A DNA stretch of 64,000 nucleotides from an uncultured delta proteobacterium (lineage in GTDB: Bacteria > Myxococcota_A > Polyangia > Fen-1088): positions 48,279 to 112,278 of the forward strand of contig CAVTRY010000017.1 in the NCBI GenBank assembly GCA_963737265.1. The letters are read 5' to 3'. Positions 1-64,000 of this stretch are shown here, piece by piece. The notes under the pieces are model-generated. The model searched no databases. It was not told the origin of the DNA and saw nothing but the letters and a program-made list of their open reading frames with translations. The first letter of the stretch is position 1, and the number at the start of each line of letters is the position of its first letter. A program made the translations under genes and the position numbers.

Positions 1-725
<725 letters not shown>

Positions 726-751
726 GGGGGCGGATTTCTAATAACTGGACA

Positions 752-3610
752 TCAGTAGCTCGAGATCGGCGGGCACGCACAGATGAATTGGCGGTCGCCG
801 AGGACATTGTCGAGGCGGCCCACGGGCGGCCAGTATTTGTGCGTGCGCAGATAGGGCAGGGGATAGGCGGCGCGCTCGCGCGGGTAGGGATGGGGCCACT
901 CGGCGGCGAGCAGCACCTCGGCGGTGTGGGGCGCATTCTTGAGCAGATTGCCCTCGCGCGGCTGCGCCTCGCTCTCGATCTCGCGGATCTCTTGCCGAAT
1001 GGCGACCATGGCGTCGCAAAAACGGTCGAGCTCGGTGCGCGATTCGCTTTCGGTCGGTTCGATCATCAGCGTCCCGGGAATGGGGAACGACATGGTCGGG
1101 GCGTGGAAGCCGTAGTCCATGAGCCGCTTGGCCACGTCTTCCGCCTCGATGCCGGCGGACTTCTTCAGCGGACGCAGATCGACAATGCACTCGTGGGCGA
1201 CGCGGCCCTGCTTGCCGCGATAGACGACCGGGTAGTGTTCGTCCAAGCGCTCGGCGATGTAATTCGCGTTCAGAATAGCGATCTTGGTCGCCTGGGTCAG
1301 CCCAGCGGCGCCCATCATGCGGGTATATGCCCATGCGACGAGCAGGATGTTGGCATTGCCCCACGGCGCCGCCGACACCGCGCCGATGGCTTGTTCGGAG
1401 CCGACTTGGATCACGGGGTGACCGGGCAGGAAGGGCACGAGGTGCTGAGCCACGGCGATGGGGCCGGCGCCGGGACCGCCACCGCCGTGGGGACTGGCGA
1501 AGGTCTTGTGCAGGTTGATGTGGCAGACGTCGGCGCCAAGCTCGGCCGGCCGGCACAGTCCGACCTGACCGTTCATGTTGGCGCCGTCCATGTACACCTG
1601 GCCGCCGTGCTCGTGGATGACCGCGCACAGCTTCTGCACGTCTTCCTCGAACACCCCGTGGGTCGACGGGTAGGTCAGCATCAAGGCCGCCAGGCGATCG
1701 GAATGCAGGGTGGCCTTGGCGGTGAGATCGGCCAGATCCACGTTGCCGCCGTCGTCGCACGCCACGACCACGACTTTGCATCCCGCCATCGTCGCCGAGG
1801 CCGGGTTGGTTCCGTGGGCCGACGACGGAATCAAGCACACGTCGCGCTGGCCCTGGCCGAGGCTCGCCTGGTACTTGCGGATGACCAGCAAGCCGGCGTA
1901 TTCGCCCTGCGAGCCGGCATTGGGCTGAAGCGAAACGCCGTCGAATCCGGTAATTTCGCCCAAGAACATTTCCAAGTCCGTCACGATGGCAACGTAGCCC
2001 TCGGCGTACTTGCACGGAACGAAGGGATGGATGCCGTTCCATTCGGGCCAGGTCAGCGGCAGCATTTCAGCCGCAGCGTTGAGCTTCATCGTACACGAGC
2101 CGAGGGGAATCATGGAGTCGGCAAGCGACAAATCCTTGGCCTGCAAGCGGTGCATGTAGCGCAACATCTCGGTTTCCGAGCGGTAGGCCGAAAAGATCGG
2201 GTGCTGCAAGAATGCGCTCGCGCGCGCGAACGCGGGCGGGATGGCCGGCGCGGCTTCGTCGAGCTTGGCCGAGGCCGCGTTGGCGGGCGCCACCACGCGC
2301 ACGATGGCTTCGACCTCCGCGGGCGTGGTGGTTTCGTCAAGGGTGATGGTGAGCGCCGTGTGAGAAAGCTGGCGCAGGCAAATGCCCGAGGCTTCGGCGC
2401 GCGCGTGGCAGGCCGCGATGGCCGGGGCCGTCGCATCGACGCGAACGGTGTCGAAGAGCGACGTCGTCGCGATCCGGACGCCGGCACTGCTCAGCGCCTG
2501 TGCGAGGGTGGCCGCTCGGGTGGCAATCCTGGTCGCGATAGTCCGGATGCCCTCAGCGCCGTGGTAGATGGCGAACATGCTCGCCATGACGGCGGGTAGG
2601 ACCTGCGAGGTGCAGATGTTGCTGGTGGCCTTCTCGCGCCGGATGTGTTGCTCCCGCGTTTGCAAGGCCAGACGGAAGGCGGTGCGACCGTGTGAATCGC
2701 GCGAGACGCCGACGAGGCGGCCGGGCATTTTGCGGGTGTATTCCTTGCGCGTGGCAAAGAACGCCGCGTGCGGACCGCCGTAGCCCGGTGGCAAGCCAAA
2801 CCGCTGCACGCTGCCGAGCGCGACGTCGGCGCCGAATTCTCCCGGCGGCACCAGCAGCGCGAGCGCGAGCAGATCGGCAGCCACGGCCACACGAGCACCC
2901 GCCGCGTGCGCATTGTCGCAGAACCCGCGGTAATCGAACAGCTTGCCGTCGGTGGTCGGGTATTGCACTAGTGCCCCGAACACCTTGGCGGAAAATTCGG
3001 AAAACTCGAATGTGGCGTGGTCGCCGACCACGACTTCGATCCCGCACGATTGGGCGCGCGTGCGCACCACCGCGATGGTCTGCGGGTGGCACAGCTCCGA
3101 AATGAAAAAAGTGTTGGCCTCGTCGTGCTCCGCCAGTCCGGCGAACATGTGCATGGCCTCGGCGGCCGCCGTCGCTTCGTCGAGCAGCGAGGCACCTGCG
3201 ACATCGAGCCCGCACAGACCCATCACCATGGTTTGGAAGTTGAGCAGCGCCTCGAGGCGGCCTTGAGAGATCTCGGCCTGGTAGGGCGTGTAGGCGGTGT
3301 ACCAGCCCGGATTCTCCAGGATGTTGCGCTGGATCACCGGCGGCAGGATGGCGTCGGTGTAGCCCATGCCGATGTAGGCGCGCACGCGCCGGTTGCGGCT
3401 GCCGAGGCGGCGCAGTTCGGTAAGGGCTTCGTGCTCGGACAGGGCGGGCGGCAGGTCGAGCGGATGGCGTGTGCGAATCGACTCGGGCACGGCCTGCCCG
3501 ATCATCTCGTCGAGCGAGGCGGCGCGCACCACGCGCAACATCTCGGCCAGATCCGCTGGTCTCGGGCCGATGTGGCGAAGGATGAACTCGTCCTGGGTTG
3601 TATCGGCCAT
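752..3610 (-). CDS. gcvP: Glycine dehydrogenase (decarboxylating), P protein
   Basis: 952 aa; [44 protein letters not shown] (PLP lysine). Confidence 0.97.
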
Positions 3611-3620
3611 CGTGCGGCTA

Positions 3621-4016
3621 TTAGTCCTCGTTCTCTTTGAGAAAGGCTTCGTAGGTCGTACTGTCCATGAGCTTTTTCAGCTCGTCGGGGTTGGACAGCT
3701 CGATCTGGATCATCCATCCGCCATCGTAGGGATCTTCATTTACATACTCGGGCGAGTCCTGCAGGGTCGTGTTCGCCTTCACGACCTTGCCCGAGACGGG
3801 CGCAAAGAGATCCGACACTGCCTTGACCGACTCGACCGAACCAAAGGCGTCGTGCTGCTTGAGGATTTCGCCCTCGCGCGGAAGGTCGACCTGGGTTACG
3901 TCCCCGAGCTGTCCCACGGCGAATTGCGAGACGCCCACGGTTACCAGGTTGCCTTCCAGGCGTGCCCACTCGTGGTCCTCCGTGTAGAGAAGATCGTTCG
4001 GATACGTGTCGCTCAT
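3621..4016 (-). CDS. gcvH: Glycine cleavage system H protein
   Basis: YTEDHEW, lipoyl motif [26 protein letters not shown]. Confidence 0.97.
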
Positions 4017-4031
4017 GTTCGTTGCTGGCTC

Positions 4032-5156
4032 CTACGTGTTTTGCCGTCGGTAGAACGGCCCTTGGATGACTTCTGCTTGCGCGGGCTTGCCGCGACAGTC
4101 GATGACGATGCGCGTGCCGGGTTTGGAGTGGCTGGTAGGCAGGTAGCCCATGCCGATGTTCTTGCCGACCGTGGGGCCGACGGTGCCCGAGGTGACTTCG
4201 CCCAGGCGCGCACCGCTTTGCACGTCGGTAATGGCATAGCCGTGTCGGGCGATGCCACGCTCGCGCATCTCGAATCCAACTAGTTTGCGCGCGAGCCCGG
4301 CGGCCTGTTGGCGCAGCAGCGCCGGCTTGCCGATGAAATCCCCAGCGTCGAACTTGACGACCCAGCCGAGCCCGGCCTCGAGCGGCGTCGTGGTGTCGGA
4401 GAGATCGTTGCCGTACAGGCTTAGCCGCGCTTCCAGGCGAAGGGTGTCGCGCGCGCCGAGGCCGACCGGGCGGCCACCGACGGATCCGGCGGCCGCGACG
4501 AGCGCGTCCCACAGAAACACCGCGTCGTCCGGCGAGCCGAAGATTTCAAAACCGTCCTCGCCGGTGTATCCCGTGCGTGCAATCCAAGAGGGTTTCCCCG
4601 CCACGTGCTTGCCGGTGACGAAGTAAAATGGGGGCAGCGCCGCGAGGTCGGCATCGGTCAGGCCCGCCAAGACCGCCGCGGCCTTGGGGCCTTGAAATGC
4701 AATGAGCGAGGTCGCGTCGGACTCGTTGCTGATCTGGCAGACCGCACCGACATTGTCCACGAAATGCCTGTAGTCTTTGTCGATGTTGGAGGCGTTGACG
4801 ACGATGAGGAAGTGGTCGTCGGCAACGCGGTAGACGATGAGGTCGTCCACGATGCCGCCCTCCGGATGGCAGGCGACTGCGTACATGGCGCGGCCGTCGC
4901 GCATGCTGCCGACGTTGTTGGTGACCAAGCGCTGCACCGCTTCAGCAGCGCGCTGGCCTCGAAAATGGATTTCGCCCATGTGGCAGACGTCGAAGACGCC
5001 GACCGCGGCGCGCGTGGCCTTGTGTTCGTCGATGATGCCGGCGGGGTAGTTGACCGGCATCAGCCACCCGCCGAAGTCGATCAGTTTTGCGCCGAGACGC
5101 TGATGAGCGCCGTAGAGCGGCGTTTTCCTAGCTGGACTGCTGCTGGGGGTCCCCAT
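4032..5156 (-). CDS. gcvT: Glycine cleavage system aminomethyltransferase T
   Basis: FGGWLMPVNY, FDVCHMGE, RTGYTGEDGFE, GLGARDTLRLEA. Confidence 0.97.
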   Translation of the reverse strand: MGTPSSSPARKTPLYGAHQRLGAKLIDFGGWLMPVNYPAGIIDEHKATRAAVGVFDVCHMGEIHFRGQRAAEAVQRLVTNNVGSMRDGRAMYAVACHPEGGIVDDLIVYRVADDHFLIVVNASNIDKDYRHFVDNVGAVCQISNESDATSLIAFQGPKAAAVLAGLTDADLAALPPFYFVTGKHVAGKPSWIARTGYTGEDGFEIFGSPDDAVFLWDALVAAAGSVGGRPVGLGARDTLRLEARLSLYGNDLSDTTTPLEAGLGWVVKFDAGDFIGKPALLRQQAAGLARKLVGFEMRERGIARHGYAITDVQSGARLGEVTSGTVGPTVGKNIGMGYLPTSHSKPGTRIVIDCRGKPAQAEVIQGPFYRRQNT

Positions 5157-5366
5157 GGGCGGACGCGATCATGCGGAAAAGCGCCGCCAGGCACAAGCGA
5201 AAGTACAGGAAGTTGAAGAAAGTTGGGCGAGGCGCGCGATAACTTGCCAGTCGCGGTTGACGGCCGTTGGCGCGGCCCCTATTGTCAGGCAAAAGTTGAT
5301 GGTTGCGGTGTCGAGGCTAGCCCTTAGTTGCTTAGGACCGTCATGCACGGAGGCTATGCGGAGGTA

Positions 5367-8348
5367 ATGATGACCGGCGAAGATCCCGAAAACCAGGCTG
5401 ACCAGGCGCAGATGACCGCCGAAGAGTATCGGCAGGTGGGTCACGCGCTCGCGCGTGAAGGGAAGTGGGAGGATCTGGCCGCGCTGTTCATCGAACGCGC
5501 GGAAAGCTCAGGCAACGTCGGCGATCGCGTGCGCTACCTGGTGGACGCCGCCCAGGTGTTCGAGAAAAACCTGGGAGACACCGATCGTGCGTACATTACC
5601 TTGCTGGCTGCGTTCCAGGATGATCCGTCGAGCGAGGAAGCCGCCACGGAGCTGGCGCGCGTGACCGCGGCGCTTGGCCGTTTTCCCGATCTGCTGGCGG
5701 ATTGCATGGCGGTGGCGGCGCAGTTGTCGCCGTCCGAAAAGCAGGCGGCGATGTACGTCGTCATGGCCAACTGGTATCGGGACCACGTCGGTGACCCGGC
5801 TTCGTCCGAGCAGGCCATGGAGGCGGCGCTGGCGGCCGATCCGACCAATCTCGCCGCCTTGCGCTCGCTGGTTGATAGCCGCAAGCTGGCCGGCGACCAC
5901 CCGCGCGCGGCGGCCTACCTGGCGAACGCAGCCGGCGCCATGCGCGATGTCGAGCTGCGCGTCCAGCTTGGGCTCGAAGCGGCGGAGATCTACCGTTCGC
6001 ATCTTGCGGACCGCGACGCGGCCGGCGAACAGTACCGCCGCGTGCTGGAAGTGGCGCCGGAGAATCGCGCCGCCGCGGAAGCCCTGGGGGAAATCGGCTG
6101 GGAACGCAAGGACTGGTCGACGGTGCTTCCCCTGTTCGAGATGCTGGCGGTAAGTGGAGAGGGTGGGGCGCCAGCGGCGCGCATGTTCCAACGGGCAGGT
6201 TGGGCGGCGCAGATGCTGGGTGACAACGAACGCGCACGTGCCAACTATCGCAACGCCCACGCGGCGGATGCCAGCTACCTGCCGGCGCTTCTTCGCTGGG
6301 CGGCGCTGGCCTTGGCTGAAAAGTGGTGGCAGGACGCGATCGTGGCGGTGCCGGCGGTTCTGGCCCGCTCGGATGCTGGTCTGACGGCGGAGGAACAAGT
6401 CGAGCACCTCGAAGGTCTCGGCCAGGCGCGGTTGGCGCTTGGCGATGCGGCGGCCGCCGCCGCGGCGTTCACTCAGGCGTTGGCCAGCGCGCCTGACAAC
6501 ACCGCGTGCCGGGAGGGCCTGGCGCACGCCCACGAGAGGCTCTCGGACGCCGGGCCGGACGCCGCCCGGGCCGTGATCGAACAGCAACGACTGCTGATCG
6601 AGGGCGCCGCCAAGCCGGAAGAGAAGCTCGAGATTCTGGCCGGGATCGCCCGCAGCCAACGCGATTCGCTCGGCGACGTGAACGCGGCGCTGCGGACCTA
6701 CTTCGAGATGTTGGCGCTCAAGACCGACGATCCGGTCACGTTGCACGAGGTGCTGGAGATCCACACCAACGCGCGCGAGTGGCCGCGGGCGGTGGAAATC
6801 TTGGAGCGCATGGTGCGCGTCGAAACCGGCAAGCCGAGGGCGCGCTATCTCGTGGCCATGGGCAACATCCTCAACTACGAGATGGGAGCCACCGAGCGAG
6901 CGATCGAGGTCTACAATCTTGTCCTCGACGAGGATCTGGACGACGAGCGTACCTTCGGGCGCATCGAGCGGCTTCTGACGGCGCAGAACGCCTGGCGCGA
7001 GCTGGCGCGCAACTACCGGCGCATGATCAAGCGCTTGGGTGCAACGCCGCCGGCGGCGAAGAAAGCCCAGCTGCTCGCCTTGTGGCGGAAGCTCGGCGAC
7101 GTCTGCCGGCGCCGGCTGCACGAGCGAGAGTCGGCCGTGGCTGCCTATGAGGTTTGCGCCCAACTGGACCCGGACGACCGCCGCTATCAAGAGGTCCTGG
7201 CGGAAACCTACGAGGTGCTGGGGGCGCCCAAGCTGAACCAGGCCATCAAGGCGCGCGAAGCGCTACTCGAGTCTTCGCCCGACTTCGAGGAAATGGCGAA
7301 GCACATCCGTGCGCTGGCGCGCCTGTTCGGCAAGCACAAGATGTACGACCGGCTGCACTGCACGAGCGCCGCCTTGGTGGCCATGGGGCATGCCATTCCC
7401 CAAGAGCAGGCGTTCTACGAGCGGACGGCAACGCCGGAGATTCCACACGCCTCGGTGCCGTTGGCCGAAAACATGTGGCAGCGTTTCGTGTCGAGCCCAC
7501 GGCAAGAATGGTGCGTTTCTCATGTGCTGGCCCTGGTCAGCGCCGGCGTGGCGATGGCGCGCGCCAAGGACGCGGCGACGCTCGGGCTTAACCCCGCCGA
7601 AAAAGTCGATCTGGCGAGCGATCAGTCCTCGGTGGGAAAGCTGATAGGCTATGCCAGTCGATTGCTCGGCGTCGCGCTGCCGCCGGTGTACGTATCGTCC
7701 CAATTCCAGGGCGAGCTAGAGCTGCGCATCGTGCTGGAAGGGCAGCAGGTGGTGCCGTCATTCTTGCTTGGGCAGAATCTGCTGGCCGACCGCACGGAAA
7801 AGGATCTGGCCTTCTTCCTCGCCCGGCGCCTGGTTCGCCTGCGCGCCGACCAATTCCTGCTTTCGCCCGAAGCTGTACCGTCGCTCGAGGAGCTGCGCGT
7901 GATCGTCGCCGCCGCCGTACAGCTGGTTCACCCCGAATTCACGCTGGCGGGAACGGACGGGGCATCGGTACGACAATACGTCGGCTACCTTCGCCGGACG
8001 GTGCAGCCGCTGACCGTCGCGTCGGCGACGGCGGCCATCGAACAAATCGTGGTCGAGCCCGGTCGGGTCGATTTGCGCGCGTGGGCCGACGGCGCCAACC
8101 AAAGTGCCGACAGAGCCGCGCTTCTCCTGTGTGGCGACGTCGTCTCCGGGGTTCGAGAGCTGCTGCGTTCGGCGGACGTCCAGAGCCGGGATGTGGAATC
8201 GGCGGTCAAGGACCTCATCCGTTGGAGCGTGTCCGCCGATCACCTCGATCTGCGCGAACAGCTTGGCCTTTCGACCGAGGTGGGCGACGCCCCGCCGGTT
8301 CGGCAAGTCGAGCCATTTCCGCGTCGGCCGGTGCGGCCAGCGGAGTAG
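5367..8348 (+). CDS. Large tetratricopeptide-repeat protein (myxobacterial type)
   Basis: ~990 aa Ala/Leu-rich helical repeats (e.g. YRRVLEVAPENRAAAEAL); C-terminal ADRAALLLCGD motif; GGAGG upstream of ATG 5367. Confidence 0.75.
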   Translation: MMTGEDPENQADQAQMTAEEYRQVGHALAREGKWEDLAALFIERAESSGNVGDRVRYLVDAAQVFEKNLGDTDRAYITLLAAFQDDPSSEEAATELARVTAALGRFPDLLADCMAVAAQLSPSEKQAAMYVVMANWYRDHVGDPASSEQAMEAALAADPTNLAALRSLVDSRKLAGDHPRAAAYLANAAGAMRDVELRVQLGLEAAEIYRSHLADRDAAGEQYRRVLEVAPENRAAAEALGEIGWERKDWSTVLPLFEMLAVSGEGGAPAARMFQRAGWAAQMLGDNERARANYRNAHAADASYLPALLRWAALALAEKWWQDAIVAVPAVLARSDAGLTAEEQVEHLEGLGQARLALGDAAAAAAAFTQALASAPDNTACREGLAHAHERLSDAGPDAARAVIEQQRLLIEGAAKPEEKLEILAGIARSQRDSLGDVNAALRTYFEMLALKTDDPVTLHEVLEIHTNAREWPRAVEILERMVRVETGKPRARYLVAMGNILNYEMGATERAIEVYNLVLDEDLDDERTFGRIERLLTAQNAWRELARNYRRMIKRLGATPPAAKKAQLLALWRKLGDVCRRRLHERESAVAAYEVCAQLDPDDRRYQEVLAETYEVLGAPKLNQAIKAREALLESSPDFEEMAKHIRALARLFGKHKMYDRLHCTSAALVAMGHAIPQEQAFYERTATPEIPHASVPLAENMWQRFVSSPRQEWCVSHVLALVSAGVAMARAKDAATLGLNPAEKVDLASDQSSVGKLIGYASRLLGVALPPVYVSSQFQGELELRIVLEGQQVVPSFLLGQNLLADRTEKDLAFFLARRLVRLRADQFLLSPEAVPSLEELRVIVAAAVQLVHPEFTLAGTDGASVRQYVGYLRRTVQPLTVASATAAIEQIVVEPGRVDLRAWADGANQSADRAALLLCGDVVSGVRELLRSADVQSRDVESAVKDLIRWSVSADHLDLREQLGLSTEVGDAPPVRQVEPFPRRPVRPAE

Positions 8349-8411
8349 TGGCAGTCGGTCTGGCGCGGGAAATGGACGCCGGCTCGTGCGGCGGCTAAGG
8401 TCGACGCTAAA

Positions 8412-10022
8412 GTGGCCGGCACGCTCCGTTCATCCGCCAACGTCAGCTTGGCGATCCTCGCATCGCGGGTGCTCGGCGTTGCGCGCGATTCCATCTTCGC
8501 GCGCGTCTTCGGGGTGAGCGCCCTGACCGACGCGTACGTGGCGGCGTTTCGAATTCCCAACCTGCTGCGCGACTTGTTCGCGGAAGGAGCGCTGTCGAGC
8601 GCCTTCGTGCCGACCTTCAGCGACGCCATGGCCAAGGGCGGGCGAGAGCGGGCCTATCGGCTCGGCAACCTCGTTTTGGGCGGTATCCTGCTGGTCACGG
8701 GGACGATCACTCTGGCCGGCTTGGTCTGGGCCGATGCCATCATCTCGCTCATTACGCGCGGCTTCGCTGGCAACGCCAGCCAAGTGGCGACGGGCGGCCT
8801 CCTAGCCCAGATCATGATGCCGATCCTGACCTTCGTCAGCGTCAGCGCCGTGTGGATGGGCATGCTGAACGCCCAGCAGCGCTATCTCGCCCCGGCCTAC
8901 GCGCCCGCCATGTTCAACGTCACCAGCATCGCCTGCGGTGTGGTGCTGCTCGTTCTCCATTGCTCCGAGCGCACCGGAATCATCGTCTGGAGCTCTGGCA
9001 CCGCGGTGGCGGGCCTGGTTCAAGCCGTGGTGCAACTTCCCAGCCTCCGCCGGCTCGGCTACCGCGTGCGGCCCACCTTGGCTGGGTTGCTACGCGACGT
9101 GGACGTCCGGCGCATCGTGCGCTTGATGGGTCCCGCCACGGTCGGCCTGGCCGCGATTCAGATCAATGTTTTCGTCAACACCCAGTACGCGGCGGCCCTG
9201 GGCAGCGGGCCGCTGACCTATTTGCAGAACGCTTTTCGTCTGTTCTATCTCCCCGTCGGCCTGTTTGGCGTCGCGCTCGCCACGGTGACGACGGCGCGGG
9301 CATCCGCCGAGGCGGCGCGTGGCGACCGTGAGGCATTGATCGACCGCGTGTCCGACGGCGCGCGCGGCGTGTGGCTTTTGGCTTTGCCCTCGGCGGTGGG
9401 GCTGGTGGTGCTTGCCAAGCCGGTCGTGCAGCTGCTTTTTCAAGGCGGCAAGTTTCTGCCCGTGCACACAGCGGCAACCGTGCCGATCGTTCAGGCCTAC
9501 ATGCTGGGGGTGTTGCCCTACAGCCTGGTGAAGGTTTTCGCGCCGGCTTTCTTCGCCGTCGACCGGCCGCGCATTCCCATGATCGCGTCGCTGTCGGCCG
9601 TCGTCGCCAATCTCATCTTCAACAGCTTGACCTACCGCCTGCTGGGTGCGGCCGGGCTGGCGCTGGGCACAACCGTGGCCGCGCTGGTAAACCTTTGCAT
9701 TTTGCGCTTGTGGTTTGGCCGCGTGCTGGGACGGCCGGGCAAGCCCGGGTGGCTGCGCGATATCGCGCTGATGGTTGTGGCAAACGCCGTGCTCGCGCTC
9801 GTGGCCCTGGGGGTGTGGGCAGGCGCCATGCGCGCGCTGGCGGCACTTCCCGTGGTTTGGCCGAGAGGCACCTTTCGCATCGTCCACGGCATCGTGCTGC
9901 TGGCCACGATTGGCATCGGTTTCTCGACCTACGTCGCCTGTCTTCGCCTCTTCCGGCTGCGCGGGGCGGATGAGCTGTGGAATCTGCCCCGCAAGGCGCT
10001 GCGGCGCCTCGTCTCTCGCTAG
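8412..10022 (+). CDS. murJ: Lipid II flippase MurJ (MviN)
   Basis: SRVLGVARD, AFRIPNLLRDLFAEGALSSAFVP; many TM helices. Confidence 0.95.
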   Translation: MAGTLRSSANVSLAILASRVLGVARDSIFARVFGVSALTDAYVAAFRIPNLLRDLFAEGALSSAFVPTFSDAMAKGGRERAYRLGNLVLGGILLVTGTITLAGLVWADAIISLITRGFAGNASQVATGGLLAQIMMPILTFVSVSAVWMGMLNAQQRYLAPAYAPAMFNVTSIACGVVLLVLHCSERTGIIVWSSGTAVAGLVQAVVQLPSLRRLGYRVRPTLAGLLRDVDVRRIVRLMGPATVGLAAIQINVFVNTQYAAALGSGPLTYLQNAFRLFYLPVGLFGVALATVTTARASAEAARGDREALIDRVSDGARGVWLLALPSAVGLVVLAKPVVQLLFQGGKFLPVHTAATVPIVQAYMLGVLPYSLVKVFAPAFFAVDRPRIPMIASLSAVVANLIFNSLTYRLLGAAGLALGTTVAALVNLCILRLWFGRVLGRPGKPGWLRDIALMVVANAVLALVALGVWAGAMRALAALPVVWPRGTFRIVHGIVLLATIGIGFSTYVACLRLFRLRGADELWNLPRKALRRLVSR

Positions 10023-10088
10023 CCGGTCTCCTCTCTCCCTGCGAACAGGGCGCCTGGTTGCCCAACTCGCAGCATCTCTGACGAGCCC

Positions 10089-10733
10089 TTACTTCCGCTT
10101 CTGGCGCGGTCCTGGCCGGGCAAAAAAGGCCACCTTTTCCAAGGCAACGGTCATGTCGATGTTTTCGATGTGAATTCTTTCGTGCATTCGTAAACAAACC
10201 GGGGCGAAATTCAAGATGCCGGTGACTCCCGCGGCGACCAGGTGCTCGGCCGCCTGCTGGGCCTGCTCCGCGGGCACCGTGATGATGGCGACGTCGATGC
10301 CCTTTTCCTCGATCACATCCGGCATCTGGCGAACCGAGTAGCAGTGCACGTCGCTGAAACTAAGACCAATTTTGTCCAGATCGACGTCGAACGCCGCCAC
10401 GAGGTGGATCTTGGGCGAACGGTTGGCGAGGAAGGCCGCGATGGCGCGGCCGAGGTATCCCATGCCGACGATGGCGACCGCGCGGGCTTCTTGCGGATCG
10501 AGAAATGCCGCGAGGGAAGTCAGCAGCCGCTTGACGTCGTAGCCGCTGTTTGGGTTTCCGCTGTAGCCGATGGCCATCAGATCGCGGCGCACTTGCGCCG
10601 CCGTCAGCTGGCAAGCATGCGCAAGTTGATGAGAGAAGACACTTGGACCAAAGTCTTGTCGGCCCTGCAAAAGCGCGCGCCGGTAGATGCTCAGACGCTC
10701 GACACTGCGAGTGGAGATTCTTCGTTTCTTCAT
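10089..10733 (-). CDS. rex: Redox-sensing transcriptional repressor Rex
   Basis: RLSIYRRAL, AQVRRDL..G..GY wHTH; Rossmann GMGYLGRAIA; GILNFAP. Confidence 0.93.
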   Translation of the reverse strand: MKKRRISTRSVERLSIYRRALLQGRQDFGPSVFSHQLAHACQLTAAQVRRDLMAIGYSGNPNSGYDVKRLLTSLAAFLDPQEARAVAIVGMGYLGRAIAAFLANRSPKIHLVAAFDVDLDKIGLSFSDVHCYSVRQMPDVIEEKGIDVAIITVPAEQAQQAAEHLVAAGVTGILNFAPVCLRMHERIHIENIDMTVALEKVAFFARPGPRQKRK

Positions 10734-10917
10734 CGTTCGAGTCGTGCCTCAAGACCCGCCGGATCAGGCGGAAAGTGACAGGGGATATATCGTACCTGGC
10801 TCCTCTGCTGAGCGACAATTACATCTCCCCAAAGACGACAGCTACGTCGCCCCGCTTTGAGGCGCGACGGTGACCGTGAGGTAGACCTCCAAGCCCGCAA
10901 GCGGGCAGGAGGCACCT

Positions 10918-12417
10918 TTGAAGCCGGTCACCGACGCCCAAGTGAGGCGTTTGATGGAAGAGATGAGCAAGATTGGAAAAGTAGGCCAGGCCGCCATGAA
11001 GGCGGGCATGGACCGGAAGACAGGGCGGCGATACATCGCCGCGGGCAAGCTACCGTCGGAGCTACGGCAGCCGCGGTGGTGGCGGACGCGCCCTGACGCG
11101 TTCGCCGAGGACTGGCCAGCCGTGGCCAAGTTGCTGGAGGAAACGCCTGGGCTGGAGGCTCAGACGGTGCTGGAGCTGCTGGAGGCGAAGCAGCCAGGGC
11201 GGTACAACGAGAGCCATCTTCGGACAATGCAGCGGCGAATCCGTCGCTGGCGGGCCGAGCATGGTCCTGCGCGTGAGATTTGGTTCACGCAGGCGCATCG
11301 GCCCGGTGAAGCCGCGCAAACCGACTTCACGTCGACGGCGGAGCTTGGTGTGACGATCGTGGGCCAGCTATTTGTGCACCTTTTGTGCGTGACGGTGCTG
11401 CCGTACTCGAACTGGCAATGGGCGACCGCGTGTCTGTCGGAGTCTCTGGCAGCGCTTCGGCGAGGGATCCAGTCGGCGCTGTTCCAGCTTGGGCGGGTGC
11501 CGCGATACCACCAAACCGACCACTCGACGGCGGCGACACATCAGATCGCTCGCGATGCGGAAGATCGCACTTTCAACGATGAATACAAGGCGGTCATGCG
11601 GCACCTCGGAATGGAGCCACGAACTACAGCCGTCGGGGCCAAGGAACAAAACGGCGATGTGGAGGCCAGCAACGGCGCGCTCAAGCGTCGGCTTGAACAA
11701 GCGTTGCTGGTGCGTGGCAGCCGCGACTTCGCGGACCAAGACGACTACGAACGCTTCGTAGCCAAGGTGGTCCGCAAAGCCAACGCTTCGCGAGGCCCGC
11801 GCGTCGCCGAGGAGATCGAAGCCATGCGGCCGCTGGTGGTGGAGCGTTTGCCGGAGTACGCAGAAATGACGGCACCTGTGGCGTCGACGAGCACCATCCG
11901 GGTCAAGTCGTGCGCCTACTCGGTGCCGTCGAGGCTGATCGGCGCACGGGTGAGAGTCCGCGTGTTCGAGCACCGAATCGAGGTGTACTACGCCGACAAC
12001 TTGGAATTGGCCTGCGACAGGCTGCGAGGCAAGACCGCGCGCATCGACTACCGGCACGTCATCTGGTCTTTGGTGCGCAAGCCGGGCGCGTTTTCTCGCT
12101 ACGTCTACCGAGAAGAGCTGTTTCCAAGCGTGACTTTCAGGCGGGCATACGACGCGATCCAGGCGACCAAGCCTGGAATCAAAGGCGACGTTGAATACCT
12201 GCGCATTCTTCACCTGGCCGCCAGCACGATGGAAGCCGATGTCGAGCAAGCGCTCACGACTCTGCTTGCCGATGGGACCATCTTGACGGCGGATGCAACC
12301 AAGAAGAGATGCACACAGGCGACGGACAGTACCTATCCACCGAGCGTCCCCGCGCTCGAAGCACCGCTGGTCGATCTCGCGTCCTACGACCTGCTCCTCG
12401 AACAGGTGGCATCATGA
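10918..12417 (+). CDS. istA: IS21 transposase IstA
   Basis: N-terminal HTH, PGEAAQTDF, QTDHS, NGDVEASN (DDE), YSVPSRLIG. Confidence 0.93.
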   Translation: MKPVTDAQVRRLMEEMSKIGKVGQAAMKAGMDRKTGRRYIAAGKLPSELRQPRWWRTRPDAFAEDWPAVAKLLEETPGLEAQTVLELLEAKQPGRYNESHLRTMQRRIRRWRAEHGPAREIWFTQAHRPGEAAQTDFTSTAELGVTIVGQLFVHLLCVTVLPYSNWQWATACLSESLAALRRGIQSALFQLGRVPRYHQTDHSTAATHQIARDAEDRTFNDEYKAVMRHLGMEPRTTAVGAKEQNGDVEASNGALKRRLEQALLVRGSRDFADQDDYERFVAKVVRKANASRGPRVAEEIEAMRPLVVERLPEYAEMTAPVASTSTIRVKSCAYSVPSRLIGARVRVRVFEHRIEVYYADNLELACDRLRGKTARIDYRHVIWSLVRKPGAFSRYVYREELFPSVTFRRAYDAIQATKPGIKGDVEYLRILHLAASTMEADVEQALTTLLADGTILTADATKKRCTQATDSTYPPSVPALEAPLVDLASYDLLLEQVAS

Positions 12418-13262
12418 CCAACGTCTCCGTAGACACGGTCAAGCCGAGCGCGCTCGACGCTCTGCTGGTGCTTCTGCGCGCGCTCAAGCTGCCTGCCTTC
12501 ACCCGGCACGCCGAGGAGATCGCGATCAAGGCCAGCCGCGAGGGGTGGACCTTCAGCCAATACCTCCAGCACCTGGCCGAACTGGAAATCGAAGAGCGCC
12601 GAACCCGTCGCATCGATCGCGCGCTTCGCGATTCGGACCTTCCCACGGAGAAAACCCTGGCCACCCTGGAACGTGGTCGGCTGTCACCCAAGGTGATGAA
12701 GCAGATGGCGAGCCTGTGTGAGGGTGGCTTTGTCGAACGTGGGGAGAACCTGCTCGTCTTCGGACTGCCCGGCCGAGGCAAAAGTCACGTTGTGGCTGCC
12801 ATCGGCCACGAACTCATCCGGCGCGGCTACCGGGTCCTCTTCACGCCGACCTTCGCGCTTGTCCAGAGGCTGCTGGCCGCCAAGCGCGACCTTCGCCTGG
12901 AACGAGAACTGGCCGCGCTCGACATCTATCACGCCGTGATCCTCGACGACATCGGCTACGTCCAGCAGAGCCGCGATGAAATGGAGGTCCTTTTCACCTT
13001 CCTGGCCGAGCGGTACGAACGCAAGAGCGTCCTCATCACCAGCAACCTGGTCTTCAGCGATTGGATCCGCATTTTCAAGGATCCCATGACCACCGCCGCC
13101 GCCATCGACCGACTGGTCCACCACGCGGTCATCCTTGAGATGACCGGCCCCAGCTACCGCAGCGAAGAAGCACGAAAGAGAGGCGTCACCACCCCAGCGA
13201 CAACTACGACAACTACCGATCAACCAACGACAACTACCCCCGACAACAATGGGGCGATGTAA
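12414..13262 (+). CDS. istB: IS21 helper ATPase IstB
   Basis: ATGA overlap with istA; Walker A GLPGRGKSH, Walker B ILDDIGY, AAIDRLVHHA. Confidence 0.95.
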   Translation: MTNVSVDTVKPSALDALLVLLRALKLPAFTRHAEEIAIKASREGWTFSQYLQHLAELEIEERRTRRIDRALRDSDLPTEKTLATLERGRLSPKVMKQMASLCEGGFVERGENLLVFGLPGRGKSHVVAAIGHELIRRGYRVLFTPTFALVQRLLAAKRDLRLERELAALDIYHAVILDDIGYVQQSRDEMEVLFTFLAERYERKSVLITSNLVFSDWIRIFKDPMTTAAAIDRLVHHAVILEMTGPSYRSEEARKRGVTTPATTTTTTDQPTTTTPDNNGAM

Positions 13263-13428
13263 TTGACGTCACCGGGTGAATGTAGTTGACGTCCAGCACT
13301 CCTCCGATTTTACAAAACCGGAAGACAGTTGCGGCCAGGTTAGGCGCCGCAAGCGTTCCCGCGCTGGGCCTCCGACACGACCGCTGGTGAAATCGTCGCG
13401 CTACGCGAAGAATCTCGGAAGCAGTAGA

Positions 13429-14022
13429 TCAGCGCCGCAGGCCGAGGAGGCGCGGAAGATCCGACAAAGCAGTCTCGAGGGTGACGGCTTCTTCGAATTC
13501 CCGCACCCGCAAGGCTTCGACGTCCTCGGTCCGGCTGGCTAGCAGGCGGGCCCTGTCCACGGCCTGGCGCATGGTGGAGTCGTCGATCCAGTTGCTCGGA
13601 TCTCCGTCGAGCTGAATCGCAGCGGGCGTCTCGGCCAGAGCGGGCTCCGTGCGCGGCGCGGTCATTGGGACGCCGCTTACCGGGGTGAAGCGCGCCGGGG
13701 TCGCCTTGCGTCCTAGCAGCGTTTCGAGGGTGTTTCGGCATTCCGGGGCCACCTGAAGAAATTGCACGCCCATGCCGTGCGCGCGCTGAGGTTCCTCTGG
13801 ATTGAACTCGCGGACCCACGTCACCCGGCCGGTGCCCCACAGCAGCGGCGGTCCTTTGATGATGGCGATTTCGAAGCGGATGACTGCGCCGACCGCATGG
13901 GGATTGCGGCTGGAAAGGAAGATTCCCCCGCGGGTCACGTTGGGGGCGAAGCGCTGGATGAAGGTGTCTTCATCGGGATAGCGAAGATGGATGCGGACGA
14001 GCGGGGCGTCTGGGGTCGACAC
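13429..14022 (-). CDS. TIGR02266-like / PilZ-domain protein
   Basis: FAPNVTRGGIFL...G.V.WVR...GMGVQF pattern of the myxobacterial PilZ-like domain. Confidence 0.75.
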   Translation of the reverse strand: MSTPDAPLVRIHLRYPDEDTFIQRFAPNVTRGGIFLSSRNPHAVGAVIRFEIAIIKGPPLLWGTGRVTWVREFNPEEPQRAHGMGVQFLQVAPECRNTLETLLGRKATPARFTPVSGVPMTAPRTEPALAETPAAIQLDGDPSNWIDDSTMRQAVDRARLLASRTEDVEALRVREFEEAVTLETALSDLPRLLGLRR

Positions 14023-14572
14023 GGCGAGGGAGTATCGGACGGTCGGGGGCGTGGGTCAACCCACGACCGTGGCGCGGGTGCTTCCCTGAAATGGGGGCTG
14101 GGGCTTCACCTCGCCCCGCGCAGGTGGGATCGGAGGGAAAAACAGGGAGGAACGGAGGACCAGAGGGATCACGGGTTGGGTTGACGAGGCGGCGGAGACC
14201 CTCGCGAAGTACGGGGACGTGGAAATTGACGAGCAGGCCAACCGGCAGTCGTAGGAGCTTGAGATAGGTAATGACCTGTGCCAAGTGGACAGGAAGCAAC
14301 TGCTCTACCGCCTTGACTTCGACGACCAAACGGCCTTCCACCATGAGGTCGAGGCGATAGCCGCAGTCGAGGTCAATGCCTTTGTACTGCAGAGGAATCG
14401 CGACCTGACGTTGCGTGCGAAATCCACGCAGGCCTAGCTCGCGCGCCAGGCAGTGCTCGTAGGCCGACTCAAGCAGCCCGGGACCGAGGTGACGGTGGAC
14501 TTCGATGCAGGCGGCGATAATTTGCCCAGTAAAGTCATGCTGTCTCTGATTCTCCGTTCCTCGCTGTTCCAT
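13970..14572 (-). CDS. GxxExxY protein (PD-(D/E)xK-like), copy 1; no stop codon inside the element
   Basis: [48 protein letters not shown]. Confidence 0.9.
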   Translation of the reverse strand: MEQRGTENQRQHDFTGQIIAACIEVHRHLGPGLLESAYEHCLARELGLRGFRTQRQVAIPLQYKGIDLDCGYRLDLMVEGRLVVEVKAVEQLLPVHLAQVITYLKLLRLPVGLLVNFHVPVLREGLRRLVNPTRDPSGPPFLPVFPSDPTCAGRGEAPAPISGKHPRHGRGLTHAPDRPILPRRVDPRRPARPHPSSLSR

Positions 14573-14653
14573 ATCTGCGTTTTCGGCGGCACTCCGCCAA
14601 AAGTTGCTACCTCACCGAGCCGCCGGCTGGGCCCCCGTTTCAGGGATGCACCC
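14076..14653. mobile_element. TIR-bounded mini-element carrying a GxxExxY gene, copy 1 (578 bp)
   Basis: 23-bp TIRs GGGTGCTTCCCTGAAATGGGGGC (14076-14098) and GCCCCCGTTTCAGGGATGCACCC (14631-14653); flanked by CCGTGGCGC at 14067-14075 and 14654-14662. Confidence 0.8.
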
Positions 14654-14662
14654 CCGTGGCGC

Positions 14663-15242
14663 GGGTGCTTCCCTGAAATGGGGGCTGGGGCTTCACCTCG
14701 CCCCGCGCAGGTGGGATCGGAGGGAAAAACAGGGAGGAACGGAGGACCAGAGGAATCACGGGTTGGGTTGACGAGGCGGCGGAGACCCTCGCGAAGTACG
14801 GGGACGTGGAAATTGACGAGCAGGCCCACCGGCAGTCGTAGGAGCTTGAGATAGGTAATGACCTGCGCCAAGTGGACAGGAAGCAACTGCTCTACCGCCT
14901 TGACTTCGACGACCAAACGGCCTTCCACCATGAGGTCGAGGCGATAGCCGCAGTCGAGGTCAATGCCTTTGTACTGCAGAGGAATCGCGACCCTGACGTT
15001 GCGTGCGAAATCCACGCAGGCCTAGCTCGCGCGCCAGGCAGTGCTCGTAGGCCGACTCAAGCAGCCCGGGACCGAGGTGACGGTGGACTTCGATGCAGGC
15101 GGCGATAATTTGCCCAGTAAAGTCATCCTGTCTCTGTTTCTCCGTTCCTCGCTGTTCCAGATCTGCGTTTTCGGCGGCACTCCGCCAGAAGTTGCTACCT
15201 CACCGAGCCCCCGGCTGGGGCCCCCGTTTCAGGGAGGCACCC
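14663..15242. mobile_element. TIR-bounded GxxExxY mini-element, copy 2 (580 bp); gene frameshifted
   Basis: Near-identical tandem copy with the same TIRs; third CCGTGGCGC at 15243-15251; extra C near 14991; CTG in place of ATG at 15160. Confidence 0.8.
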
Positions 15243-16035
15243 CCGTGGCGCTCGCGATGGACAGGCTGAAAAGGCGACGTGCGTTCGCCGTGGTCGCCTC
15301 GGCAGCGAGACTCGCAGGAATTCCTCGGACGTGTGCGAGGGTTTCGAGGGTGCTGACCACGAAGGCCGGTTCGTTGCGGCGGCCGCGATGGGGGACCGGC
15401 GCCAGATAGGGAGCGTCAGTTTCGACCAGGATGCGATCGAGAGGTGCATAGGCTGCCGCCGCCCGCAGGTCGTCCGATTTCTTGAATGTGAGCACGCCTG
15501 AAAAGGAGAGATACAGCCCCAGATCGAGGTAGCGCTTGGCGTCATTGACGTTTCCGGAAAAACAATGGATGACGCCGCCAGCGTCGGGGATCGCGCCGGC
15601 GCCGAGGATGCCGATCGCGTCCTCATGGGCATCGCGCACGTGGCAGATCACGGGGCGCCCAACCGACGTCGAGAGCGCCAGGAAGCGCTGAAAAACCTCG
15701 CGCTGAACCTGGCGCGGCGAGTGGTCATAGAAGTAGTCGAGGCCGGTCTCGCCGATGCCGACCACGCGCGGATGCTGCGCCAGGGCCTTGAGGATGGTCC
15801 AAAACTCGGGAACGACTTTGTCGGCGTCGTGCGGGTGGATACCGATGGCGGCAAAGATGTCGGGTTCCCTGCTGGCCAAGGCGACCACCCGTTCAGCCGT
15901 GGCCAGATCCCCGCCCGAGCCCACGCACACCATGGCCACGATGCCGGCGCCGCGGGCGCGCTCGATCACGGCCGGCAGGTCTTGGCGAAAGTCCTCGAAA
16001 TCGAGATGGGTGTGGGAATCGATGATGGCCAGCAC
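15229..16035 (-). CDS. tatD: TatD-family deoxyribonuclease
   Basis: DSHTHLD, GIHPH, IGETGLDY, CHVRDA, IHCFSG, ETDAPYLAP, RNEPA; GTG start at 16035 inferred. Confidence 0.93.
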   Translation of the reverse strand: MLAIIDSHTHLDFEDFRQDLPAVIERARGAGIVAMVCVGSGGDLATAERVVALASREPDIFAAIGIHPHDADKVVPEFWTILKALAQHPRVVGIGETGLDYFYDHSPRQVQREVFQRFLALSTSVGRPVICHVRDAHEDAIGILGAGAIPDAGGVIHCFSGNVNDAKRYLDLGLYLSFSGVLTFKKSDDLRAAAAYAPLDRILVETDAPYLAPVPHRGRRNEPAFVVSTLETLAHVRGIPASLAAEATTANARRLFSLSIASATGVPP

Positions 16036-16042
16036 GGATTCC

Positions 16043-17524
16043 TCACCCGGTGATCTCGATGCGGCTCGGAACTTTGTGCGGGGCCAAGCGTTTGGCACAG
16101 TGATCCAGCATCGCCTTGGGCCGGCAGCGGCCGCCGGGCGTAACCTGAACCACGATATGGGTCGAACCTTCGTCGTCGTACTCCACACGGGCCAGCGCCG
16201 CCTTTACGTTGGCCAGGCCCTCGAGACAACTCTCGATCTCGCCTAGCGCCACCGAGCGCCGGTCGACCTTCACGATGTCATCCTCGCGGTGGCACAGATG
16301 CAGCCGCAGGGAACGGTCGACGTGTCCGACGTCGCCGGTGCGCAGCCAGCCATCGAGCACGCCACGACCGACCGCGGTGTTCGCCGCGCGCACCGGGAGC
16401 GCGGGCAGGAATGTCGTCGAGACGCCGGCGCCACGGATCCAAATGGGCCCGACGGTGCCAGGCGCAAGCAGGGCACCAGTGCTACTGGCGACTCGGATCG
16501 ACACGCCCGCGAAAGGCACGCCCACCGAGGCTGGCGCAGATCCGTCGAGATCGATGGCAGCCGGACCGGTTTCGCTGCTGTGGTAACACGACAGCACCGG
16601 GATCCCGAAACGCTGGCGGAATGTGTGCGCAACCTGGGCGGGCAGGGGAACGCCAGAGCAAACGAGATGGGCTGAATGCTTTTGCACGGGCTTGGCATTG
16701 GTCAGCCGGGCCAACGCGGCGAATTCTCGCGGCGTGGCGGCAAAGAGACCAATGGCTTGGTCGAGAAGGGTTTTCGCCAACCGAGGCACCACCGCGCCGT
16801 CGTCGAGAAAAAGCGTGGCCCCCTGGAAGAGCGCGGCCAGAAGACCGAAATCAAAACCCTGGCAATCGAAAAGTGGCGCTGCGCAAAGCACCCGCGGCTG
16901 GGGCGACAGATCGAGGGTCTCTTCGAGCGCGGAAGCGATCCCGCGCAGCTGCGCCGGCCCGCGCACCACCGCCTTGGGGTCGCCGCCAGAGTCCAAGGTA
17001 AATAGCACGACCGCCGCGTCTTGTGCGGCGGGGAGGCTAGGTCGGGACCAAGGGTAAAGGGTACAGGACAGAAGAGTGCCCGAAATGCGATGGCGACTTT
17101 CCGCTGCCAGCCGCGACGTGGGCGCGTGCCCGTCCAGGCGAAGTGTTCCCAAGGGCGCCGCCAGCGGATCGATTGCGTTGGGCCGGGTCACGAGAGCGCG
17201 CAAGGGCGCGGCATCGATGGTCATGTCGAGATCCCGCCCGCCGGTGGTGGGATCGATCAGTACCACCACGGCGTCGAGCTTGGATAGCGCGAGAGCAATC
17301 ACGACGAACTCCGGATCGTTGCCAAGCATGAGCCCGACCCAATCGCGGGCTTGGATTCCCATCGCGGCGAATTCTTGTGCTCGACGTTCGACGCGATGGA
17401 GGAGTCCGCGCCAGGAGAGATAGGTGTCGCGGAAGATAACGGCATGGCCCGGAGCCGCTCCTGCGAGCCGCCGTTGCACTGCCTTTTCCAACCATTCAAA
17501 CAGCAGCGACATGTTGCTTGTCAT
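16043..17524 (-). CDS. Class I adenylate-forming (AMP-binding / acyl-CoA synthetase-like) protein with degenerate motifs
   Basis: YHSSETG, WLRTGDVG, R.DDIVKV, LAPHKVP; P-loop altered to FTLDSGGDPKAV. Confidence 0.75.
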   Translation of the reverse strand: MTSNMSLLFEWLEKAVQRRLAGAAPGHAVIFRDTYLSWRGLLHRVERRAQEFAAMGIQARDWVGLMLGNDPEFVVIALALSKLDAVVVLIDPTTGGRDLDMTIDAAPLRALVTRPNAIDPLAAPLGTLRLDGHAPTSRLAAESRHRISGTLLSCTLYPWSRPSLPAAQDAAVVLFTLDSGGDPKAVVRGPAQLRGIASALEETLDLSPQPRVLCAAPLFDCQGFDFGLLAALFQGATLFLDDGAVVPRLAKTLLDQAIGLFAATPREFAALARLTNAKPVQKHSAHLVCSGVPLPAQVAHTFRQRFGIPVLSCYHSSETGPAAIDLDGSAPASVGVPFAGVSIRVASSTGALLAPGTVGPIWIRGAGVSTTFLPALPVRAANTAVGRGVLDGWLRTGDVGHVDRSLRLHLCHREDDIVKVDRRSVALGEIESCLEGLANVKAALARVEYDDEGSTHIVVQVTPGGRCRPKAMLDHCAKRLAPHKVPSRIEITG

Positions 17525-17607
17525 CCGAGCTGCGGATGAAACACTTCATCTGATCCGGTTGCTAACGTAACACGCTCCGGTGACCCGCGGCGAGGACCTT
17601 CGATCAG

Positions 17608-17726
17608 TGAAGAACTGTCCAAAAATTGGACAGTTCTTCAGCAGCCGAGCCAAGGGCTCGGCCGCAGGTGGGGTGAAGTCCGCGAATTTACTTCGCGGAC
17701 GAGGGGAGGGCAGCGGCCCTCCCTTC
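17608..17726. repeat. Run of four inverted repeats in the intergenic region
   Basis: TGAAGAACTGTCCAA-aaa-TTGGACAGTTCTTCA (perfect 15 bp); GCCGAGCC/GGCTCGGC; GTCCGCGAA/TTCGCGGAC; GAGGGGAGGGC/GCCCTCCCTTC. Confidence 0.8.
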
Positions 17727-17768
17727 AAAAATCTTCAAGACGGGTCCATTTATGGACACGTCTTGAGA

Positions 17769-19043
17769 TCAGCGATGGGCGATGAGGTGCCCGTGTCGGA
17801 CGGATCCCTCGCTCGCCAGGTAGTCAGCGACGATGTGGCGCGCTAACGCGTGGGCTTTGACCTGCCACCCCGCCGGGTTGCCGAGCAAGACCGCAAAGGC
17901 GATCTCGGGACTATCCACGGGAGCATAGCCGATGAACCAGCTATAGCCGAGCTGCCCACCATCCGGCAGTCCGGCGGTGCCGGGTGGGGCGGGATCGCGG
18001 GGACCACCGCGGTAGTTGAGCGTGCCGGTCTTGCCCGCCACTTCGATCGGCAAGAAGGGCTGGCCCTTGCGGTCGCGAAAGCTGTGGCGTGCCGTACCCA
18101 TGGTGGTCGTGAGCTCCATCATCCTGCCGACTTGTTCTGCGACGGCCGGGTCGAGAACGCGGCGGGATGCCACCTTGGGCATGAGGACGTGCGTGCCGCG
18201 CGCATCCACGGCCTTGGCGATGAGGTGGACGGCAGGCATCTCGCCATGGTTAGCGATGGTGGCAGCGATGAGAGCACCATGCATGACGGAAAGCGAGCTG
18301 TGCCAAAACCCGGCGGCGGCGCGCGCATATTCGAGCCCGTCGCGCGGGATCTCGATCTGCGAAGGCTCGACCGCGGCATCGAATGGCAGTACTTCCCCGA
18401 AGCCGAAGGACGCGGCGATGCGCTCTAGGCTTTCCGGGCGCAAGTTGCGCGACGCCAGCTTGGCGATGATCGCGTTTTGGGATTTTCCGATGGCGTATCC
18501 CAAGGTCGCGCAGGTACGATCGATCGCGGGCAGGTCGACCAGATTGTCGCGCAGCACGGAAGAAACCCCACCGTGATAGCAAACACGACTTCCTGGATCG
18601 AGATGGGCTTCCTGCAAAAGCGCGGAAGCCGCCACGACCTTGAAAACCGAAGCCGCTGGTGCCCAGGGACGCAATGCAAGCGCGGCAACATCCAAGGAAG
18701 GGTCGGTTTTCGAGTAGCCAGCCAGGACCAGGACCTTTCCATCAGAAATGGAAATCACCGCGGCCGCGGCGAAGGGAAGGTGGTGCGCAGCCAGCGCGTC
18801 TTCAACCGACTTCTGCAGTGCCGGCTTCAGCGTGAGCTGGGCCAGCCCGCCACCTTCCAAGTCGGCCACGTAATGCGAGCCATGCAAACTCATGGTTTCC
18901 AACGCCACGAGCGGACCTGCGACGCTTTCCGCTGGGGTCGGCTCGACGTCCTGCGCATGAGCGCTAGACGCGATAAGACCAACTGTGAGCGTGACGACAA
19001 ACCCTCGAATAACCTCTGTCCGAGCGCTACGTGAAGGTTTCAT
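17769..19043 (-). CDS. Penicillin-binding transpeptidase-domain protein
   Basis: SxxK (ASVFK), SxN (SQN), KTG (GKTGT), SWFIGYAP; N-terminal hydrophobic segment; start uncertain. Confidence 0.85.
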   Translation of the reverse strand: MKPSRSARTEVIRGFVVTLTVGLIASSAHAQDVEPTPAESVAGPLVALETMSLHGSHYVADLEGGGLAQLTLKPALQKSVEDALAAHHLPFAAAAVISISDGKVLVLAGYSKTDPSLDVAALALRPWAPAASVFKVVAASALLQEAHLDPGSRVCYHGGVSSVLRDNLVDLPAIDRTCATLGYAIGKSQNAIIAKLASRNLRPESLERIAASFGFGEVLPFDAAVEPSQIEIPRDGLEYARAAAGFWHSSLSVMHGALIAATIANHGEMPAVHLIAKAVDARGTHVLMPKVASRRVLDPAVAEQVGRMMELTTTMGTARHSFRDRKGQPFLPIEVAGKTGTLNYRGGPRDPAPPGTAGLPDGGQLGYSWFIGYAPVDSPEIAFAVLLGNPAGWQVKAHALARHIVADYLASEGSVRHGHLIAHR

Positions 19044-19132
19044 GTCTACAAAGTCATACATGTAGGATTGTGTGTCAAATAATCCTCCTCCTTTACGGCG
19101 CGCCGGTCGTGCCCTAACCTGGAGGACCTCCC

Positions 19133-20056
19133 GTGGCACGAACACCAACCAAACGCGACGACACCTCGCCGGATCTCGACCACGTTCGGGCCAAGACGGT
19201 TGTGACGAGCATCAATCGCATCACCGAGAATGCTCCCACTAAGGAAGCGTGTTTGGTGGTCATCTACGGCTCCGATCTCGGCCGTAAGCACAACCTCGAA
19301 AGCTCTTCGGTCACGCTCGGACGCTCTACGAAATGCGACATTCAGATCGATCAAGAATCCGTGTCGCGCGCCCATTCGAAGATCCTCAATACTGGTCGCT
19401 CCATTCGCATTCGCGATTTGGGATCTACCAACGGGACCTACGTCAACGACGAGCTTGTCGAGGAGCGCACCCTCGTCGACGGGGATTTCATCAAGATCGG
19501 CCGGACGATTTTCAAGTTCTTGTCGGGTGGAAATATCGAGCGCGCCTACCACGAAGAAATCTACCGGCTGACGACCGTCGACGGCCTGACGCAGATTTAC
19601 AACAAGCGCTATTTCGCCGAGGCGCTCAATCGCGAGATTGCACGGGCCAGCCGCTACCGACGCGAGCTGTCCCTTGTGATCTTCGACCTCGACCATTTCA
19701 AAGAAGTCAACGACACGCACGGCCACCTGGCCGGCGATTCGGTGCTCAAAACCCTGGCGCTGACCATCAAGTCGAAAATTCGCACCGAGGATGTTTTCGC
19801 GCGCTACGGCGGCGAGGAGTTCGCCATCATTTTGCCCGAAATCGACGGTCACAACGGCCACCAATTCGCCGAAAAGATCCGGCGCATTGTGGAGACGACG
19901 GAGTTTCACTTCGAAACCACGAAGATCCCCGTGACCATCTCCATGGGCGTGGCCACGCTCGATGCCGAGGAACCGACGGCTGCGGCGCTGATCAAACGAG
20001 CCGACGAACGCCTGTACGAGGCCAAGGGCGCGGGGCGCAACTGCGTCAAGGGCTAG
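19133..20056 (+). CDS. FHA + GGDEF diguanylate cyclase
   Basis: FHA motifs [17 protein letters not shown]; [25 protein letters not shown]. Confidence 0.93.
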
Positions 20057-20145
20057 ATCAGCCGAGTGTCTTTGACCACGACGGAATCCTTGCGGTACTC
20101 TTCGAGCGCCCCATCTGTCAGCGGGCACACCCAACAATCCATGGA

Positions 20146-21093
20146 ATGTCGATGAATCTAGGCAAACTGAAGCTCGCTCTCATCGCGTTCGTGGCGGTGA
20201 CTCTGTTTGCCCTGGCGCCCGCCCGCGCACAAGCGCAAGGCCAAGCCGAGAAGAAACAGCAGGCGAAGGAGCACTACGAGAAGGCGTCGCGCCTTTTCGA
20301 CGTAGGCAAGTACGGAGAGGCGATTAGCGAATACGAGGCGGCCTACCTCCTCATCGAAGACGCGGCTTTCTTATTCAACATCGGGCAGGCATATCGACTT
20401 TGGGACAAGCCCGAGGACGCCATTCGGGCGTACAAGAACTACCTGCGTCGGCGTCCCGAAGCTAGCAATCGCGCGGAGGTGGAAAGGAAGATCGCGGATC
20501 TGGAAAAATTGATGGAGGACCGAAGGGGAAACGTGGCCGCGCCCGCGCCGCCGATTGCTCCACCTTCGCCGCCCGCGCCGCCGATTGCTCCACCTTCGCC
20601 GCCCGTGCCAGCTGCGACTCCGCCTTCGCCTGAACCTGCGGCCGTCGCGCCGGCGCCAGTTGCGCCTGGGCCAACGTCACCGCCGGTCTCTCCGCAACCA
20701 GTTGGTGTTGCGTATGCAGAGCCGGTTTCCGCTGCGCCAGCTCCTCCTCCTGCTCCTGCTCCGCCTGGCACGAGCAACTGGCTTTCCTATACGTTGATCG
20801 GCGTGGGCGGCGCTTGCCTGGCTACCACCGTGATCGCGGCGGCCGTGGGCGCGAGCAAGGCGAAGAAACTTCAGGACGCCTCGCAAAACAACCAACCGTT
20901 CGATCCGGCGGTTCAGGCCAATGGAAAGACAGCCAACGTGATTGCAATTGTCTCCGCCGTGGCAGGCGTTGCAACCGGGGGCGTTGGCGGCTACCTGCTG
21001 TGGCGTGGCGCTGGATCGACGCCGGCAACGGCTTCGGTTGCGCCAATCGTGACCCCGAGTTTCGCCGGCGGTTCGGCACAGCTAACATTTTAG
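20146..21093 (+). CDS. Secreted TPR protein with Pro-rich linker and C-terminal membrane segments
   Basis: Signal peptide; FLFNIGQAYRLWDKPEDAIRAYKNYL TPR; PAPPIAPPSP duplicated. Confidence 0.75.
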   Translation: MSMNLGKLKLALIAFVAVTLFALAPARAQAQGQAEKKQQAKEHYEKASRLFDVGKYGEAISEYEAAYLLIEDAAFLFNIGQAYRLWDKPEDAIRAYKNYLRRRPEASNRAEVERKIADLEKLMEDRRGNVAAPAPPIAPPSPPAPPIAPPSPPVPAATPPSPEPAAVAPAPVAPGPTSPPVSPQPVGVAYAEPVSAAPAPPPAPAPPGTSNWLSYTLIGVGGACLATTVIAAAVGASKAKKLQDASQNNQPFDPAVQANGKTANVIAIVSAVAGVATGGVGGYLLWRGAGSTPATASVAPIVTPSFAGGSAQLTF

Positions 21094-21094
21094 G

Positions 21095-21994
21095 ATGGAG
21101 CGGAGAATGACCAGGACGATTGGATTTGCGGTCGGGCTCCTGCTCCTGTTTTGTGGTTGCTTCAACACGAGCGGCATCACAAATGGCGGGCTGGTCTGCA
21201 ACAGCGGTGCCGTCGCCTGTCCCGATGGTTTTGTCTGCAATTCTGGTAAGTGTTGGAAGAACGGAACCGGGCCCGACGCTGTGTGCACGCCCTCCACGCC
21301 ACCCTACGGGCCGTTCGCGACCTGCAGCACGAGCGCGCCAAATCTGACCACCTGTGATCCCGTATGCCAGTCTGGTTGCGACTGTGGCAAGCGCTGCGTC
21401 TTCAACCTCGAAACCGGCAACTCGTTCACCTGCGAAACCACGGCGGAACCGGCAGGTTTCGCCTTCGTCGATCCCGTCGGCCAGTGCAATTCTCCCAACG
21501 ACAATGCTTGTGCGCCAGGGTCGGTGTGCATCGGCGACGACGTGTGTGGAAACCTCTGCTACAAAACCTGTCGGGCCGCCGTCGATTGTGCCTCGAACAG
21601 TCGTTGCACCCGGGACCTCGTTTTGGACAGCGACGGAGTAACGCCAGTCGTGCCGAATGCATACCTTTGCTCGCCCCCGATTGAGGTGTGCAATCCAACG
21701 GGAAGCGCTGCCTGCGCGAACCCGCGCGCAGGGTTCAATTGCGTCTTCCTTGCCGGTCTCACCGGCCAGCAGGCGGTGGACACGACAACCTGCGACTGCG
21801 CTACACTTCATAGCGTGGCCATCGGGGAAAAGTGCAGCACGATTCCCGACGACTGCCGACCCGGCGCGGCCTGCGTCAACGGCGTCTGCCGGCGGCTATG
21901 CAATCTCAAGGCAACCGCATCGCCTTGCCCGACCGCCAACGTTGTGTGCACGCCGATCTATGGATCCACCCAGTACGGTTACTGCACCCTATAG
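21095..21994 (+). CDS. Cysteine-rich putative lipoprotein
   Basis: Hydrophobic N-terminus ending LLFCGC; many Cys-rich repeats (CDPVCQSGC, CAPGSVC, CRPGAAC). Confidence 0.7.
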   Translation: MERRMTRTIGFAVGLLLLFCGCFNTSGITNGGLVCNSGAVACPDGFVCNSGKCWKNGTGPDAVCTPSTPPYGPFATCSTSAPNLTTCDPVCQSGCDCGKRCVFNLETGNSFTCETTAEPAGFAFVDPVGQCNSPNDNACAPGSVCIGDDVCGNLCYKTCRAAVDCASNSRCTRDLVLDSDGVTPVVPNAYLCSPPIEVCNPTGSAACANPRAGFNCVFLAGLTGQQAVDTTTCDCATLHSVAIGEKCSTIPDDCRPGAACVNGVCRRLCNLKATASPCPTANVVCTPIYGSTQYGYCTL

Positions 21995-22069
21995 CCCAGC
22001 CGCTGCCCTAAAGTTGTCGAAGGTCTACCCAGGGTAGAGACGTTGTTCCAATCTTATGCTATTCCGCAT

Positions 22070-22741
22070 ATGGACCCAATGAAGGACAAGGCCAACCACA
22101 TCCACCACGATGCATCTCTGGCTCAGGAACAAGCATCCATCGCGGCGCCGGTCAGTGACGAAGTCCTTGTCGAGCGCGCCCGCGCCAAGGACGTTGTCGC
22201 ATTCGAAGAACTCGTCGGACGCTACGAGGGCAAGCTCTATCGTCTGGCCATGCGTTTCGTGCGCAACGAAACCGACGCGCAAGAAATCCTTCAGGACGCA
22301 TTTCTTTCCGCTTGGCGCAACCTGCCCGCGTTCGAGGGGAGAGCGCAATTCGGAAGCTGGATGTACCGGGTCACGGTCAACGCGGCACTCATGCTCCTGC
22401 GCAGCCGTAACCGGCACCCCGAGGTCACGGTCGACGATATCGAGCCCACGGTTCTGAACGACGCCGTCGCACAGAGTGGCCAGATCATGGGGACCAATCC
22501 GGATTGGTCGCAGCGGCCCGACGACCAACTGCAATCCGAGGAGATGCGTCGCCACATTCAGGTTTCGGTCGATGCCCTGCCCGACGGACTGCGAACCGTC
22601 TTCCTTCTGCGCGATGTCGAGGAGCTGTCGACCGAGGACACCGCCGACATGCTCGGGCTGTCGGTGCCAGCCGTGAAAACCAGGCTGCACCGCGCGCGTC
22701 TTGCGCTGCGTGAGGCGATTGGCCGCTACTTCGCGCGTTGA
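22070..22741 (+). CDS. ECF (sigma-70 group 4) RNA polymerase sigma factor
   Basis: AFEELVGRY, DAQEILQDAFLSAW, FGSWMYRV, region 4 TADMLGLSVPAVKTRLHRAR. Confidence 0.92.
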   Translation: MDPMKDKANHIHHDASLAQEQASIAAPVSDEVLVERARAKDVVAFEELVGRYEGKLYRLAMRFVRNETDAQEILQDAFLSAWRNLPAFEGRAQFGSWMYRVTVNAALMLLRSRNRHPEVTVDDIEPTVLNDAVAQSGQIMGTNPDWSQRPDDQLQSEEMRRHIQVSVDALPDGLRTVFLLRDVEELSTEDTADMLGLSVPAVKTRLHRARLALREAIGRYFAR

Positions 22742-22746
22742 CGTGA

Positions 22747-25700
22747 GTGATCCCGTCGATCGCCGAGGATTCCCAGTATACTTCTTCGATGATCGTCTGG
22801 CGGTCTTGTATCGGGGGCCGCCTGCTGGCGGTGCTGGTGGCTGTTTTCGGCCTGTCCCGCCTGGCCTGGGCGGCAGCCGATACCAGCGATCCCGTCGAGC
22901 ACGCGCGCGAAGAGCTTCGCAGAAACCACGGCCGCCCCGAAGCGATAGCCGCGTTGTCCACGCTCGCGCGGAACGATGATTTCGCGGCCCCGGGGCGGTT
23001 TGAGCAAGTCTTGCGCGAGCTGGTCGATGGCAAATTGGGCGGCCCGCCCGACCCGCTGGTGCTGGCCCACGCTGCCTATCTCCTATCGCTGGAGGAGGAC
23101 CGACGCGGTGATTTCGGAGCAGCGGAGAGCCGGCGGAAGGCGCTTGGTTTTTTGGGTGATTTCTGGGTGCTGGGTTCCTTCGACGCCCAGGGGCGCAGCG
23201 GCTTCGGCCGGGTCTTTCCGGTCGAGGAAGAGCGCCAGCCGCTCGATCCGCGGGCAAGCCAGCACTATCCCGGAAAGGAACGAGAAGTGTCGTGGCGACG
23301 CGCGCCCGCCGGGGCTTTCGTGCAGGGTGCGATTCTCGTCGATGCGCTTCTGCGTCCCGACAGCGACGCCGTCGCCTATCTACTAACCTACGTCACAAGC
23401 GACCGCGATCGATGGGCGGCGCTGCGGCTTGGTACTTCCGGGCCGGGCAAGGCCTGGCTTGGTGGGAGGGAGGTTTGGGCAAACGATGTGGTGAGGCCGG
23501 CGAGCCTCGACCAGGACGCCGCCCTGGTGCATCTGCGCCGAGGCGCCAATCCGCTCGTCATCAAGACCGTGATCACGCGTGGAAATTGGCGTCTCTTCGC
23601 GCGCCTGACGGATCCCGAGGGGCGCAATCTCATCGGCGTTGCCGCCAGCGCGAACGTTCCTGCTCGGCCGGCTCTTGCCATTCCAAATGAACGTCGCTCG
23701 CATCCCGTTCGCGACCTCGGCAAGATTCTTCGCGACCGCGCCGACCATGCGTCGGCCGTCGACTTGGCGCAGGCCTGGCTCGACGAGGCGCTCTATCTTG
23801 CTTGGGTGATGCCGGTGGACAGCGAGCTCAAGTCCATCGAGACGGCGGCGAACAAAGCTGTTCCAACTGCGAATACCGAACTGTCGTTGCCAGCTATCCA
23901 AGCGCTCCTGCTTTTGGGAAGCGCGGCACGCGAGGAGGACGATAGGCGAGCGGCCCTGGAACGCGCGCTGCCGGCGCTTGCGCGTTCCGACGAGCGGGCC
24001 CGGGTGCTGGCCGATCTCGGCCGACTGGCACGCCTGCAGCACCGCGAGGATGTGGCAATCGCCCGCTGGCGACAAGCCGTCGCGCTCGATCCCCGCTGCG
24101 TCCCGGCCGAATTGGCCCTGGCACGCGAGGAGCAGCGTGCGGGCATGGCCTCGACCGCGCTCGGTCGGCTTTCCGCGCTGCCTGAATCAGCGCGGTTGTT
24201 GCCGCTCGTGCAGGATGCGCTGGCCGACATCCTGGCCTCGCTCGGGCGCCATCGAGAGGCCAATGCTCTGTACCAGTCGATCTACAGCACGCGCCGATCG
24301 GAAACCGGCGCTGCTCGCGACTTGGCCGCCGCTGCCCGCGCACGCGGGGACTTGGTCGAGGCGGCGCGAGTCTATGGTGAGGCGGCGCGCTGGCGCCCAG
24401 ACCTGACCAGCTTCGTGTTCGACCAGGCCGCCATGTTGGAGGGAGCGGGAGAGCAGCGTGCCGCCGAAGGCGTGTTGCGGGCGGCGCTTGCACGCCTGCC
24501 GGAAGATCCGGGCTTGCACGAGGAGCTGGGCAGGCTGCAGGCGCGTACGGGCGAGACCGTTGCCGCCGTCGTCAGCATGCGGCGCGCGCTGGAGCTGCGA
24601 CCGCAAAACCCAAGCCTTCGTCGCTACCTGGAAGCCTTGGCAGCCGCGGCTCGGGAAAAGCGCGACCCTCGATCGGTGACCGATCTAGTGACCCACTATG
24701 GAGCGGACGGCGAGGCCTTGGCACGCGAGGTCCTGTTCGGGCCGGCGCCCAGCGACGATGCGTCGGCGGAGGTCCTGCTCGACCGCAGCGTGGTGCGTGT
24801 GCACGCAAACGGCCTTTCCGAGCGTTTCGTGCAGCGCCTGGTCCATGTCCGCTCGGATCGTGCCGCGCGCGAGAACCAAGAAACCTGGGTCCGCTTCGAG
24901 CCCGGTCGGCAAGAGGTCGAGATCCGCGAGGCACGCATCCTGCGGCGCGCGGCGGACGGCCGCATCGAGGTGTCCGAGGCGACCGGACGCGACGAAAGGG
25001 AGCTGTCCGAGCCGTGGTACGGCCTTTACTACGACGCGAGGGCCGAGATCGTCACGTTCGAGAACCTACGTGCCGGAGACGTGGTGGAGGTTCAATACAC
25101 CGTCGCTGACGTGGCCAATGTCAACGAGCTTGCCGACTACTTCGGCGATTTTCAGATGATCGCGGAGACCTTGCCCACGCGGCGCTGGGACTACACCCTC
25201 ATCGCGCCCAGACGGCGGACGTTTTACTTCAATCAGCCGCGCTTCGCCGGGCTCGTGCGCGAGACGGAGGAGAGCGGACCAGACACTATCTATCGTTTTG
25301 TGGCGGCGCCCGTGGCGCGCGTGGAAAGCGAGCCTTCGATGCCGGGGTTCGCGGAGGTCGCGCCCTACCTGCACGTCAGTACCTATCGGACGTGGGACGA
25401 CGTCGGGCATTGGTACTGGAACCTCGTGGTGGACCAGATGCAGGACGATGGTACGCTGAAAAAGGCCGCCGTCCAGGCCACTGCCGGCGTGACGGACACG
25501 CTCGACAAGGTCAAGGCGATTCACCGTCTGGTTGTGGAAAACACCCGCTACGTGGGGCTGGAATTCGGCATCCACGGCTACAAACCCTACAAATCCACGC
25601 AGGTGCTGTTGCGCAGGTTTGGCGACTGCAAGGACAAGGCGACGTTGCTGGTGGCCTTGCTACGCACGCTCGGCGTCGATTCGGACTTGGTCTTGCTGCG

Positions 25701-26562
25701 CACGCGGCGGGGCGGGCGGATCGACGAGACGCCCGCCTCGTTAGCCGTATTCGACCATGCCATCGTCTACGTTCCGGCGTTCGATCTCTACGTCGACGGG
25801 ACCGCGGAGTTCTCCGGTTTGTCGGAGCTACCCGCCGAGGACCAGGACACCATGGCGCTGCGGGTGTCTCCGCGCGGGATCAAGCTGGTGCGCACGCCGT
25901 TGCTTCCGGCCGCCAGCAATCTGGCGCGCAGGACTTGGACCGCCGACCTGCGTGGCGACGGGGCCGCGCATATCGCCGAGGAGCTTTCGGTCGCCGGTCA
26001 GGCGGCCCACGAATGGCGGGCGCACTACCAAACGCCTGGCGAGCGCATGGAGCGCTACGCGAAGGTGTGGAACGGCAGATTCGCAGGCGCCCAACTAGAA
26101 AAGGTGAGGATGGATCTCGATGACCGCAACCAGCCGGTGCGCGTGACCGCTGTAGTGAACGTTCCGCATTTCGGTGAGTCGCGCGAACCAGGCACGATGG
26201 ACCTGCCCATGAGCTCACGCGAAGCCGACTTCACGCGCACCTATGCCCGGCTGGGCGAGCGGCGTTGGCCCCTGGTGCTGGGCTACCCTTGGCACCATCA
26301 AGAACAAGTCACCTACCACTTGCCGCCCGGAGCGCGTATCGTGCGTGCGCCGAGCACGCATACCATCGCCAGTCCCTTCGGATCATTCACCTCGACGGTG
26401 GAAACCCCTGCGGATAGCGGCGGCATCACCATCAAATCGGAGATCGTGGTCGACCAGAGTCGCATTGCGCGCAACGACTATGCCGCCTTTCGCGCCTTCC
26501 TGCGCGACATCGACGCCGCCCTTTCCGAACGGGTGGTAGTCGACCTCGGGAGAGCGTCGTGA
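22747..26562 (+). CDS. TPR + DUF3857 + transglutaminase-like protein
   Basis: TPRs; RYVGLEFG, GDCKDKATL (Cys), FDHAIVYV (His), YVDGT (Asp); start uncertain. Confidence 0.85.
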   Translation: MIPSIAEDSQYTSSMIVWRSCIGGRLLAVLVAVFGLSRLAWAAADTSDPVEHAREELRRNHGRPEAIAALSTLARNDDFAAPGRFEQVLRELVDGKLGGPPDPLVLAHAAYLLSLEEDRRGDFGAAESRRKALGFLGDFWVLGSFDAQGRSGFGRVFPVEEERQPLDPRASQHYPGKEREVSWRRAPAGAFVQGAILVDALLRPDSDAVAYLLTYVTSDRDRWAALRLGTSGPGKAWLGGREVWANDVVRPASLDQDAALVHLRRGANPLVIKTVITRGNWRLFARLTDPEGRNLIGVAASANVPARPALAIPNERRSHPVRDLGKILRDRADHASAVDLAQAWLDEALYLAWVMPVDSELKSIETAANKAVPTANTELSLPAIQALLLLGSAAREEDDRRAALERALPALARSDERARVLADLGRLARLQHREDVAIARWRQAVALDPRCVPAELALAREEQRAGMASTALGRLSALPESARLLPLVQDALADILASLGRHREANALYQSIYSTRRSETGAARDLAAAARARGDLVEAARVYGEAARWRPDLTSFVFDQAAMLEGAGEQRAAEGVLRAALARLPEDPGLHEELGRLQARTGETVAAVVSMRRALELRPQNPSLRRYLEALAAAAREKRDPRSVTDLVTHYGADGEALAREVLFGPAPSDDASAEVLLDRSVVRVHANGLSERFVQRLVHVRSDRAARENQETWVRFEPGRQEVEIREARILRRAADGRIEVSEATGRDERELSEPWYGLYYDARAEIVTFENLRAGDVVEVQYTVADVANVNELADYFGDFQMIAETLPTRRWDYTLIAPRRRTFYFNQPRFAGLVRETEESGPDTIYRFVAAPVARVESEPSMPGFAEVAPYLHVSTYRTWDDVGHWYWNLVVDQMQDDGTLKKAAVQATAGVTDTLDKVKAIHRLVVENTRYVGLEFGIHGYKPYKSTQVLLRRFGDCKDKATLLVALLRTLGVDSDLVLLRTRRGGRIDETPASLAVFDHAIVYVPAFDLYVDGTAEFSGLSELPAEDQDTMALRVSPRGIKLVRTPLLPAASNLARRTWTADLRGDGAAHIAEELSVAGQAAHEWRAHYQTPGERMERYAKVWNGRFAGAQLEKVRMDLDDRNQPVRVTAVVNVPHFGESREPGTMDLPMSSREADFTRTYARLGERRWPLVLGYPWHHQEQVTYHLPPGARIVRAPSTHTIASPFGSFTSTVETPADSGGITIKSEIVVDQSRIARNDYAAFRAFLRDIDAALSERVVVDLGRAS

Positions 26563-29500
26563 AGGGTCGGGGATCGTTGAGAGGATCGTCGAGAGGATGG
26601 CTGAGCCTGCGCTGGCTGCCGCTGCTGCTGGTCGGCGCGGCCGGTTGCGCGACAGCGTTGCACGGGCGGCGCTTGCTTGACCCGGGATCCGCCAGCGGCC
26701 AGGGCTGGCGGGCCTTGCTTGGCGGCCAAGCGGCCGTCGCGGACGCGGATTTTTCTCGTGCGCTCGCCCTCGATCCTGCCGATCCGGCGGCGCTTTTCGC
26801 GACAGCGAATCTCGCCTACGAACGCGGAGACGACGCGACCGCGCTTACGCACTCACTCGCGTTGCTCCGGTCGGCGAGTCTCGGACAGGACCGTCTTGCG
26901 GTTGCGCTTTCGACCGCCACGTTGTCGCGCATTCCGCGTCTCCTGTCCGAAATCCCGGATCGCCGCTCGGCCGAGGACAAGCTCATTGCCCTGGAGCCGG
27001 AACGCCTGCCGTGGCAGGCCCAATACGCGCTCGCCTTGACCGTCATCGACGTGGCCCGCAGACGCGCGGACGGAAGCCTGCTGGCCCAGGAATCGACCCG
27101 CGCCGGTTGCGTCTCGGCTGTTTCCTATGTGGGAGTCGGTGGGCGGCTGCCCTATCTCGACCTCGGCGGGGAAAGCCAGCTTGCCGAAATTCCGCCGCGC
27201 TCGCTGGAGCCGGCGGGCTGTCAGTTCCAACTAAACGCCGCCGACAACCGGGCCGCGGTCAGAATCCTGCGCTCCGAGGTTGAGCTTCGTCAAGGACGCT
27301 ACGACATCGTGCTCGACTACGCTGGGCCGGCTCGCGTGCGCGTCGATCGCGGGCCGTGGCACCAGCATGGCGGCTCGTCCGATGTCTACGGTCCCCGTTG
27401 GTCGGCGCAACGGCTCGACGTCCCGGCGGGCAAACACGTGATCGAGCTGCGACTTGGGACCTATGGACCGACCGCCGGTGTGGCGCTGCTGGTAGTGCCG
27501 GCGGTCGAGGCAAGGATCGACAATGCGATGGATCCGGCGGAGGCCGCCTTGGCGGACTTATCCGCTGCCCTCGTCGCCAATCTGACCGGCGAGGTCGATG
27601 GCCTTCTCACCCACATTGCACGCCTGTCGGCCAGCTCGCACTTCGCGCTTGGGTTGGCGGCCGCCGCGCGACTCGGCGAAGCGGATCCGACCCGTCCGGC
27701 GGACATCCTGCACGACGAATCTCGCCACCTGTGGCAGCAGGCTCTGGCGGTCGACCCGCACCTGGCCAGGGTTTGGCTCGATCTCGCCAACCTGGAAACG
27801 CAGAGCGATCGGCCGCGCGAGGCGGCCGAAAACGCCGAGCGCGCGCGGCAAGCGGCACCGGGGTGGTGGCCGGCGCATCAGGCTGTGGCCGCGGCTTTGC
27901 GAACGCAGGGGTTCGAGGCACCGGCCGACAGCGCGCTGGCCGCAGGACTGGCGCTGGTCGAGAGCGGGCAGGGCGGATGCCAGTTGCTCGAACGCGGCTT
28001 CCAGCGCGCCCTGGAGCGCGAGGAGCAAAGCTTGGCTGAGCATTTCGCGGACCTGCTCGCTCGCTGCGACGCCCAGAACGACAGCCCGCGCTATTGGGCT
28101 CACAGGCACGGCGATCTCGCCAAGGTCGAATCGCTGCTGCGGCGCGCGCTCGCTACCAGCGCAGAGCCACTCTGGGCGCGCGGAGAAATCGCCGACCTGC
28201 GGCTGGCCCAGGGGGACGCTGGCAGTGCGCAGCAGGAGCTGGCGGCGCTGGTCGATCGGGCGCCCCGCGACGCACATCTTCGCATCCGTCTGGCGGACGC
28301 CCAAATGGCGGCGGGCGCTCCGAATCAGGCGCGCGCGACGATCGTTGAGGCGCTCCAGCTCTTTCCCGGCCGCCAAGACGTAAGGCAGGTAGCGCGCCTG
28401 GCGGGTCTGCCGCTGCCGCTCGATGACTTTCGTCTCGACGGTGCGGCGGTCATCCGCGAATACCTGGCGTCGGGCCGAAGGTACCAGGCCCCCGCCGTGG
28501 TCGTGCTCGACCGCGCCGTCGAGCGGGTGTTTTTCGACGGCACGCGACTCGTTCTCACCCATTCCATCACCCAGGTTCTGAGCAAGGACGCCATCGAGAA
28601 CGTCGGTGAAGTTCAGGTGCCAAGTGGAGCAGAAATCCTCGCGCTGCGCACCCGCAAGGCGGACGGGACCCTGCGCGAGGCCGAGGAGATCGCCGGCAAG
28701 GCAAGCGTTTCAGTTCCCGATCTCGGGGTCGGCGACTTTGTCGAATCGGAAACCCTAGAGGTCAAGGAGCCACGCGAGGCGTTTGCGCCTGGCTTTATCG
28801 GCGAGCGCTTCTTCTTTCGCTCGCCCGAGGCTCCGCTCGATCGCAGCGAGTACCTTCTCGTCGCGCCCAAGGCCATGCCTCTCGACGTGAATCGGCGCGC
28901 CGACGCGCCGGCGCCGGTCGAGTCGGCCGGACCGGACGAAACGCGCGTCCTCAAGTTCGTCGTGCGTGAATCGCCGCAAATTTTTCCCGAGCGCTCCGCG
29001 GTCACTGCGTCCGAGTGGGTTCCTTCGGTGCGCGTATCGAGCGGCGTGACGCTGGAAGCGTGGTCGAGGTTTCTCGCCGATCGCTTGGCACGTGTCTCCC
29101 GCGCTTCGCCCGAGGTGCGCAGAGTAGCGGTGGACGTCGCGCGGCGATCGGGAGCAGATCGCAGCCGACTTCCGGAAGCCATCGTGGCTTGGGTCCGCGA
29201 GCATATCGAGCCCGAGGCCGATATCTGGGAGCCCGCCACGGTCACCCTGGCGCGCAACCGCGGCAACCGCGCCGGACTGATCGTCGCGCTGGCGCGCAGC
29301 CTAAACGTTCCCGCCGACCTGGTGATGGCGCGGTCGCTGCTATTTGCCGAGGCGGACGCTCCAACATCGATGCAGGAGCTGGACGACTTTCACGACTTGC
29401 TCGTGCGCTTTCGCCTGCCTGACGGGGATCGTTTTGTGGATCCGCGGCTGCGGCGCGCCCCCTTCGCCTATCTTCTGCCCGGGCTCGATGGCGCCCCGGC

Positions 29501-30212
29501 TGTCGTGGTTGGGACGAGCGAGAAGGTAAAAGTGGCGGCGGGCGTGAAAGACAGCCGCGAGGTGACCCTGCGCGCGCGGCTGTCATCGGACGGCGGAGCC
29601 ACCGTCGCCGTGACCGAACAGCTTTCCGGCTGGCCGGCGGTCGAGTGGACGGAAATGCTCGATCACGCGGGCAGGGATCGGACAAAGTTGCGCCAAGAGT
29701 TCGAGCAGCACTGGCTTGGGCAACATTTCCCGGGGGCGCAGCTCGGCGAGCTCTTGGTCGAGCCGGGCGAAGGCAGCGCCGGCACGCGCGTGAGCTACAC
29801 CTTCAAGGCAGCGCGCATGGCTGCCCGGCAGGGCGGCGTGCTGCGCTTGCGCCCGGCATTTTTTCAATCCCAACCCGGTCGGCGTTTCGGCACCGAGCCC
29901 AACCGCAAAACCGCGCTCATGCTGGGCTTCGATGTTCCGCTGGACCTTGACGCCGAAATCGAGCTGCCACTCGGTGCAAAGGTTCTGGAGCTAGGGCAGG
30001 GGGTCGACGTGGTCGCTGGCGGCGCTCGCTTTTCCGAACAGCGGCGAGTGAGCTCCGTGGGCGAGGCAGCGGTGAGCATCACCTTGCACCGCCAGTCGCA
30101 CCTCCCCATCATGCGCGTGCTGCCCGGCGAATATCAGGACTTCGCCACCAAGTTGCGCGCGGTTGATCCAATCGAACAAGCCGAAATCCGCATCGCGGTG
30201 CCAGGAAAGTAG
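26559..30212 (+). CDS. TPR + DUF3857-like putative lipoprotein with degenerate transglutaminase domain
   Basis: Lipobox-like LVGAAGC; TPRs; similar C-terminal layout to upstream gene but RNRGNRAGL lacks the Cys; GTGA overlap. Confidence 0.7.
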   Translation: MKGRGSLRGSSRGWLSLRWLPLLLVGAAGCATALHGRRLLDPGSASGQGWRALLGGQAAVADADFSRALALDPADPAALFATANLAYERGDDATALTHSLALLRSASLGQDRLAVALSTATLSRIPRLLSEIPDRRSAEDKLIALEPERLPWQAQYALALTVIDVARRRADGSLLAQESTRAGCVSAVSYVGVGGRLPYLDLGGESQLAEIPPRSLEPAGCQFQLNAADNRAAVRILRSEVELRQGRYDIVLDYAGPARVRVDRGPWHQHGGSSDVYGPRWSAQRLDVPAGKHVIELRLGTYGPTAGVALLVVPAVEARIDNAMDPAEAALADLSAALVANLTGEVDGLLTHIARLSASSHFALGLAAAARLGEADPTRPADILHDESRHLWQQALAVDPHLARVWLDLANLETQSDRPREAAENAERARQAAPGWWPAHQAVAAALRTQGFEAPADSALAAGLALVESGQGGCQLLERGFQRALEREEQSLAEHFADLLARCDAQNDSPRYWAHRHGDLAKVESLLRRALATSAEPLWARGEIADLRLAQGDAGSAQQELAALVDRAPRDAHLRIRLADAQMAAGAPNQARATIVEALQLFPGRQDVRQVARLAGLPLPLDDFRLDGAAVIREYLASGRRYQAPAVVVLDRAVERVFFDGTRLVLTHSITQVLSKDAIENVGEVQVPSGAEILALRTRKADGTLREAEEIAGKASVSVPDLGVGDFVESETLEVKEPREAFAPGFIGERFFFRSPEAPLDRSEYLLVAPKAMPLDVNRRADAPAPVESAGPDETRVLKFVVRESPQIFPERSAVTASEWVPSVRVSSGVTLEAWSRFLADRLARVSRASPEVRRVAVDVARRSGADRSRLPEAIVAWVREHIEPEADIWEPATVTLARNRGNRAGLIVALARSLNVPADLVMARSLLFAEADAPTSMQELDDFHDLLVRFRLPDGDRFVDPRLRRAPFAYLLPGLDGAPAVVVGTSEKVKVAAGVKDSREVTLRARLSSDGGATVAVTEQLSGWPAVEWTEMLDHAGRDRTKLRQEFEQHWLGQHFPGAQLGELLVEPGEGSAGTRVSYTFKAARMAARQGGVLRLRPAFFQSQPGRRFGTEPNRKTALMLGFDVPLDLDAEIELPLGAKVLELGQGVDVVAGGARFSEQRRVSSVGEAAVSITLHRQSHLPIMRVLPGEYQDFATKLRAVDPIEQAEIRIAVPGK

Positions 30213-30301
30213 GCCGCGCTCTTCCACAAAGTTCCACAGGGCTGCGTCTGTTTGCCACCAGACAGCCCACGCTGAATGGCGGCGTGGCGGCGATAGGGTA
30301 C

Positions 30302-30329
30302 TTGACAAAATCTGGCCCAGAGACAATAT
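30302..30329 (+). promoter_or_regulatory. Candidate sigma70 promoter
   Basis: TTGACA - 16 nt - CAATAT upstream of the membrane protein gene. Confidence 0.35.
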
Positions 30330-30392
30330 CGCATCGCAAACGTAACACCCCAATGGAAGCTGCGTCGTCTGGCCTCGTGTGGTGCGCGCATT

Positions 30393-31907
30393 GTGAGGCG
30401 GCTGGCGGCGCAATCACCGGTTATTGCCGCATTCCAGGCGACGCTGGTGCCGAAGGCTGAGGCCCATATGGCGACGTGCGGTAAAGTGGCTTCCTGGCTA
30501 TCTTCCGTGCGTCGGTGGGGCACCGCCGACTGGCTCGCGGTGCTCGTGAACGCATTGGGCCTAGCACTGCGCGTTGAGCATGCCTGCACGTTCGACAGCG
30601 TAGAGCATGGCGCCGACTACCTTCGCCACATGGAGGGCGTCAACTGGATGATGCACCACTGGCGCCCTTTCGACTTCACGCCCGACATCAGCTGGACAAC
30701 CAGCTATCAGGGCCCGCTCTGGTACGCCGTGGGCGGGGTCATCAAGCTGATATTCCAAAGCGATCGCGCGCTGGCGAGCATTGCGGTGCTGGGTTGGGTC
30801 GTGCGTCAGTTCGTGCTGAGCCGTTTCATGGCGCACACCATTCCACGGAAAAAATGGGCGACACTAATCGTGCTCACCTTCGGCGCGTTCCTACCCATCA
30901 GCGTCGAGACCGACGGCACCATCAACCCCGAAACCTTGCACAGCACGATGTTCGCCGTCGGGGCGTTCTGGCTCTGGCGAATGGAACTCGAAGCGCGACG
31001 GCCGACGGGGATCCGCACCAGTACGGCGCTGATTTTCGGCGTGTCTGCCGGCTTTGCGGTCTTGACCAAGGCGACCTCGGGGACCCTTCCTCTGGCTGCG
31101 GCGTTACTCGTGGCTTGGCAGACTTTCGATGCGCGTGCGCGCGGGGAGAGCTTTCGCACGACCTGGCAGCGGCTGTTGCGCCCGAACGTACTCGCGGGTC
31201 TCGCGTGGTGCGTCGTGGCAGGCGGCTGGGTCGGCCCGAATCTACTAAAATATCATCACCCGTTCCCACACGCCTGGGATCTTCACCCGCACATGCTCGA
31301 TGACATTCCTGAGGCGCAGTTCCCGTTTCTGTATCGCAGACCGCTCGGGTGGGCACTGCCGTTCGATTGGCATCCTTGGCTCGAAGAGCCGCTGCAGCAA
31401 TCGTATCTCGTGCCCCGACCCAACGCTTGGGCCCAATTCATCACTGGCACGTGGGCGGATTTGATCAACCGCGGCTTCTGTCGCCTTCATGGTGGCGGCG
31501 TGACGACCAAGTTTTTCGACGGTTGGCCGGTGAGCGGCCGCTGCGTTCAAGTGATGTCCGTACTCGCCCACGTCGGTCTTTTCATGAGCGTGGTCGTGGT
31601 GTTCTTTTTGCTACGCAATGCCGTGAAGTCCCTGCGTAGCGCACGACAAGAGGGCACGCTCGCGCTGCCCCTCGTTGCGATGCTCTGCTTTGGGTTCACG
31701 TTCCTCTTTACCCTGAAGTATCCGGTCGACGGGATGGTGTCGACCAATGCACGCTACATTTTGCCAATCTCAATCCCGCTGATGGCATCGCTCGGTATCG
31801 GTCTGTCCGATATCAGGCGCAATCGCTTGCGATGCGTGGCGCTTTCATTGCTTGGTGTCATCGCGACGCTGGTCGCCGTATTGGTGACCTACGAGCGTTG
31901 GGGGTGA
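30393..31907 (+). CDS. Polytopic membrane protein, GT-C/ArnT-like glycosyltransferase
   Basis: About 11 TM segments; D..RH, YQGPLWY, INPETL, AVLTK, ARYILP; start may be 30468. Confidence 0.55.
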   Translation: MRRLAAQSPVIAAFQATLVPKAEAHMATCGKVASWLSSVRRWGTADWLAVLVNALGLALRVEHACTFDSVEHGADYLRHMEGVNWMMHHWRPFDFTPDISWTTSYQGPLWYAVGGVIKLIFQSDRALASIAVLGWVVRQFVLSRFMAHTIPRKKWATLIVLTFGAFLPISVETDGTINPETLHSTMFAVGAFWLWRMELEARRPTGIRTSTALIFGVSAGFAVLTKATSGTLPLAAALLVAWQTFDARARGESFRTTWQRLLRPNVLAGLAWCVVAGGWVGPNLLKYHHPFPHAWDLHPHMLDDIPEAQFPFLYRRPLGWALPFDWHPWLEEPLQQSYLVPRPNAWAQFITGTWADLINRGFCRLHGGGVTTKFFDGWPVSGRCVQVMSVLAHVGLFMSVVVVFFLLRNAVKSLRSARQEGTLALPLVAMLCFGFTFLFTLKYPVDGMVSTNARYILPISIPLMASLGIGLSDIRRNRLRCVALSLLGVIATLVAVLVTYERWG

Positions 31908-31931
31908 GCTGGCGAGGATGCTGACAGTTCT

Positions 31932-34900
31932 TCAGGTCTTGAGATCCCCCTCGCTCTCCGTCTCGCCTTCCTCGCCCGCTTCCTCGTCATCGGCGGCCAC
32001 GCCGCCTTTGCGGATCAGGTCGAGAAGATCGTCGCCGTCCAGGCGGGCGGCGATGTCGGCGCCGTCGAGGATGCTGGCGGCGAGCTGGCGTTTCTCTTCG
32101 TGCAGGGACAGCACGGCCTCCTCGATGGTGCCGCGTGCGACCATGCGGATCACGGTGACCGGGCGCTCTTGGCCGATGCGGTGGGCGCGGTCGGTGGCCT
32201 GATCTTCAACGGCGGGGTTCCACCACGGGTCGAGGTGGATGACGTAGGTGGCTGCGGTCAGGTTCAGGCCGGTGCCGCCCGCGCGCAGCGAGAGCAAAAA
32301 GGCGTCGGCGGTGCCGGCCTGGAAGGCACGTACGCGCTCTTCGCGCTCTGCTGCCGGCGTAGAGCCGTCGAGCGTGAGCGTGCGCAGCCCCGCCTGGGTC
32401 AGCAGCGGGCGAGCCAGATCCAAGAAACTGGTGAACTGGCTGAATACCAGGGCGCGATGGCCTTCGTCGCGCAGCTCGGCAATCAGCTCGACCAGCGCGG
32501 CCAGCTTGGACGAGCCGGCGGTGCTGTCCTTGACCACCAGGCGCGGGTGGCAGCACAGCAAGCGCAACCGGGTGAGCGCGGCCAGGATCTTGATCCGTTG
32601 CCTGGCATCGTCGCCAACGCCGGCAGCAGAGCTCTTGGCCAGACTCTCCAGCGCTTCGATGCGCGCGGCTTCGTAGAGCCGGCGCTCGATCGGGCCAAGC
32701 TCGATGGTTTGGTTCATCTCGGTGCGCGAGGGAAGCTCGGGCGCGACCTCGACCTTGGTCCGCCGCAGAAGAAACGGCCGCACCACGCGCGCCAATCCCA
32801 ACTGTCGGGCGCGGTCGTGATGGCGTTCGATGGGCACGGCGAAGCGCTGGCGGAACTGATCCCACGAACCGAGCAGGCCGGGAGTGACCAGACGGAAGAT
32901 GGCCCACAGCTCGCCGAGGTGGTTTTCGATGGGTGTGCCAGTAAGCGCCAGGCGAAAGTCCGCCTGTAGATCGCGTACCGCGCGGAACCTGTGCGTCAGC
33001 GCGTTTTTCACCGACTGCGCCTCATCGATGATCAGGGTTGAAAACGAAATCGCGCCCAGCGCCTCGGCATCCCGTACCGCGATAGCGTAGCTCGTGATGA
33101 GCAGTCCGCCCTTGCCGAGATCGTCGAGCAAGGGCGCGCGGTCTCGGCCTCGATAGACGCGCGGCAAGAGACCGGGTGCGAACTTCGCGCACTCCGCCGC
33201 CCAGTTGGCCACCACCGAGGTGGGCGCGATGACCAGGGCCGGTCCGAGGGCAGCCCGCTGCAAGAGCAGCGCGAGCGCCTGCAGGGTTTTCCCCAAGCCC
33301 ATGTCGTCGGCCAAACACGCGCCGAGACCCCAGCCGGCGAGCCGAGCCAGCCACTCGAAACCATCGCGCTGGTAGTGGCGCAGCGTCGCTCGCAGGCCGT
33401 CGGGCAGCACCGCCGTCTCGGTTCGCGCTACCTCCAGCCGGCCGAGCACGGCGCGGAACGCGGGCACCATATCGAGCTGACTCCGATCCTCTACCAGCTC
33501 GGCCAGCACCGGTGCCGCCAGAAGACCGAGCTCGATCGCGCCCTGGTTGTCGAAGACCACGTCGTCGAGCGCGGCCAGCCGCTCGCGCAGGTCGTTCTCC
33601 AGGGTGGCGAAGCGGTGGGCGTTCAGCCTGACATAGCGCCGGCCCGTGCGCGCCGCGGCCAGAAGCTCGGACAGCGGTACGCGTGCGCCGTCGATCTCGA
33701 TCCCACCCTCCACGCCGAACCAGTCGCGCCGGCGCTGGACCTGCACCTTCAGCGATGCCCGCACGACACGATCCACGCGGATTTCTCCCGCCGGCCATTC
33801 CACCTCCGCCAGCTCGGGCAAGTCGCGCAGCTTGCCCAGTACATCGAGCGCGATGTCGTCGTCAGGCACGTCCCAGCGCCAGGTGCCATTCGCGGTCGCA
33901 TCGTCTAGACCGAGCACGCGCGCCAAGTGTACCGCGCGCTCGCGCTCGGCGCCGAGCGTGCGCAGAGCGTGCAAGTGGCGCCCATCGCGTGCGTGTAACA
34001 CCTCGGGCGGACCTTCGCCGGGCGGAAACAGTGGACCGCTCGTGATGGGCCGTACCGCCATGTCCAGGCGCACGCCGGACTCGGGCAGCGGTTCCAGCCG
34101 GCACAACGTGGTGGTGGGCGGCTCCACGCGCTCGCCGCGCACGGCTTCCGGCAAATGGACATCGAGCGAGCCCTGCATCCGGGGTAACCGCCCCACCAAC
34201 TCTGCCAGCGCCTCGGCCGGCAGCTCGACAGGAAAGCTGGCCATCGCCCTCAGCAGCGCGATCGTCTCGGGCTCCAGCAAGGTGAGGAGGCAGCGGCTGT
34301 GCTCGAGGTCCAGCCACACCACATGGCGGCCGTCGGTGGCCGCGTTGAGCAGGACGGCTGGCTCGAAATCGGATGGACCCAAGGCGAGCCGCAGCCGGAA
34401 GCCGCCTTGGGGACCACCTTCGCTGGACTCGACCCTCAGCGCGGGCCGCACCTTGCGTACCGCGATGGGCACGGCGCGCGCCGAATCGGCGAACACGCGT
34501 GTCGACCCCGCCAGCGCGGCGAGCGCGCGCCAAACCTGGCGCGGCGTCTGTTCGTTTCTTGGATAGTAACCCGCGTGGGTGTCGCGCGAGTACATCAGTC
34601 CTTCAAACGCGCCGCGATCCGCGGGATCGCGCAGAAGCTCGGTTTTACGCTCGAGCTCATCCAAGCGCAGGCGCTGGCCGCGGCCCCAGGCTCCGCGCTT
34701 GCCCAGCGCCTGACGGACCGGGTAGACGGCCAGTCTGCTGTTTTTCTGGACGAGGTCCCAGACCAGGCGCTGGCCCCCGTCCGCGATCGTTGCGATCTGG
34801 CCTAGCCCCACGTCCAGACGGTCGAGCAAGCGCGACCAACCTGGCACGCGTAGCACCGGCGCCACCTCCCTCGCCAGCGGATCCGCAGGATCGCGCAAGA

Positions 34901-36059
34901 CCTCCAGCAACTCGTGGAGCGCGGACAGTCGGTGCGGGCAAGCCTGCGGGTCGCGGCAGCGCTTGCACTCCAGGCGCAGGTTGCCACCGTCCCAGGCCGA
35001 AAGGTCGACAACCACCGTCGGCTCGCCTTCTCTGTCGGGCGTCCTCCCGTCGTGGACGTTCCATTCCCGGTAGGTAAGGCTAGGCAGATCGGTGGCCAGA
35101 GAGATCCTCCCGGGTAAGAAGGTGCCCGCCGGGCGCGGTTTGGCCCCCGTCGCCAGTCGATCATATTGTTGATGGATCAGTGCCTCTAACCGCACTACGA
35201 AGGGATCGTCGACCGGGCGGGCACTTGCGTCACGCTCGATCTGCCGACGTTTCACGATGGCCAGCGCCTGCGCCGCGCGGTGCAGGTAAGCTTTGGCCAT
35301 TCCCACGATCTGAAGGGTCAGGTCAGCTCGGTAGTGCCGCGGAGCCACCAGGCTGACCGGTTTCGCAAGCACAGCCTCACCAATGGTGGCGGGCAGCCCA
35401 TTGGGGGTGAAGCCGTAGTTCGAGGTGCGCAGGTATTCGAGGTCCATCCGGTCGGCCAGTCGTTCCTTCACCCCATACCTCTCGGCCCATCGATCGAGCG
35501 CCTCGCCAACTTGCGGCGGCGCCTCGACGGCGGGCAAAATCTCGCGCGCCTGCTGTGTCGTCGCTGGGCGTTGAGTCTTGAGGTCGGGGAGTGTGACCCT
35601 CTTACCGGTGAAGATGTCGTCGTCGTCATCGCCGTCGTCGTTATCGTCGTCGTCGGCACCGGCATCGGCGTCGATAGCGGCGTTGACAGCCTGGCCCGAC
35701 ACGCCTGCCGCTTCCACCGGGTGCGAACCGGCCCCGGCGTCATTGGAGGTCAGCCAGCTCCACAGGTGGTCGCGCACCTGCCTCGCGATATCCGGTGCGG
35801 CTCGGTTTCCGAGCAACCCTTCGGCCTCGCTGGTGCACAGATTGCTGACCCGTTCGATCCTGAGAATCATGGCCGCGATCTCCACCGCGCGCGCCACCTG
35901 GCGGGGTAGCCTGTTCGAGCGGAGGAAGTCCTCGATGCGGAGGTCGAGCATTGCCACAGCCCGAGTGGTTTTCAAGGCGGCGGGGATGCCTGCGAGTGTG
36001 GTCGGTGTCATGAGGATATCCGTAGCGGGCGGCAAGCACTCAAGTTGTGCCCGTGCCAC
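31932..36059 (-). CDS. SNF2-family helicase with SWIM-like zinc finger
   Basis: LRHYQ, LADDMGLGKT, DEAQ, LTGTPIENH, LVFSQF, GLNLT, QATDRAHRIGQ; CKRC....CPH; start uncertain. Confidence 0.92.
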   Translation of the reverse strand: MARAQLECLPPATDILMTPTTLAGIPAALKTTRAVAMLDLRIEDFLRSNRLPRQVARAVEIAAMILRIERVSNLCTSEAEGLLGNRAAPDIARQVRDHLWSWLTSNDAGAGSHPVEAAGVSGQAVNAAIDADAGADDDDNDDGDDDDDIFTGKRVTLPDLKTQRPATTQQAREILPAVEAPPQVGEALDRWAERYGVKERLADRMDLEYLRTSNYGFTPNGLPATIGEAVLAKPVSLVAPRHYRADLTLQIVGMAKAYLHRAAQALAIVKRRQIERDASARPVDDPFVVRLEALIHQQYDRLATGAKPRPAGTFLPGRISLATDLPSLTYREWNVHDGRTPDREGEPTVVVDLSAWDGGNLRLECKRCRDPQACPHRLSALHELLEVLRDPADPLAREVAPVLRVPGWSRLLDRLDVGLGQIATIADGGQRLVWDLVQKNSRLAVYPVRQALGKRGAWGRGQRLRLDELERKTELLRDPADRGAFEGLMYSRDTHAGYYPRNEQTPRQVWRALAALAGSTRVFADSARAVPIAVRKVRPALRVESSEGGPQGGFRLRLALGPSDFEPAVLLNAATDGRHVVWLDLEHSRCLLTLLEPETIALLRAMASFPVELPAEALAELVGRLPRMQGSLDVHLPEAVRGERVEPPTTTLCRLEPLPESGVRLDMAVRPITSGPLFPPGEGPPEVLHARDGRHLHALRTLGAERERAVHLARVLGLDDATANGTWRWDVPDDDIALDVLGKLRDLPELAEVEWPAGEIRVDRVVRASLKVQVQRRRDWFGVEGGIEIDGARVPLSELLAAARTGRRYVRLNAHRFATLENDLRERLAALDDVVFDNQGAIELGLLAAPVLAELVEDRSQLDMVPAFRAVLGRLEVARTETAVLPDGLRATLRHYQRDGFEWLARLAGWGLGACLADDMGLGKTLQALALLLQRAALGPALVIAPTSVVANWAAECAKFAPGLLPRVYRGRDRAPLLDDLGKGGLLITSYAIAVRDAEALGAISFSTLIIDEAQSVKNALTHRFRAVRDLQADFRLALTGTPIENHLGELWAIFRLVTPGLLGSWDQFRQRFAVPIERHHDRARQLGLARVVRPFLLRRTKVEVAPELPSRTEMNQTIELGPIERRLYEAARIEALESLAKSSAAGVGDDARQRIKILAALTRLRLLCCHPRLVVKDSTAGSSKLAALVELIAELRDEGHRALVFSQFTSFLDLARPLLTQAGLRTLTLDGSTPAAEREERVRAFQAGTADAFLLSLRAGGTGLNLTAATYVIHLDPWWNPAVEDQATDRAHRIGQERPVTVIRMVARGTIEEAVLSLHEEKRQLAASILDGADIAARLDGDDLLDLIRKGGVAADDEEAGEEGETESEGDLKT

Positions 36060-36364
36060 GACAAACGGCTATCACATCTAGCCTCCCCTGGGGTTGATTC
36101 TCAGGATCCGTAATCCCGCGATAAGGCGCAGAAGGTCGTGGTCCTGGCCGTGGCCGTGGCCGGGGCGATCTTCGTCGGCCACGGCCACGTTTACGACCGC
36201 GTTTACGACCACCATTCATCGCTCCAACTGGGTGGCGCGTCCATCCTGGAAAGGCGACCTTTTCGGCCGCCCTCCGCGGCGTCGCTGCGCTTGTCGCGGG
36301 ATTACGCGCTCTCGGCGCTCTAGCCGTTCCGGGCGATGCGCGCTAGTCTGCGTGTTCCACCATC

Positions 36365-37897
36365 ATGGCCAATTTCATTCCCGACCGAGCCAAGTTTCTG
36401 GACCTTGCCCGCCAAGGCCGCCTTTGCTTCGTCTATCGCGAGTGGTTGGCCGATGCCGATACGCCGGTGTCCGTGTTCGCCAAGCTTGGCCGTGGTCCGT
36501 ACTCGTTCCTGCTTGAGAGCGTGGTGGGCGGGGAAAAATGGGCGGCGTACAGCTTCGCTGGCGTGCGCCCGCGCGCCGTGATCCGCGCCAAGGGCAAGGA
36601 CATCGAGGTGCTCAAGCCCGACGGCGCTGGCTTCGCCGTCGCCGAGCGCTTGCGCTCCGAGAACCCGATGGCGTACGTCTCCGACGCGCTGGCGGGGATG
36701 CCAGCCGCGGTGCCCCCCGGCTTGCCGCGGTTTTTTGGTGGTGCCGTGGGGTGGTTGGGTTACGACGTGGTTCGCCACTTCGAACGCCTGCCCGAGCGCG
36801 CGCCCGACGAGCTCGGCCTGCCGGACATGTGCTTCGCCCTCACCGACACCGTGGTGGTTTTCGACAACCTGCGCGGAACGCTCAAGGTTGTCGCGTCGGT
36901 CGACGTGGCCGGCAAGGATCCCGGCAAGGCCTACGACGAAGCGTGCGCCAAAGTGGAAGAAATCTGTGCGCGCCTGACCTTGCCCGCGCCGGCGCTAGCA
37001 CCGCTCGATCTGGGCGGCGGCCTCATGCCGGCGAGCGCGGTCGCGCCCGCGTCTCGCACCAGCAGGGCCGACTACATGGCCGGCGTGGACAAGATCAAGC
37101 AATACATCCTGGCCGGCGATGCCTTCCAGGTCGTGCTTTCCCAGCGCTTCGACGTGCCTCGCGGCGGCGTGGATCCCTTCGACGTCTACCGCGTGCTGCG
37201 CGTGACCAACCCGTCGCCCTACATGTTTCACCTGGAATTTCCCGAGGCCGTGGTGACGGGAGCCTCGCCCGAAGTCCTGGTGCGCATGGACGGCCGCAAA
37301 GTGGAAGTGCGGCCCATCGCCGGCACGCGACGACGCGGGGCCAATCCAGCCGAAGACCTGGCCCTCGAACGGGAGTTGCTCGCCGACCCCAAGGAGCGGG
37401 CGGAGCACGTCATGCTCATCGACCTCGGCCGCAATGACATAGGTCGCGTGTCCGTGCCTGGTTCGGTCCATCTCGACGAAAGCATGGTGGTCGAGCGCTA
37501 CTCGCACGTCATGCACCTGGTGTCGAACGTCAGCGGCGTGCTAGCCAACGGGCTTTCCGCCAAGGATGTGGTGAAGGCGGCTTTCCCGGCCGGGACCCTG
37601 TCCGGCGCGCCCAAGATCCGCGCCATGCAAATCATCGAAGAGCTGGAACCTTCCCGCCGCGGGGTCTACGGCGGCGCGGTGGGATATCTTTCGTACACGG
37701 GCAACATGGATCTGGCCATCGCCATTCGCACGCTGGTCACGACTGGCGACACCATCCACGTGCAGGCCGGTGCCGGCATCGTGGCGGACAGTCAGCCCGC
37801 GGCCGAACACGAGGAATGCGTGAACAAGGCGCGCGCCGTGATGACGGCGGTGGAGCTGGTCCGGCAATCGAAACGCGCAGTCAGCGGGGGTGGCTAG
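36365..37897 (+). CDS. trpE: Anthranilate synthase component I
   Basis: [45 protein letters not shown]. Confidence 0.96.
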
Positions 37898-37899
37898 CC

Positions 37900-38475
37900 A
37901 TGCTTCTCGTCATCGATAACTACGATTCGTTCACCTACAATCTGGTGCAATACCTGGCCGAGCTCGGGCAGGACGTGAAGGTCGTGCGCAACGATGAAGT
38001 AACGGTTGATGATATTTCCAGTATGTCACCGGAACGTATCGTCATTTCGCCAGGTCCATGTACGCCAAATGAGGCAGGAATTTCGCTCGAAGTGTTGCAC
38101 AAGCTGGCCGGCAAGATGCCCATCCTCGGCGTGTGCCTCGGCCACCAGGCCATCGGCCAAGCTTTCGGCGGCAAGGTCATTCGCGCGAAGGAGGTCGTGC
38201 ACGGCAAGACGTCGCGCGTGTTTCACGACGAGCGCGGACTGTTCGCCGGTCTCACCAATCCGTTCGAGGCGACCCGCTACCACTCGCTGGTCATCGAAAG
38301 GCAGAGCATTCCCGATTGCTTGGAAATCACCGCCAAGACCTGGGACGACGAAATCATGGGCGTGCGCCACAAGACCCTCCCGGTCGAAGGCGTGCAGTTC
38401 CACCCCGAGTCGTTCCTCACCACCGTGGGCAAGGACATCTTGCGCAACTTCATCGCCATGGGGAAACCGGCGTGA
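37900..38475 (+). CDS. trpG: Anthranilate synthase component II (glutamine amidotransferase)
   Basis: [34 protein letters not shown]. Confidence 0.95.
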
Positions 38476-39512
38476 CCGCAGATGCCGGCCCTAGCATTCG
38501 CGAAGCCCTGGCCGCGTTGGTCGAAGGCATGAGCCTTTCGGCCGGGGCCATGACCGCAGTGGTCGGGCAAATCATGGACGGCGCCGCGACGCCCGCCCAA
38601 GTCGGCGCGCTGCTCGCGGCCCTGCGCATGAAGGGCGAGACCGTCGACGAGGTCGTGGGTGCGGCCCAGGCCATGCGCCAGCGCATGCTTCGCGTGGACA
38701 CCGACATGCCCGTGCTGCTCGATACCTGCGGCACCGGTGGCGACGGCTCGGGTTCGGTGAATGTTTCGACCCTGGCGGCGTTCATTCTCGCCGCCTGCGG
38801 GGTCAAGGTCGCCAAACACGGCAATCGGGCGCTGTCCTCGCGTTCTGGCTCGCACGATGTTCTCGAGGCGCTCGGCATCGATCCCGCGCCCGGGCCGGAA
38901 GCCGCGCGACGATGTTTACAGCAGCTCGGCGTGTGCTTCATGTTCGCTCCCGCCTACCACGCTGCCACCAAACACGCGGCCGGTCCGCGGCGCGAGGTCG
39001 GCTTCCGCACGCTGTTCAACTTGCTCGGCCCTCTCACCAATCCGGCGGGCACGCGCTATCACGTCAACGGCGTCTTTGCGCGCGAGCGCTGCGAATTTCT
39101 GGCCCAGGCCCACGAACAAATGGGCTCGCTGCGTGCCATGGTGGTCCACGGCGCTGGCGGGCTGGACGAGTTCGCACCCGCGGGCGCGACTTTCGTGGCC
39201 GAGCTGCGTGACGGCAAGGTGCGCTGCTACGACGTCAGCCCGGCGGACTTCGGCCTGGCCGAAGCCAGCGATGAGCTCAAAGGCGGCGAGCCCGCGAAAA
39301 ATGCGCACATGCTGCTGGACTCGCTGCGCGGAAAGAACGGAGCCGGGCGGGTGGCCGCGCTCATGACCGCGGCGGCGGGACTCGTCGTGACCGGCGGCGC
39401 CGCCGACTTTCGCGCAGGCGCCGTCCTGGCCTCCGCCGCGCTCGACAGCGGCCGGGCACTTGTCGTTCTAGAGCGCCTGCGCGAGCTATCCCCGGCACCC
39501 GGCAAGTCATGA
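38472..39512 (+). CDS. trpD: Anthranilate phosphoribosyltransferase
   Basis: [28 protein letters not shown]; GTGA overlap. Confidence 0.96.
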
Positions 39513-40288
39513 TCCTCGACGAGATCCTGGACGAGAAGAAACGAACGGTCGGTTACAGCCGCTTTCGCATGCCACTCGCCGATGTGGAAAAGCAAGCCGC
39601 GGCGGCAGTCTCACCACGCAGCTTCGGCCTGGCCCTGCGCTCGGCCAAGGGCGTGGCGTGCATCGCTGAATTCAAGCGGCGGTCACCGTCCAAGGGTTGG
39701 ATCTGTCGCGATGCCGACGTGGCGGCCGTCGCAACGGCCTATGAAGATGCGGGGGCGGCGGCGCTGTCGGTGCTGACCGATACGCCGTTTTTCGGTGGCA
39801 GCCTCGACGATCTTCGCCAAGCGCGCGACGCCGCTTGGCTGCCCATCCTGCGCAAGGATTTCATCATCGACGCATACCAAATCGCCGAGGCGCGCGCGGC
39901 GGGCGCGGATGCCGTGCTGCTCATCGTGGCGGCCCTGCGCGACGAGGATCTGCGCGAGCTGCTGGTCGAAACCGAACACTGGGGCATGGAAGCCCTGGTC
40001 GAAACCCACGATACCGGCGAGGTCGAGCGCGCCGTGGCCGCCGGCGCGCGAATCATCGGCGTCAACCATCGCGATCTGCGCACGTTCGAGATGAACATGG
40101 AGCTGGCGACGGCCATGCGTCCCCTGATTCCATCCGACCGTCTGGTCGTGGCCGAATCGGGAATTCGCACGGCCGCGGATGTTCGGCGCCTGCGCGCGGC
40201 GGGCGTGGACGCGATTTTGGTGGGCGAAACGCTCATGCAGTCGCCCGATCCAGGGGCCGCCTTGCGGGCGTTGCTGGCAGAGCCATGA
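39509..40288 (+). CDS. trpC: Indole-3-glycerol phosphate synthase
   Basis: IAEFKRRSPSKG, LSVLTD, LRKDFI, GVNHRDL, ESGI. Confidence 0.96.
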   Translation: MILDEILDEKKRTVGYSRFRMPLADVEKQAAAAVSPRSFGLALRSAKGVACIAEFKRRSPSKGWICRDADVAAVATAYEDAGAAALSVLTDTPFFGGSLDDLRQARDAAWLPILRKDFIIDAYQIAEARAAGADAVLLIVAALRDEDLRELLVETEHWGMEALVETHDTGEVERAVAAGARIIGVNHRDLRTFEMNMELATAMRPLIPSDRLVVAESGIRTAADVRRLRAAGVDAILVGETLMQSPDPGAALRALLAEP

Positions 40289-40923
40289 GCTTTCTCGTCA
40301 AGATTTGCGGCATCACGCGTCCGGAGGACGCGGCGCTGGCGTGTCGCGAAGGCGCGGACGCCATCGGCGTGAATTTCTGGCGCGGCTCGAAGCGCTTCGT
40401 TGAAGATGGCCAAGTGCGGGAAATTCTCGCCGCGGTGTCGCCGGGCGTGCTCAAGATTGGTGTTTTCGTCAATCCACACCCGCTCGCAGTTTCGGAAAGC
40501 CTGGCCGAGCTCGGCCTCGACATGATCCAGTTCCACGGCGACGAGCAGCCACAGGCTTGGTCGTCTCTGCCTGGCAAACAGGTGGTTCGCGCCATTCGCG
40601 TGCTCGACGAGGGATCCTTTGCCGCAGCCGTGGGCTGGAATCCCCGCTACTTCCTCTACGATTCGTTCGGCGACGGCTATGGTGGCACCGGCAAGCAAGC
40701 TCCTTGGCCATTCTTGGCCGCGGGCGCACGCAGGCCGTTCCTGCTGGCGGGCGGGCTTGACCCCGGCAACGTAGCCGCCGCCATCGCGGCCACGCATCCC
40801 GACGGCGTTGACGTTGCCAGCGGCGTCGAAGGTTCTACCGGCATCAAGGATCGCGCCCTCGTGACCGCGTTCATCGCCAATGCCCGCGCGGCGGCCGGGC
40901 AGCTCGGTTCGGCTATCCGATGA
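40285..40923 (+). CDS. trpF: Phosphoribosylanthranilate isomerase
   Basis: VKICGIT, QFHGDE, GGTG, LAGGL, DVASGVE. Confidence 0.95.
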   Translation: MSFLVKICGITRPEDAALACREGADAIGVNFWRGSKRFVEDGQVREILAAVSPGVLKIGVFVNPHPLAVSESLAELGLDMIQFHGDEQPQAWSSLPGKQVVRAIRVLDEGSFAAAVGWNPRYFLYDSFGDGYGGTGKQAPWPFLAAGARRPFLLAGGLDPGNVAAAIAATHPDGVDVASGVEGSTGIKDRALVTAFIANARAAAGQLGSAIR

Positions 40924-41548
40924 GCTTGTTCGACGGGCCGCGGCCCTCGCGCACCACCGTGATCCAGTCGCCGGCCAAGCTGACCACCGTCGACGGCGGC
41001 CCGGAAAGCGTGCCGGCATCGATGATGAGGTCGAGACTCTTGCCGTACTCGCGTTGAATTTCGAGGGCCGAGGTGAGCGTGTCGCCCGACAGCGACTTCG
41101 CGGTGGCCGAGAGCAGGGGTTTGCCCAAAGCCCACAGGATCTTTTCGCACAGGGCGGTGCCGGGAATGCGAATCCCGATGGTGCGGCGGTCTTCGTGGAC
41201 GAAGGGCGTGGGGACGCCTGGACCGGCCAGCAATTCCGCGCAGTACGGACCCGGAAAGATCTTACGGAGCACGTTGTACGAAGAGTCCGTGACCAGCGCA
41301 TAGCGCGGCACCTCGCCGAGATCGGGCAGAAGAAAGGTCAGCGGCCGCTGGGCGGCGTCGAACCCGCGCATGGTCTGGATGCGCTTGATGGCTTCGTCTT
41401 CGCCGAACATGCAGCCGATGCCATAGAGAGTGTCGGTCGGGAACGCGACCACACCGCCCTTTTTGAAAACGTCGACGGCTCTTTGCAGGACGTCGTCATC
41501 AGGCCGCGATGGGGCAACCGCGATAATGGGTGCGAATGATGGAGGCAT
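40913..41548 (-). CDS. Sua5/YciO/YrdC-family protein
   Basis: GGVVAFPTDTLYGIGC, PGPY, TIGIRIP, PSTVV, REGRG. Confidence 0.88.
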   Translation of the reverse strand: MPPSFAPIIAVAPSRPDDDVLQRAVDVFKKGGVVAFPTDTLYGIGCMFGEDEAIKRIQTMRGFDAAQRPLTFLLPDLGEVPRYALVTDSSYNVLRKIFPGPYCAELLAGPGVPTPFVHEDRRTIGIRIPGTALCEKILWALGKPLLSATAKSLSGDTLTSALEIQREYGKSLDLIIDAGTLSGPPSTVVSLAGDWITVVREGRGPSNKLIG

Positions 41549-41634
41549 AGGTTAGCCACATACGGGTAGCGCGGGATCGACCGAGAAGCAAGTCATGGTC
41601 GCCGGATTCTGATCTACACTCGACAACCAACAAG

Positions 41635-43718
41635 ATGCACGCCTGGTTGCCGCTGCTCTTTTTCTTTCCACGCCCGCAAGCGCCGCACCGCCGCAGCACA
41701 AGGTCGATATGCGCATCGCGGGTCCTTTGGCGATGGTCGAGGTCTGGCGTAGCGTGGACGCACGATCATCAGCGGGGGATCGGCCGAGCGAAACCGTCCT
41801 CGATCTCGCCTTGCCCGAAGGCGCTGCCCTTCTCGACTGGGAGGTCGTCGAGCGCGGCCGGCACACCTGGCTGTCAAAGCAGAGCCCCGGCCGGGTCAGC
41901 GCGGGTCTGACAGCAGCGTTGCGACTGCGCCAGTTGTCGCTCGCGACCACACCCATCGAGGAAGGCACCGACTACCGCGTGCACGTGGCGCCGATTGCCG
42001 ATGGGGGAACGGCCGTCTTGCACTATCGCTACTCGGCCGTCGTCGGCTGTGGCGAGGGCCGGCTGGTCTTGCGCATGCCGGGCAACCTGGAGGCCAATCC
42101 TGTCCCGGCCGAGGTGACAGTTCGCTTCGACCCGCTGCCGGATGGTCGCGCGATTGCCGAGGCCAGCGTGGCTTCTACGGCTGTTCCGCTTCGCCGTCCC
42201 GAACGCCGTTTGCTCGCGCGCGGGATCGCGCCCGCACGGGATGGGTGGGAAATCGCGTGGCGCTACGCCGGGACGCTCGGGAGCTTCCCCGGTCACGTGC
42301 TGGCCGCGGCAGGCAACGGTTCGTCGCGGGCGTCTTTCGCCACGGTCGGGGCCGTGTGCCGAGCCGATCGCGCGGCGAAACTGGAAGCTCCCGCGCACGT
42401 GATCTTGCTGGTGGATCGCTCGCGCAGCGTCGGGCCGGGCGGGATGTCGGCGGAGCGTGCGCTTGCCCGCGCACTCATGGAGGCGCTGCCGCCGTCGGTG
42501 GCGTTCAACGCGGTTCTCTTCGGTAGCACCGCCGCGCCGGTGTTCGCCTTGCCCAGACTGGCCACGCGGGAGGCGCTCGACGCTTTCACCGCCGCGGCAG
42601 ATCCCCATGGGCTGGAAAATGGAACAGATGTCACGCTTGCCCTCGCGCGCGCCCGAACCATGATCGATGCCGAGCAGAACGAAAGCGCCGGCCGCACCTG
42701 GGTCGTGCTGATCACCGACGGAGCCTTGCCCGCCAGCCAGACCTTCGAGCGCATGCGCGGCGCGCTTGCCGGCACCCACGACGAGCGGGTGAAGGTGCTC
42801 GTGCTATTTGCGCGCCAGCATGGGGACGACGAAGTTCCCGCGCCAGCCGTGGCGGAATACGCCGCGTTCGTGCGAAAGTTCGGCGGTATGGTGCACGCCA
42901 TTCCTGCGGGCGACGCGGCGGAAAGCGCGCGCGCCATCGTGGATGCGATGGGCAGGGGAGGGGATCTGCTGGATGTCCGCTTGGGGAGCGCCAGGCTGGC
43001 CGACGTCTTGTTGCCCGGCCAGGGTGCACATATCTGGTTCGCCGGTTCAGCTCGTCCACCACGTCGGGTGCGCTTTGTCGCCCGCGGTGTCGACGGAGAC
43101 GTGCACGCCGAGTCCATCCCCGTGATGGTCGATCGCCAATGGATAGCGCCGATCTTCGAAGACTATTCGCACGGAGCGTGGTCCGGCGCCACATCGAGCC
43201 TGGCTGTCGCGATCTTGCCGGTCAGGCCTGGCTTGCCCGCCGCCAAGAACGCCGCCGACGTCGTCCACGGCCAGATGGATCCCACCGTGCTGCGCAACAC
43301 CCTGGCGCTCGCCTTCATGCCACGTGCGCGCGCCTGCTACCTTTCGCGCCGGGTCGCGCGGGCCGGCGATGCCTATCTGCGCGGTCGCATGCGTTTGCAA
43401 CTAACCTTGGAGCGTGGCGAGCTTCACGATGCGGTGATTCGCCAGTCGACGCTCGACAATCCGACGGTCGAGACCTGCGTGCGCGACGCTGCCTTCGCCA
43501 TCGAGTATCCGCGGCCGGAACATCGCGACGCTCCGACAGTCGCCAACCTGAATCTGGTGTTTCGGCCGCACACCGCAGAGGAGACAGCGCCGGACGCTTC
43601 GGCCCAGAATCGCGAGATTGACCGCGAGCTTGATGTGATTCTGGGTCCGGTGACCTATCCCGCAGATGCCAAGGATCTCATTCCCGACGACGCCCCAAAC
43701 AAATCGCCCGGTCCATGA
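41635..43718 (+). CDS. VWA-domain protein with AgmX/PglI-like C-terminal domain; probable frameshift near 41660
   Basis: MIDAS LLVDRSRS, VLITDG; C-terminal RACY...CV.....EYP; ATG 41635 plus one extra T in the T-run would give signal peptide MHAWLPLLFFLSTPASA; open frame from 41709. Confidence 0.65.
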
Positions 43719-43785
43719 GCCCTGCAGCTTGACCTTCGCGTCGCACCCGACTATAAACCCACGTCTTTCAAGAGGTTCGCACACC

Positions 43786-44526
43786 ATGTCACAGAAGATG
43801 GGCCTGATCGGCCGCAAGTTGGGGATGACTCGCTACTTTCACGACGACGGCTCGTCGCTCGGTTGCACCGTGCTTGAGATCGGTCCTTGTGTCGTTACCG
43901 GACAGCGTACCGTGGAAAAGCACGGCTATTCGGCGCTGCAGCTCGGTTTCGAGGAGCAGAACACGCGTAGTATGACCCGTCCCCAGGCGGGCTACTTCAA
44001 GAAGGCCGGCATCGAGAAGGTGTCGGCGGTCGTGCGCGAAATTCGCCTCGATGACGGCAAGGACGTCGCAAAGCACGATGTGGGCAAGGTCCTCACCGCC
44101 GCCGAGTGCTTCAAGGCCGGCGATGTCGTCGACGTGTCGGGCGTGACCAAGGGCAAGGGCTACCAAGGCGTCATGAAGCTGCACAAGATGGCAGGCGACA
44201 CCGACACCCACGGTACGCACGAGTTCTTCCGCCACGGCGGTTCCATCGGTTGCCGGCTTACGCCCGGCCGCGTGCACAAGGGCAAGCGCATGTCCGCGCG
44301 CATGGGCACCAACAACTACACCTCGTCCGACCTGGTGGTTGTGAAGATCCTCGAAGACAAGAACGTCGTCATCGTGAAGGGCTCGGTTCCGGGGCCCATC
44401 AACGGCATCGTCGTGCTCAAGGGCAGCACCAAGAACGTACGCAAGTATATCGTGCCGGTCATTCAGCGCGAGGTCGAGGCCAAGAACCCGATGAAGGCCT
44501 CCAAGAAGGCCGCCGCTGGCAAGTAG
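43786..44526 (+). CDS. rplC: 50S ribosomal protein L3
   Basis: GLIGRKLGMT, GYSALQLG, VDVSGVTKGKGYQG, GRVHKGKRM, VKGSVPG. Confidence 0.97.
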   Translation: MSQKMGLIGRKLGMTRYFHDDGSSLGCTVLEIGPCVVTGQRTVEKHGYSALQLGFEEQNTRSMTRPQAGYFKKAGIEKVSAVVREIRLDDGKDVAKHDVGKVLTAAECFKAGDVVDVSGVTKGKGYQGVMKLHKMAGDTDTHGTHEFFRHGGSIGCRLTPGRVHKGKRMSARMGTNNYTSSDLVVVKILEDKNVVIVKGSVPGPINGIVVLKGSTKNVRKYIVPVIQREVEAKNPMKASKKAAAGK

Positions 44527-44560
44527 CCGGCAACTCGTCGGAAAGTAGCAGCGTCCTGGC

Positions 44561-45169
44561 TTGAGCCGCCAGCTTCGCGATCGCAGCGCACGCCACGACG
44601 CCTTTTTCCGCAAGGCGCGCAACGAGGGCTTCGCGGCGCGTGCGGTGTACAAGCTGGAGGACATCGACAAGCGCATGAGCGTGCTACGCGCTGGCGCGCG
44701 CGTGCTCGACCTGGGCTGCCGGCCGGGTTCGTGGATGCAGTACGCGTGCAAGGTCGTCGGCCCCCACGGCAAGGTGGTGGGCGTCGACCGGTTGCCGTTG
44801 CCCGCGCCCGTGCCCGGCGCCCACGTGATCTTGGCCGACATCTACACGCTCTCCGACGAAGAGCTGCTGTGCGGCTTGGCGGCCTACGATGTCGTTCTTT
44901 CCGACATGGCACCCGACACCACCGGGATTCGCGCCACCGACCAGGCGCGCTCCGCAAATCTCGTCGAGGAAGCCCTCAAGCGCGCCGAGCGCCTACTGGC
45001 GCCGCTCGGTTGCTTAGTGGCGAAGATCTTCCAGAGCCCCGACGTCGAGAAGCTGCGCAAACAAATGTCCGTGCGATTCGGCGAAGTCCGCTTGCTGAAG
45101 CCCGAAGGCTCGCGCAGTCAGAGCACCGAGCTGTATCTCGTCGGCAAAGGCTTCGGGCCACCGAGATAG
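44561..45169 (+). CDS. rlmE: 23S rRNA 2'-O-methyltransferase RlmE/FtsJ
   Basis: [45 protein letters not shown] (K-D-K-E tetrad). Confidence 0.93.
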
Positions 45170-45239
45170 CTGGAAGCGTGGGCCGTGCCGGCGACAGCGG
45201 CGACCCCGGCCGGCACGATATTCGCAGAGCTTGCCGGCC

Positions 45240-46310
45240 ATGCAGCCTCGTATCCAAAACGGCGGCCAGGGAGCCAGGATCATTCCTTTCGTCCGACCGA
45301 ATTTCCGACCGAATCTCCGACCGAATCCCGGCCGACCGGCCGAGATTCCGACCAACCCACCGCGCCTTCTCGACCAAGTCCGAGCAAGCCTGCGAGCCCG
45401 GCACTACAGCCGGCGCACCGAGAAGGCGTACGTCGCATGGATTCGCCGATTCATCCTGTTCCACGGCAAGCGCCATCCTGAAGAGATGGGCGGGGTCGAA
45501 GTTGGCGCGTACCTTTCCAGCCTGGCCAGCGAAGCAAAAGTCAGCGCTTCGACGCAAAACCAGGCGCTGGCGGCGCTGCTATTCCTTTATCAGCAAGTGC
45601 TGGGGCGCGAGCTGGAATGGCTGGGAGAACTGGTTCACGCCAAAGGTCCGGTGCGCGTACCCGTCGTGCTGGGACGTGACGAAGCGCGATCTTTGCTCAC
45701 GCATTTGCAGGGCCCGGCGTGGCTGATTTGCGCGCTTCTCTACGGCAGCGGCATGCGCTTACTCGAGGTGCTGCAGTTGCGCGTCAAGGACATCGACCTG
45801 AATCGCCGCGAAATCACCGTTCGCAGAGGCAAGGGCCAGAAAGACCGCCGAACTGTTCTACCCGGCACGCTGGTCGAACCCCTGCGCGCCCACCTGGCGG
45901 CCGTCAAGACGCAGCACGATGCGGATATCAACCTGGGTGCCGGCGCCGTGGTTCTGCCTGATGCCATCGGTCGCAAGTACCCGAGCGCCCCGCAAGAATG
46001 GATCTGGCAGTGGGTCTTTCCCGCAACCCGCACGTACACCGATCTCGCAAGTCGGGAAGTTCGTCGCCACCACCTGCACGAATCCGTCATCCAGCGCGCC
46101 GTTCGCCGCGCCGCCGTGGCCGCGCGCATTCCCAAGCTGGTCAGCCCCCACACCCTGCGTCATTCCTTCGCCACCCACCTGCTGGAAGACGGCTACGACA
46201 TCCGCACCATTCAGGAGTTGCTAGGCCACAAAGACGTGGCCACGACCATGGTCTACACCCACGTCCTGAACCGCGGCGCTGGCGGAGTCCGAAGCCCTCT
46301 CGACCACTGA
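45240..46310 (+). CDS. intI: Integron integrase (tyrosine recombinase)
   Basis: [20 protein letters not shown]; GMRLLE (R), GKGQKDR (K), IntI-specific insert [44 protein letters not shown]. Confidence 0.96.
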
Positions 46311-46494
46311 CAACGGGCGCAAAGAACGTGGCTCCCATATTTATCCGGCCGCCGCGCCGTTATTATCCGGCAGGCCGGCTGGTCGCCTCGCATGAAGCAG
46401 ACGCATCCAAGTCCGCGAAATGACTGGAACGGCACCCCCGCTTTCAGCCATCACGGCGTGCATCCAGCGTTGGGATATTGATTATTTTTCGTGG

Positions 46495-46511
46495 GATAAT
46501 GGTAGTTCGAC
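46495..46511 (+). other. Candidate attI site (crossover G|TT at 46505/46506)
   Basis: GATAATGGTAGTTCGAC in an AT-rich patch; GTTCGACGG is the exact complement of CCGTCGAAC closing cassette 1; no attC hairpin upstream. Confidence 0.65.
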
Positions 46512-46718
46512 GGTCAAACGACTGGCAAGGCGACGGGTATCGGAGGGCCCGGACGGAACAATATCTCAGGTCGGCGTGCGACTGGGCGTCGCCGGCCGTA
46601 CCACTTGCGGCGGCGATCGGTGCTCGCGACGGCAATCACGGCAGGTCGGCGAACCTTGGCGCTGGCATCGGCAGCGAAGATGTTTGATCTCACAGGATCC
46701 CAAGGACGAGGGTTCGCC
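46506..46718 (+). other. Cassette 1: ORF-less gene cassette
   Basis: Bounded by core GTTCGAC (46505) and inverse core GTCGAAC (46719); no credible ORF. Confidence 0.75.
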
Positions 46719-46884
46719 GTCGAACAAGCCGTTGCAGCGCTCGTAGGCAGTGCAAGTAAAAAGAACAGGGAGTGATTCGGGTCGTCTGGGCACACGAGAT
46801 CCGTTCCGCGGTCAGGAAGATGCGGTGGAAAGGATCAGGTGCGCGAAGAAGATTTGAGCGGGCGAGAGATCGGGAGGCAATCGG

Positions 46885-47225
46885 CCTGGTAATCGAAACG
46901 CTCCAGTAGGATGTCCGCGAGGGCCGGCATCGAGTCAGCTTGCAACGGAGATTGGGTCAGGTCGATGGATCCTCAGGGTGCCTCGAAACAGACAGCGCTC
47001 TTGCACAAGGCAGAGATGAGCTTCAACAGGAGGTCACCCGTCGGATATCTCACACGTTCAAGGAATTGGTTTGCTTTGGTTGTTTGCTCCTTTTCTGCAA
47101 GTGGGTCTGACCAAGATGGACAGGGTCAGATCAAAAATCCTCAGGGTGCCTCAAGACAGACGGCGCTCTTGCACATGGCAGAGATACGCTGCAACAGAAG
47201 GTCACCCTTCGGAAATCTAGAATGT
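46885..47225 (-). ncRNA. Predicted bridge/seek RNA: two target-binding loops plus one donor-binding loop (also in the non-coding ends of copies 2 and 3)
   Basis: Stem/internal-loop/stem modules whose loop strands match attC target halves and the element circle junction; RNA boundaries approximate. Confidence 0.75.
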
Positions 47226-47255
47226 TCAACATGGGTCGTCCCCATACCAGCATGG

Positions 47256-48524
47256 CTACACCGTCACCTGCAGACGGCGGGTGTCGAAGAGCTTGCTGCT
47301 ATCAAAGGTGCCACCGCGACCGACGTGGTACAGCCCCTTGGCCAGCTTGCGCATCAGCGCGACGGCAGCTCGCGAGGCTCGGCCGCCGTCTCGTTGCTTT
47401 TTGCGCTGGTACCAGGCGTTGGCGATGGGATCATCCTGAATCCAGCGGAAGATGGCGAGCCAGAGTAGCTGGCGTACGCGGGATGGACCACGCTTGGTGA
47501 TCTTGATCTGACCGTGCATGGTACCGCTGCTTTTCTCCTTGAGGTTGAGGCCCATGGCTTTGAGGAAAGCGCGTGTACACGAGTACGATCGTGCATCACC
47601 GACCTCGGCGAAGATGGCGGCAGCGGTGGTGCGGCCGACGACGGGGGCAAGCGCGGCGGCGGGCGTGGTGGCGGCGAGTTTTTCGACTTTCGTCTTGGCC
47701 GTGCTGAAGGCCCGGTGGGCGTCATAGGCCTCTTCGGCGATTACCATCAAAGCGTCGCGTTCAAGCCCGACCATCGGGACGCCGACGGAGGTGCTGGCCG
47801 AGGCGACAACGGCAGCAACGTCGTCGTCGGCAATCAGCCTGTGACTGATACCACGAAGGAGCTTCGTCGCCTTGTCCGGGGCAGCGGCGACATCGGCAGG
47901 ACCGCCGATACGCGCGACCAGCGCCATAAGCGATGCCGAGGTCAAATCAAGCAGGCTGGGCAACTCGGGCCAGTGGCGAGCGAGCCAGCTTTCCAAGCGA
48001 TGCACGAGCTGCAGGTAGCGCTCCTGGTGCAGATCCATGATGGCCAGTGCTGCCTTGAGCTGCCGACGTTCTGGGACTTCGTCAGGCAGGCGGGTGGAAA
48101 GGCCGTCGGCGTGCAGCCTGGCGATGATGGCGGCAGCCTTGGCGTCGTGAAGACTGGGCACGCCGTCGAAGATTTCCTTCGCATCGTGGGTGCGCTTGCC
48201 GCTGACCATGAAGATCGGAAAGCGGTCCTGTTCGAGCTGGTGGCGAAGCACATCGCCGTAGGTTCCGGAAGGCTCCATGACGGCTTCGACGATGATGCCG
48301 GCGGTGCGGTAGCCGCGCAGGATGGAGAGCACCGTGGGGTTCTGCTCTGGGGCCTTCCAAGAGATGGTGTGCAGCACACGCCCGTCGGCGCCAGCGAACG
48401 CTGCAACCATGTCGACCTTGGCGACGTCGATGGCGAGGACCAGCTTGCCGCCCAGGTCGGCGGGCGAGATGCTTTGTGGTTGAAAATCATTGACGGGCAT
48501 TCTGCGATAGATACGCTTCTTCAT
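47256..48524 (-). CDS. IS110-family recombinase, copy 1
   Basis: RuvC-like LAIDVAK, VMEPSGTY, LHDAKAA; C-terminal GL....SSG....ITKRG, AVALMRKL; start inferred from AAGGA RBS. Confidence 0.92.
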   Translation of the reverse strand: MKKRIYRRMPVNDFQPQSISPADLGGKLVLAIDVAKVDMVAAFAGADGRVLHTISWKAPEQNPTVLSILRGYRTAGIIVEAVMEPSGTYGDVLRHQLEQDRFPIFMVSGKRTHDAKEIFDGVPSLHDAKAAAIIARLHADGLSTRLPDEVPERRQLKAALAIMDLHQERYLQLVHRLESWLARHWPELPSLLDLTSASLMALVARIGGPADVAAAPDKATKLLRGISHRLIADDDVAAVVASASTSVGVPMVGLERDALMVIAEEAYDAHRAFSTAKTKVEKLAATTPAAALAPVVGRTTAAAIFAEVGDARSYSCTRAFLKAMGLNLKEKSSGTMHGQIKITKRGPSRVRQLLWLAIFRWIQDDPIANAWYQRKKQRDGGRASRAAVALMRKLAKGLYHVGRGGTFDSSKLFDTRRLQVTV

Positions 48525-48665
48525 GGGGATGACATCCTTCGTCATGGTTTCGGACTTCGGCACTTTTGGGACGTCCCCGTTTCCATTTGCAACTACCTTT
48601 AGCTGACTGACGACCACCCTCCCTCGCTTCGCTCGGTCGGGTGCTCGCCGCTTAACGGCAAGGCG

Positions 48666-48896
48666 TTCGACGGACAACCGCGGTTTCGGGAAGGTTCCTC
48701 GGAGGTTCGCTGGCGGGAAAATGCTTGCAACGGCGGCCAGCGATCTGTCGGCGCGAGGCGCACCATTCGCAGCGATGCGGGCTCGCGGCCGGCGATGCGG
48801 GAAGGTCAGCGAGTCTGTGATCGCAAGATCGGTAGCGAAGTCGGGCGACCGGGGAATGGCTCTCGCGGACGAGTCGCAGTGGTCAGTGCCATTGCC
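48666..48896 (+). other. Cassette 2: ORF-less gene cassette related to cassette 1
   Basis: Core GTTCGACGG 48665 / CCGTCGAAC 48895; collinear motifs shared with cassette 1. Confidence 0.75.
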
Positions 48897-48988
48897 GTCG
48901 AACAAGCCGTTGCAGCAGACGATCCCGCCGCAGAGAAATCGGAGTAACATCGACGAACCGTTCGTGCGGCGGGCTCGCTGCTGAACGG

Positions 48989-50874
48989 GTGCGCCCAGCA
49001 TGGGCGTCGTCTTGGGGGTGCAAGTCCCCCCGAAAGGAGACCATCCCAAACGAAGCGAACTGCAACTGCGAAAGGGCGACCAATCGTGGGGAGGAAGCAG
49101 GGAGCGAAACCGCGGGCTGATGAACAAAAACCGGATAAGAGGCGGCGCCGAGCGGGGCGAGTGGGCCCGTTGCCACAAAGCCTCGATGGTCAAAGCTCAG
49201 GCTACGTAGATCCGGCGGTCGTGCGGGGAAGGACGACGTACTTACCTGGGGAGATCTCGCCTTGTGCCTGAAAGGGCGACGGCGCGGACGCGACGGGGCG
49301 AGAAGTCAGCAGAGGTCGTAGTAGCGAAGTCGAAGCCGGGGCGGCGATATCACCGACGCCGGAAGTCTTTGGCGATGCGAAGGACTGAACGAGAAGGAGA
49401 GCGAAACGAACATGCGTCTCGGAAGCAAACGGCCTCAGATGACCAGGCAACTGGAGCTAACGTTTTCAAATAGGGGTGAAACCCCGACGGGAAAACGAAG
49501 CGAGGAAGCGCCGACGGCGACGTGTGAAAACGAGCGCTCGGGAGCGAGCGGCCTGATGGAGAGGGTGTGCGAACGCCCGAACCTTTTGGCCGCGCTGAAG
49601 CGAGTGAGAAGGAACAAGGGCAGTCCCGGCATCGACGGGATGACGGTGGATGAATTGCCGATACACCTGCGCGAATACTGGCCACGGCTGCGCGAGGAAC
49701 TGCTCGCGGGGACGTACCAGCCCGCGCTTGTGAAGGAGCAACTCATACCGAAGGCCAGCGGAGGAATGCGCAAGCTTGGCATTCCGACGGTGGTCGACCG
49801 ATTCATCCAGCAGGCTGTATTGCAGGTTCTGCAACCGATGTTCGACCCGGACTTCTCAAAGCACAGCCACGGTTTCCGGCCTGGGCACCGTGCGCACGAC
49901 GCCATCGTCGAGGCGCAGGGGTATATCCAGGGCGGACGCAAGTGGGTGGTAGACGTGGACTTGGAGCAATTCTTTGACCGCGTGAACCACGACGTGCTGA
50001 TGGGAAGACTGGCGAAACGCATCGGCGACCGTCGTTTGCTGGGGCTCATCCGGCGTTACCTCGGGGCCGGCATTATGGCTGGCGGGGTGGCGACGGAGCG
50101 GTACGAGGGAACGCCACAAGGCGGCCCCTTGTCACCGCTGCTAGCCAACGTGCTGCTCGACGAAGTGGACAAGGAGCTGGAGAAACGCGGGCACGCATTC
50201 TGCCGGTACGCTGATGACTGCAACGTATACCTTCGGTCGCGGCGTGCGGGCGAGCGTGTGATGGGGCTGCTACGGCGGCTCTACGCGGGACTGCGACTTC
50301 AAGTCAATGAAACGAAAAGCGCGGTGGGCTTGGCGTGGAACCGGAAAATCCTGGGTTACACATTCTGGGTAAACCGGGAAGGAACGGTGAAGCGCGCGGT
50401 GGCAGACAAAGCCCTTGCCACGATGAAGGACAAAGTCCGGAACATCACGAGGCGGACGGGCGGGCAAAGCATTGGCCAGGTCTGCAAACGGCTGGGGGAA
50501 TATCTGCGTGGTTGGAAGGAATACTTCCGGCTCGCGGACACGCCTCGGGTCTTTGGCAACTTGGACAAATGGATTCGCCGTCGCCTACGGGCTCTCCACT
50601 TGAAACACTGGGGACAACAATCGACCGTCTATCGGGAACTGCGGGCTCGGGGGATGTCCCATGACGCAGCAAGCGTAGTGGCCGTGAACTGTCGCCGCTG
50701 GTGGAAAAACTCGGCTAGTATGATGAACGTGGCATTTCCCATTCGCTACTTTGACCAGTTGGGGGTACCCCGGCTGGCCACGTAACCTCAACTTCCCGAA
50801 CCGCCCGGTGCGGACCCGCACGCCGGGTGGTGTGGCAGGGGTCCTTGACGATCTGTCGAGGCCCCTATGCCGAT
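48989..50874 (+). mobile_element. Group IIC intron
   Basis: 5' GTGCGCCCAGCATGGGCG; domain V GAACCGCCCGGTGCGGACCCGCACGCCGGGTGGTGT (CGC triad); 3' CCCTATGCCGAT; removal restores attC2. Confidence 0.93.
49412..50785 (+). CDS. ltrA: Group II intron reverse transcriptase/maturase (no endonuclease domain)
   Basis: NKGSPGIDG, RKLGIPTVVDR, SHGFRPG, GTPQGGPLSP, RYADD, maturase GWKEYF. Confidence 0.95.
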   Translation: MRLGSKRPQMTRQLELTFSNRGETPTGKRSEEAPTATCENERSGASGLMERVCERPNLLAALKRVRRNKGSPGIDGMTVDELPIHLREYWPRLREELLAGTYQPALVKEQLIPKASGGMRKLGIPTVVDRFIQQAVLQVLQPMFDPDFSKHSHGFRPGHRAHDAIVEAQGYIQGGRKWVVDVDLEQFFDRVNHDVLMGRLAKRIGDRRLLGLIRRYLGAGIMAGGVATERYEGTPQGGPLSPLLANVLLDEVDKELEKRGHAFCRYADDCNVYLRSRRAGERVMGLLRRLYAGLRLQVNETKSAVGLAWNRKILGYTFWVNREGTVKRAVADKALATMKDKVRNITRRTGGQSIGQVCKRLGEYLRGWKEYFRLADTPRVFGNLDKWIRRRLRALHLKHWGQQSTVYRELRARGMSHDAASVVAVNCRRWWKNSASMMNVAFPIRYFDQLGVPRLAT

Positions 50875-50923
50875 CAAGGCGTTAGCCAGACCAAGGAACC
50901 ACTACCCACGATAGCGAGCAACC

Positions 50924-51721
50924 ATGACCCAACTTTCATCTGATGCCGAGGCCCTGCTGAAACTCCTCCCGCCGAGTGGCCGGATTACCAACCCCACTGG
51001 GATGAAGATTACTGGCTGGGAGTATGACCGGCTCATCGCCGCGAAGTTCGAACTCCGTGAGGCGGGCGTCGTAGAAATCAAGCGTGGATATGGCGGACCA
51101 TTCGGGCGAGTTCCTACGCCGGCCACTGTCGAGTCGACGCAAAGTACGATTTTGGCGGTTGAGGAAAAGGAACTCTATGCACCTGTTGCAGACTGGATCT
51201 CGGCTGAGTTCCTGCCGGACGACTATGACCACGACCGCGATCTTTTTGAAGTGTCGATCTCGGCTGCACGGCGCCCTAGCGGAGCTGGAACATGGGAAAT
51301 TCCGGACATACTGAGTGTCTCCTTGAAGAAGTACCTATTCGTCCCGCAGGTGCTCATGGAAGTTACTTCGTTTGAAGTCAAACCGCAGGGGCAGGCCTTC
51401 AATGTGTACGGCGTCTTCGAAGCGATTTCCCAGTCGAAGTCGGTTCACCGTGCCTACTATTGTTTCGAGTGGCAGGATTCTGGTTTCGCCGACCGAGCGG
51501 ATTATCAGCGAATTCTGCAAGAGGCTGAAGTTCATGGTGTTGGTCTCATTCGTGTTCATTTTACCGACGAGAAGAAGAAGTCGATTCTTCCGGAGGTCTT
51601 GCTCGAGGCACGGGCGTTGGCTCCAGATCCATCCGCGCTGAATGGGCTGATCGACATGTTCTTCGACGAGGACGTAAAGACCCGAATATCTAGGCGGACG
51701 GCACATAACATTGCGTGGTAG
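50924..51721 (+). CDS. Cassette 3: hypothetical protein with probable PD-(D/E)xK nuclease domain
   Basis: EKELY, WEIPDILSV...SFEVK, FEAIS, HGVGLI; bounded by GTTAGCCAG (50881) / CTGGCTAAC (51723). Confidence 0.65.
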   Translation: MTQLSSDAEALLKLLPPSGRITNPTGMKITGWEYDRLIAAKFELREAGVVEIKRGYGGPFGRVPTPATVESTQSTILAVEEKELYAPVADWISAEFLPDDYDHDRDLFEVSISAARRPSGAGTWEIPDILSVSLKKYLFVPQVLMEVTSFEVKPQGQAFNVYGVFEAISQSKSVHRAYYCFEWQDSGFADRADYQRILQEAEVHGVGLIRVHFTDEKKKSILPEVLLEARALAPDPSALNGLIDMFFDEDVKTRISRRTAHNIAW

Positions 51722-51743
51722 GCTGGCTAACAAGCCGTTGCAG

Positions 51744-53613
51744 CTCTCGTAGGCAGTGCAAGTAAAAAGAACAGGGAGTGATTCGGGTCGTCTGGGCACA
51801 CGAGATCCGTTCCGCGGTCAGGAAGATGCGGTGGAAAGGATCAGGTGCGCGAAGAAGATTGAGCGGGCGAGAGATCGGGAGGCAATCGGCCTGGTAATCG
51901 AAACGCTCCAGTAGGATGTCCGCGAGGGCCGGCATCGAGTCAGCTTGCAACGGAGATTGGGTCAGGTCGATGGATCCTCAGGGTGCCTCGAAACAGACAG
52001 CGCTCTTGCACAAGGCAGAGATGAGCTTCAACAGGAGGTCACCCGTCGGATATCTCACACGTTCAAGGAATTGGTTTGCTTTGGTTGTTTGCTCCTTTTC
52101 TGCAAGTGGGTCTGACCAAGATGGACAGGGTCAGATCAAAAATCCTCAGGGTGCCTCAAGACAGACGGCGCTCTTGCACATGGCAGAGATACGCTGCAAC
52201 AGAAGGTCACCCTTCGGAAATCTAGAATGTTCAACATGGGTCGTTCCAACACCAGCATGGCTACGTCGTCACCTGCAGACGGCGGGTGTCGAAGAGCTTG
52301 CTGCTATCAAAGGTGCCACCGCGACCGACGTGGTACAGCCCCTTGGCCAGCTTGCGCATCAGCGCGACGGCAGCTCGCGAGGCTCGGCCGCCGTCTCGTT
52401 GCTTTTTGCGCTGGTACCAGGCGTTGGCGATGGGATCATCCTGAATCCAGCGGAAGATGGCGAGCCAGAGTAGCTGGCGTACGCGTGATGGACCACGCTT
52501 GGTGATCTTGATCTGACCGTGCATGGTACCGCTGCTTTTCTCCTTGAGGTTGAGGCCCATGGCTTTGAGGAAAGCGCGCGTACACGGGTACGCTCTTGCA
52601 TCACCGACCTCGGCGAAGATGGCGGCAGCGGTGGTGTGACCGACGACTGGGGCAAGCGCGACGGCGGGCGTGGTGGCGGCGAGTTTGTCAACTTTGGTCT
52701 TGGCCGTGCTGAAGGCGCGGTGGGCGTGATAGGCCCCGTCAGCGATGGCCATCAAAGCGTCGCGTTCAAGGCCGACCATCGGGACGCCGACGGAGGTGCT
52801 GGCCGAGGCGACAACGGCAGCAACGTCGTCGTCGGCGATCAACCTGTGACTGATACCACGAAGGAGCTTGGTGGCCTGGTCTGGGTGAGCGGCGACATCG
52901 ACAGGACCGCCGATGCGCGCGAGCAGCGCCATGAGAGACGCCGAAGTCAAATCAAGCAGGCTGGGCAACTCGGGCCAGTGGCGAGCGAGCCAACTTTCCA
53001 AGCGATGCACGAGCTGCAGGTAGCGCTCCTGGTGCAGATCCATGATGGCCAGCGCTGCCTTGAGCTGGCGACGTTCTGGGACTTCGTCAGGCAGGCGGGT
53101 GGAAAGGCCGTCGGCGTGCAGCCTGGCGATGATGGCGGCAGCCTTGGCGTCGTGAAGACTGGGCACGCCGTCGAAGATTTCCTTCGCATCGTGGGTGCGC
53201 TTGCCGCTGACCATGAAGATCGGAAAGCGGTCCTGTTCGAGCTGGTGGCGAAGCACATCGCCGTAGGTTCCGGAAGGCTCCATGACGGCTTCGACGATGA
53301 TGCCGGCGGTGCGGTAGCTGCGCAGGATGGAGAGCACCGTGGGGTTCTGCTCTGGGGCCTTCCAAGAGATGGTGTGCAGCACACGCCCGTCGGCGCCAGC
53401 GAACGCTGCAACCATGTCGACCTTGGCGACGTCGATGGCGAGGACCAGCTTGCCGCCCAGGTCGGCGGGCGAGATGCTTTGTGGTTGAAAATCATTGACG
53501 GGCATTCTGCGATAGATACGCTTCTTCATGGGGATGACATCCTTCGTCATGGTTTCGGACTTCGGCACTTTTGGGACGTCCCCGTTTCCATTTGCAACTA
53601 CCTTTAGCTGACT
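51744..53613 (-). mobile_element. IS110-family element copy 2 in attC3
   Basis: Same ends as copy 1; CT core at both junctions (51744-51745, 53612-53613). Confidence 0.92.
52261..53529 (-). CDS. IS110-family recombinase, copy 2
   Basis: Near-identical to copy 1 with a diverged internal block. Confidence 0.92.
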   Translation of the reverse strand: MKKRIYRRMPVNDFQPQSISPADLGGKLVLAIDVAKVDMVAAFAGADGRVLHTISWKAPEQNPTVLSILRSYRTAGIIVEAVMEPSGTYGDVLRHQLEQDRFPIFMVSGKRTHDAKEIFDGVPSLHDAKAAAIIARLHADGLSTRLPDEVPERRQLKAALAIMDLHQERYLQLVHRLESWLARHWPELPSLLDLTSASLMALLARIGGPVDVAAHPDQATKLLRGISHRLIADDDVAAVVASASTSVGVPMVGLERDALMAIADGAYHAHRAFSTAKTKVDKLAATTPAVALAPVVGHTTAAAIFAEVGDARAYPCTRAFLKAMGLNLKEKSSGTMHGQIKITKRGPSRVRQLLWLAIFRWIQDDPIANAWYQRKKQRDGGRASRAAVALMRKLAKGLYHVGRGGTFDSSKLFDTRRLQVTT

Positions 53614-53788
53614 GACAGGGGCCAACGGTCCGCTCTCGGTCGACACTCACCGAGCCGGGGCCGCGCGGCTCTTCAATAATACTGTCGAACGCCGCGCGGC
53701 CCCGGCAGTGCTACTATCGACGGCCAGCGTACGGCCCCTGCCGCTGAACGGCACGCCGTTAGCCAGACTTCAGCTCCTGCGAAAGCCT

Positions 53789-53817
53789 TTGACACGTCGA
53801 TATCGTGAAGCAATCAT
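53789..53817 (+). promoter_or_regulatory. Candidate cassette-internal sigma70 promoter
   Basis: TTGACA - 17 nt - AATCAT, ~30 bp upstream of the MTase ATG. Confidence 0.45.
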
Positions 53818-53849
53818 CCTCGCATGTCCGTGTATCCAGGCACATCGCC

Positions 53850-55061
53850 ATGACGCCACCTCTCACTGCTGTCGACCTCTTCTGCGGGGCCGGAGGCCTC
53901 TCCCTCGGCTTCCACGCCGCCGGTTTCCAGGTCTTGAAATCGATCGACCACAACTCAGCCGCTGTCGCGACCTATGCCAAGGCTTTGGGCCATCACGTCG
54001 AAGAGGAGGAAATTACGGAAGACACCGCACTTCCCAAGGCGACCGTGATCGCAGGTGGCCCACCGTGTCAGGGCTTCTCTTCGGCGGGCATGCGGCGCGC
54101 AGGCGACCATCGCAACACGTTGGTATCCGTCTTCGCCAAGGTAGTCACAAAGCAGAAGCCCCTCGCGTTCGTGTTCGAGAACGTCGAAGGTTTTCTGACG
54201 GGCGAGGATGGAGCCCGCGTTCTTGATCTCCTCGAACCTCTTGTCGAAGCCGGCTACCGCATCCATCTCCGCAAAGTGAATGTTGCCAACTATGGCGTGC
54301 CACAACACCGAAAGCGTGTGATAGCGATTGGTGGCCTTCGCTGGACTCCAACCCTTCCCGAACCGACGCACGCCGCATACGGTGCCCCTGGCGCATCGCT
54401 CGTCAAAGGCAATCTGCCACCCACTCCGACCGTGCTTGAGACTCTGGCTGGCTTAGACCGCCCATCTGAATGCGCCCCAGGCAAGCCTCAGGGACACTTC
54501 GCACCACCTCTCGACGGGGACGACATGGAGCGCGTCCAGCGATTGAAGCAAGGGGAAACTATGCGGGATCTTCCACCCGCTATGTGGCACCAGAGTTTCG
54601 AACGACGAGCCTACCGACGGGTAATGGATGGAACGCCCACGGAGCGTCGGGGCGGAGCTCCGTCAGGCATTCGGCGACTCTCCGGCGACCAACCGTCGAA
54701 GGCGATTACAAGTTTCGCGCGTAACGAATTTGTGCATCCAACAGAGGATCGTTTCCTCACCCTGCGCGAGTGCGCGCGCATCCAGACCTTTCCAGATACC
54801 TTCGAATTCGCAGGAAAGATCTCTGACCAGGCGTTGCTGATTGGCAATGCGGTTCCACCACTATTCGCCGAAGCGGTCGCTAGACATCTGGCTGCTCAGT
54901 TGCGCGCAGGGGTGAAGCAGGATGCCGGTGAAGGACGATTGCTCAGCTTCGTTCCCACAATGTCGACCGGGATGAGCCCAGCATTGCAACGAATCACTGC
55001 GGTGGTGCAGAACACATTCTGTGTTGCCGCCTCGAATACACAACTTCAGCTATGGCGATAA
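53850..55061 (+). CDS. Cassette 4: C5-cytosine DNA methyltransferase
   Basis: DLFCGAGG (I), GGPPCQGFS (IV), FENV (VI), YGVPQHRKRV (VIII), RECARIQTFPD (IX), IGNAVPP (X). Confidence 0.95.
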   Translation: MTPPLTAVDLFCGAGGLSLGFHAAGFQVLKSIDHNSAAVATYAKALGHHVEEEEITEDTALPKATVIAGGPPCQGFSSAGMRRAGDHRNTLVSVFAKVVTKQKPLAFVFENVEGFLTGEDGARVLDLLEPLVEAGYRIHLRKVNVANYGVPQHRKRVIAIGGLRWTPTLPEPTHAAYGAPGASLVKGNLPPTPTVLETLAGLDRPSECAPGKPQGHFAPPLDGDDMERVQRLKQGETMRDLPPAMWHQSFERRAYRRVMDGTPTERRGGAPSGIRRLSGDQPSKAITSFARNEFVHPTEDRFLTLRECARIQTFPDTFEFAGKISDQALLIGNAVPPLFAEAVARHLAAQLRAGVKQDAGEGRLLSFVPTMSTGMSPALQRITAVVQNTFCVAASNTQLQLWR

Positions 55062-56104
55062 CCCAAGCACAGAAGGCAATGATCGAGAAGGCACGCTCTG
55101 TCGGCAACTCCGACTTCGCAGTACCGCTCAACGACGCGGTTTGTTGCTATCTCGTCGCTGTCATTGTCAGCGATCTCGGGTTGGATAAGTCGTTTCCGGA
55201 ACTCGCCAAGTCAATTAGGCCATTCTTCAGCAAAGAACCGCTGGAAGATCTGGCCCTGCCAGGGCTCGATTTCTGGAAGCTCGTTGAGCGGCTATTGAAA
55301 GCCGATTCGAACACTGATACCTACTTTTCGTGTCTTGCGATGCTTCACAAGTGTCGCCTGAAATACGCACGCATTCTAGAAAGGCAGGCAATCCCGACGA
55401 TGGATCAGGTTGGCCCGAGGGGCCTCCTGCAATACGGAACCATGAGTCCGCGCGCGCTTACCGGATTCATGCTGTGGCGAAAGTGGCTTTTCGACATCGA
55501 CAACCGTGCCGGTCAGGAGACAGGGTATCTCTTCGAACCGATCATCGCGCACTCAATCGGAGGCGTTCCCGTCAGTGCAAAGAAGAGTCCAATCCGCCGC
55601 CTGCTCGACCGCAACAAGGGCCGTCAGGTTGACTGCATTCGGGACAAGCGTGCATATGAAATCAAGTTGCGCGTTACGATCGCGGCATCGGGCCAGGGGC
55701 GATGGCAGGAGGAGATGGATTTCCCTTCTGACGCTAGAGCAAGCGGTTACAAGCCGGTACTGATCATCTTCGACCCCACAGCGAACGACAAGCAGGACGC
55801 GCTCAAGAAAGCCTTCCTCGAAAAACGTGGCGAGGTCTACATTGGCGCGGAAGCTTGGGATCATCTCGATTCTCTCGCAGGGGCAACCATGTCGAAGTTC
55901 ATTGAGCGCTACGTTCGTGAACCGATCCAGGCCTTGCTCGCCGAGGTTCCATTGCAAGGGTTGCCCAATCTGACATTGAAGATGTCCGACAGCGAGATGA
56001 GTATATCCATCGGGGGAGAGCACTGGACGACCAGCCGCGCACCAGCTGCGGACGAGGAGTCGTCCGATGAGGCAGAGATCCCCGAGGATCTGGACGAGCC
56101 ATGA
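55052..56104 (+). CDS. Cassette 4: putative type II restriction endonuclease
   Basis: Overlaps the MTase 3' end; GYLFE...QVDCI...AYEIKLR PD-(D/E)xK pattern (reminiscent of ApaLI-like enzymes, tentative). Confidence 0.7.
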   Translation: MAITQAQKAMIEKARSVGNSDFAVPLNDAVCCYLVAVIVSDLGLDKSFPELAKSIRPFFSKEPLEDLALPGLDFWKLVERLLKADSNTDTYFSCLAMLHKCRLKYARILERQAIPTMDQVGPRGLLQYGTMSPRALTGFMLWRKWLFDIDNRAGQETGYLFEPIIAHSIGGVPVSAKKSPIRRLLDRNKGRQVDCIRDKRAYEIKLRVTIAASGQGRWQEEMDFPSDARASGYKPVLIIFDPTANDKQDALKKAFLEKRGEVYIGAEAWDHLDSLAGATMSKFIERYVREPIQALLAEVPLQGLPNLTLKMSDSEMSISIGGEHWTTSRAPAADEESSDEAEIPEDLDEP

Positions 56105-56181
56105 CTTGGACTCCCCATCGTCGGCGGCGGATTCGGACGGAAGGAGCCGGCGAGGAATCCACCATGGGACTTAAGTCGGCT

Positions 56182-56252
56182 GGCTAACAAGCCGTTGAAG
56201 CTGTCGATCGGCCGCAGACGGCCGCTCGCAGCTTAACGGCAAGGCGTTAGCC
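56182..56252 (+). other. attC4, intact, 71 bp
   Basis: GGCTAAC AAGCCGTTGAAGCTGTCGATCGGCCG-CAGA-CGGCCGCTCGCAGCTTAACGG CAAGGC GTTAGCC; R and L boxes pair with extrahelical bases. Confidence 0.93.
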
Positions 56253-58279
56253 GGACCATGACCTTCACGAAGCTTCTACACCATTCCCGGACCAAGGAGA
56301 TTCATGCCCATCAGCGCGAAAGATGAACACGACCTCGACGTACTCGTTGACCAACACCATCGTCAAGCCGGGACCAAGCGGCGCGAGGACTTCTTCCCGC
56401 TCCTCTACGTTCCCCGACGGTTCAAGTGCATGCCCGAGGAACTACTTCCGCAGGTGGCCTTCGGGAACAACGACTACGGTATCGACGCCTACTACATCGA
56501 CCGTGTCGGCCGCAACCTCTACCTATATCAGTTCAAGTGGTCGGAAAACCCGCTCCTGTTCAGGGACTCCCTTGAGCGCCTCGCTGTCTCGGGGATGCAA
56601 CGAATATTCGGTTCGGCGCAAGTCGATTCTCAGCAGAACGAGGTGCTCCGCTCGCTTCGTGCCGATATCGAAGAGGCCCGGACTCTGATTGAGCGTGTCT
56701 ACGTTCATTTTGTTTTCAAGGGTGATATTGAGAAGGCCGAGTCGAGCGCTGGACTTGCTGATCGCAAAGAAAATCTGGAGAACAAGGCACACTTCGTGGA
56801 AGAATTCTTTGGGCGTCCAGTTCCCCTTGCCGTCGAGTACATCGCGGACCGCCGAACTGGGAACCGACCGCAGCATGGAGACTCGTACACTGCGTGGTTC
56901 GGCGACCATGTCAAATTTGAGATTCCTGGGGCTTCAGTCCGGATGCACATTGGATTTCTCCGGTTGGTCGACCTACATGACATGTACCGCGCCATAGGGC
57001 CGAAGTTCTTCGACCGCAACGTCCGCGCAGGGCTATCCCCGAACAACCAGCCCAACCTGAAGATTCGCGAGGCCCTCGGGAACATCGTTCTGAAGGAAGT
57101 CGAGCCAGCAGAATACTTTACCCTGAACCACAACGGCGTAACCCTCGCCGTGGAGCGCCTCGATTTCGCAGATGGCCAGGTTGGCCAGGTGACCTTCAAG
57201 GTCCCTAGGCTACTCAATGGCGCCCAGACCGTAACGAGCGTCGCCCGCTTCCTTGAAGACAACCATGATCACCCGGCCTTGAAGAGTGGCAGGGAACAGC
57301 TTTCGAAGATACGGGTGTTGGCCAAAGTCGTCGTCGACGATCCTTTCGGTCCTCTCGTAACAAAGGTGACCATCTCGAATAACCAACAGAATCCCGTTCA
57401 CCCCTGGAACCTTCGAGCGAATGATCGCATCCAGTGTGATCTTCAGGACAGGTTTGCCCAGGTAGGATTGTTCTATTCCCGTCAGGAAAATGGGTTCATC
57501 GCGCGTTCGGGTGATTGCGAAGGCAACGGCGTAGCCGCCGCTCCGGGGGCCGGCAAGGCGCTTCGCGCCTCCTCCGCTTCGCTCCGGCCCTACGGGTGAC
57601 GGCCTCCTCGCTGGCGGCTCAGGTGCTGCTATGCGACGACGAGGATCTCGTCGCCGCGCGCGACGGTGCGCGAAATGAAAAGTGGACGTCCGTCGGTGAT
57701 CCTTCGGGTTTATGCAAATCACGAGGAACTCCCAACGAACGTCCGTCCCTGGTATTTTGGCATTGCAGCTGGCCATTGCAAACGGCTGGCGTGTCAGTTT
57801 CGACAGCTACAGCGGTACCGATGGCTCCTGGCATGTACACCTGTATCCGACCAGGCAGTCGGCTGTGTGCTCCGGCTGTGGAGAGACCAAGCGCTGCGCG
57901 CTGGATATCAAGAATTGCGCCCGGGCCTGGCGTCATCTCGACGGTTGGGGCATCCGCACGGTCGTCATCGCGCCTCTGCGGCGCGTGCGCTGTCGCCGCT
58001 GTGGGATCCGGGTCGAACAGGTCCCGTGGGCGCGCACCGGCTCGCGCATGACTCACATGTTCGAGGCGGAGGTCCTGCGGCGTGCCCGCACGACTTCCAT
58101 TGCCGGCGTGTGCCGCCAACTCGGGCTGCACTGGACTACCGTCATGCGCCTCATCACCCACTGGGTCGAGGATGCGGTCGAGCGCCGCTTCCATCGCAAG
58201 CTTCGCATCATCGGCGTCGACGAGGTCAGCTACGGCCGAGGCCAGAACAAGTATCTGACCATCGTCTGGGACCACGAGG

Positions 58280-59567
58280 CAGGGTCATCGCATCTAAATC
58301 CCGAACGATCTTCGCGGTATAGCCGGCGCACCAGAGAGGAACGTTTTTTGATTGAAGGGCGATATCGTGGCTTGTTCGTAAGTCATGAAGCGAACAACCG
58401 TGGCGGAACGAGAAAAGGAAGAGCTGGCGGCATCGATCCTGGAGTACTTCGCGTCGGTGCCGGATCCGCGGGTGGAGCGGACGCGGCACCACGCGCTGAC
58501 GGACATCCTGATGCTATCGTTGTGTGCCGTGGTCTGTGGTGCTGACTCCTTCTGTGCTATCGAGACCTATGGGCGGGCAAGAGAAGCCTGGTTACGAACG
58601 TTTATCGGTCTGCGCGGCGGGATTCCCACACACGACACCATCGGGAGGGTGTTTGCAGCCCTGAATCCAGATGCCCTGGCTGAGAGGTTCCGGCAGTGGA
58701 TCTTGAGCGTGGCGCGACTCACGAAAGGCGAGGTCGTGGCCATCGACGGCAAGACGCTGCGACGATCCTTCCAAGAGGCCGGCAGCCACGCTTTCGTCCA
58801 CATGGTTAGTGCCTGGGCCACCAACAACCACGTGGTTCTTGGGCAGGTCAAGACAGAGGAGAAATCCAACGAGATCACTGCCATTCCGCGGTTGCTCAAG
58901 CTCCTGAAGATCAAGGGCTGTCTAGTAACTATCGATGCGATGGGCTGCCAGAAGCAGATCACCGCAGATATCCAGGACGCCGACGCGGATTACCTGCTCG
59001 CGGTGAAGGAGAACCAACCCACGCTCAGCGCTGAAGTGACGACAATCTTCGCGCATTGTCGTCGCGACCCGACGGGATTGGACGTGGATTTTCACGAGAC
59101 ACGCGATGTTGGGCACGGACGAACCGAGGTTCGCCGGTGCTGGACCACAAACATGGTCGAGAGCATCTCCCAGTACCAGGAATGGACGGGTCTGAGCAGC
59201 TTGGTATTGATCGAGTCCGAGCGCACGGTCTCGGGGCACACTTCAACCGAGTGCCGCTACTACATCAGTTCGCGAAAGAACCTCCCAGCAGATGCCGCTC
59301 TCGACGCCGCTCGGAAGCACTGGGGAATCGAAAATGAATTGCACTGGGTTCTCGACGTCACTTTCCGTGAGGACGAATGCCGTGTTCGCGCCGGCAACGC
59401 CGCCCAGAACTTTGCAGTGATGCGCCACATCTCACTCAACCTCCTCAAATCAGTCAAAGACTGCAGGCTCAGCATCAGGCTTCGCCGAATGCGCGCGGCA
59501 TGGGATCAGGACTTCATTCTGCAAGTCCTCATGGCCCAACCCGATGTGGGATGATGCGATGACCCTG
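58280..59567 (+). mobile_element. ISAs1-family element copy 1
   Basis: TIR CAGGGTCATCGCATC / GATGCGATGACCCTG; 10-bp TSD GACCACGAGG (58270-58279, 59568-59577). Confidence 0.95.
58385..59554 (+). CDS. ISAs1 transposase
   Basis: VPDPR, GIPTHDT, AIDGKTLR, KSNEITA, TIDAMGCQ, HGRTE, HWGIENELHWVLDV. Confidence 0.95.
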   Translation: MKRTTVAEREKEELAASILEYFASVPDPRVERTRHHALTDILMLSLCAVVCGADSFCAIETYGRAREAWLRTFIGLRGGIPTHDTIGRVFAALNPDALAERFRQWILSVARLTKGEVVAIDGKTLRRSFQEAGSHAFVHMVSAWATNNHVVLGQVKTEEKSNEITAIPRLLKLLKIKGCLVTIDAMGCQKQITADIQDADADYLLAVKENQPTLSAEVTTIFAHCRRDPTGLDVDFHETRDVGHGRTEVRRCWTTNMVESISQYQEWTGLSSLVLIESERTVSGHTSTECRYYISSRKNLPADAALDAARKHWGIENELHWVLDVTFREDECRVRAGNAAQNFAVMRHISLNLLKSVKDCRLSIRLRRMRAAWDQDFILQVLMAQPDVG

Positions 59568-60925
59568 GACCACGAGGCCGGACACGTGGTTTGGATCGGC
59601 GAGGGCAAGCAGGAGGAAACACTCAAGCAGTTTTTCGTGAAGCTGGGACCGCGCCGGTCGCATCGGCTGGTGGCAGTCACGCTGGACATGGCCCAAGGCT
59701 ACATCAACGCCATCTGCGAACATGCCCCACAGGCTGACCTCGTCTTCGACCGATTCCACATCGAGCACCACCTCACCGACGCCGTCGACCAGGTCCGCAA
59801 GGCGGAATTTTGGCGCAAGGGTGGCCTGTATCGCGAGGCCATCCGAGGCAAGAAGTTCCTCCTGCTCAAGAAGCGTCGTCGTCTTCACTGGCGTCGCCGT
59901 CGCGAGCTTGACGAGCTATTCCGCCTCAACCGACGTCTCCAGGTAGCGTACCTGCTCAAGGAGCAGTTCGACGTCGTATGGGGCTATCACACTGAGGTCG
60001 GTATGGCTGCAGCACTCGACCACTGGCGTCGCCTATTACGCTGGCAACGACTTGGCTCGTTGAAGCGATTCTGGAACATGATTAAGCGCCATTGGTCGGG
60101 CGTTATTGCCTGGGCCAAGCACGGTCTTTCCAACGCAGCCCTCGAAGGCAACAATTCACGTGTTCGCGGCATCAGCCAGCGTGGCCACGGCTACCGCAAC
60201 CCCGACAACCTCATGCAGATCCTGTATTTCTCATGCTGCCACTGACCCTCGACGGAAGCTCACCCGAAAGCGTGATGGGCGGGAAAATGCGATTGAAGGG
60301 CTCTCGGACGATGAACTCGAGGACATGGGTATCAATGACGACCGCCCGATCAACATTCGACCACTCGCCCAGACGTTTCTTGCCGTCCAAGGGGACGTCG
60401 CACACATGTCCCATCTTCGTGAGATATTCGAAGACCAGAAGCTCTACGATAGCACGTTCCGAAAGAGCTACCTGTCTGCTGAGGTCGCTGACATCGTCCT
60501 TGCTTACAAAGCTGGCTTGATGCTCAGTCCGATCATTCGCCATATGGAAGACAAGGCGCCGCAGTGGATGTTTGCGCCGATTCGCAGATCGCGCAATCTC
60601 GTCTGGGCGCTCTTGACCCAGGGGATACTCAACGACTCCAAGCTGTCAGCCAATAGGGATTCTTGGGGAATCAGCCTCCGACGGGAGCGTGACTACTCCG
60701 ATTACCTGAGTGGGATCGCCTGCAACCGCATTTCGCCGATCCTCAAAGAGGTCTTCGCCAGCGATTCCAACCGCGAGAAAATTGAGGCAAATCGCTTCGA
60801 TTTCGTTCAGTCGAAGGAAACCTACCGCCGTTGCGTGGCGACGGCAGAGACGCGCTTCAAATGGAAGAAATCGTCGTTTTGAGTGGCTCTGGGCGATGCT
60901 ATACGGCGAGCCTACTCGGGCGGCC

Positions 60926-60946
60926 GGCTAACAAGCCGTTGCAGCG
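60926..60946 (+). other. attC5 left part, split by IS110 copy 3
   Basis: GGCTAACAAGCCGTTGCAGCG; CCGGCTAAC complements GTTAGCCGG at 56246. Confidence 0.85.
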
Positions 60947-61494
60947 CTCGTAGGCAGTGCAAGTAAAAAGAACAGGGAGTGATTCGGGTTGTCTGGGCAC
61001 ACGAGATCCGTTCCGCGGTCTGAAAGATGCGGTGGAAAGGATCAGGTGCGCGAAGAAGATTGAGCGGGCGAGAGATCGGGAGGCAATCGGCCTGGTAATC
61101 GAAACGCTCCAGTAGGATGTCCGCGAGGGCCGGCATCGAGTCAGCTTGCAACGGAGATTGGGTCAGGTCGATGGATCCTCAGGGTGCCTCGAAACAGACA
61201 GCGCTCTTGCACAAGGCAGAGATGAGCTTCAACAGAAGGTCACCCGTCGGATATCTCACACGTTCAAGGAATTGGTTTGCTTTGGTTGTTTGCTCCTTTT
61301 CTGCAAGTGGGTCTGACCAAGATGGACAGGGTCAGATCAAAAATCCTCGGGGTGCCTCAAGACAGACGGCGCTCTTGCACATGGCAGAGATACGCTGCAA
61401 CAGAAGGTCACCCTTCGGAAATCCAGAATGGTCAACATGGGTCGTTCCAACACCAGCATGGCTACGTCGTCACCTGCAGACGGCGGGTGTCGAA

Positions 61495-62865
61495 CAGGGT
61501 CATCGCATCTAAATCCCGAACGATCTTCGTGGTATAGCCGGCGCACCAGAGAGGAACGTTTTTTGATTGAAGGGCGATATCGTGGCTTGTTCGTAAGTCA
61601 TGAAGCGAACAACCGTGGCGGAAGCGCACCAGAGAGGAACGTTTTTTGATTGAAGGGCGATATCGTGGCTTGTTCGTAAGTCATGAAGCGAACAACCGTG
61701 GCGGAACGAGAAAAGGAAGAGCTGGCGGCATCGATCCTGGAGTACTTCGCGTCGGTGCCGGATCCGCGGGTGGAGCGGACGCGGCACCACGCGCTGACGG
61801 ACATCCTGATGCTATCGTTGTGTGCCGTGGTCTGTGGTGCTGACTCCTTCTGTGCTATCGAGACCTATGGGCGGGCAAGAGAAGCCTGGTTACGAACGTT
61901 TATCGGTCTGCGCGGCGGGATTCCCACACACGACACCATCGGGAGGGTGTTTGCAGCCCTGAATCCAGATGCCCTGGCTGAGAGGTTCCGGCAGTGGATC
62001 TTGAGCGTGGCGCGACTCACGAAAGGCGAGGTCGTGGCCATCGACGGCAAGACGCTGCGACGATCCTTCCAAGAGGCCGGCAGCCACGCTTTCGTCCACA
62101 TGGTTAGTGCCTGGGCCACCAACAACCACGTGGTTCTTGGGCAGGTCAAGACAGAGGAGAAATCCAACGAGATCACTGCCATTCCGCGGTTGCTCAAGCT
62201 CCTGAAGATCAAGGGCTGTCTAGTAACTATCGATGCGATGGGCTGCCAGAAGCAGATCACCGCAGATATCCAGGACGCCGACGCGGATTACCTGCTCGCG
62301 GTGAAGGAGAACCAACCCACGCTCAGCGCTGAAGTGACGACAATCTTCGCGCATTGTCGTCGCGACCCGACGGGATTGGACGTGGATTTTCACGAGACAC
62401 GCGATGTTGGGCACGGACGAACCGAGGTTCGCCGGTGCTGGACCACAAACATGGTCGAGAGCATCTCCCAGTACCAGGAATGGACGGGTCTGAGCAGCTT
62501 GGTATTGATCGAGTCCGAGCGCACGGTCTCGGGGCACACTTCAACCGAGTGCCGCTACTACATCAGTTCGCGAAAGAACCTCCCAGCAGATGCCGCTCTC
62601 GACGCCGCTCGGAAGCACTGGGGAATCGAAAATGAATTGCACTGGGTTCTCGACGTCACTTTCCGTGAGGACGAATGCCGTGTTCGCGCCGGCAACGCCG
62701 CCCAGAACTTTGCAGTGATGCGCCACATCTCACTCAACCTCCTCAAATCAGTCAAAGACTGCAAGCTCAGCATCAGGCTTCGCCGAATGCGCGCGGCATG
62801 GGATCAGGACTTCATTCTGCAAGTCCTCATGGCCCAACCCGATGTGGGATGATGCGATGACCCTG
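61495..62865 (+). mobile_element. ISAs1-family element copy 2 with 83-bp internal tandem duplication
   Basis: Same TIRs; TSD GGGTGTCGAA (61485-61494, 62866-62875); duplication 61541-61623 / 61624-61706. Confidence 0.95.
61683..62852 (+). CDS. ISAs1 transposase
   Basis: 389 aa, one substitution (DCR vs DCK) relative to copy 1. Confidence 0.95.
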   Translation: MKRTTVAEREKEELAASILEYFASVPDPRVERTRHHALTDILMLSLCAVVCGADSFCAIETYGRAREAWLRTFIGLRGGIPTHDTIGRVFAALNPDALAERFRQWILSVARLTKGEVVAIDGKTLRRSFQEAGSHAFVHMVSAWATNNHVVLGQVKTEEKSNEITAIPRLLKLLKIKGCLVTIDAMGCQKQITADIQDADADYLLAVKENQPTLSAEVTTIFAHCRRDPTGLDVDFHETRDVGHGRTEVRRCWTTNMVESISQYQEWTGLSSLVLIESERTVSGHTSTECRYYISSRKNLPADAALDAARKHWGIENELHWVLDVTFREDECRVRAGNAAQNFAVMRHISLNLLKSVKDCKLSIRLRRMRAAWDQDFILQVLMAQPDVG

Positions 62866-63997
62866 GGGTGTCGAAGAGCTTGCTGCTATCAAAGGTGCCA
62901 CCGCGACCGACGTGGTACAGCCCCTTGGCCAGCTTGCGCATCAGCGCGACGGCAGCTCGCGAGGCTCGGCCGCCGTCTCGTTGCTTTTTGCGCTGGTACC
63001 AGGCGTTGGCGATGGGATCATCCTGAATCCAGCGGAAGATGGCGAGCCAGAGTAGCTGGCGTACGCGGGATGGACCACGCTTGGTGATCTTGATCTGACC
63101 GTGCATGGTACCGCTGCTTTTCTCCTTGAGGTTGAGGCCCATGGCTTTGAGGAAAGCGCGTGTACACGAGTACGATCGTGCATCACCGACCTCGGCGAAG
63201 ATGGCGGCAGCGGTGGTGCGGCCGACGACGGGGGCAAGCGCGGCGGCGGGCGTGGTGGCGGCGAGTTTTTCGACTTTCGTCTTGGCCGTGCTGAAGGCCC
63301 GGTGGGCGTCATAGGCCTCTTCGGCGATTACCATCAAAGCGTCGCGTTCAAGCCCGACCATCGGGACGCCGACGGAGGTGCTGGCCGAGGCGACAACGGC
63401 AGCAACGTCGTCGTCGGCAATCAGCCTGTGACTGATACCACGAAGGAGCTTCGTCGCCTTGTCCGGGGCAGCGGCGACATCGGCAGGACCGCCGATACGC
63501 GCGACCAGCGCCATAAGCGATGCCGAGGTCAAATCAAGCAGGCTGGGCAACTCGGGCCAGTGGCGAGCGAGCCAGCTTTCCAAGCGATGCACGAGCTGCA
63601 GGTAGCGCTCCTGGTGCAGATCCATGATGGCCAGTGCTGCCTTGAGCTGCCGACGTTCTGGGACTTCGTCAGGCAGGCGGGTGGAAAGGCCGTCGGCGTG
63701 CAGCCTGGCGATGATGGCGGCAGCCTTGGCGTCGTGAAGACTGGGCACGCCGTCGAAGATTTCCTTCGCATCGTGGGTGCGCTTGCCGCTGACCATGAAG
63801 ATCGGAAAGCGGTCCTGTTCGAGCTGGTGGCGAAGCACATCGCCGTAGGTTCCGGAAGGCTCCATGACGGCTTCGACGATGATGCCGGCGGTGCGGTAGC
63901 CGCGCAGGATGGAGAGCACCGTGGGGTTCTGCTCTGGGGCCTTCCAAGAGATGGTGTGCAGCACACGCCCGTCGGCGCCAGCGAACGCTGCAACCAT
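62804..63997 (-). CDS. IS110 recombinase copy 3, partial; last residues replaced by ISAs1-derived tail
   Basis: Matches copy 1 up to SKLFDT, then reads into the ISAs1 end. Confidence 0.8.
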   Translation of the reverse strand: MVAAFAGADGRVLHTISWKAPEQNPTVLSILRGYRTAGIIVEAVMEPSGTYGDVLRHQLEQDRFPIFMVSGKRTHDAKEIFDGVPSLHDAKAAAIIARLHADGLSTRLPDEVPERRQLKAALAIMDLHQERYLQLVHRLESWLARHWPELPSLLDLTSASLMALVARIGGPADVAAAPDKATKLLRGISHRLIADDDVAAVVASASTSVGVPMVGLERDALMVIAEEAYDAHRAFSTAKTKVEKLAATTPAAALAPVVGRTTAAAIFAEVGDARSYSCTRAFLKAMGLNLKEKSSGTMHGQIKITKRGPSRVRQLLWLAIFRWIQDDPIANAWYQRKKQRDGGRASRAAVALMRKLAKGLYHVGRGGTFDSSKLFDTPGSSHHPTSGWAMRTCRMKS

Positions 63998-64000
63998 TGA

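Follow-up and report, generated by a model that had tools for sequence, protein, structure and literature searches.

A putative RNA-guided IS110-family element with tandem, alternative guide modules for integron attC sites

In the bridge and seek RNAs described so far, each element has a single target loop, accompanied by a donor loop. The window, which is the whole 64,000-nucleotide stretch of DNA analysed here, contains an IS110-family insertion sequence (IS) within an integron attC site, and the region downstream of its recombinase gene holds two similar candidate guide modules. The question is whether a single element can carry alternative guides for its target. We consider it probable that this is an RNA-guided IS110-family IS with tandem alternative attC guide modules in an IS1111-like layout.

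The element and the integron it interrupts

The boundaries of IS copy 1 were set by comparing four full copies with their own flanks and with empty sites. The features of the integron and of the IS copies in the window are:

45231-46310, forward strand: integron integrase gene (TIGR02249, 455.7 bits, cut-off 265)
46719-46739, forward strand: attC1, 5′ part (R'' GTCGAAC, spacer AAGCC, L'' GTTGCAG, then CG)
46740-48608, reverse strand: IS copy 1, 1869 bp including the AG/CT dinucleotide at the left end (IS orientation); interrupts attC1
46740-46762, reverse strand: IS right end, in IS orientation ...TTGCACTGCCTACGAG; carries a subterminal inverted-repeat arm
47256-48545, reverse strand: recombinase gene, 429 aa (P0002), a divergent IS110-family DEDD/Tnp recombinase
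48585-48608, reverse strand: IS left end, in IS orientation AG-TCAGCTAAAGGTAGTTGCAA; subterminal inverted-repeat arm
48609-48671, forward strand: attC1, 3′ part, terminating in R' GTTCGAC
48895-49010, forward strand: attC2, empty target, GTTGCAG-CA-GACGATCC
51746-53613, reverse strand: IS copy 2, in attC3 (GTTGCAG-CT / CT-GACAG); modules at 52141-52220 and 51973-52052
56180-56260, forward strand: attC4, empty target, GTTGAAG-CT-GTCGATCGG
60947-64000, reverse strand: IS copy 3, split at ~61495-62865 by another IS and truncated by the contig end; its modules lie at 61342-61421 and 61174-61253

Copy 1 is inserted in the L'' part of its attC site. It lies near the attC 5′ end and antisense to the cassettes, the placement by which the IS1111-attC subgroup is recognised (PMC3001079, partial text). 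The four attC variants, in empty and occupied sites, are as the original prediction described them. Five near-identical copies of the IS are present in the source genome, from which it can be argued that the enzyme is probably active. The subterminal inverted repeat is imperfect (AGGTAGTTGCAA versus AGGCAG-TGCAA, 10/12 with one gap); in the IS1111 group these repeats are 7-17 bp with extensions of 7 and 3 bp, while the extensions here are 8 (plus AG) and 5 bp. The crossover dinucleotide is variable, with AG at the left junction in close relatives and CG, AG, GG or TG at the right junction. As in IS1111 elements, a non-coding region lies 3′ of the recombinase gene (tnp), here 516 nt from the stop codon at 47256 to the right end at 46740. 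Rfam has no family for this guide region, its sole matches being group II intron domains at 49070-49385, and a promoter and terminator scan of 46650-48700 found none.

P0002 passes the cut-off for the C-terminal Tnp domain (PF02371, Transposase_20; 54.3 bits, cut-off 21.3) and scores below it for the N-terminal DEDD RuvC-like domain (PF01548; 26.9 bits, cut-off 29) and for NCBIfam NF033542 (112 bits, cut-off 140). Its C-terminal domain aligns to the IS621 and ISCro4 chains (E ~1e-3), residues 300-418 with IS621 203-322 and ISCro4 204-323. The serine-rich KSSGT of P0002 stands opposite the ESGSS region of IS621, which we take to contain S241. S241 is the catalytic residue of IS621 (PMC11208158, partial text). 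The fourth acidic DEDD position aligns with Ala in P0002, in a weak alignment to ISCro4.

Members of the IS1111-attC clade are found on plasmid-borne class 1 integrons. Among 72,556 plasmid records searched by tblastn, none covers at least 80% of P0002; the 63 matches are C-terminal, span about a quarter of the protein and all have identities below 60% (at most 39%). By this indirect test P0002 most likely represents a divergent lineage outside the classical IS1111-attC clade, and with the two domain models also below their cut-offs, membership of that group is not supported. Since the recombinase is longer (429 aa) than those of ISKpn4, ISPst6 and ISPa25, which were compared by description, and has no detectable full-length plasmid relative, its lineage is most likely an independent attC-targeting one. 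It would be a second, apparently independent IS lineage that parasitises attC sites of integrons, in this case the chromosomal integrons of soil/peat Myxococcota-like bacteria.

Candidate guide modules and the downstream hairpin

Three features were located in the non-coding region of copy 1:

47136-47215, reverse strand: module 1 (the added copy), target-loop or seekRNA-like, 104 bits with model R1; 5′ arm GUUGCAGCG at 47187-47195, 3′ arm CCGUCUG at 47157-47163
46968-47047, reverse strand: module 2 (the ancestral position), 105 bits with model R1; 5′ arm GUUGAAGCU at 47019-47027, 3′ arm CUGUCUG at 46989-46995
46901-46940, reverse strand: conserved hairpin GAUGCCG / CGGACAUC with flanks AGCUGACU and CCUACUGGAG, candidate donor-end recognition part

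The modules are ~80 nt each and 85-88% alike, and in each of them a large internal loop separates an outer stem from an inner hairpin; the arms of each internal loop match the two halves of attC targets. This anatomy agrees to the base with the original prediction. The direct repeat is recovered by repeat search as 93 nt at 85% (46969-47061 and 47137-47229, spacing 168), and blastn with the coordinates of the original prediction gives 82 nt at 87.8%. The predicted minus-strand strings are in place in both modules (GTTGCAGCG at 47187-47195, CCGTCTG at 47157-47163, GTTGAAGCT at 47019-47027 and CTGTCTG at 46989-46995), as are those of a proposed third module (AGCTGACT at 46933-46940 and CCTACTGGAG at 46901-46910). 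Each named stem occurs once per module, and the guides are indeed identical in the three copies in the window; C13, a fourth copy located outside the window, carries a single guide change, GUUGAAGCG. IS1111-type seekRNAs lie 3′ of tnp and have the top-strand match 5′ of the bottom-strand match (PMC11187229, partial text), and this order is present here.

Folded as a whole, the region (538 nt) is no more stable than its shuffles (z -0.70), so the analysis was carried out per module. The predicted module fold was recovered by RNAalifold on 17 distinct modules and by single-sequence folding (z -2.84 and -1.59). When module 1 is folded alone, its MFE structure has the two arms partly paired with each other. 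Among 99 distinct module sequences 98.8% of the cells in scaffold helices pair, and 9 of the 18 pairs are changed on both sides. This level of pairing was reached by none of 500 shuffles and slid controls stayed at or below 55%, in an alignment that had been fitted to the model. Judged from these aligned sequences, the module scaffold is a conserved RNA structure. In module 1 (32 distinct sequences) mean entropy is 0.06 in stems versus 0.58 in unpaired positions; in module 2 (33 distinct sequences) the corresponding values are 0.08 and 0.47. Both modules are peaks of conservation (0.86-0.96), compared with 0.43-0.47 ahead of module 1 and 0.58-0.86 in the stretch that separates the two. The two arms of one module show no significant association (Fisher p 0.28). 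A donor-loop role for module 2 was considered too and dismissed, since its arms fit attC variants rather than the circle junction (2/9 by eye).

The hairpin is the most conserved part of the tail (0.91-0.97) and is kept down to 70% protein identity. It had been proposed as a donor-binding loop; the strings are present as described (8/8 and 8/10), but their matches to the IS ends are not above chance. The 8-nt left-end match is also found in 100 of 1000 dinucleotide shuffles, the right-end arm match is neither above chance nor the best in the region, and the right-end variants (CGTACGAG; L014, L015, L025, L028, L034, L055, L056) are not tracked by the hairpin arm. We regard it tentatively as a donor-end recognition part.

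Four metatranscriptomes yielded contigs (85% likeness) over parts of 46854-47173, with DNA carry-over possible; these contigs include X15 (46854-47038), X16 (46859-46985 and 47017-47173) and X18 (46858-47100). For X16 the contig depth, given per contig and summed, is higher over 46719-47201 than over the gene. Given that this stretch was used in choosing the runs, that depth values apply to whole contigs and that the libraries may contain DNA, this transcription signal is a hint at most.

Covariation with insertion sites and history of the modules

The 9-nt 5′ arm was compared with the right flank in 30 non-redundant elements. The best module of each element matches its own right flank at 238 of 270 positions versus a permuted mean of 222.8, a score reached by 1 of 20000 permutations. 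Guides and insertion sites of homologues covary, as had been anticipated. The result is even stronger with module 1 alone (230/270; 0/20000 permutations), and the 3′ arm covaries weakly with the left flank (392/20000 for module 1, 1448/20000 for the best module). Rare right-flank variants are among those matched: ATTGCAGCG in L017 (9/9), GTTGCACCC in L059 (9/9, or 8 in a gapped read) and GATGAAGC in L055 (8/9).

We examined which module fits the flank better. Among 24 non-redundant multi-module elements, module 1 is strictly better in 12, ties account for 8, and a later module is better in 4 (L028, 9 vs 7; L034, 8 vs 5; L070, 8 vs 7; L097, 8 vs 6). In the source genome module 1 matches the right flank 9/9 in four of the five copies. 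Module 2 matches the empty attC at window position 56186 9/9, and for copy 2 it agrees at 13 of the 14 positions that the 9-nt 5′ arm and the 5-nt 3′ arm make up together, module 1 at 12 of 14. The second-module guide of L017 equals right flanks used by other elements, and its third-module guide is one position off two such flanks. None of the five insertions in the genome of L009-L013 fits module 2 (GUUGUGGCU) better than module 1. The insertion sites of L056 and of the C13 copy fit neither module at position 5; under a model in which module 1 alone guides, discordance at this position is 3/10 versus a background of 2/19, which is not significant (rough hand Fisher p ~0.3). Together these flank comparisons only suggest that module 2 is actually used in targeting.

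The non-coding region is complete at 44 loci; 9 of these carry one module, 34 carry two and 1 carries three. Relatives at a greater distance (38-63% identity) give a single module match each, and the more distant relatives L018 and L020-L023 have no internal repeats. The distance of module 2 from the right end is 235-236 nt in this element and 234 nt in relatives, and the sole module of one-module relatives is placed likewise. On a recombinase tree of 35 rows two changes suffice: one module is ancestral, and the derived clade keeps at least two in 23 of 23 rows, with protein divergence in the two-module clade down to about 80%. The tree indicates that the second module was gained once and then retained, and that one further gain led to three modules. 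The target loop had been predicted to be duplicated and re-programmed; the duplication is derived and kept and the guides do differ, but use of the second loop is only suggested by the flanks, a later module being better in only those 4 of 24 elements. A degenerate IS copy in the source genome (n=1) has no module match. A search of 89 genomes of the same order found no genomes with relatives beyond those already found. The three-module state is known from one assembly.

Proposed mechanism, alternatives and known systems

We propose that the element integrates in a single orientation, antisense to the cassettes, within the L'' region of attC, and that its 3′ non-coding region is probably co-transcribed with the recombinase gene from a circle-junction promoter. 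The tandem ~80-nt modules, of seekRNA or target-binding-loop type, would each present two loop arms on a constant scaffold; the 9-nt 5′ arm (GUUGNNNCN) would pair with one strand right of the crossover, and the 5-7-nt 3′ arm (NNGUC plus NG) with the other strand left of it. Tandem duplication in a one-module ancestor would have produced the second module, and in one lineage the third, with guide positions diverging afterwards. Each module could load its own recombinase dimer, and independent loading would allow one element to recognise, and excise from, more than one attC sequence class, with GTTGCAG-type sites reached through module 1 and GTTGAAG-type sites through module 2. An 82-nt seekRNA is sufficient, and excision requires donor flanks matching the seekRNA (PMC11187229, partial text); for ISEc11 the short seekRNA is enough by itself. 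In IS621 every loop is bound by a dimer of its own, with the target loop and the donor loop supplied by separate RNA molecules (PMC11208158, partial text). We infer that the modules are processed and independently loaded, that module 2 is used, and that the hairpin has a role in end recognition. We lean slightly towards the fuller proposal of an evolvable natural array (one to two to three) of autonomous two-arm modules, each with its own dimer, which would free a re-programmed guide from having to match the resident flanks.

It is unlikely, in our judgement, that module 1 alone guides and that module 2 is kept for processing, recombinase loading, stability, a long seekRNA with the hairpin, or as a titrating decoy. 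Module 1 does explain the covariation by itself (230/270; 0/20000), with a better or equal fit in 20/24, and in the L009-L013 genome no insertion is better fitted by module 2. The 5′ arm of module 2 is moreover nearly constant across the clade (GUUGAAGC[U/G]), like a structural element, yet this constant arm reads as a perfect attC L'' variant, one that serves as an insertion site (L028, 9/9; own empty sites), and the 3′ arm varies among natural attC variants. Four insertions are clearly better fitted by module 2, and one-module relatives guide from this same position, with a position-5 concordance of 6/6. A division of labour, in which one module matches the resident flanks for excision and the other picks the new target, so that re-targeting would no longer depend on donor flanks matching the guide, seems to us rather improbable and would in any case be a special case of the main explanation, not an exclusive alternative. 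Circle formation of ISEc11 needs donor flanks matching the seekRNA (PMC11187229, partial text), a guide mutation in a one-guide element strands resident copies, and the C13 copy with guide variant GUUGAAGCG is still in a GTTGCAGCG site; one-module relatives, however, transpose without a second module.

The duplication might also be neutral and the extra copy functionless, as tandem duplications of ~170 nt arise easily and the copies are ~12-15% diverged. We give this very little credence: the single gain is kept in 23/23 sampled descendants down to about 80% protein divergence, both copies have nearly invariant stems next to a decaying spacer, and the copy that has no module match in the source genome is a degenerate one. 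That the modules act as DNA, either as recombinase-binding sites or as attC mimics, is hardly to be entertained. They do contain both target halves, but compensatory changes preserve the helices in distant relatives, the layout, ~80 nt size and arm order agree with purified IS1111-type seekRNAs (PMC11187229, partial text), and the modules have no R''/R' attC features.

An RNA-guided element with alternative attC guide modules, the reading we prefer, can be compared with several known systems. ISKpn4, ISPst6 and ISPa25 (Siddiquee et al. 2024; PMC11187229, partial text) are alike in their 3′ non-coding region, ~80 nt module, arm order and target near the attC 5′ end, and in lying antisense to the cassettes (PMC3001079, partial text). 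They have one seekRNA of 82-86 nt (PMC11187229, same portion), whereas the present element carries a tandem pair of modules (one relative has three) whose guides differ. The bridge RNA of IS621 and the IS110 group (PMC11208160 and PMC11208158, both in part) likewise has two-arm internal loops that read both strands around a short core, and each IS621 loop is a separate dimer-bound unit, as proposed for the modules (PMC11208158, in part). According to the portions available of Durrant et al. 2024 and Hiraizumi et al. 2024, the IS621 bridge RNA is encoded upstream of the gene, with exactly one loop for the target and one for the donor; in contrast, the element here has its RNA region downstream of the gene, with the arms in the opposite order and a multiplied target loop, the donor loop is a candidate only and the crossover dinucleotide is not fixed. 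CRISPR and TIGR arrays (see PMC12045711) also alternate a constant scaffold with variable guides and vary in unit number, whereas here there are one to three units, each a whole structured two-arm module, with no known acquisition machinery and with diversification by duplication and point mutation.

In the portions of the bridge and seek RNA literature available, supplementary figures and tables aside, we found no report of tandem target loops or of a second target-binding loop (TBL), in keeping with the original prediction, which presented this layout as not known to have been described. Specifically, none are described in the available text of PMC11208160, PMC11187229, PMC11208158, PMC13604230, 10.64898/2026.10.21.760802, 10.64898/2026.08.14.744561, 10.1101/2025.10.25.684509 and 10.64898/2026.08.31.748434. 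If our reading is true, the element would provide the first natural case of a multiplexed bridge/seek RNA. The target range of a recombinase would then evolve by module duplication, beyond guide mutation alone, which would offer an answer to how elements switch targets though excision depends on the old flank, and the array would offer a natural template for multiplexed guide RNAs in bridge-recombinase engineering.

As a minor observation, the 3′ arm of the module is followed by UC, the same two bases with which the IS left end begins, and in this resembles a handshake guide.

The element and its integron sites

The window contains a chromosomal integron. Downstream of the integrase gene, and in its orientation, lie attC sites composed of R'' (GTCGAAC or GGCTAAC), the spacer AAGCC and L'' GTTG[C/A]AG. 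Three of these are interrupted by copies of one IS110-family element at the identical position and in the identical orientation; insertion is site- and orientation-specific, in L'' of attC.

Features of the window (coordinates, strand, description)
45231-46310, +, integron integrase gene (TIGR02249, 455.7 bits against a cut-off of 265)
46719, 48897, 51725, 56182 and 60926, + (as the integrase gene), attC sites, by R''/spacer/L'' sequence
46740-48608, -, copy 1 of the element, by junction comparison
47256-48545, -, recombinase gene, 429 aa, divergent IS110 family
49412-50785, intron reverse transcriptase/maturase gene (TIGR04416, 389 bits)
61683-62852, transposase of an interrupting IS, 389 aa (DDE_Tnp_1 / DDE_Tnp_1_assoc)

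The integrase gene is upstream of and co-oriented with the cassettes and attC sites (array to 64000), rather than divergent, and the first attC-like site (46719) is already IS-occupied. Comparison of four full copies with empty sites fixed the junctions, in gene orientation, as ...CGTC-AG-[TCAGCTAAAGG ... CCTACGAG]-CG-CTGCAAC.... Read in IS orientation, all close relatives (loci L009-L101) have AG as the left junction dinucleotide, with CG in L058 and L060; the right one is CG, AG, GG or TG (window junctions at 46738-46739 and 48607-48608). This asymmetry fits a product in which one junction dinucleotide comes from the donor and the other from the target; single-strand exchange followed by replication may be one route to it. 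At the right ends of L025, L029 and L096, a short stretch of terminal bases is duplicated (e.g. CGAG repeated) between IS and attC half-site.

Elsewhere the source genome has two more full copies (contigs C11 and C13) and a degenerate relative; several attC sites bear solo right-end footprints. The footprints and the degenerate copy are at C7:295617 and 296249, C13:450504, C6:119466-119552 and C11:1196710-1198834. The footprints recall those of ISs that Tetu and Holmes, in 2008, reportedly described at the ends of Pseudomonas cassette arrays.

The recombinase scores above cut-off for the Transposase_20 domain and below it for DEDD_Tnp_IS110 (26.9 bits, cut-off 29) and NF033542 (112 bits, cut-off 140), and aligns to IS621 and ISCro4 in the C-terminal domain only. 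The element behaves like the IS1111-attC group, which inserts near the 5' end of attC, antisense to cassettes (PMC3001079). It is probably an analogous, independent lineage, since no full-length relative of its recombinase was found among 72,556 plasmids.

Tandem modules in the non-coding region

The non-coding stretch from stop codon to right end (516 nt) holds two modules, 85-88% alike and 168 nt apart: module 1 (47136-47215, minus strand), nearer the gene, and module 2 (46968-47047, minus strand), nearer the right end. The original prediction had noted two direct repeats here, each folding into outer stem, internal loop and inner stem; the repeats are present, and every string it named was found in place. 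RNAalifold on 17 distinct modules from the source genome and relatives recovered the fold: UCC / GGA followed by GGGUG-A-CCU / AGG-CACCC form the outer helix, CUCUGC / GCAAGAG forms the inner hairpin, and a large internal loop lies between them. Single-sequence folds of the two modules agree (z -2.84 and -1.59); folding also allows partial pairing of the two arms of module 1 with each other. R1, a covariance model of the module, gave exactly 10 matches in the source genome, two in each of five copies; orphan modules are absent, and the degenerate copy (86% identical) has no match.

In two-module elements the stems are nearly invariant and the loops variable in both modules. Mean column entropy is 0.06 in stems versus 0.58 in unpaired columns for module 1 (32 distinct sequences), and 0.08 versus 0.47 for module 2 (33 distinct sequences). 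Conservation along the region peaks at both modules and a downstream hairpin (0.86-0.97); it is 0.43-0.47 before module 1 and 0.58-0.86 in the spacer, which is mostly less conserved than the modules and lowest beside module 1. When the distant relatives are added, both partners have changed at 9 of 18 base pairs. Paired cells amount to 98.8%, a value reached in 0 of 500 shuffles, against at most 55% with slid partners, in an alignment whose fitting to the module model favours structure. The modules share a conserved two-arm RNA-type scaffold, and are very probably seekRNA-type guide units, duplicated and kept under selection.

R1 had 119 matches in 98 loci of relatives (18 from genome contigs, 80 from metagenome contigs). 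Among the 44 loci with both gene end and right end, nine have one module, 34 have two and one (L017) has three, in non-coding regions of 363-403, 448-542 and 567 nt, respectively. In distant relatives (38-63% identity) there is a single, weaker match apiece, in the equivalent position. The downstream module is always 234 nt from the right end in relatives (235-236 nt in source-genome copies), as is the sole module of one-module elements; module 2 is therefore ancestral, and module 1 was added. Two changes suffice to explain module number on a recombinase tree (quick IQ-TREE with 35 rows, root at the 38-41% group): a gain in the ancestor of a 23-row clade (SH-aLRT 93) and a further module in L017. 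The duplication of the target loop that had been proposed is thus a single event, kept afterwards: all 23 rows retain at least two modules. Full-text literature searches on IS110/IS1111 guide RNAs turned up no account of target loops or seekRNAs arranged in tandem.

Guide arms, insertion sites and the second module

In the RNA sense, GUUGCAGCG (module 1) or GUUGAAGCU (module 2) occupies the 5' side of the loop and is the reverse complement of the nine bases after the right end; CCGUCUG or CUGUCUG occupies the 3' side, in the same sense as the bases preceding the left end. This order is that of IS1111-type seekRNAs, RNAs of 82-96 nt 3' of tnp with the top-strand match 5' of the bottom-strand match (PMC11187229). 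After the 3' arm comes UC (UU for module 2 in the source genome); UC is also how the IS left end begins, so that arm plus UC reads the finished left junction, resembling the handshake guide of IS621.

Module 1 matches the right flank at 9/9 in four of five source-genome copies, and the 5' arm of module 2 matches the empty attC at 56186 at 9/9. Covariation of guides with insertion sites in homologues, suggested with the original prediction as a check, was detected: over 30 non-redundant guide-set/right-flank combinations the best module matches its own right flank at 238/270 positions, whereas permuted flanks average 222.8 and reach 238 in 1 of 20000 permutations. Module 1 alone scores 230/270 (0 of 20000). 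These counts omit L010, L016, L025, L029, L096 and L073, where a duplicated or aberrant end obscured the flank. Rare targets are met by an identical rare guide, ATTGCAGCG in L017 (9/9), GTTGCACCC in L059 (9/9) and GATGAAGC in L055 (8/9); L058 and L060, with CG instead of AG at the left junction, have the 3' arm CCGUC-CG; and guide and site share the letter at position 5 (C or A) in 6/6 one-module elements. The 5' arm covaries with the insertion site. Covariation of the 3' arm with the left flank is weak.

Many guides have U at 5'-arm position 7 (GUUGCAUCG, GUUGAAUCG; e.g. L009, L032, L019), against G or C in the sites. Reading seems strict at positions 1, 3-6 and 8 and loose at 2, 7 and 9. The guides are, as originally described, unchanged among the three window copies. 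The C13 copy, outside the window, has a C-to-A change in its module-1 guide (C13:376286-376365; GUUGAAGCG), while its own site is GTTGCAGCG. L027, the nearest relative, shares this guide and occupies a GTTGAAGCG site (9/9); GTTGAAGCG is also the site of the solo footprint at C7:296249.

Among 24 non-redundant elements with at least two modules, module 1 fits its site better in 12, eight tie, and a later module is strictly better in four (L028 9 vs 7, L034 8 vs 5, L070 8 vs 7, L097 8 vs 6; junctions checked by eye). Copy 2 (GTTGCAG-CT / CT-GACAG) fits module 2 at 13/14 positions and module 1 at 12/14, counting the 9-nt 5' arm and a 5-nt 3' arm. If module 1 alone were used, position 5 would be discordant in 3/10 elements with both a C-type and an A-type guide; the background, from elements lacking the site's letter altogether (L056 and the C13 copy), is 2/19, and the two do not differ significantly (Fisher p roughly 0.3, hand arithmetic from counts). 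In the genome holding L009-L013, module 2 is the better fit in none of five insertions, all of which fit module 1 or neither. The individual cases and the conservation of module 2 suggest that it is in use. On balance we favour, with moderate confidence, the proposal that both modules serve as alternative target guides.

By analogy with proposals for IS1111-type elements, the non-coding region would be co-transcribed with tnp, starting at a junction promoter, and processed into units of ~80 nt. Each might load a recombinase dimer, which is plausible because the target and donor loops of IS621 come from different RNA molecules, each binding its own dimer (PMC11208158); either unit could then specify the target. 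Since excision of ISEc11 needs donor flanks matching the guide (PMC11187229), a second unit would permit excision from old sites together with addressing of a new class.

The downstream hairpin and neighboring insertions

The hairpin at 46901-46940 (minus strand), originally predicted to be a donor-binding loop, is strongly conserved. The predicted matches exist: its 5' flank, AGCUGACU, complements AG+TCAGCT of the left end at 8/8 positions, and its 3' flank CCUACUGGAG resembles the right end (8/10, or 8/8 with two bases bulged). Of 1000 dinucleotide shuffles, 100 gave an 8-nt match to an 18-nt end, and the match of the right-end arm is no better than chance. Relatives with the right end CGTACGAG retain the arm unchanged, and the two positions facing the junction dinucleotide show variation that does not follow it. 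Durrant et al. noted possible donor-binding nucleotides in multi-loops of IS1111 orthologues (PMC11208160); for ISEc11 a short seekRNA without any donor match sufficed (PMC11187229). We therefore regard the hairpin as a candidate donor-end recognition part only.

A group II intron (49070-50900; Rfam RF02001, 100.6 bits, and RF01998, 34.6 bits) lies just after the empty attC2 (48895-49010). It is on the cassette strand; published group IIC-attC introns are antisense to cassettes. Two copies of a ~590 bp repeat (families D6 and D9; 97-98% alike) at 14062-15224 are unrelated to the tandem-module element. Another IS (61495-62865) interrupts copy 3 close to the 3' end of the recombinase gene, and part of this IS is repeated at about 58280-58625.
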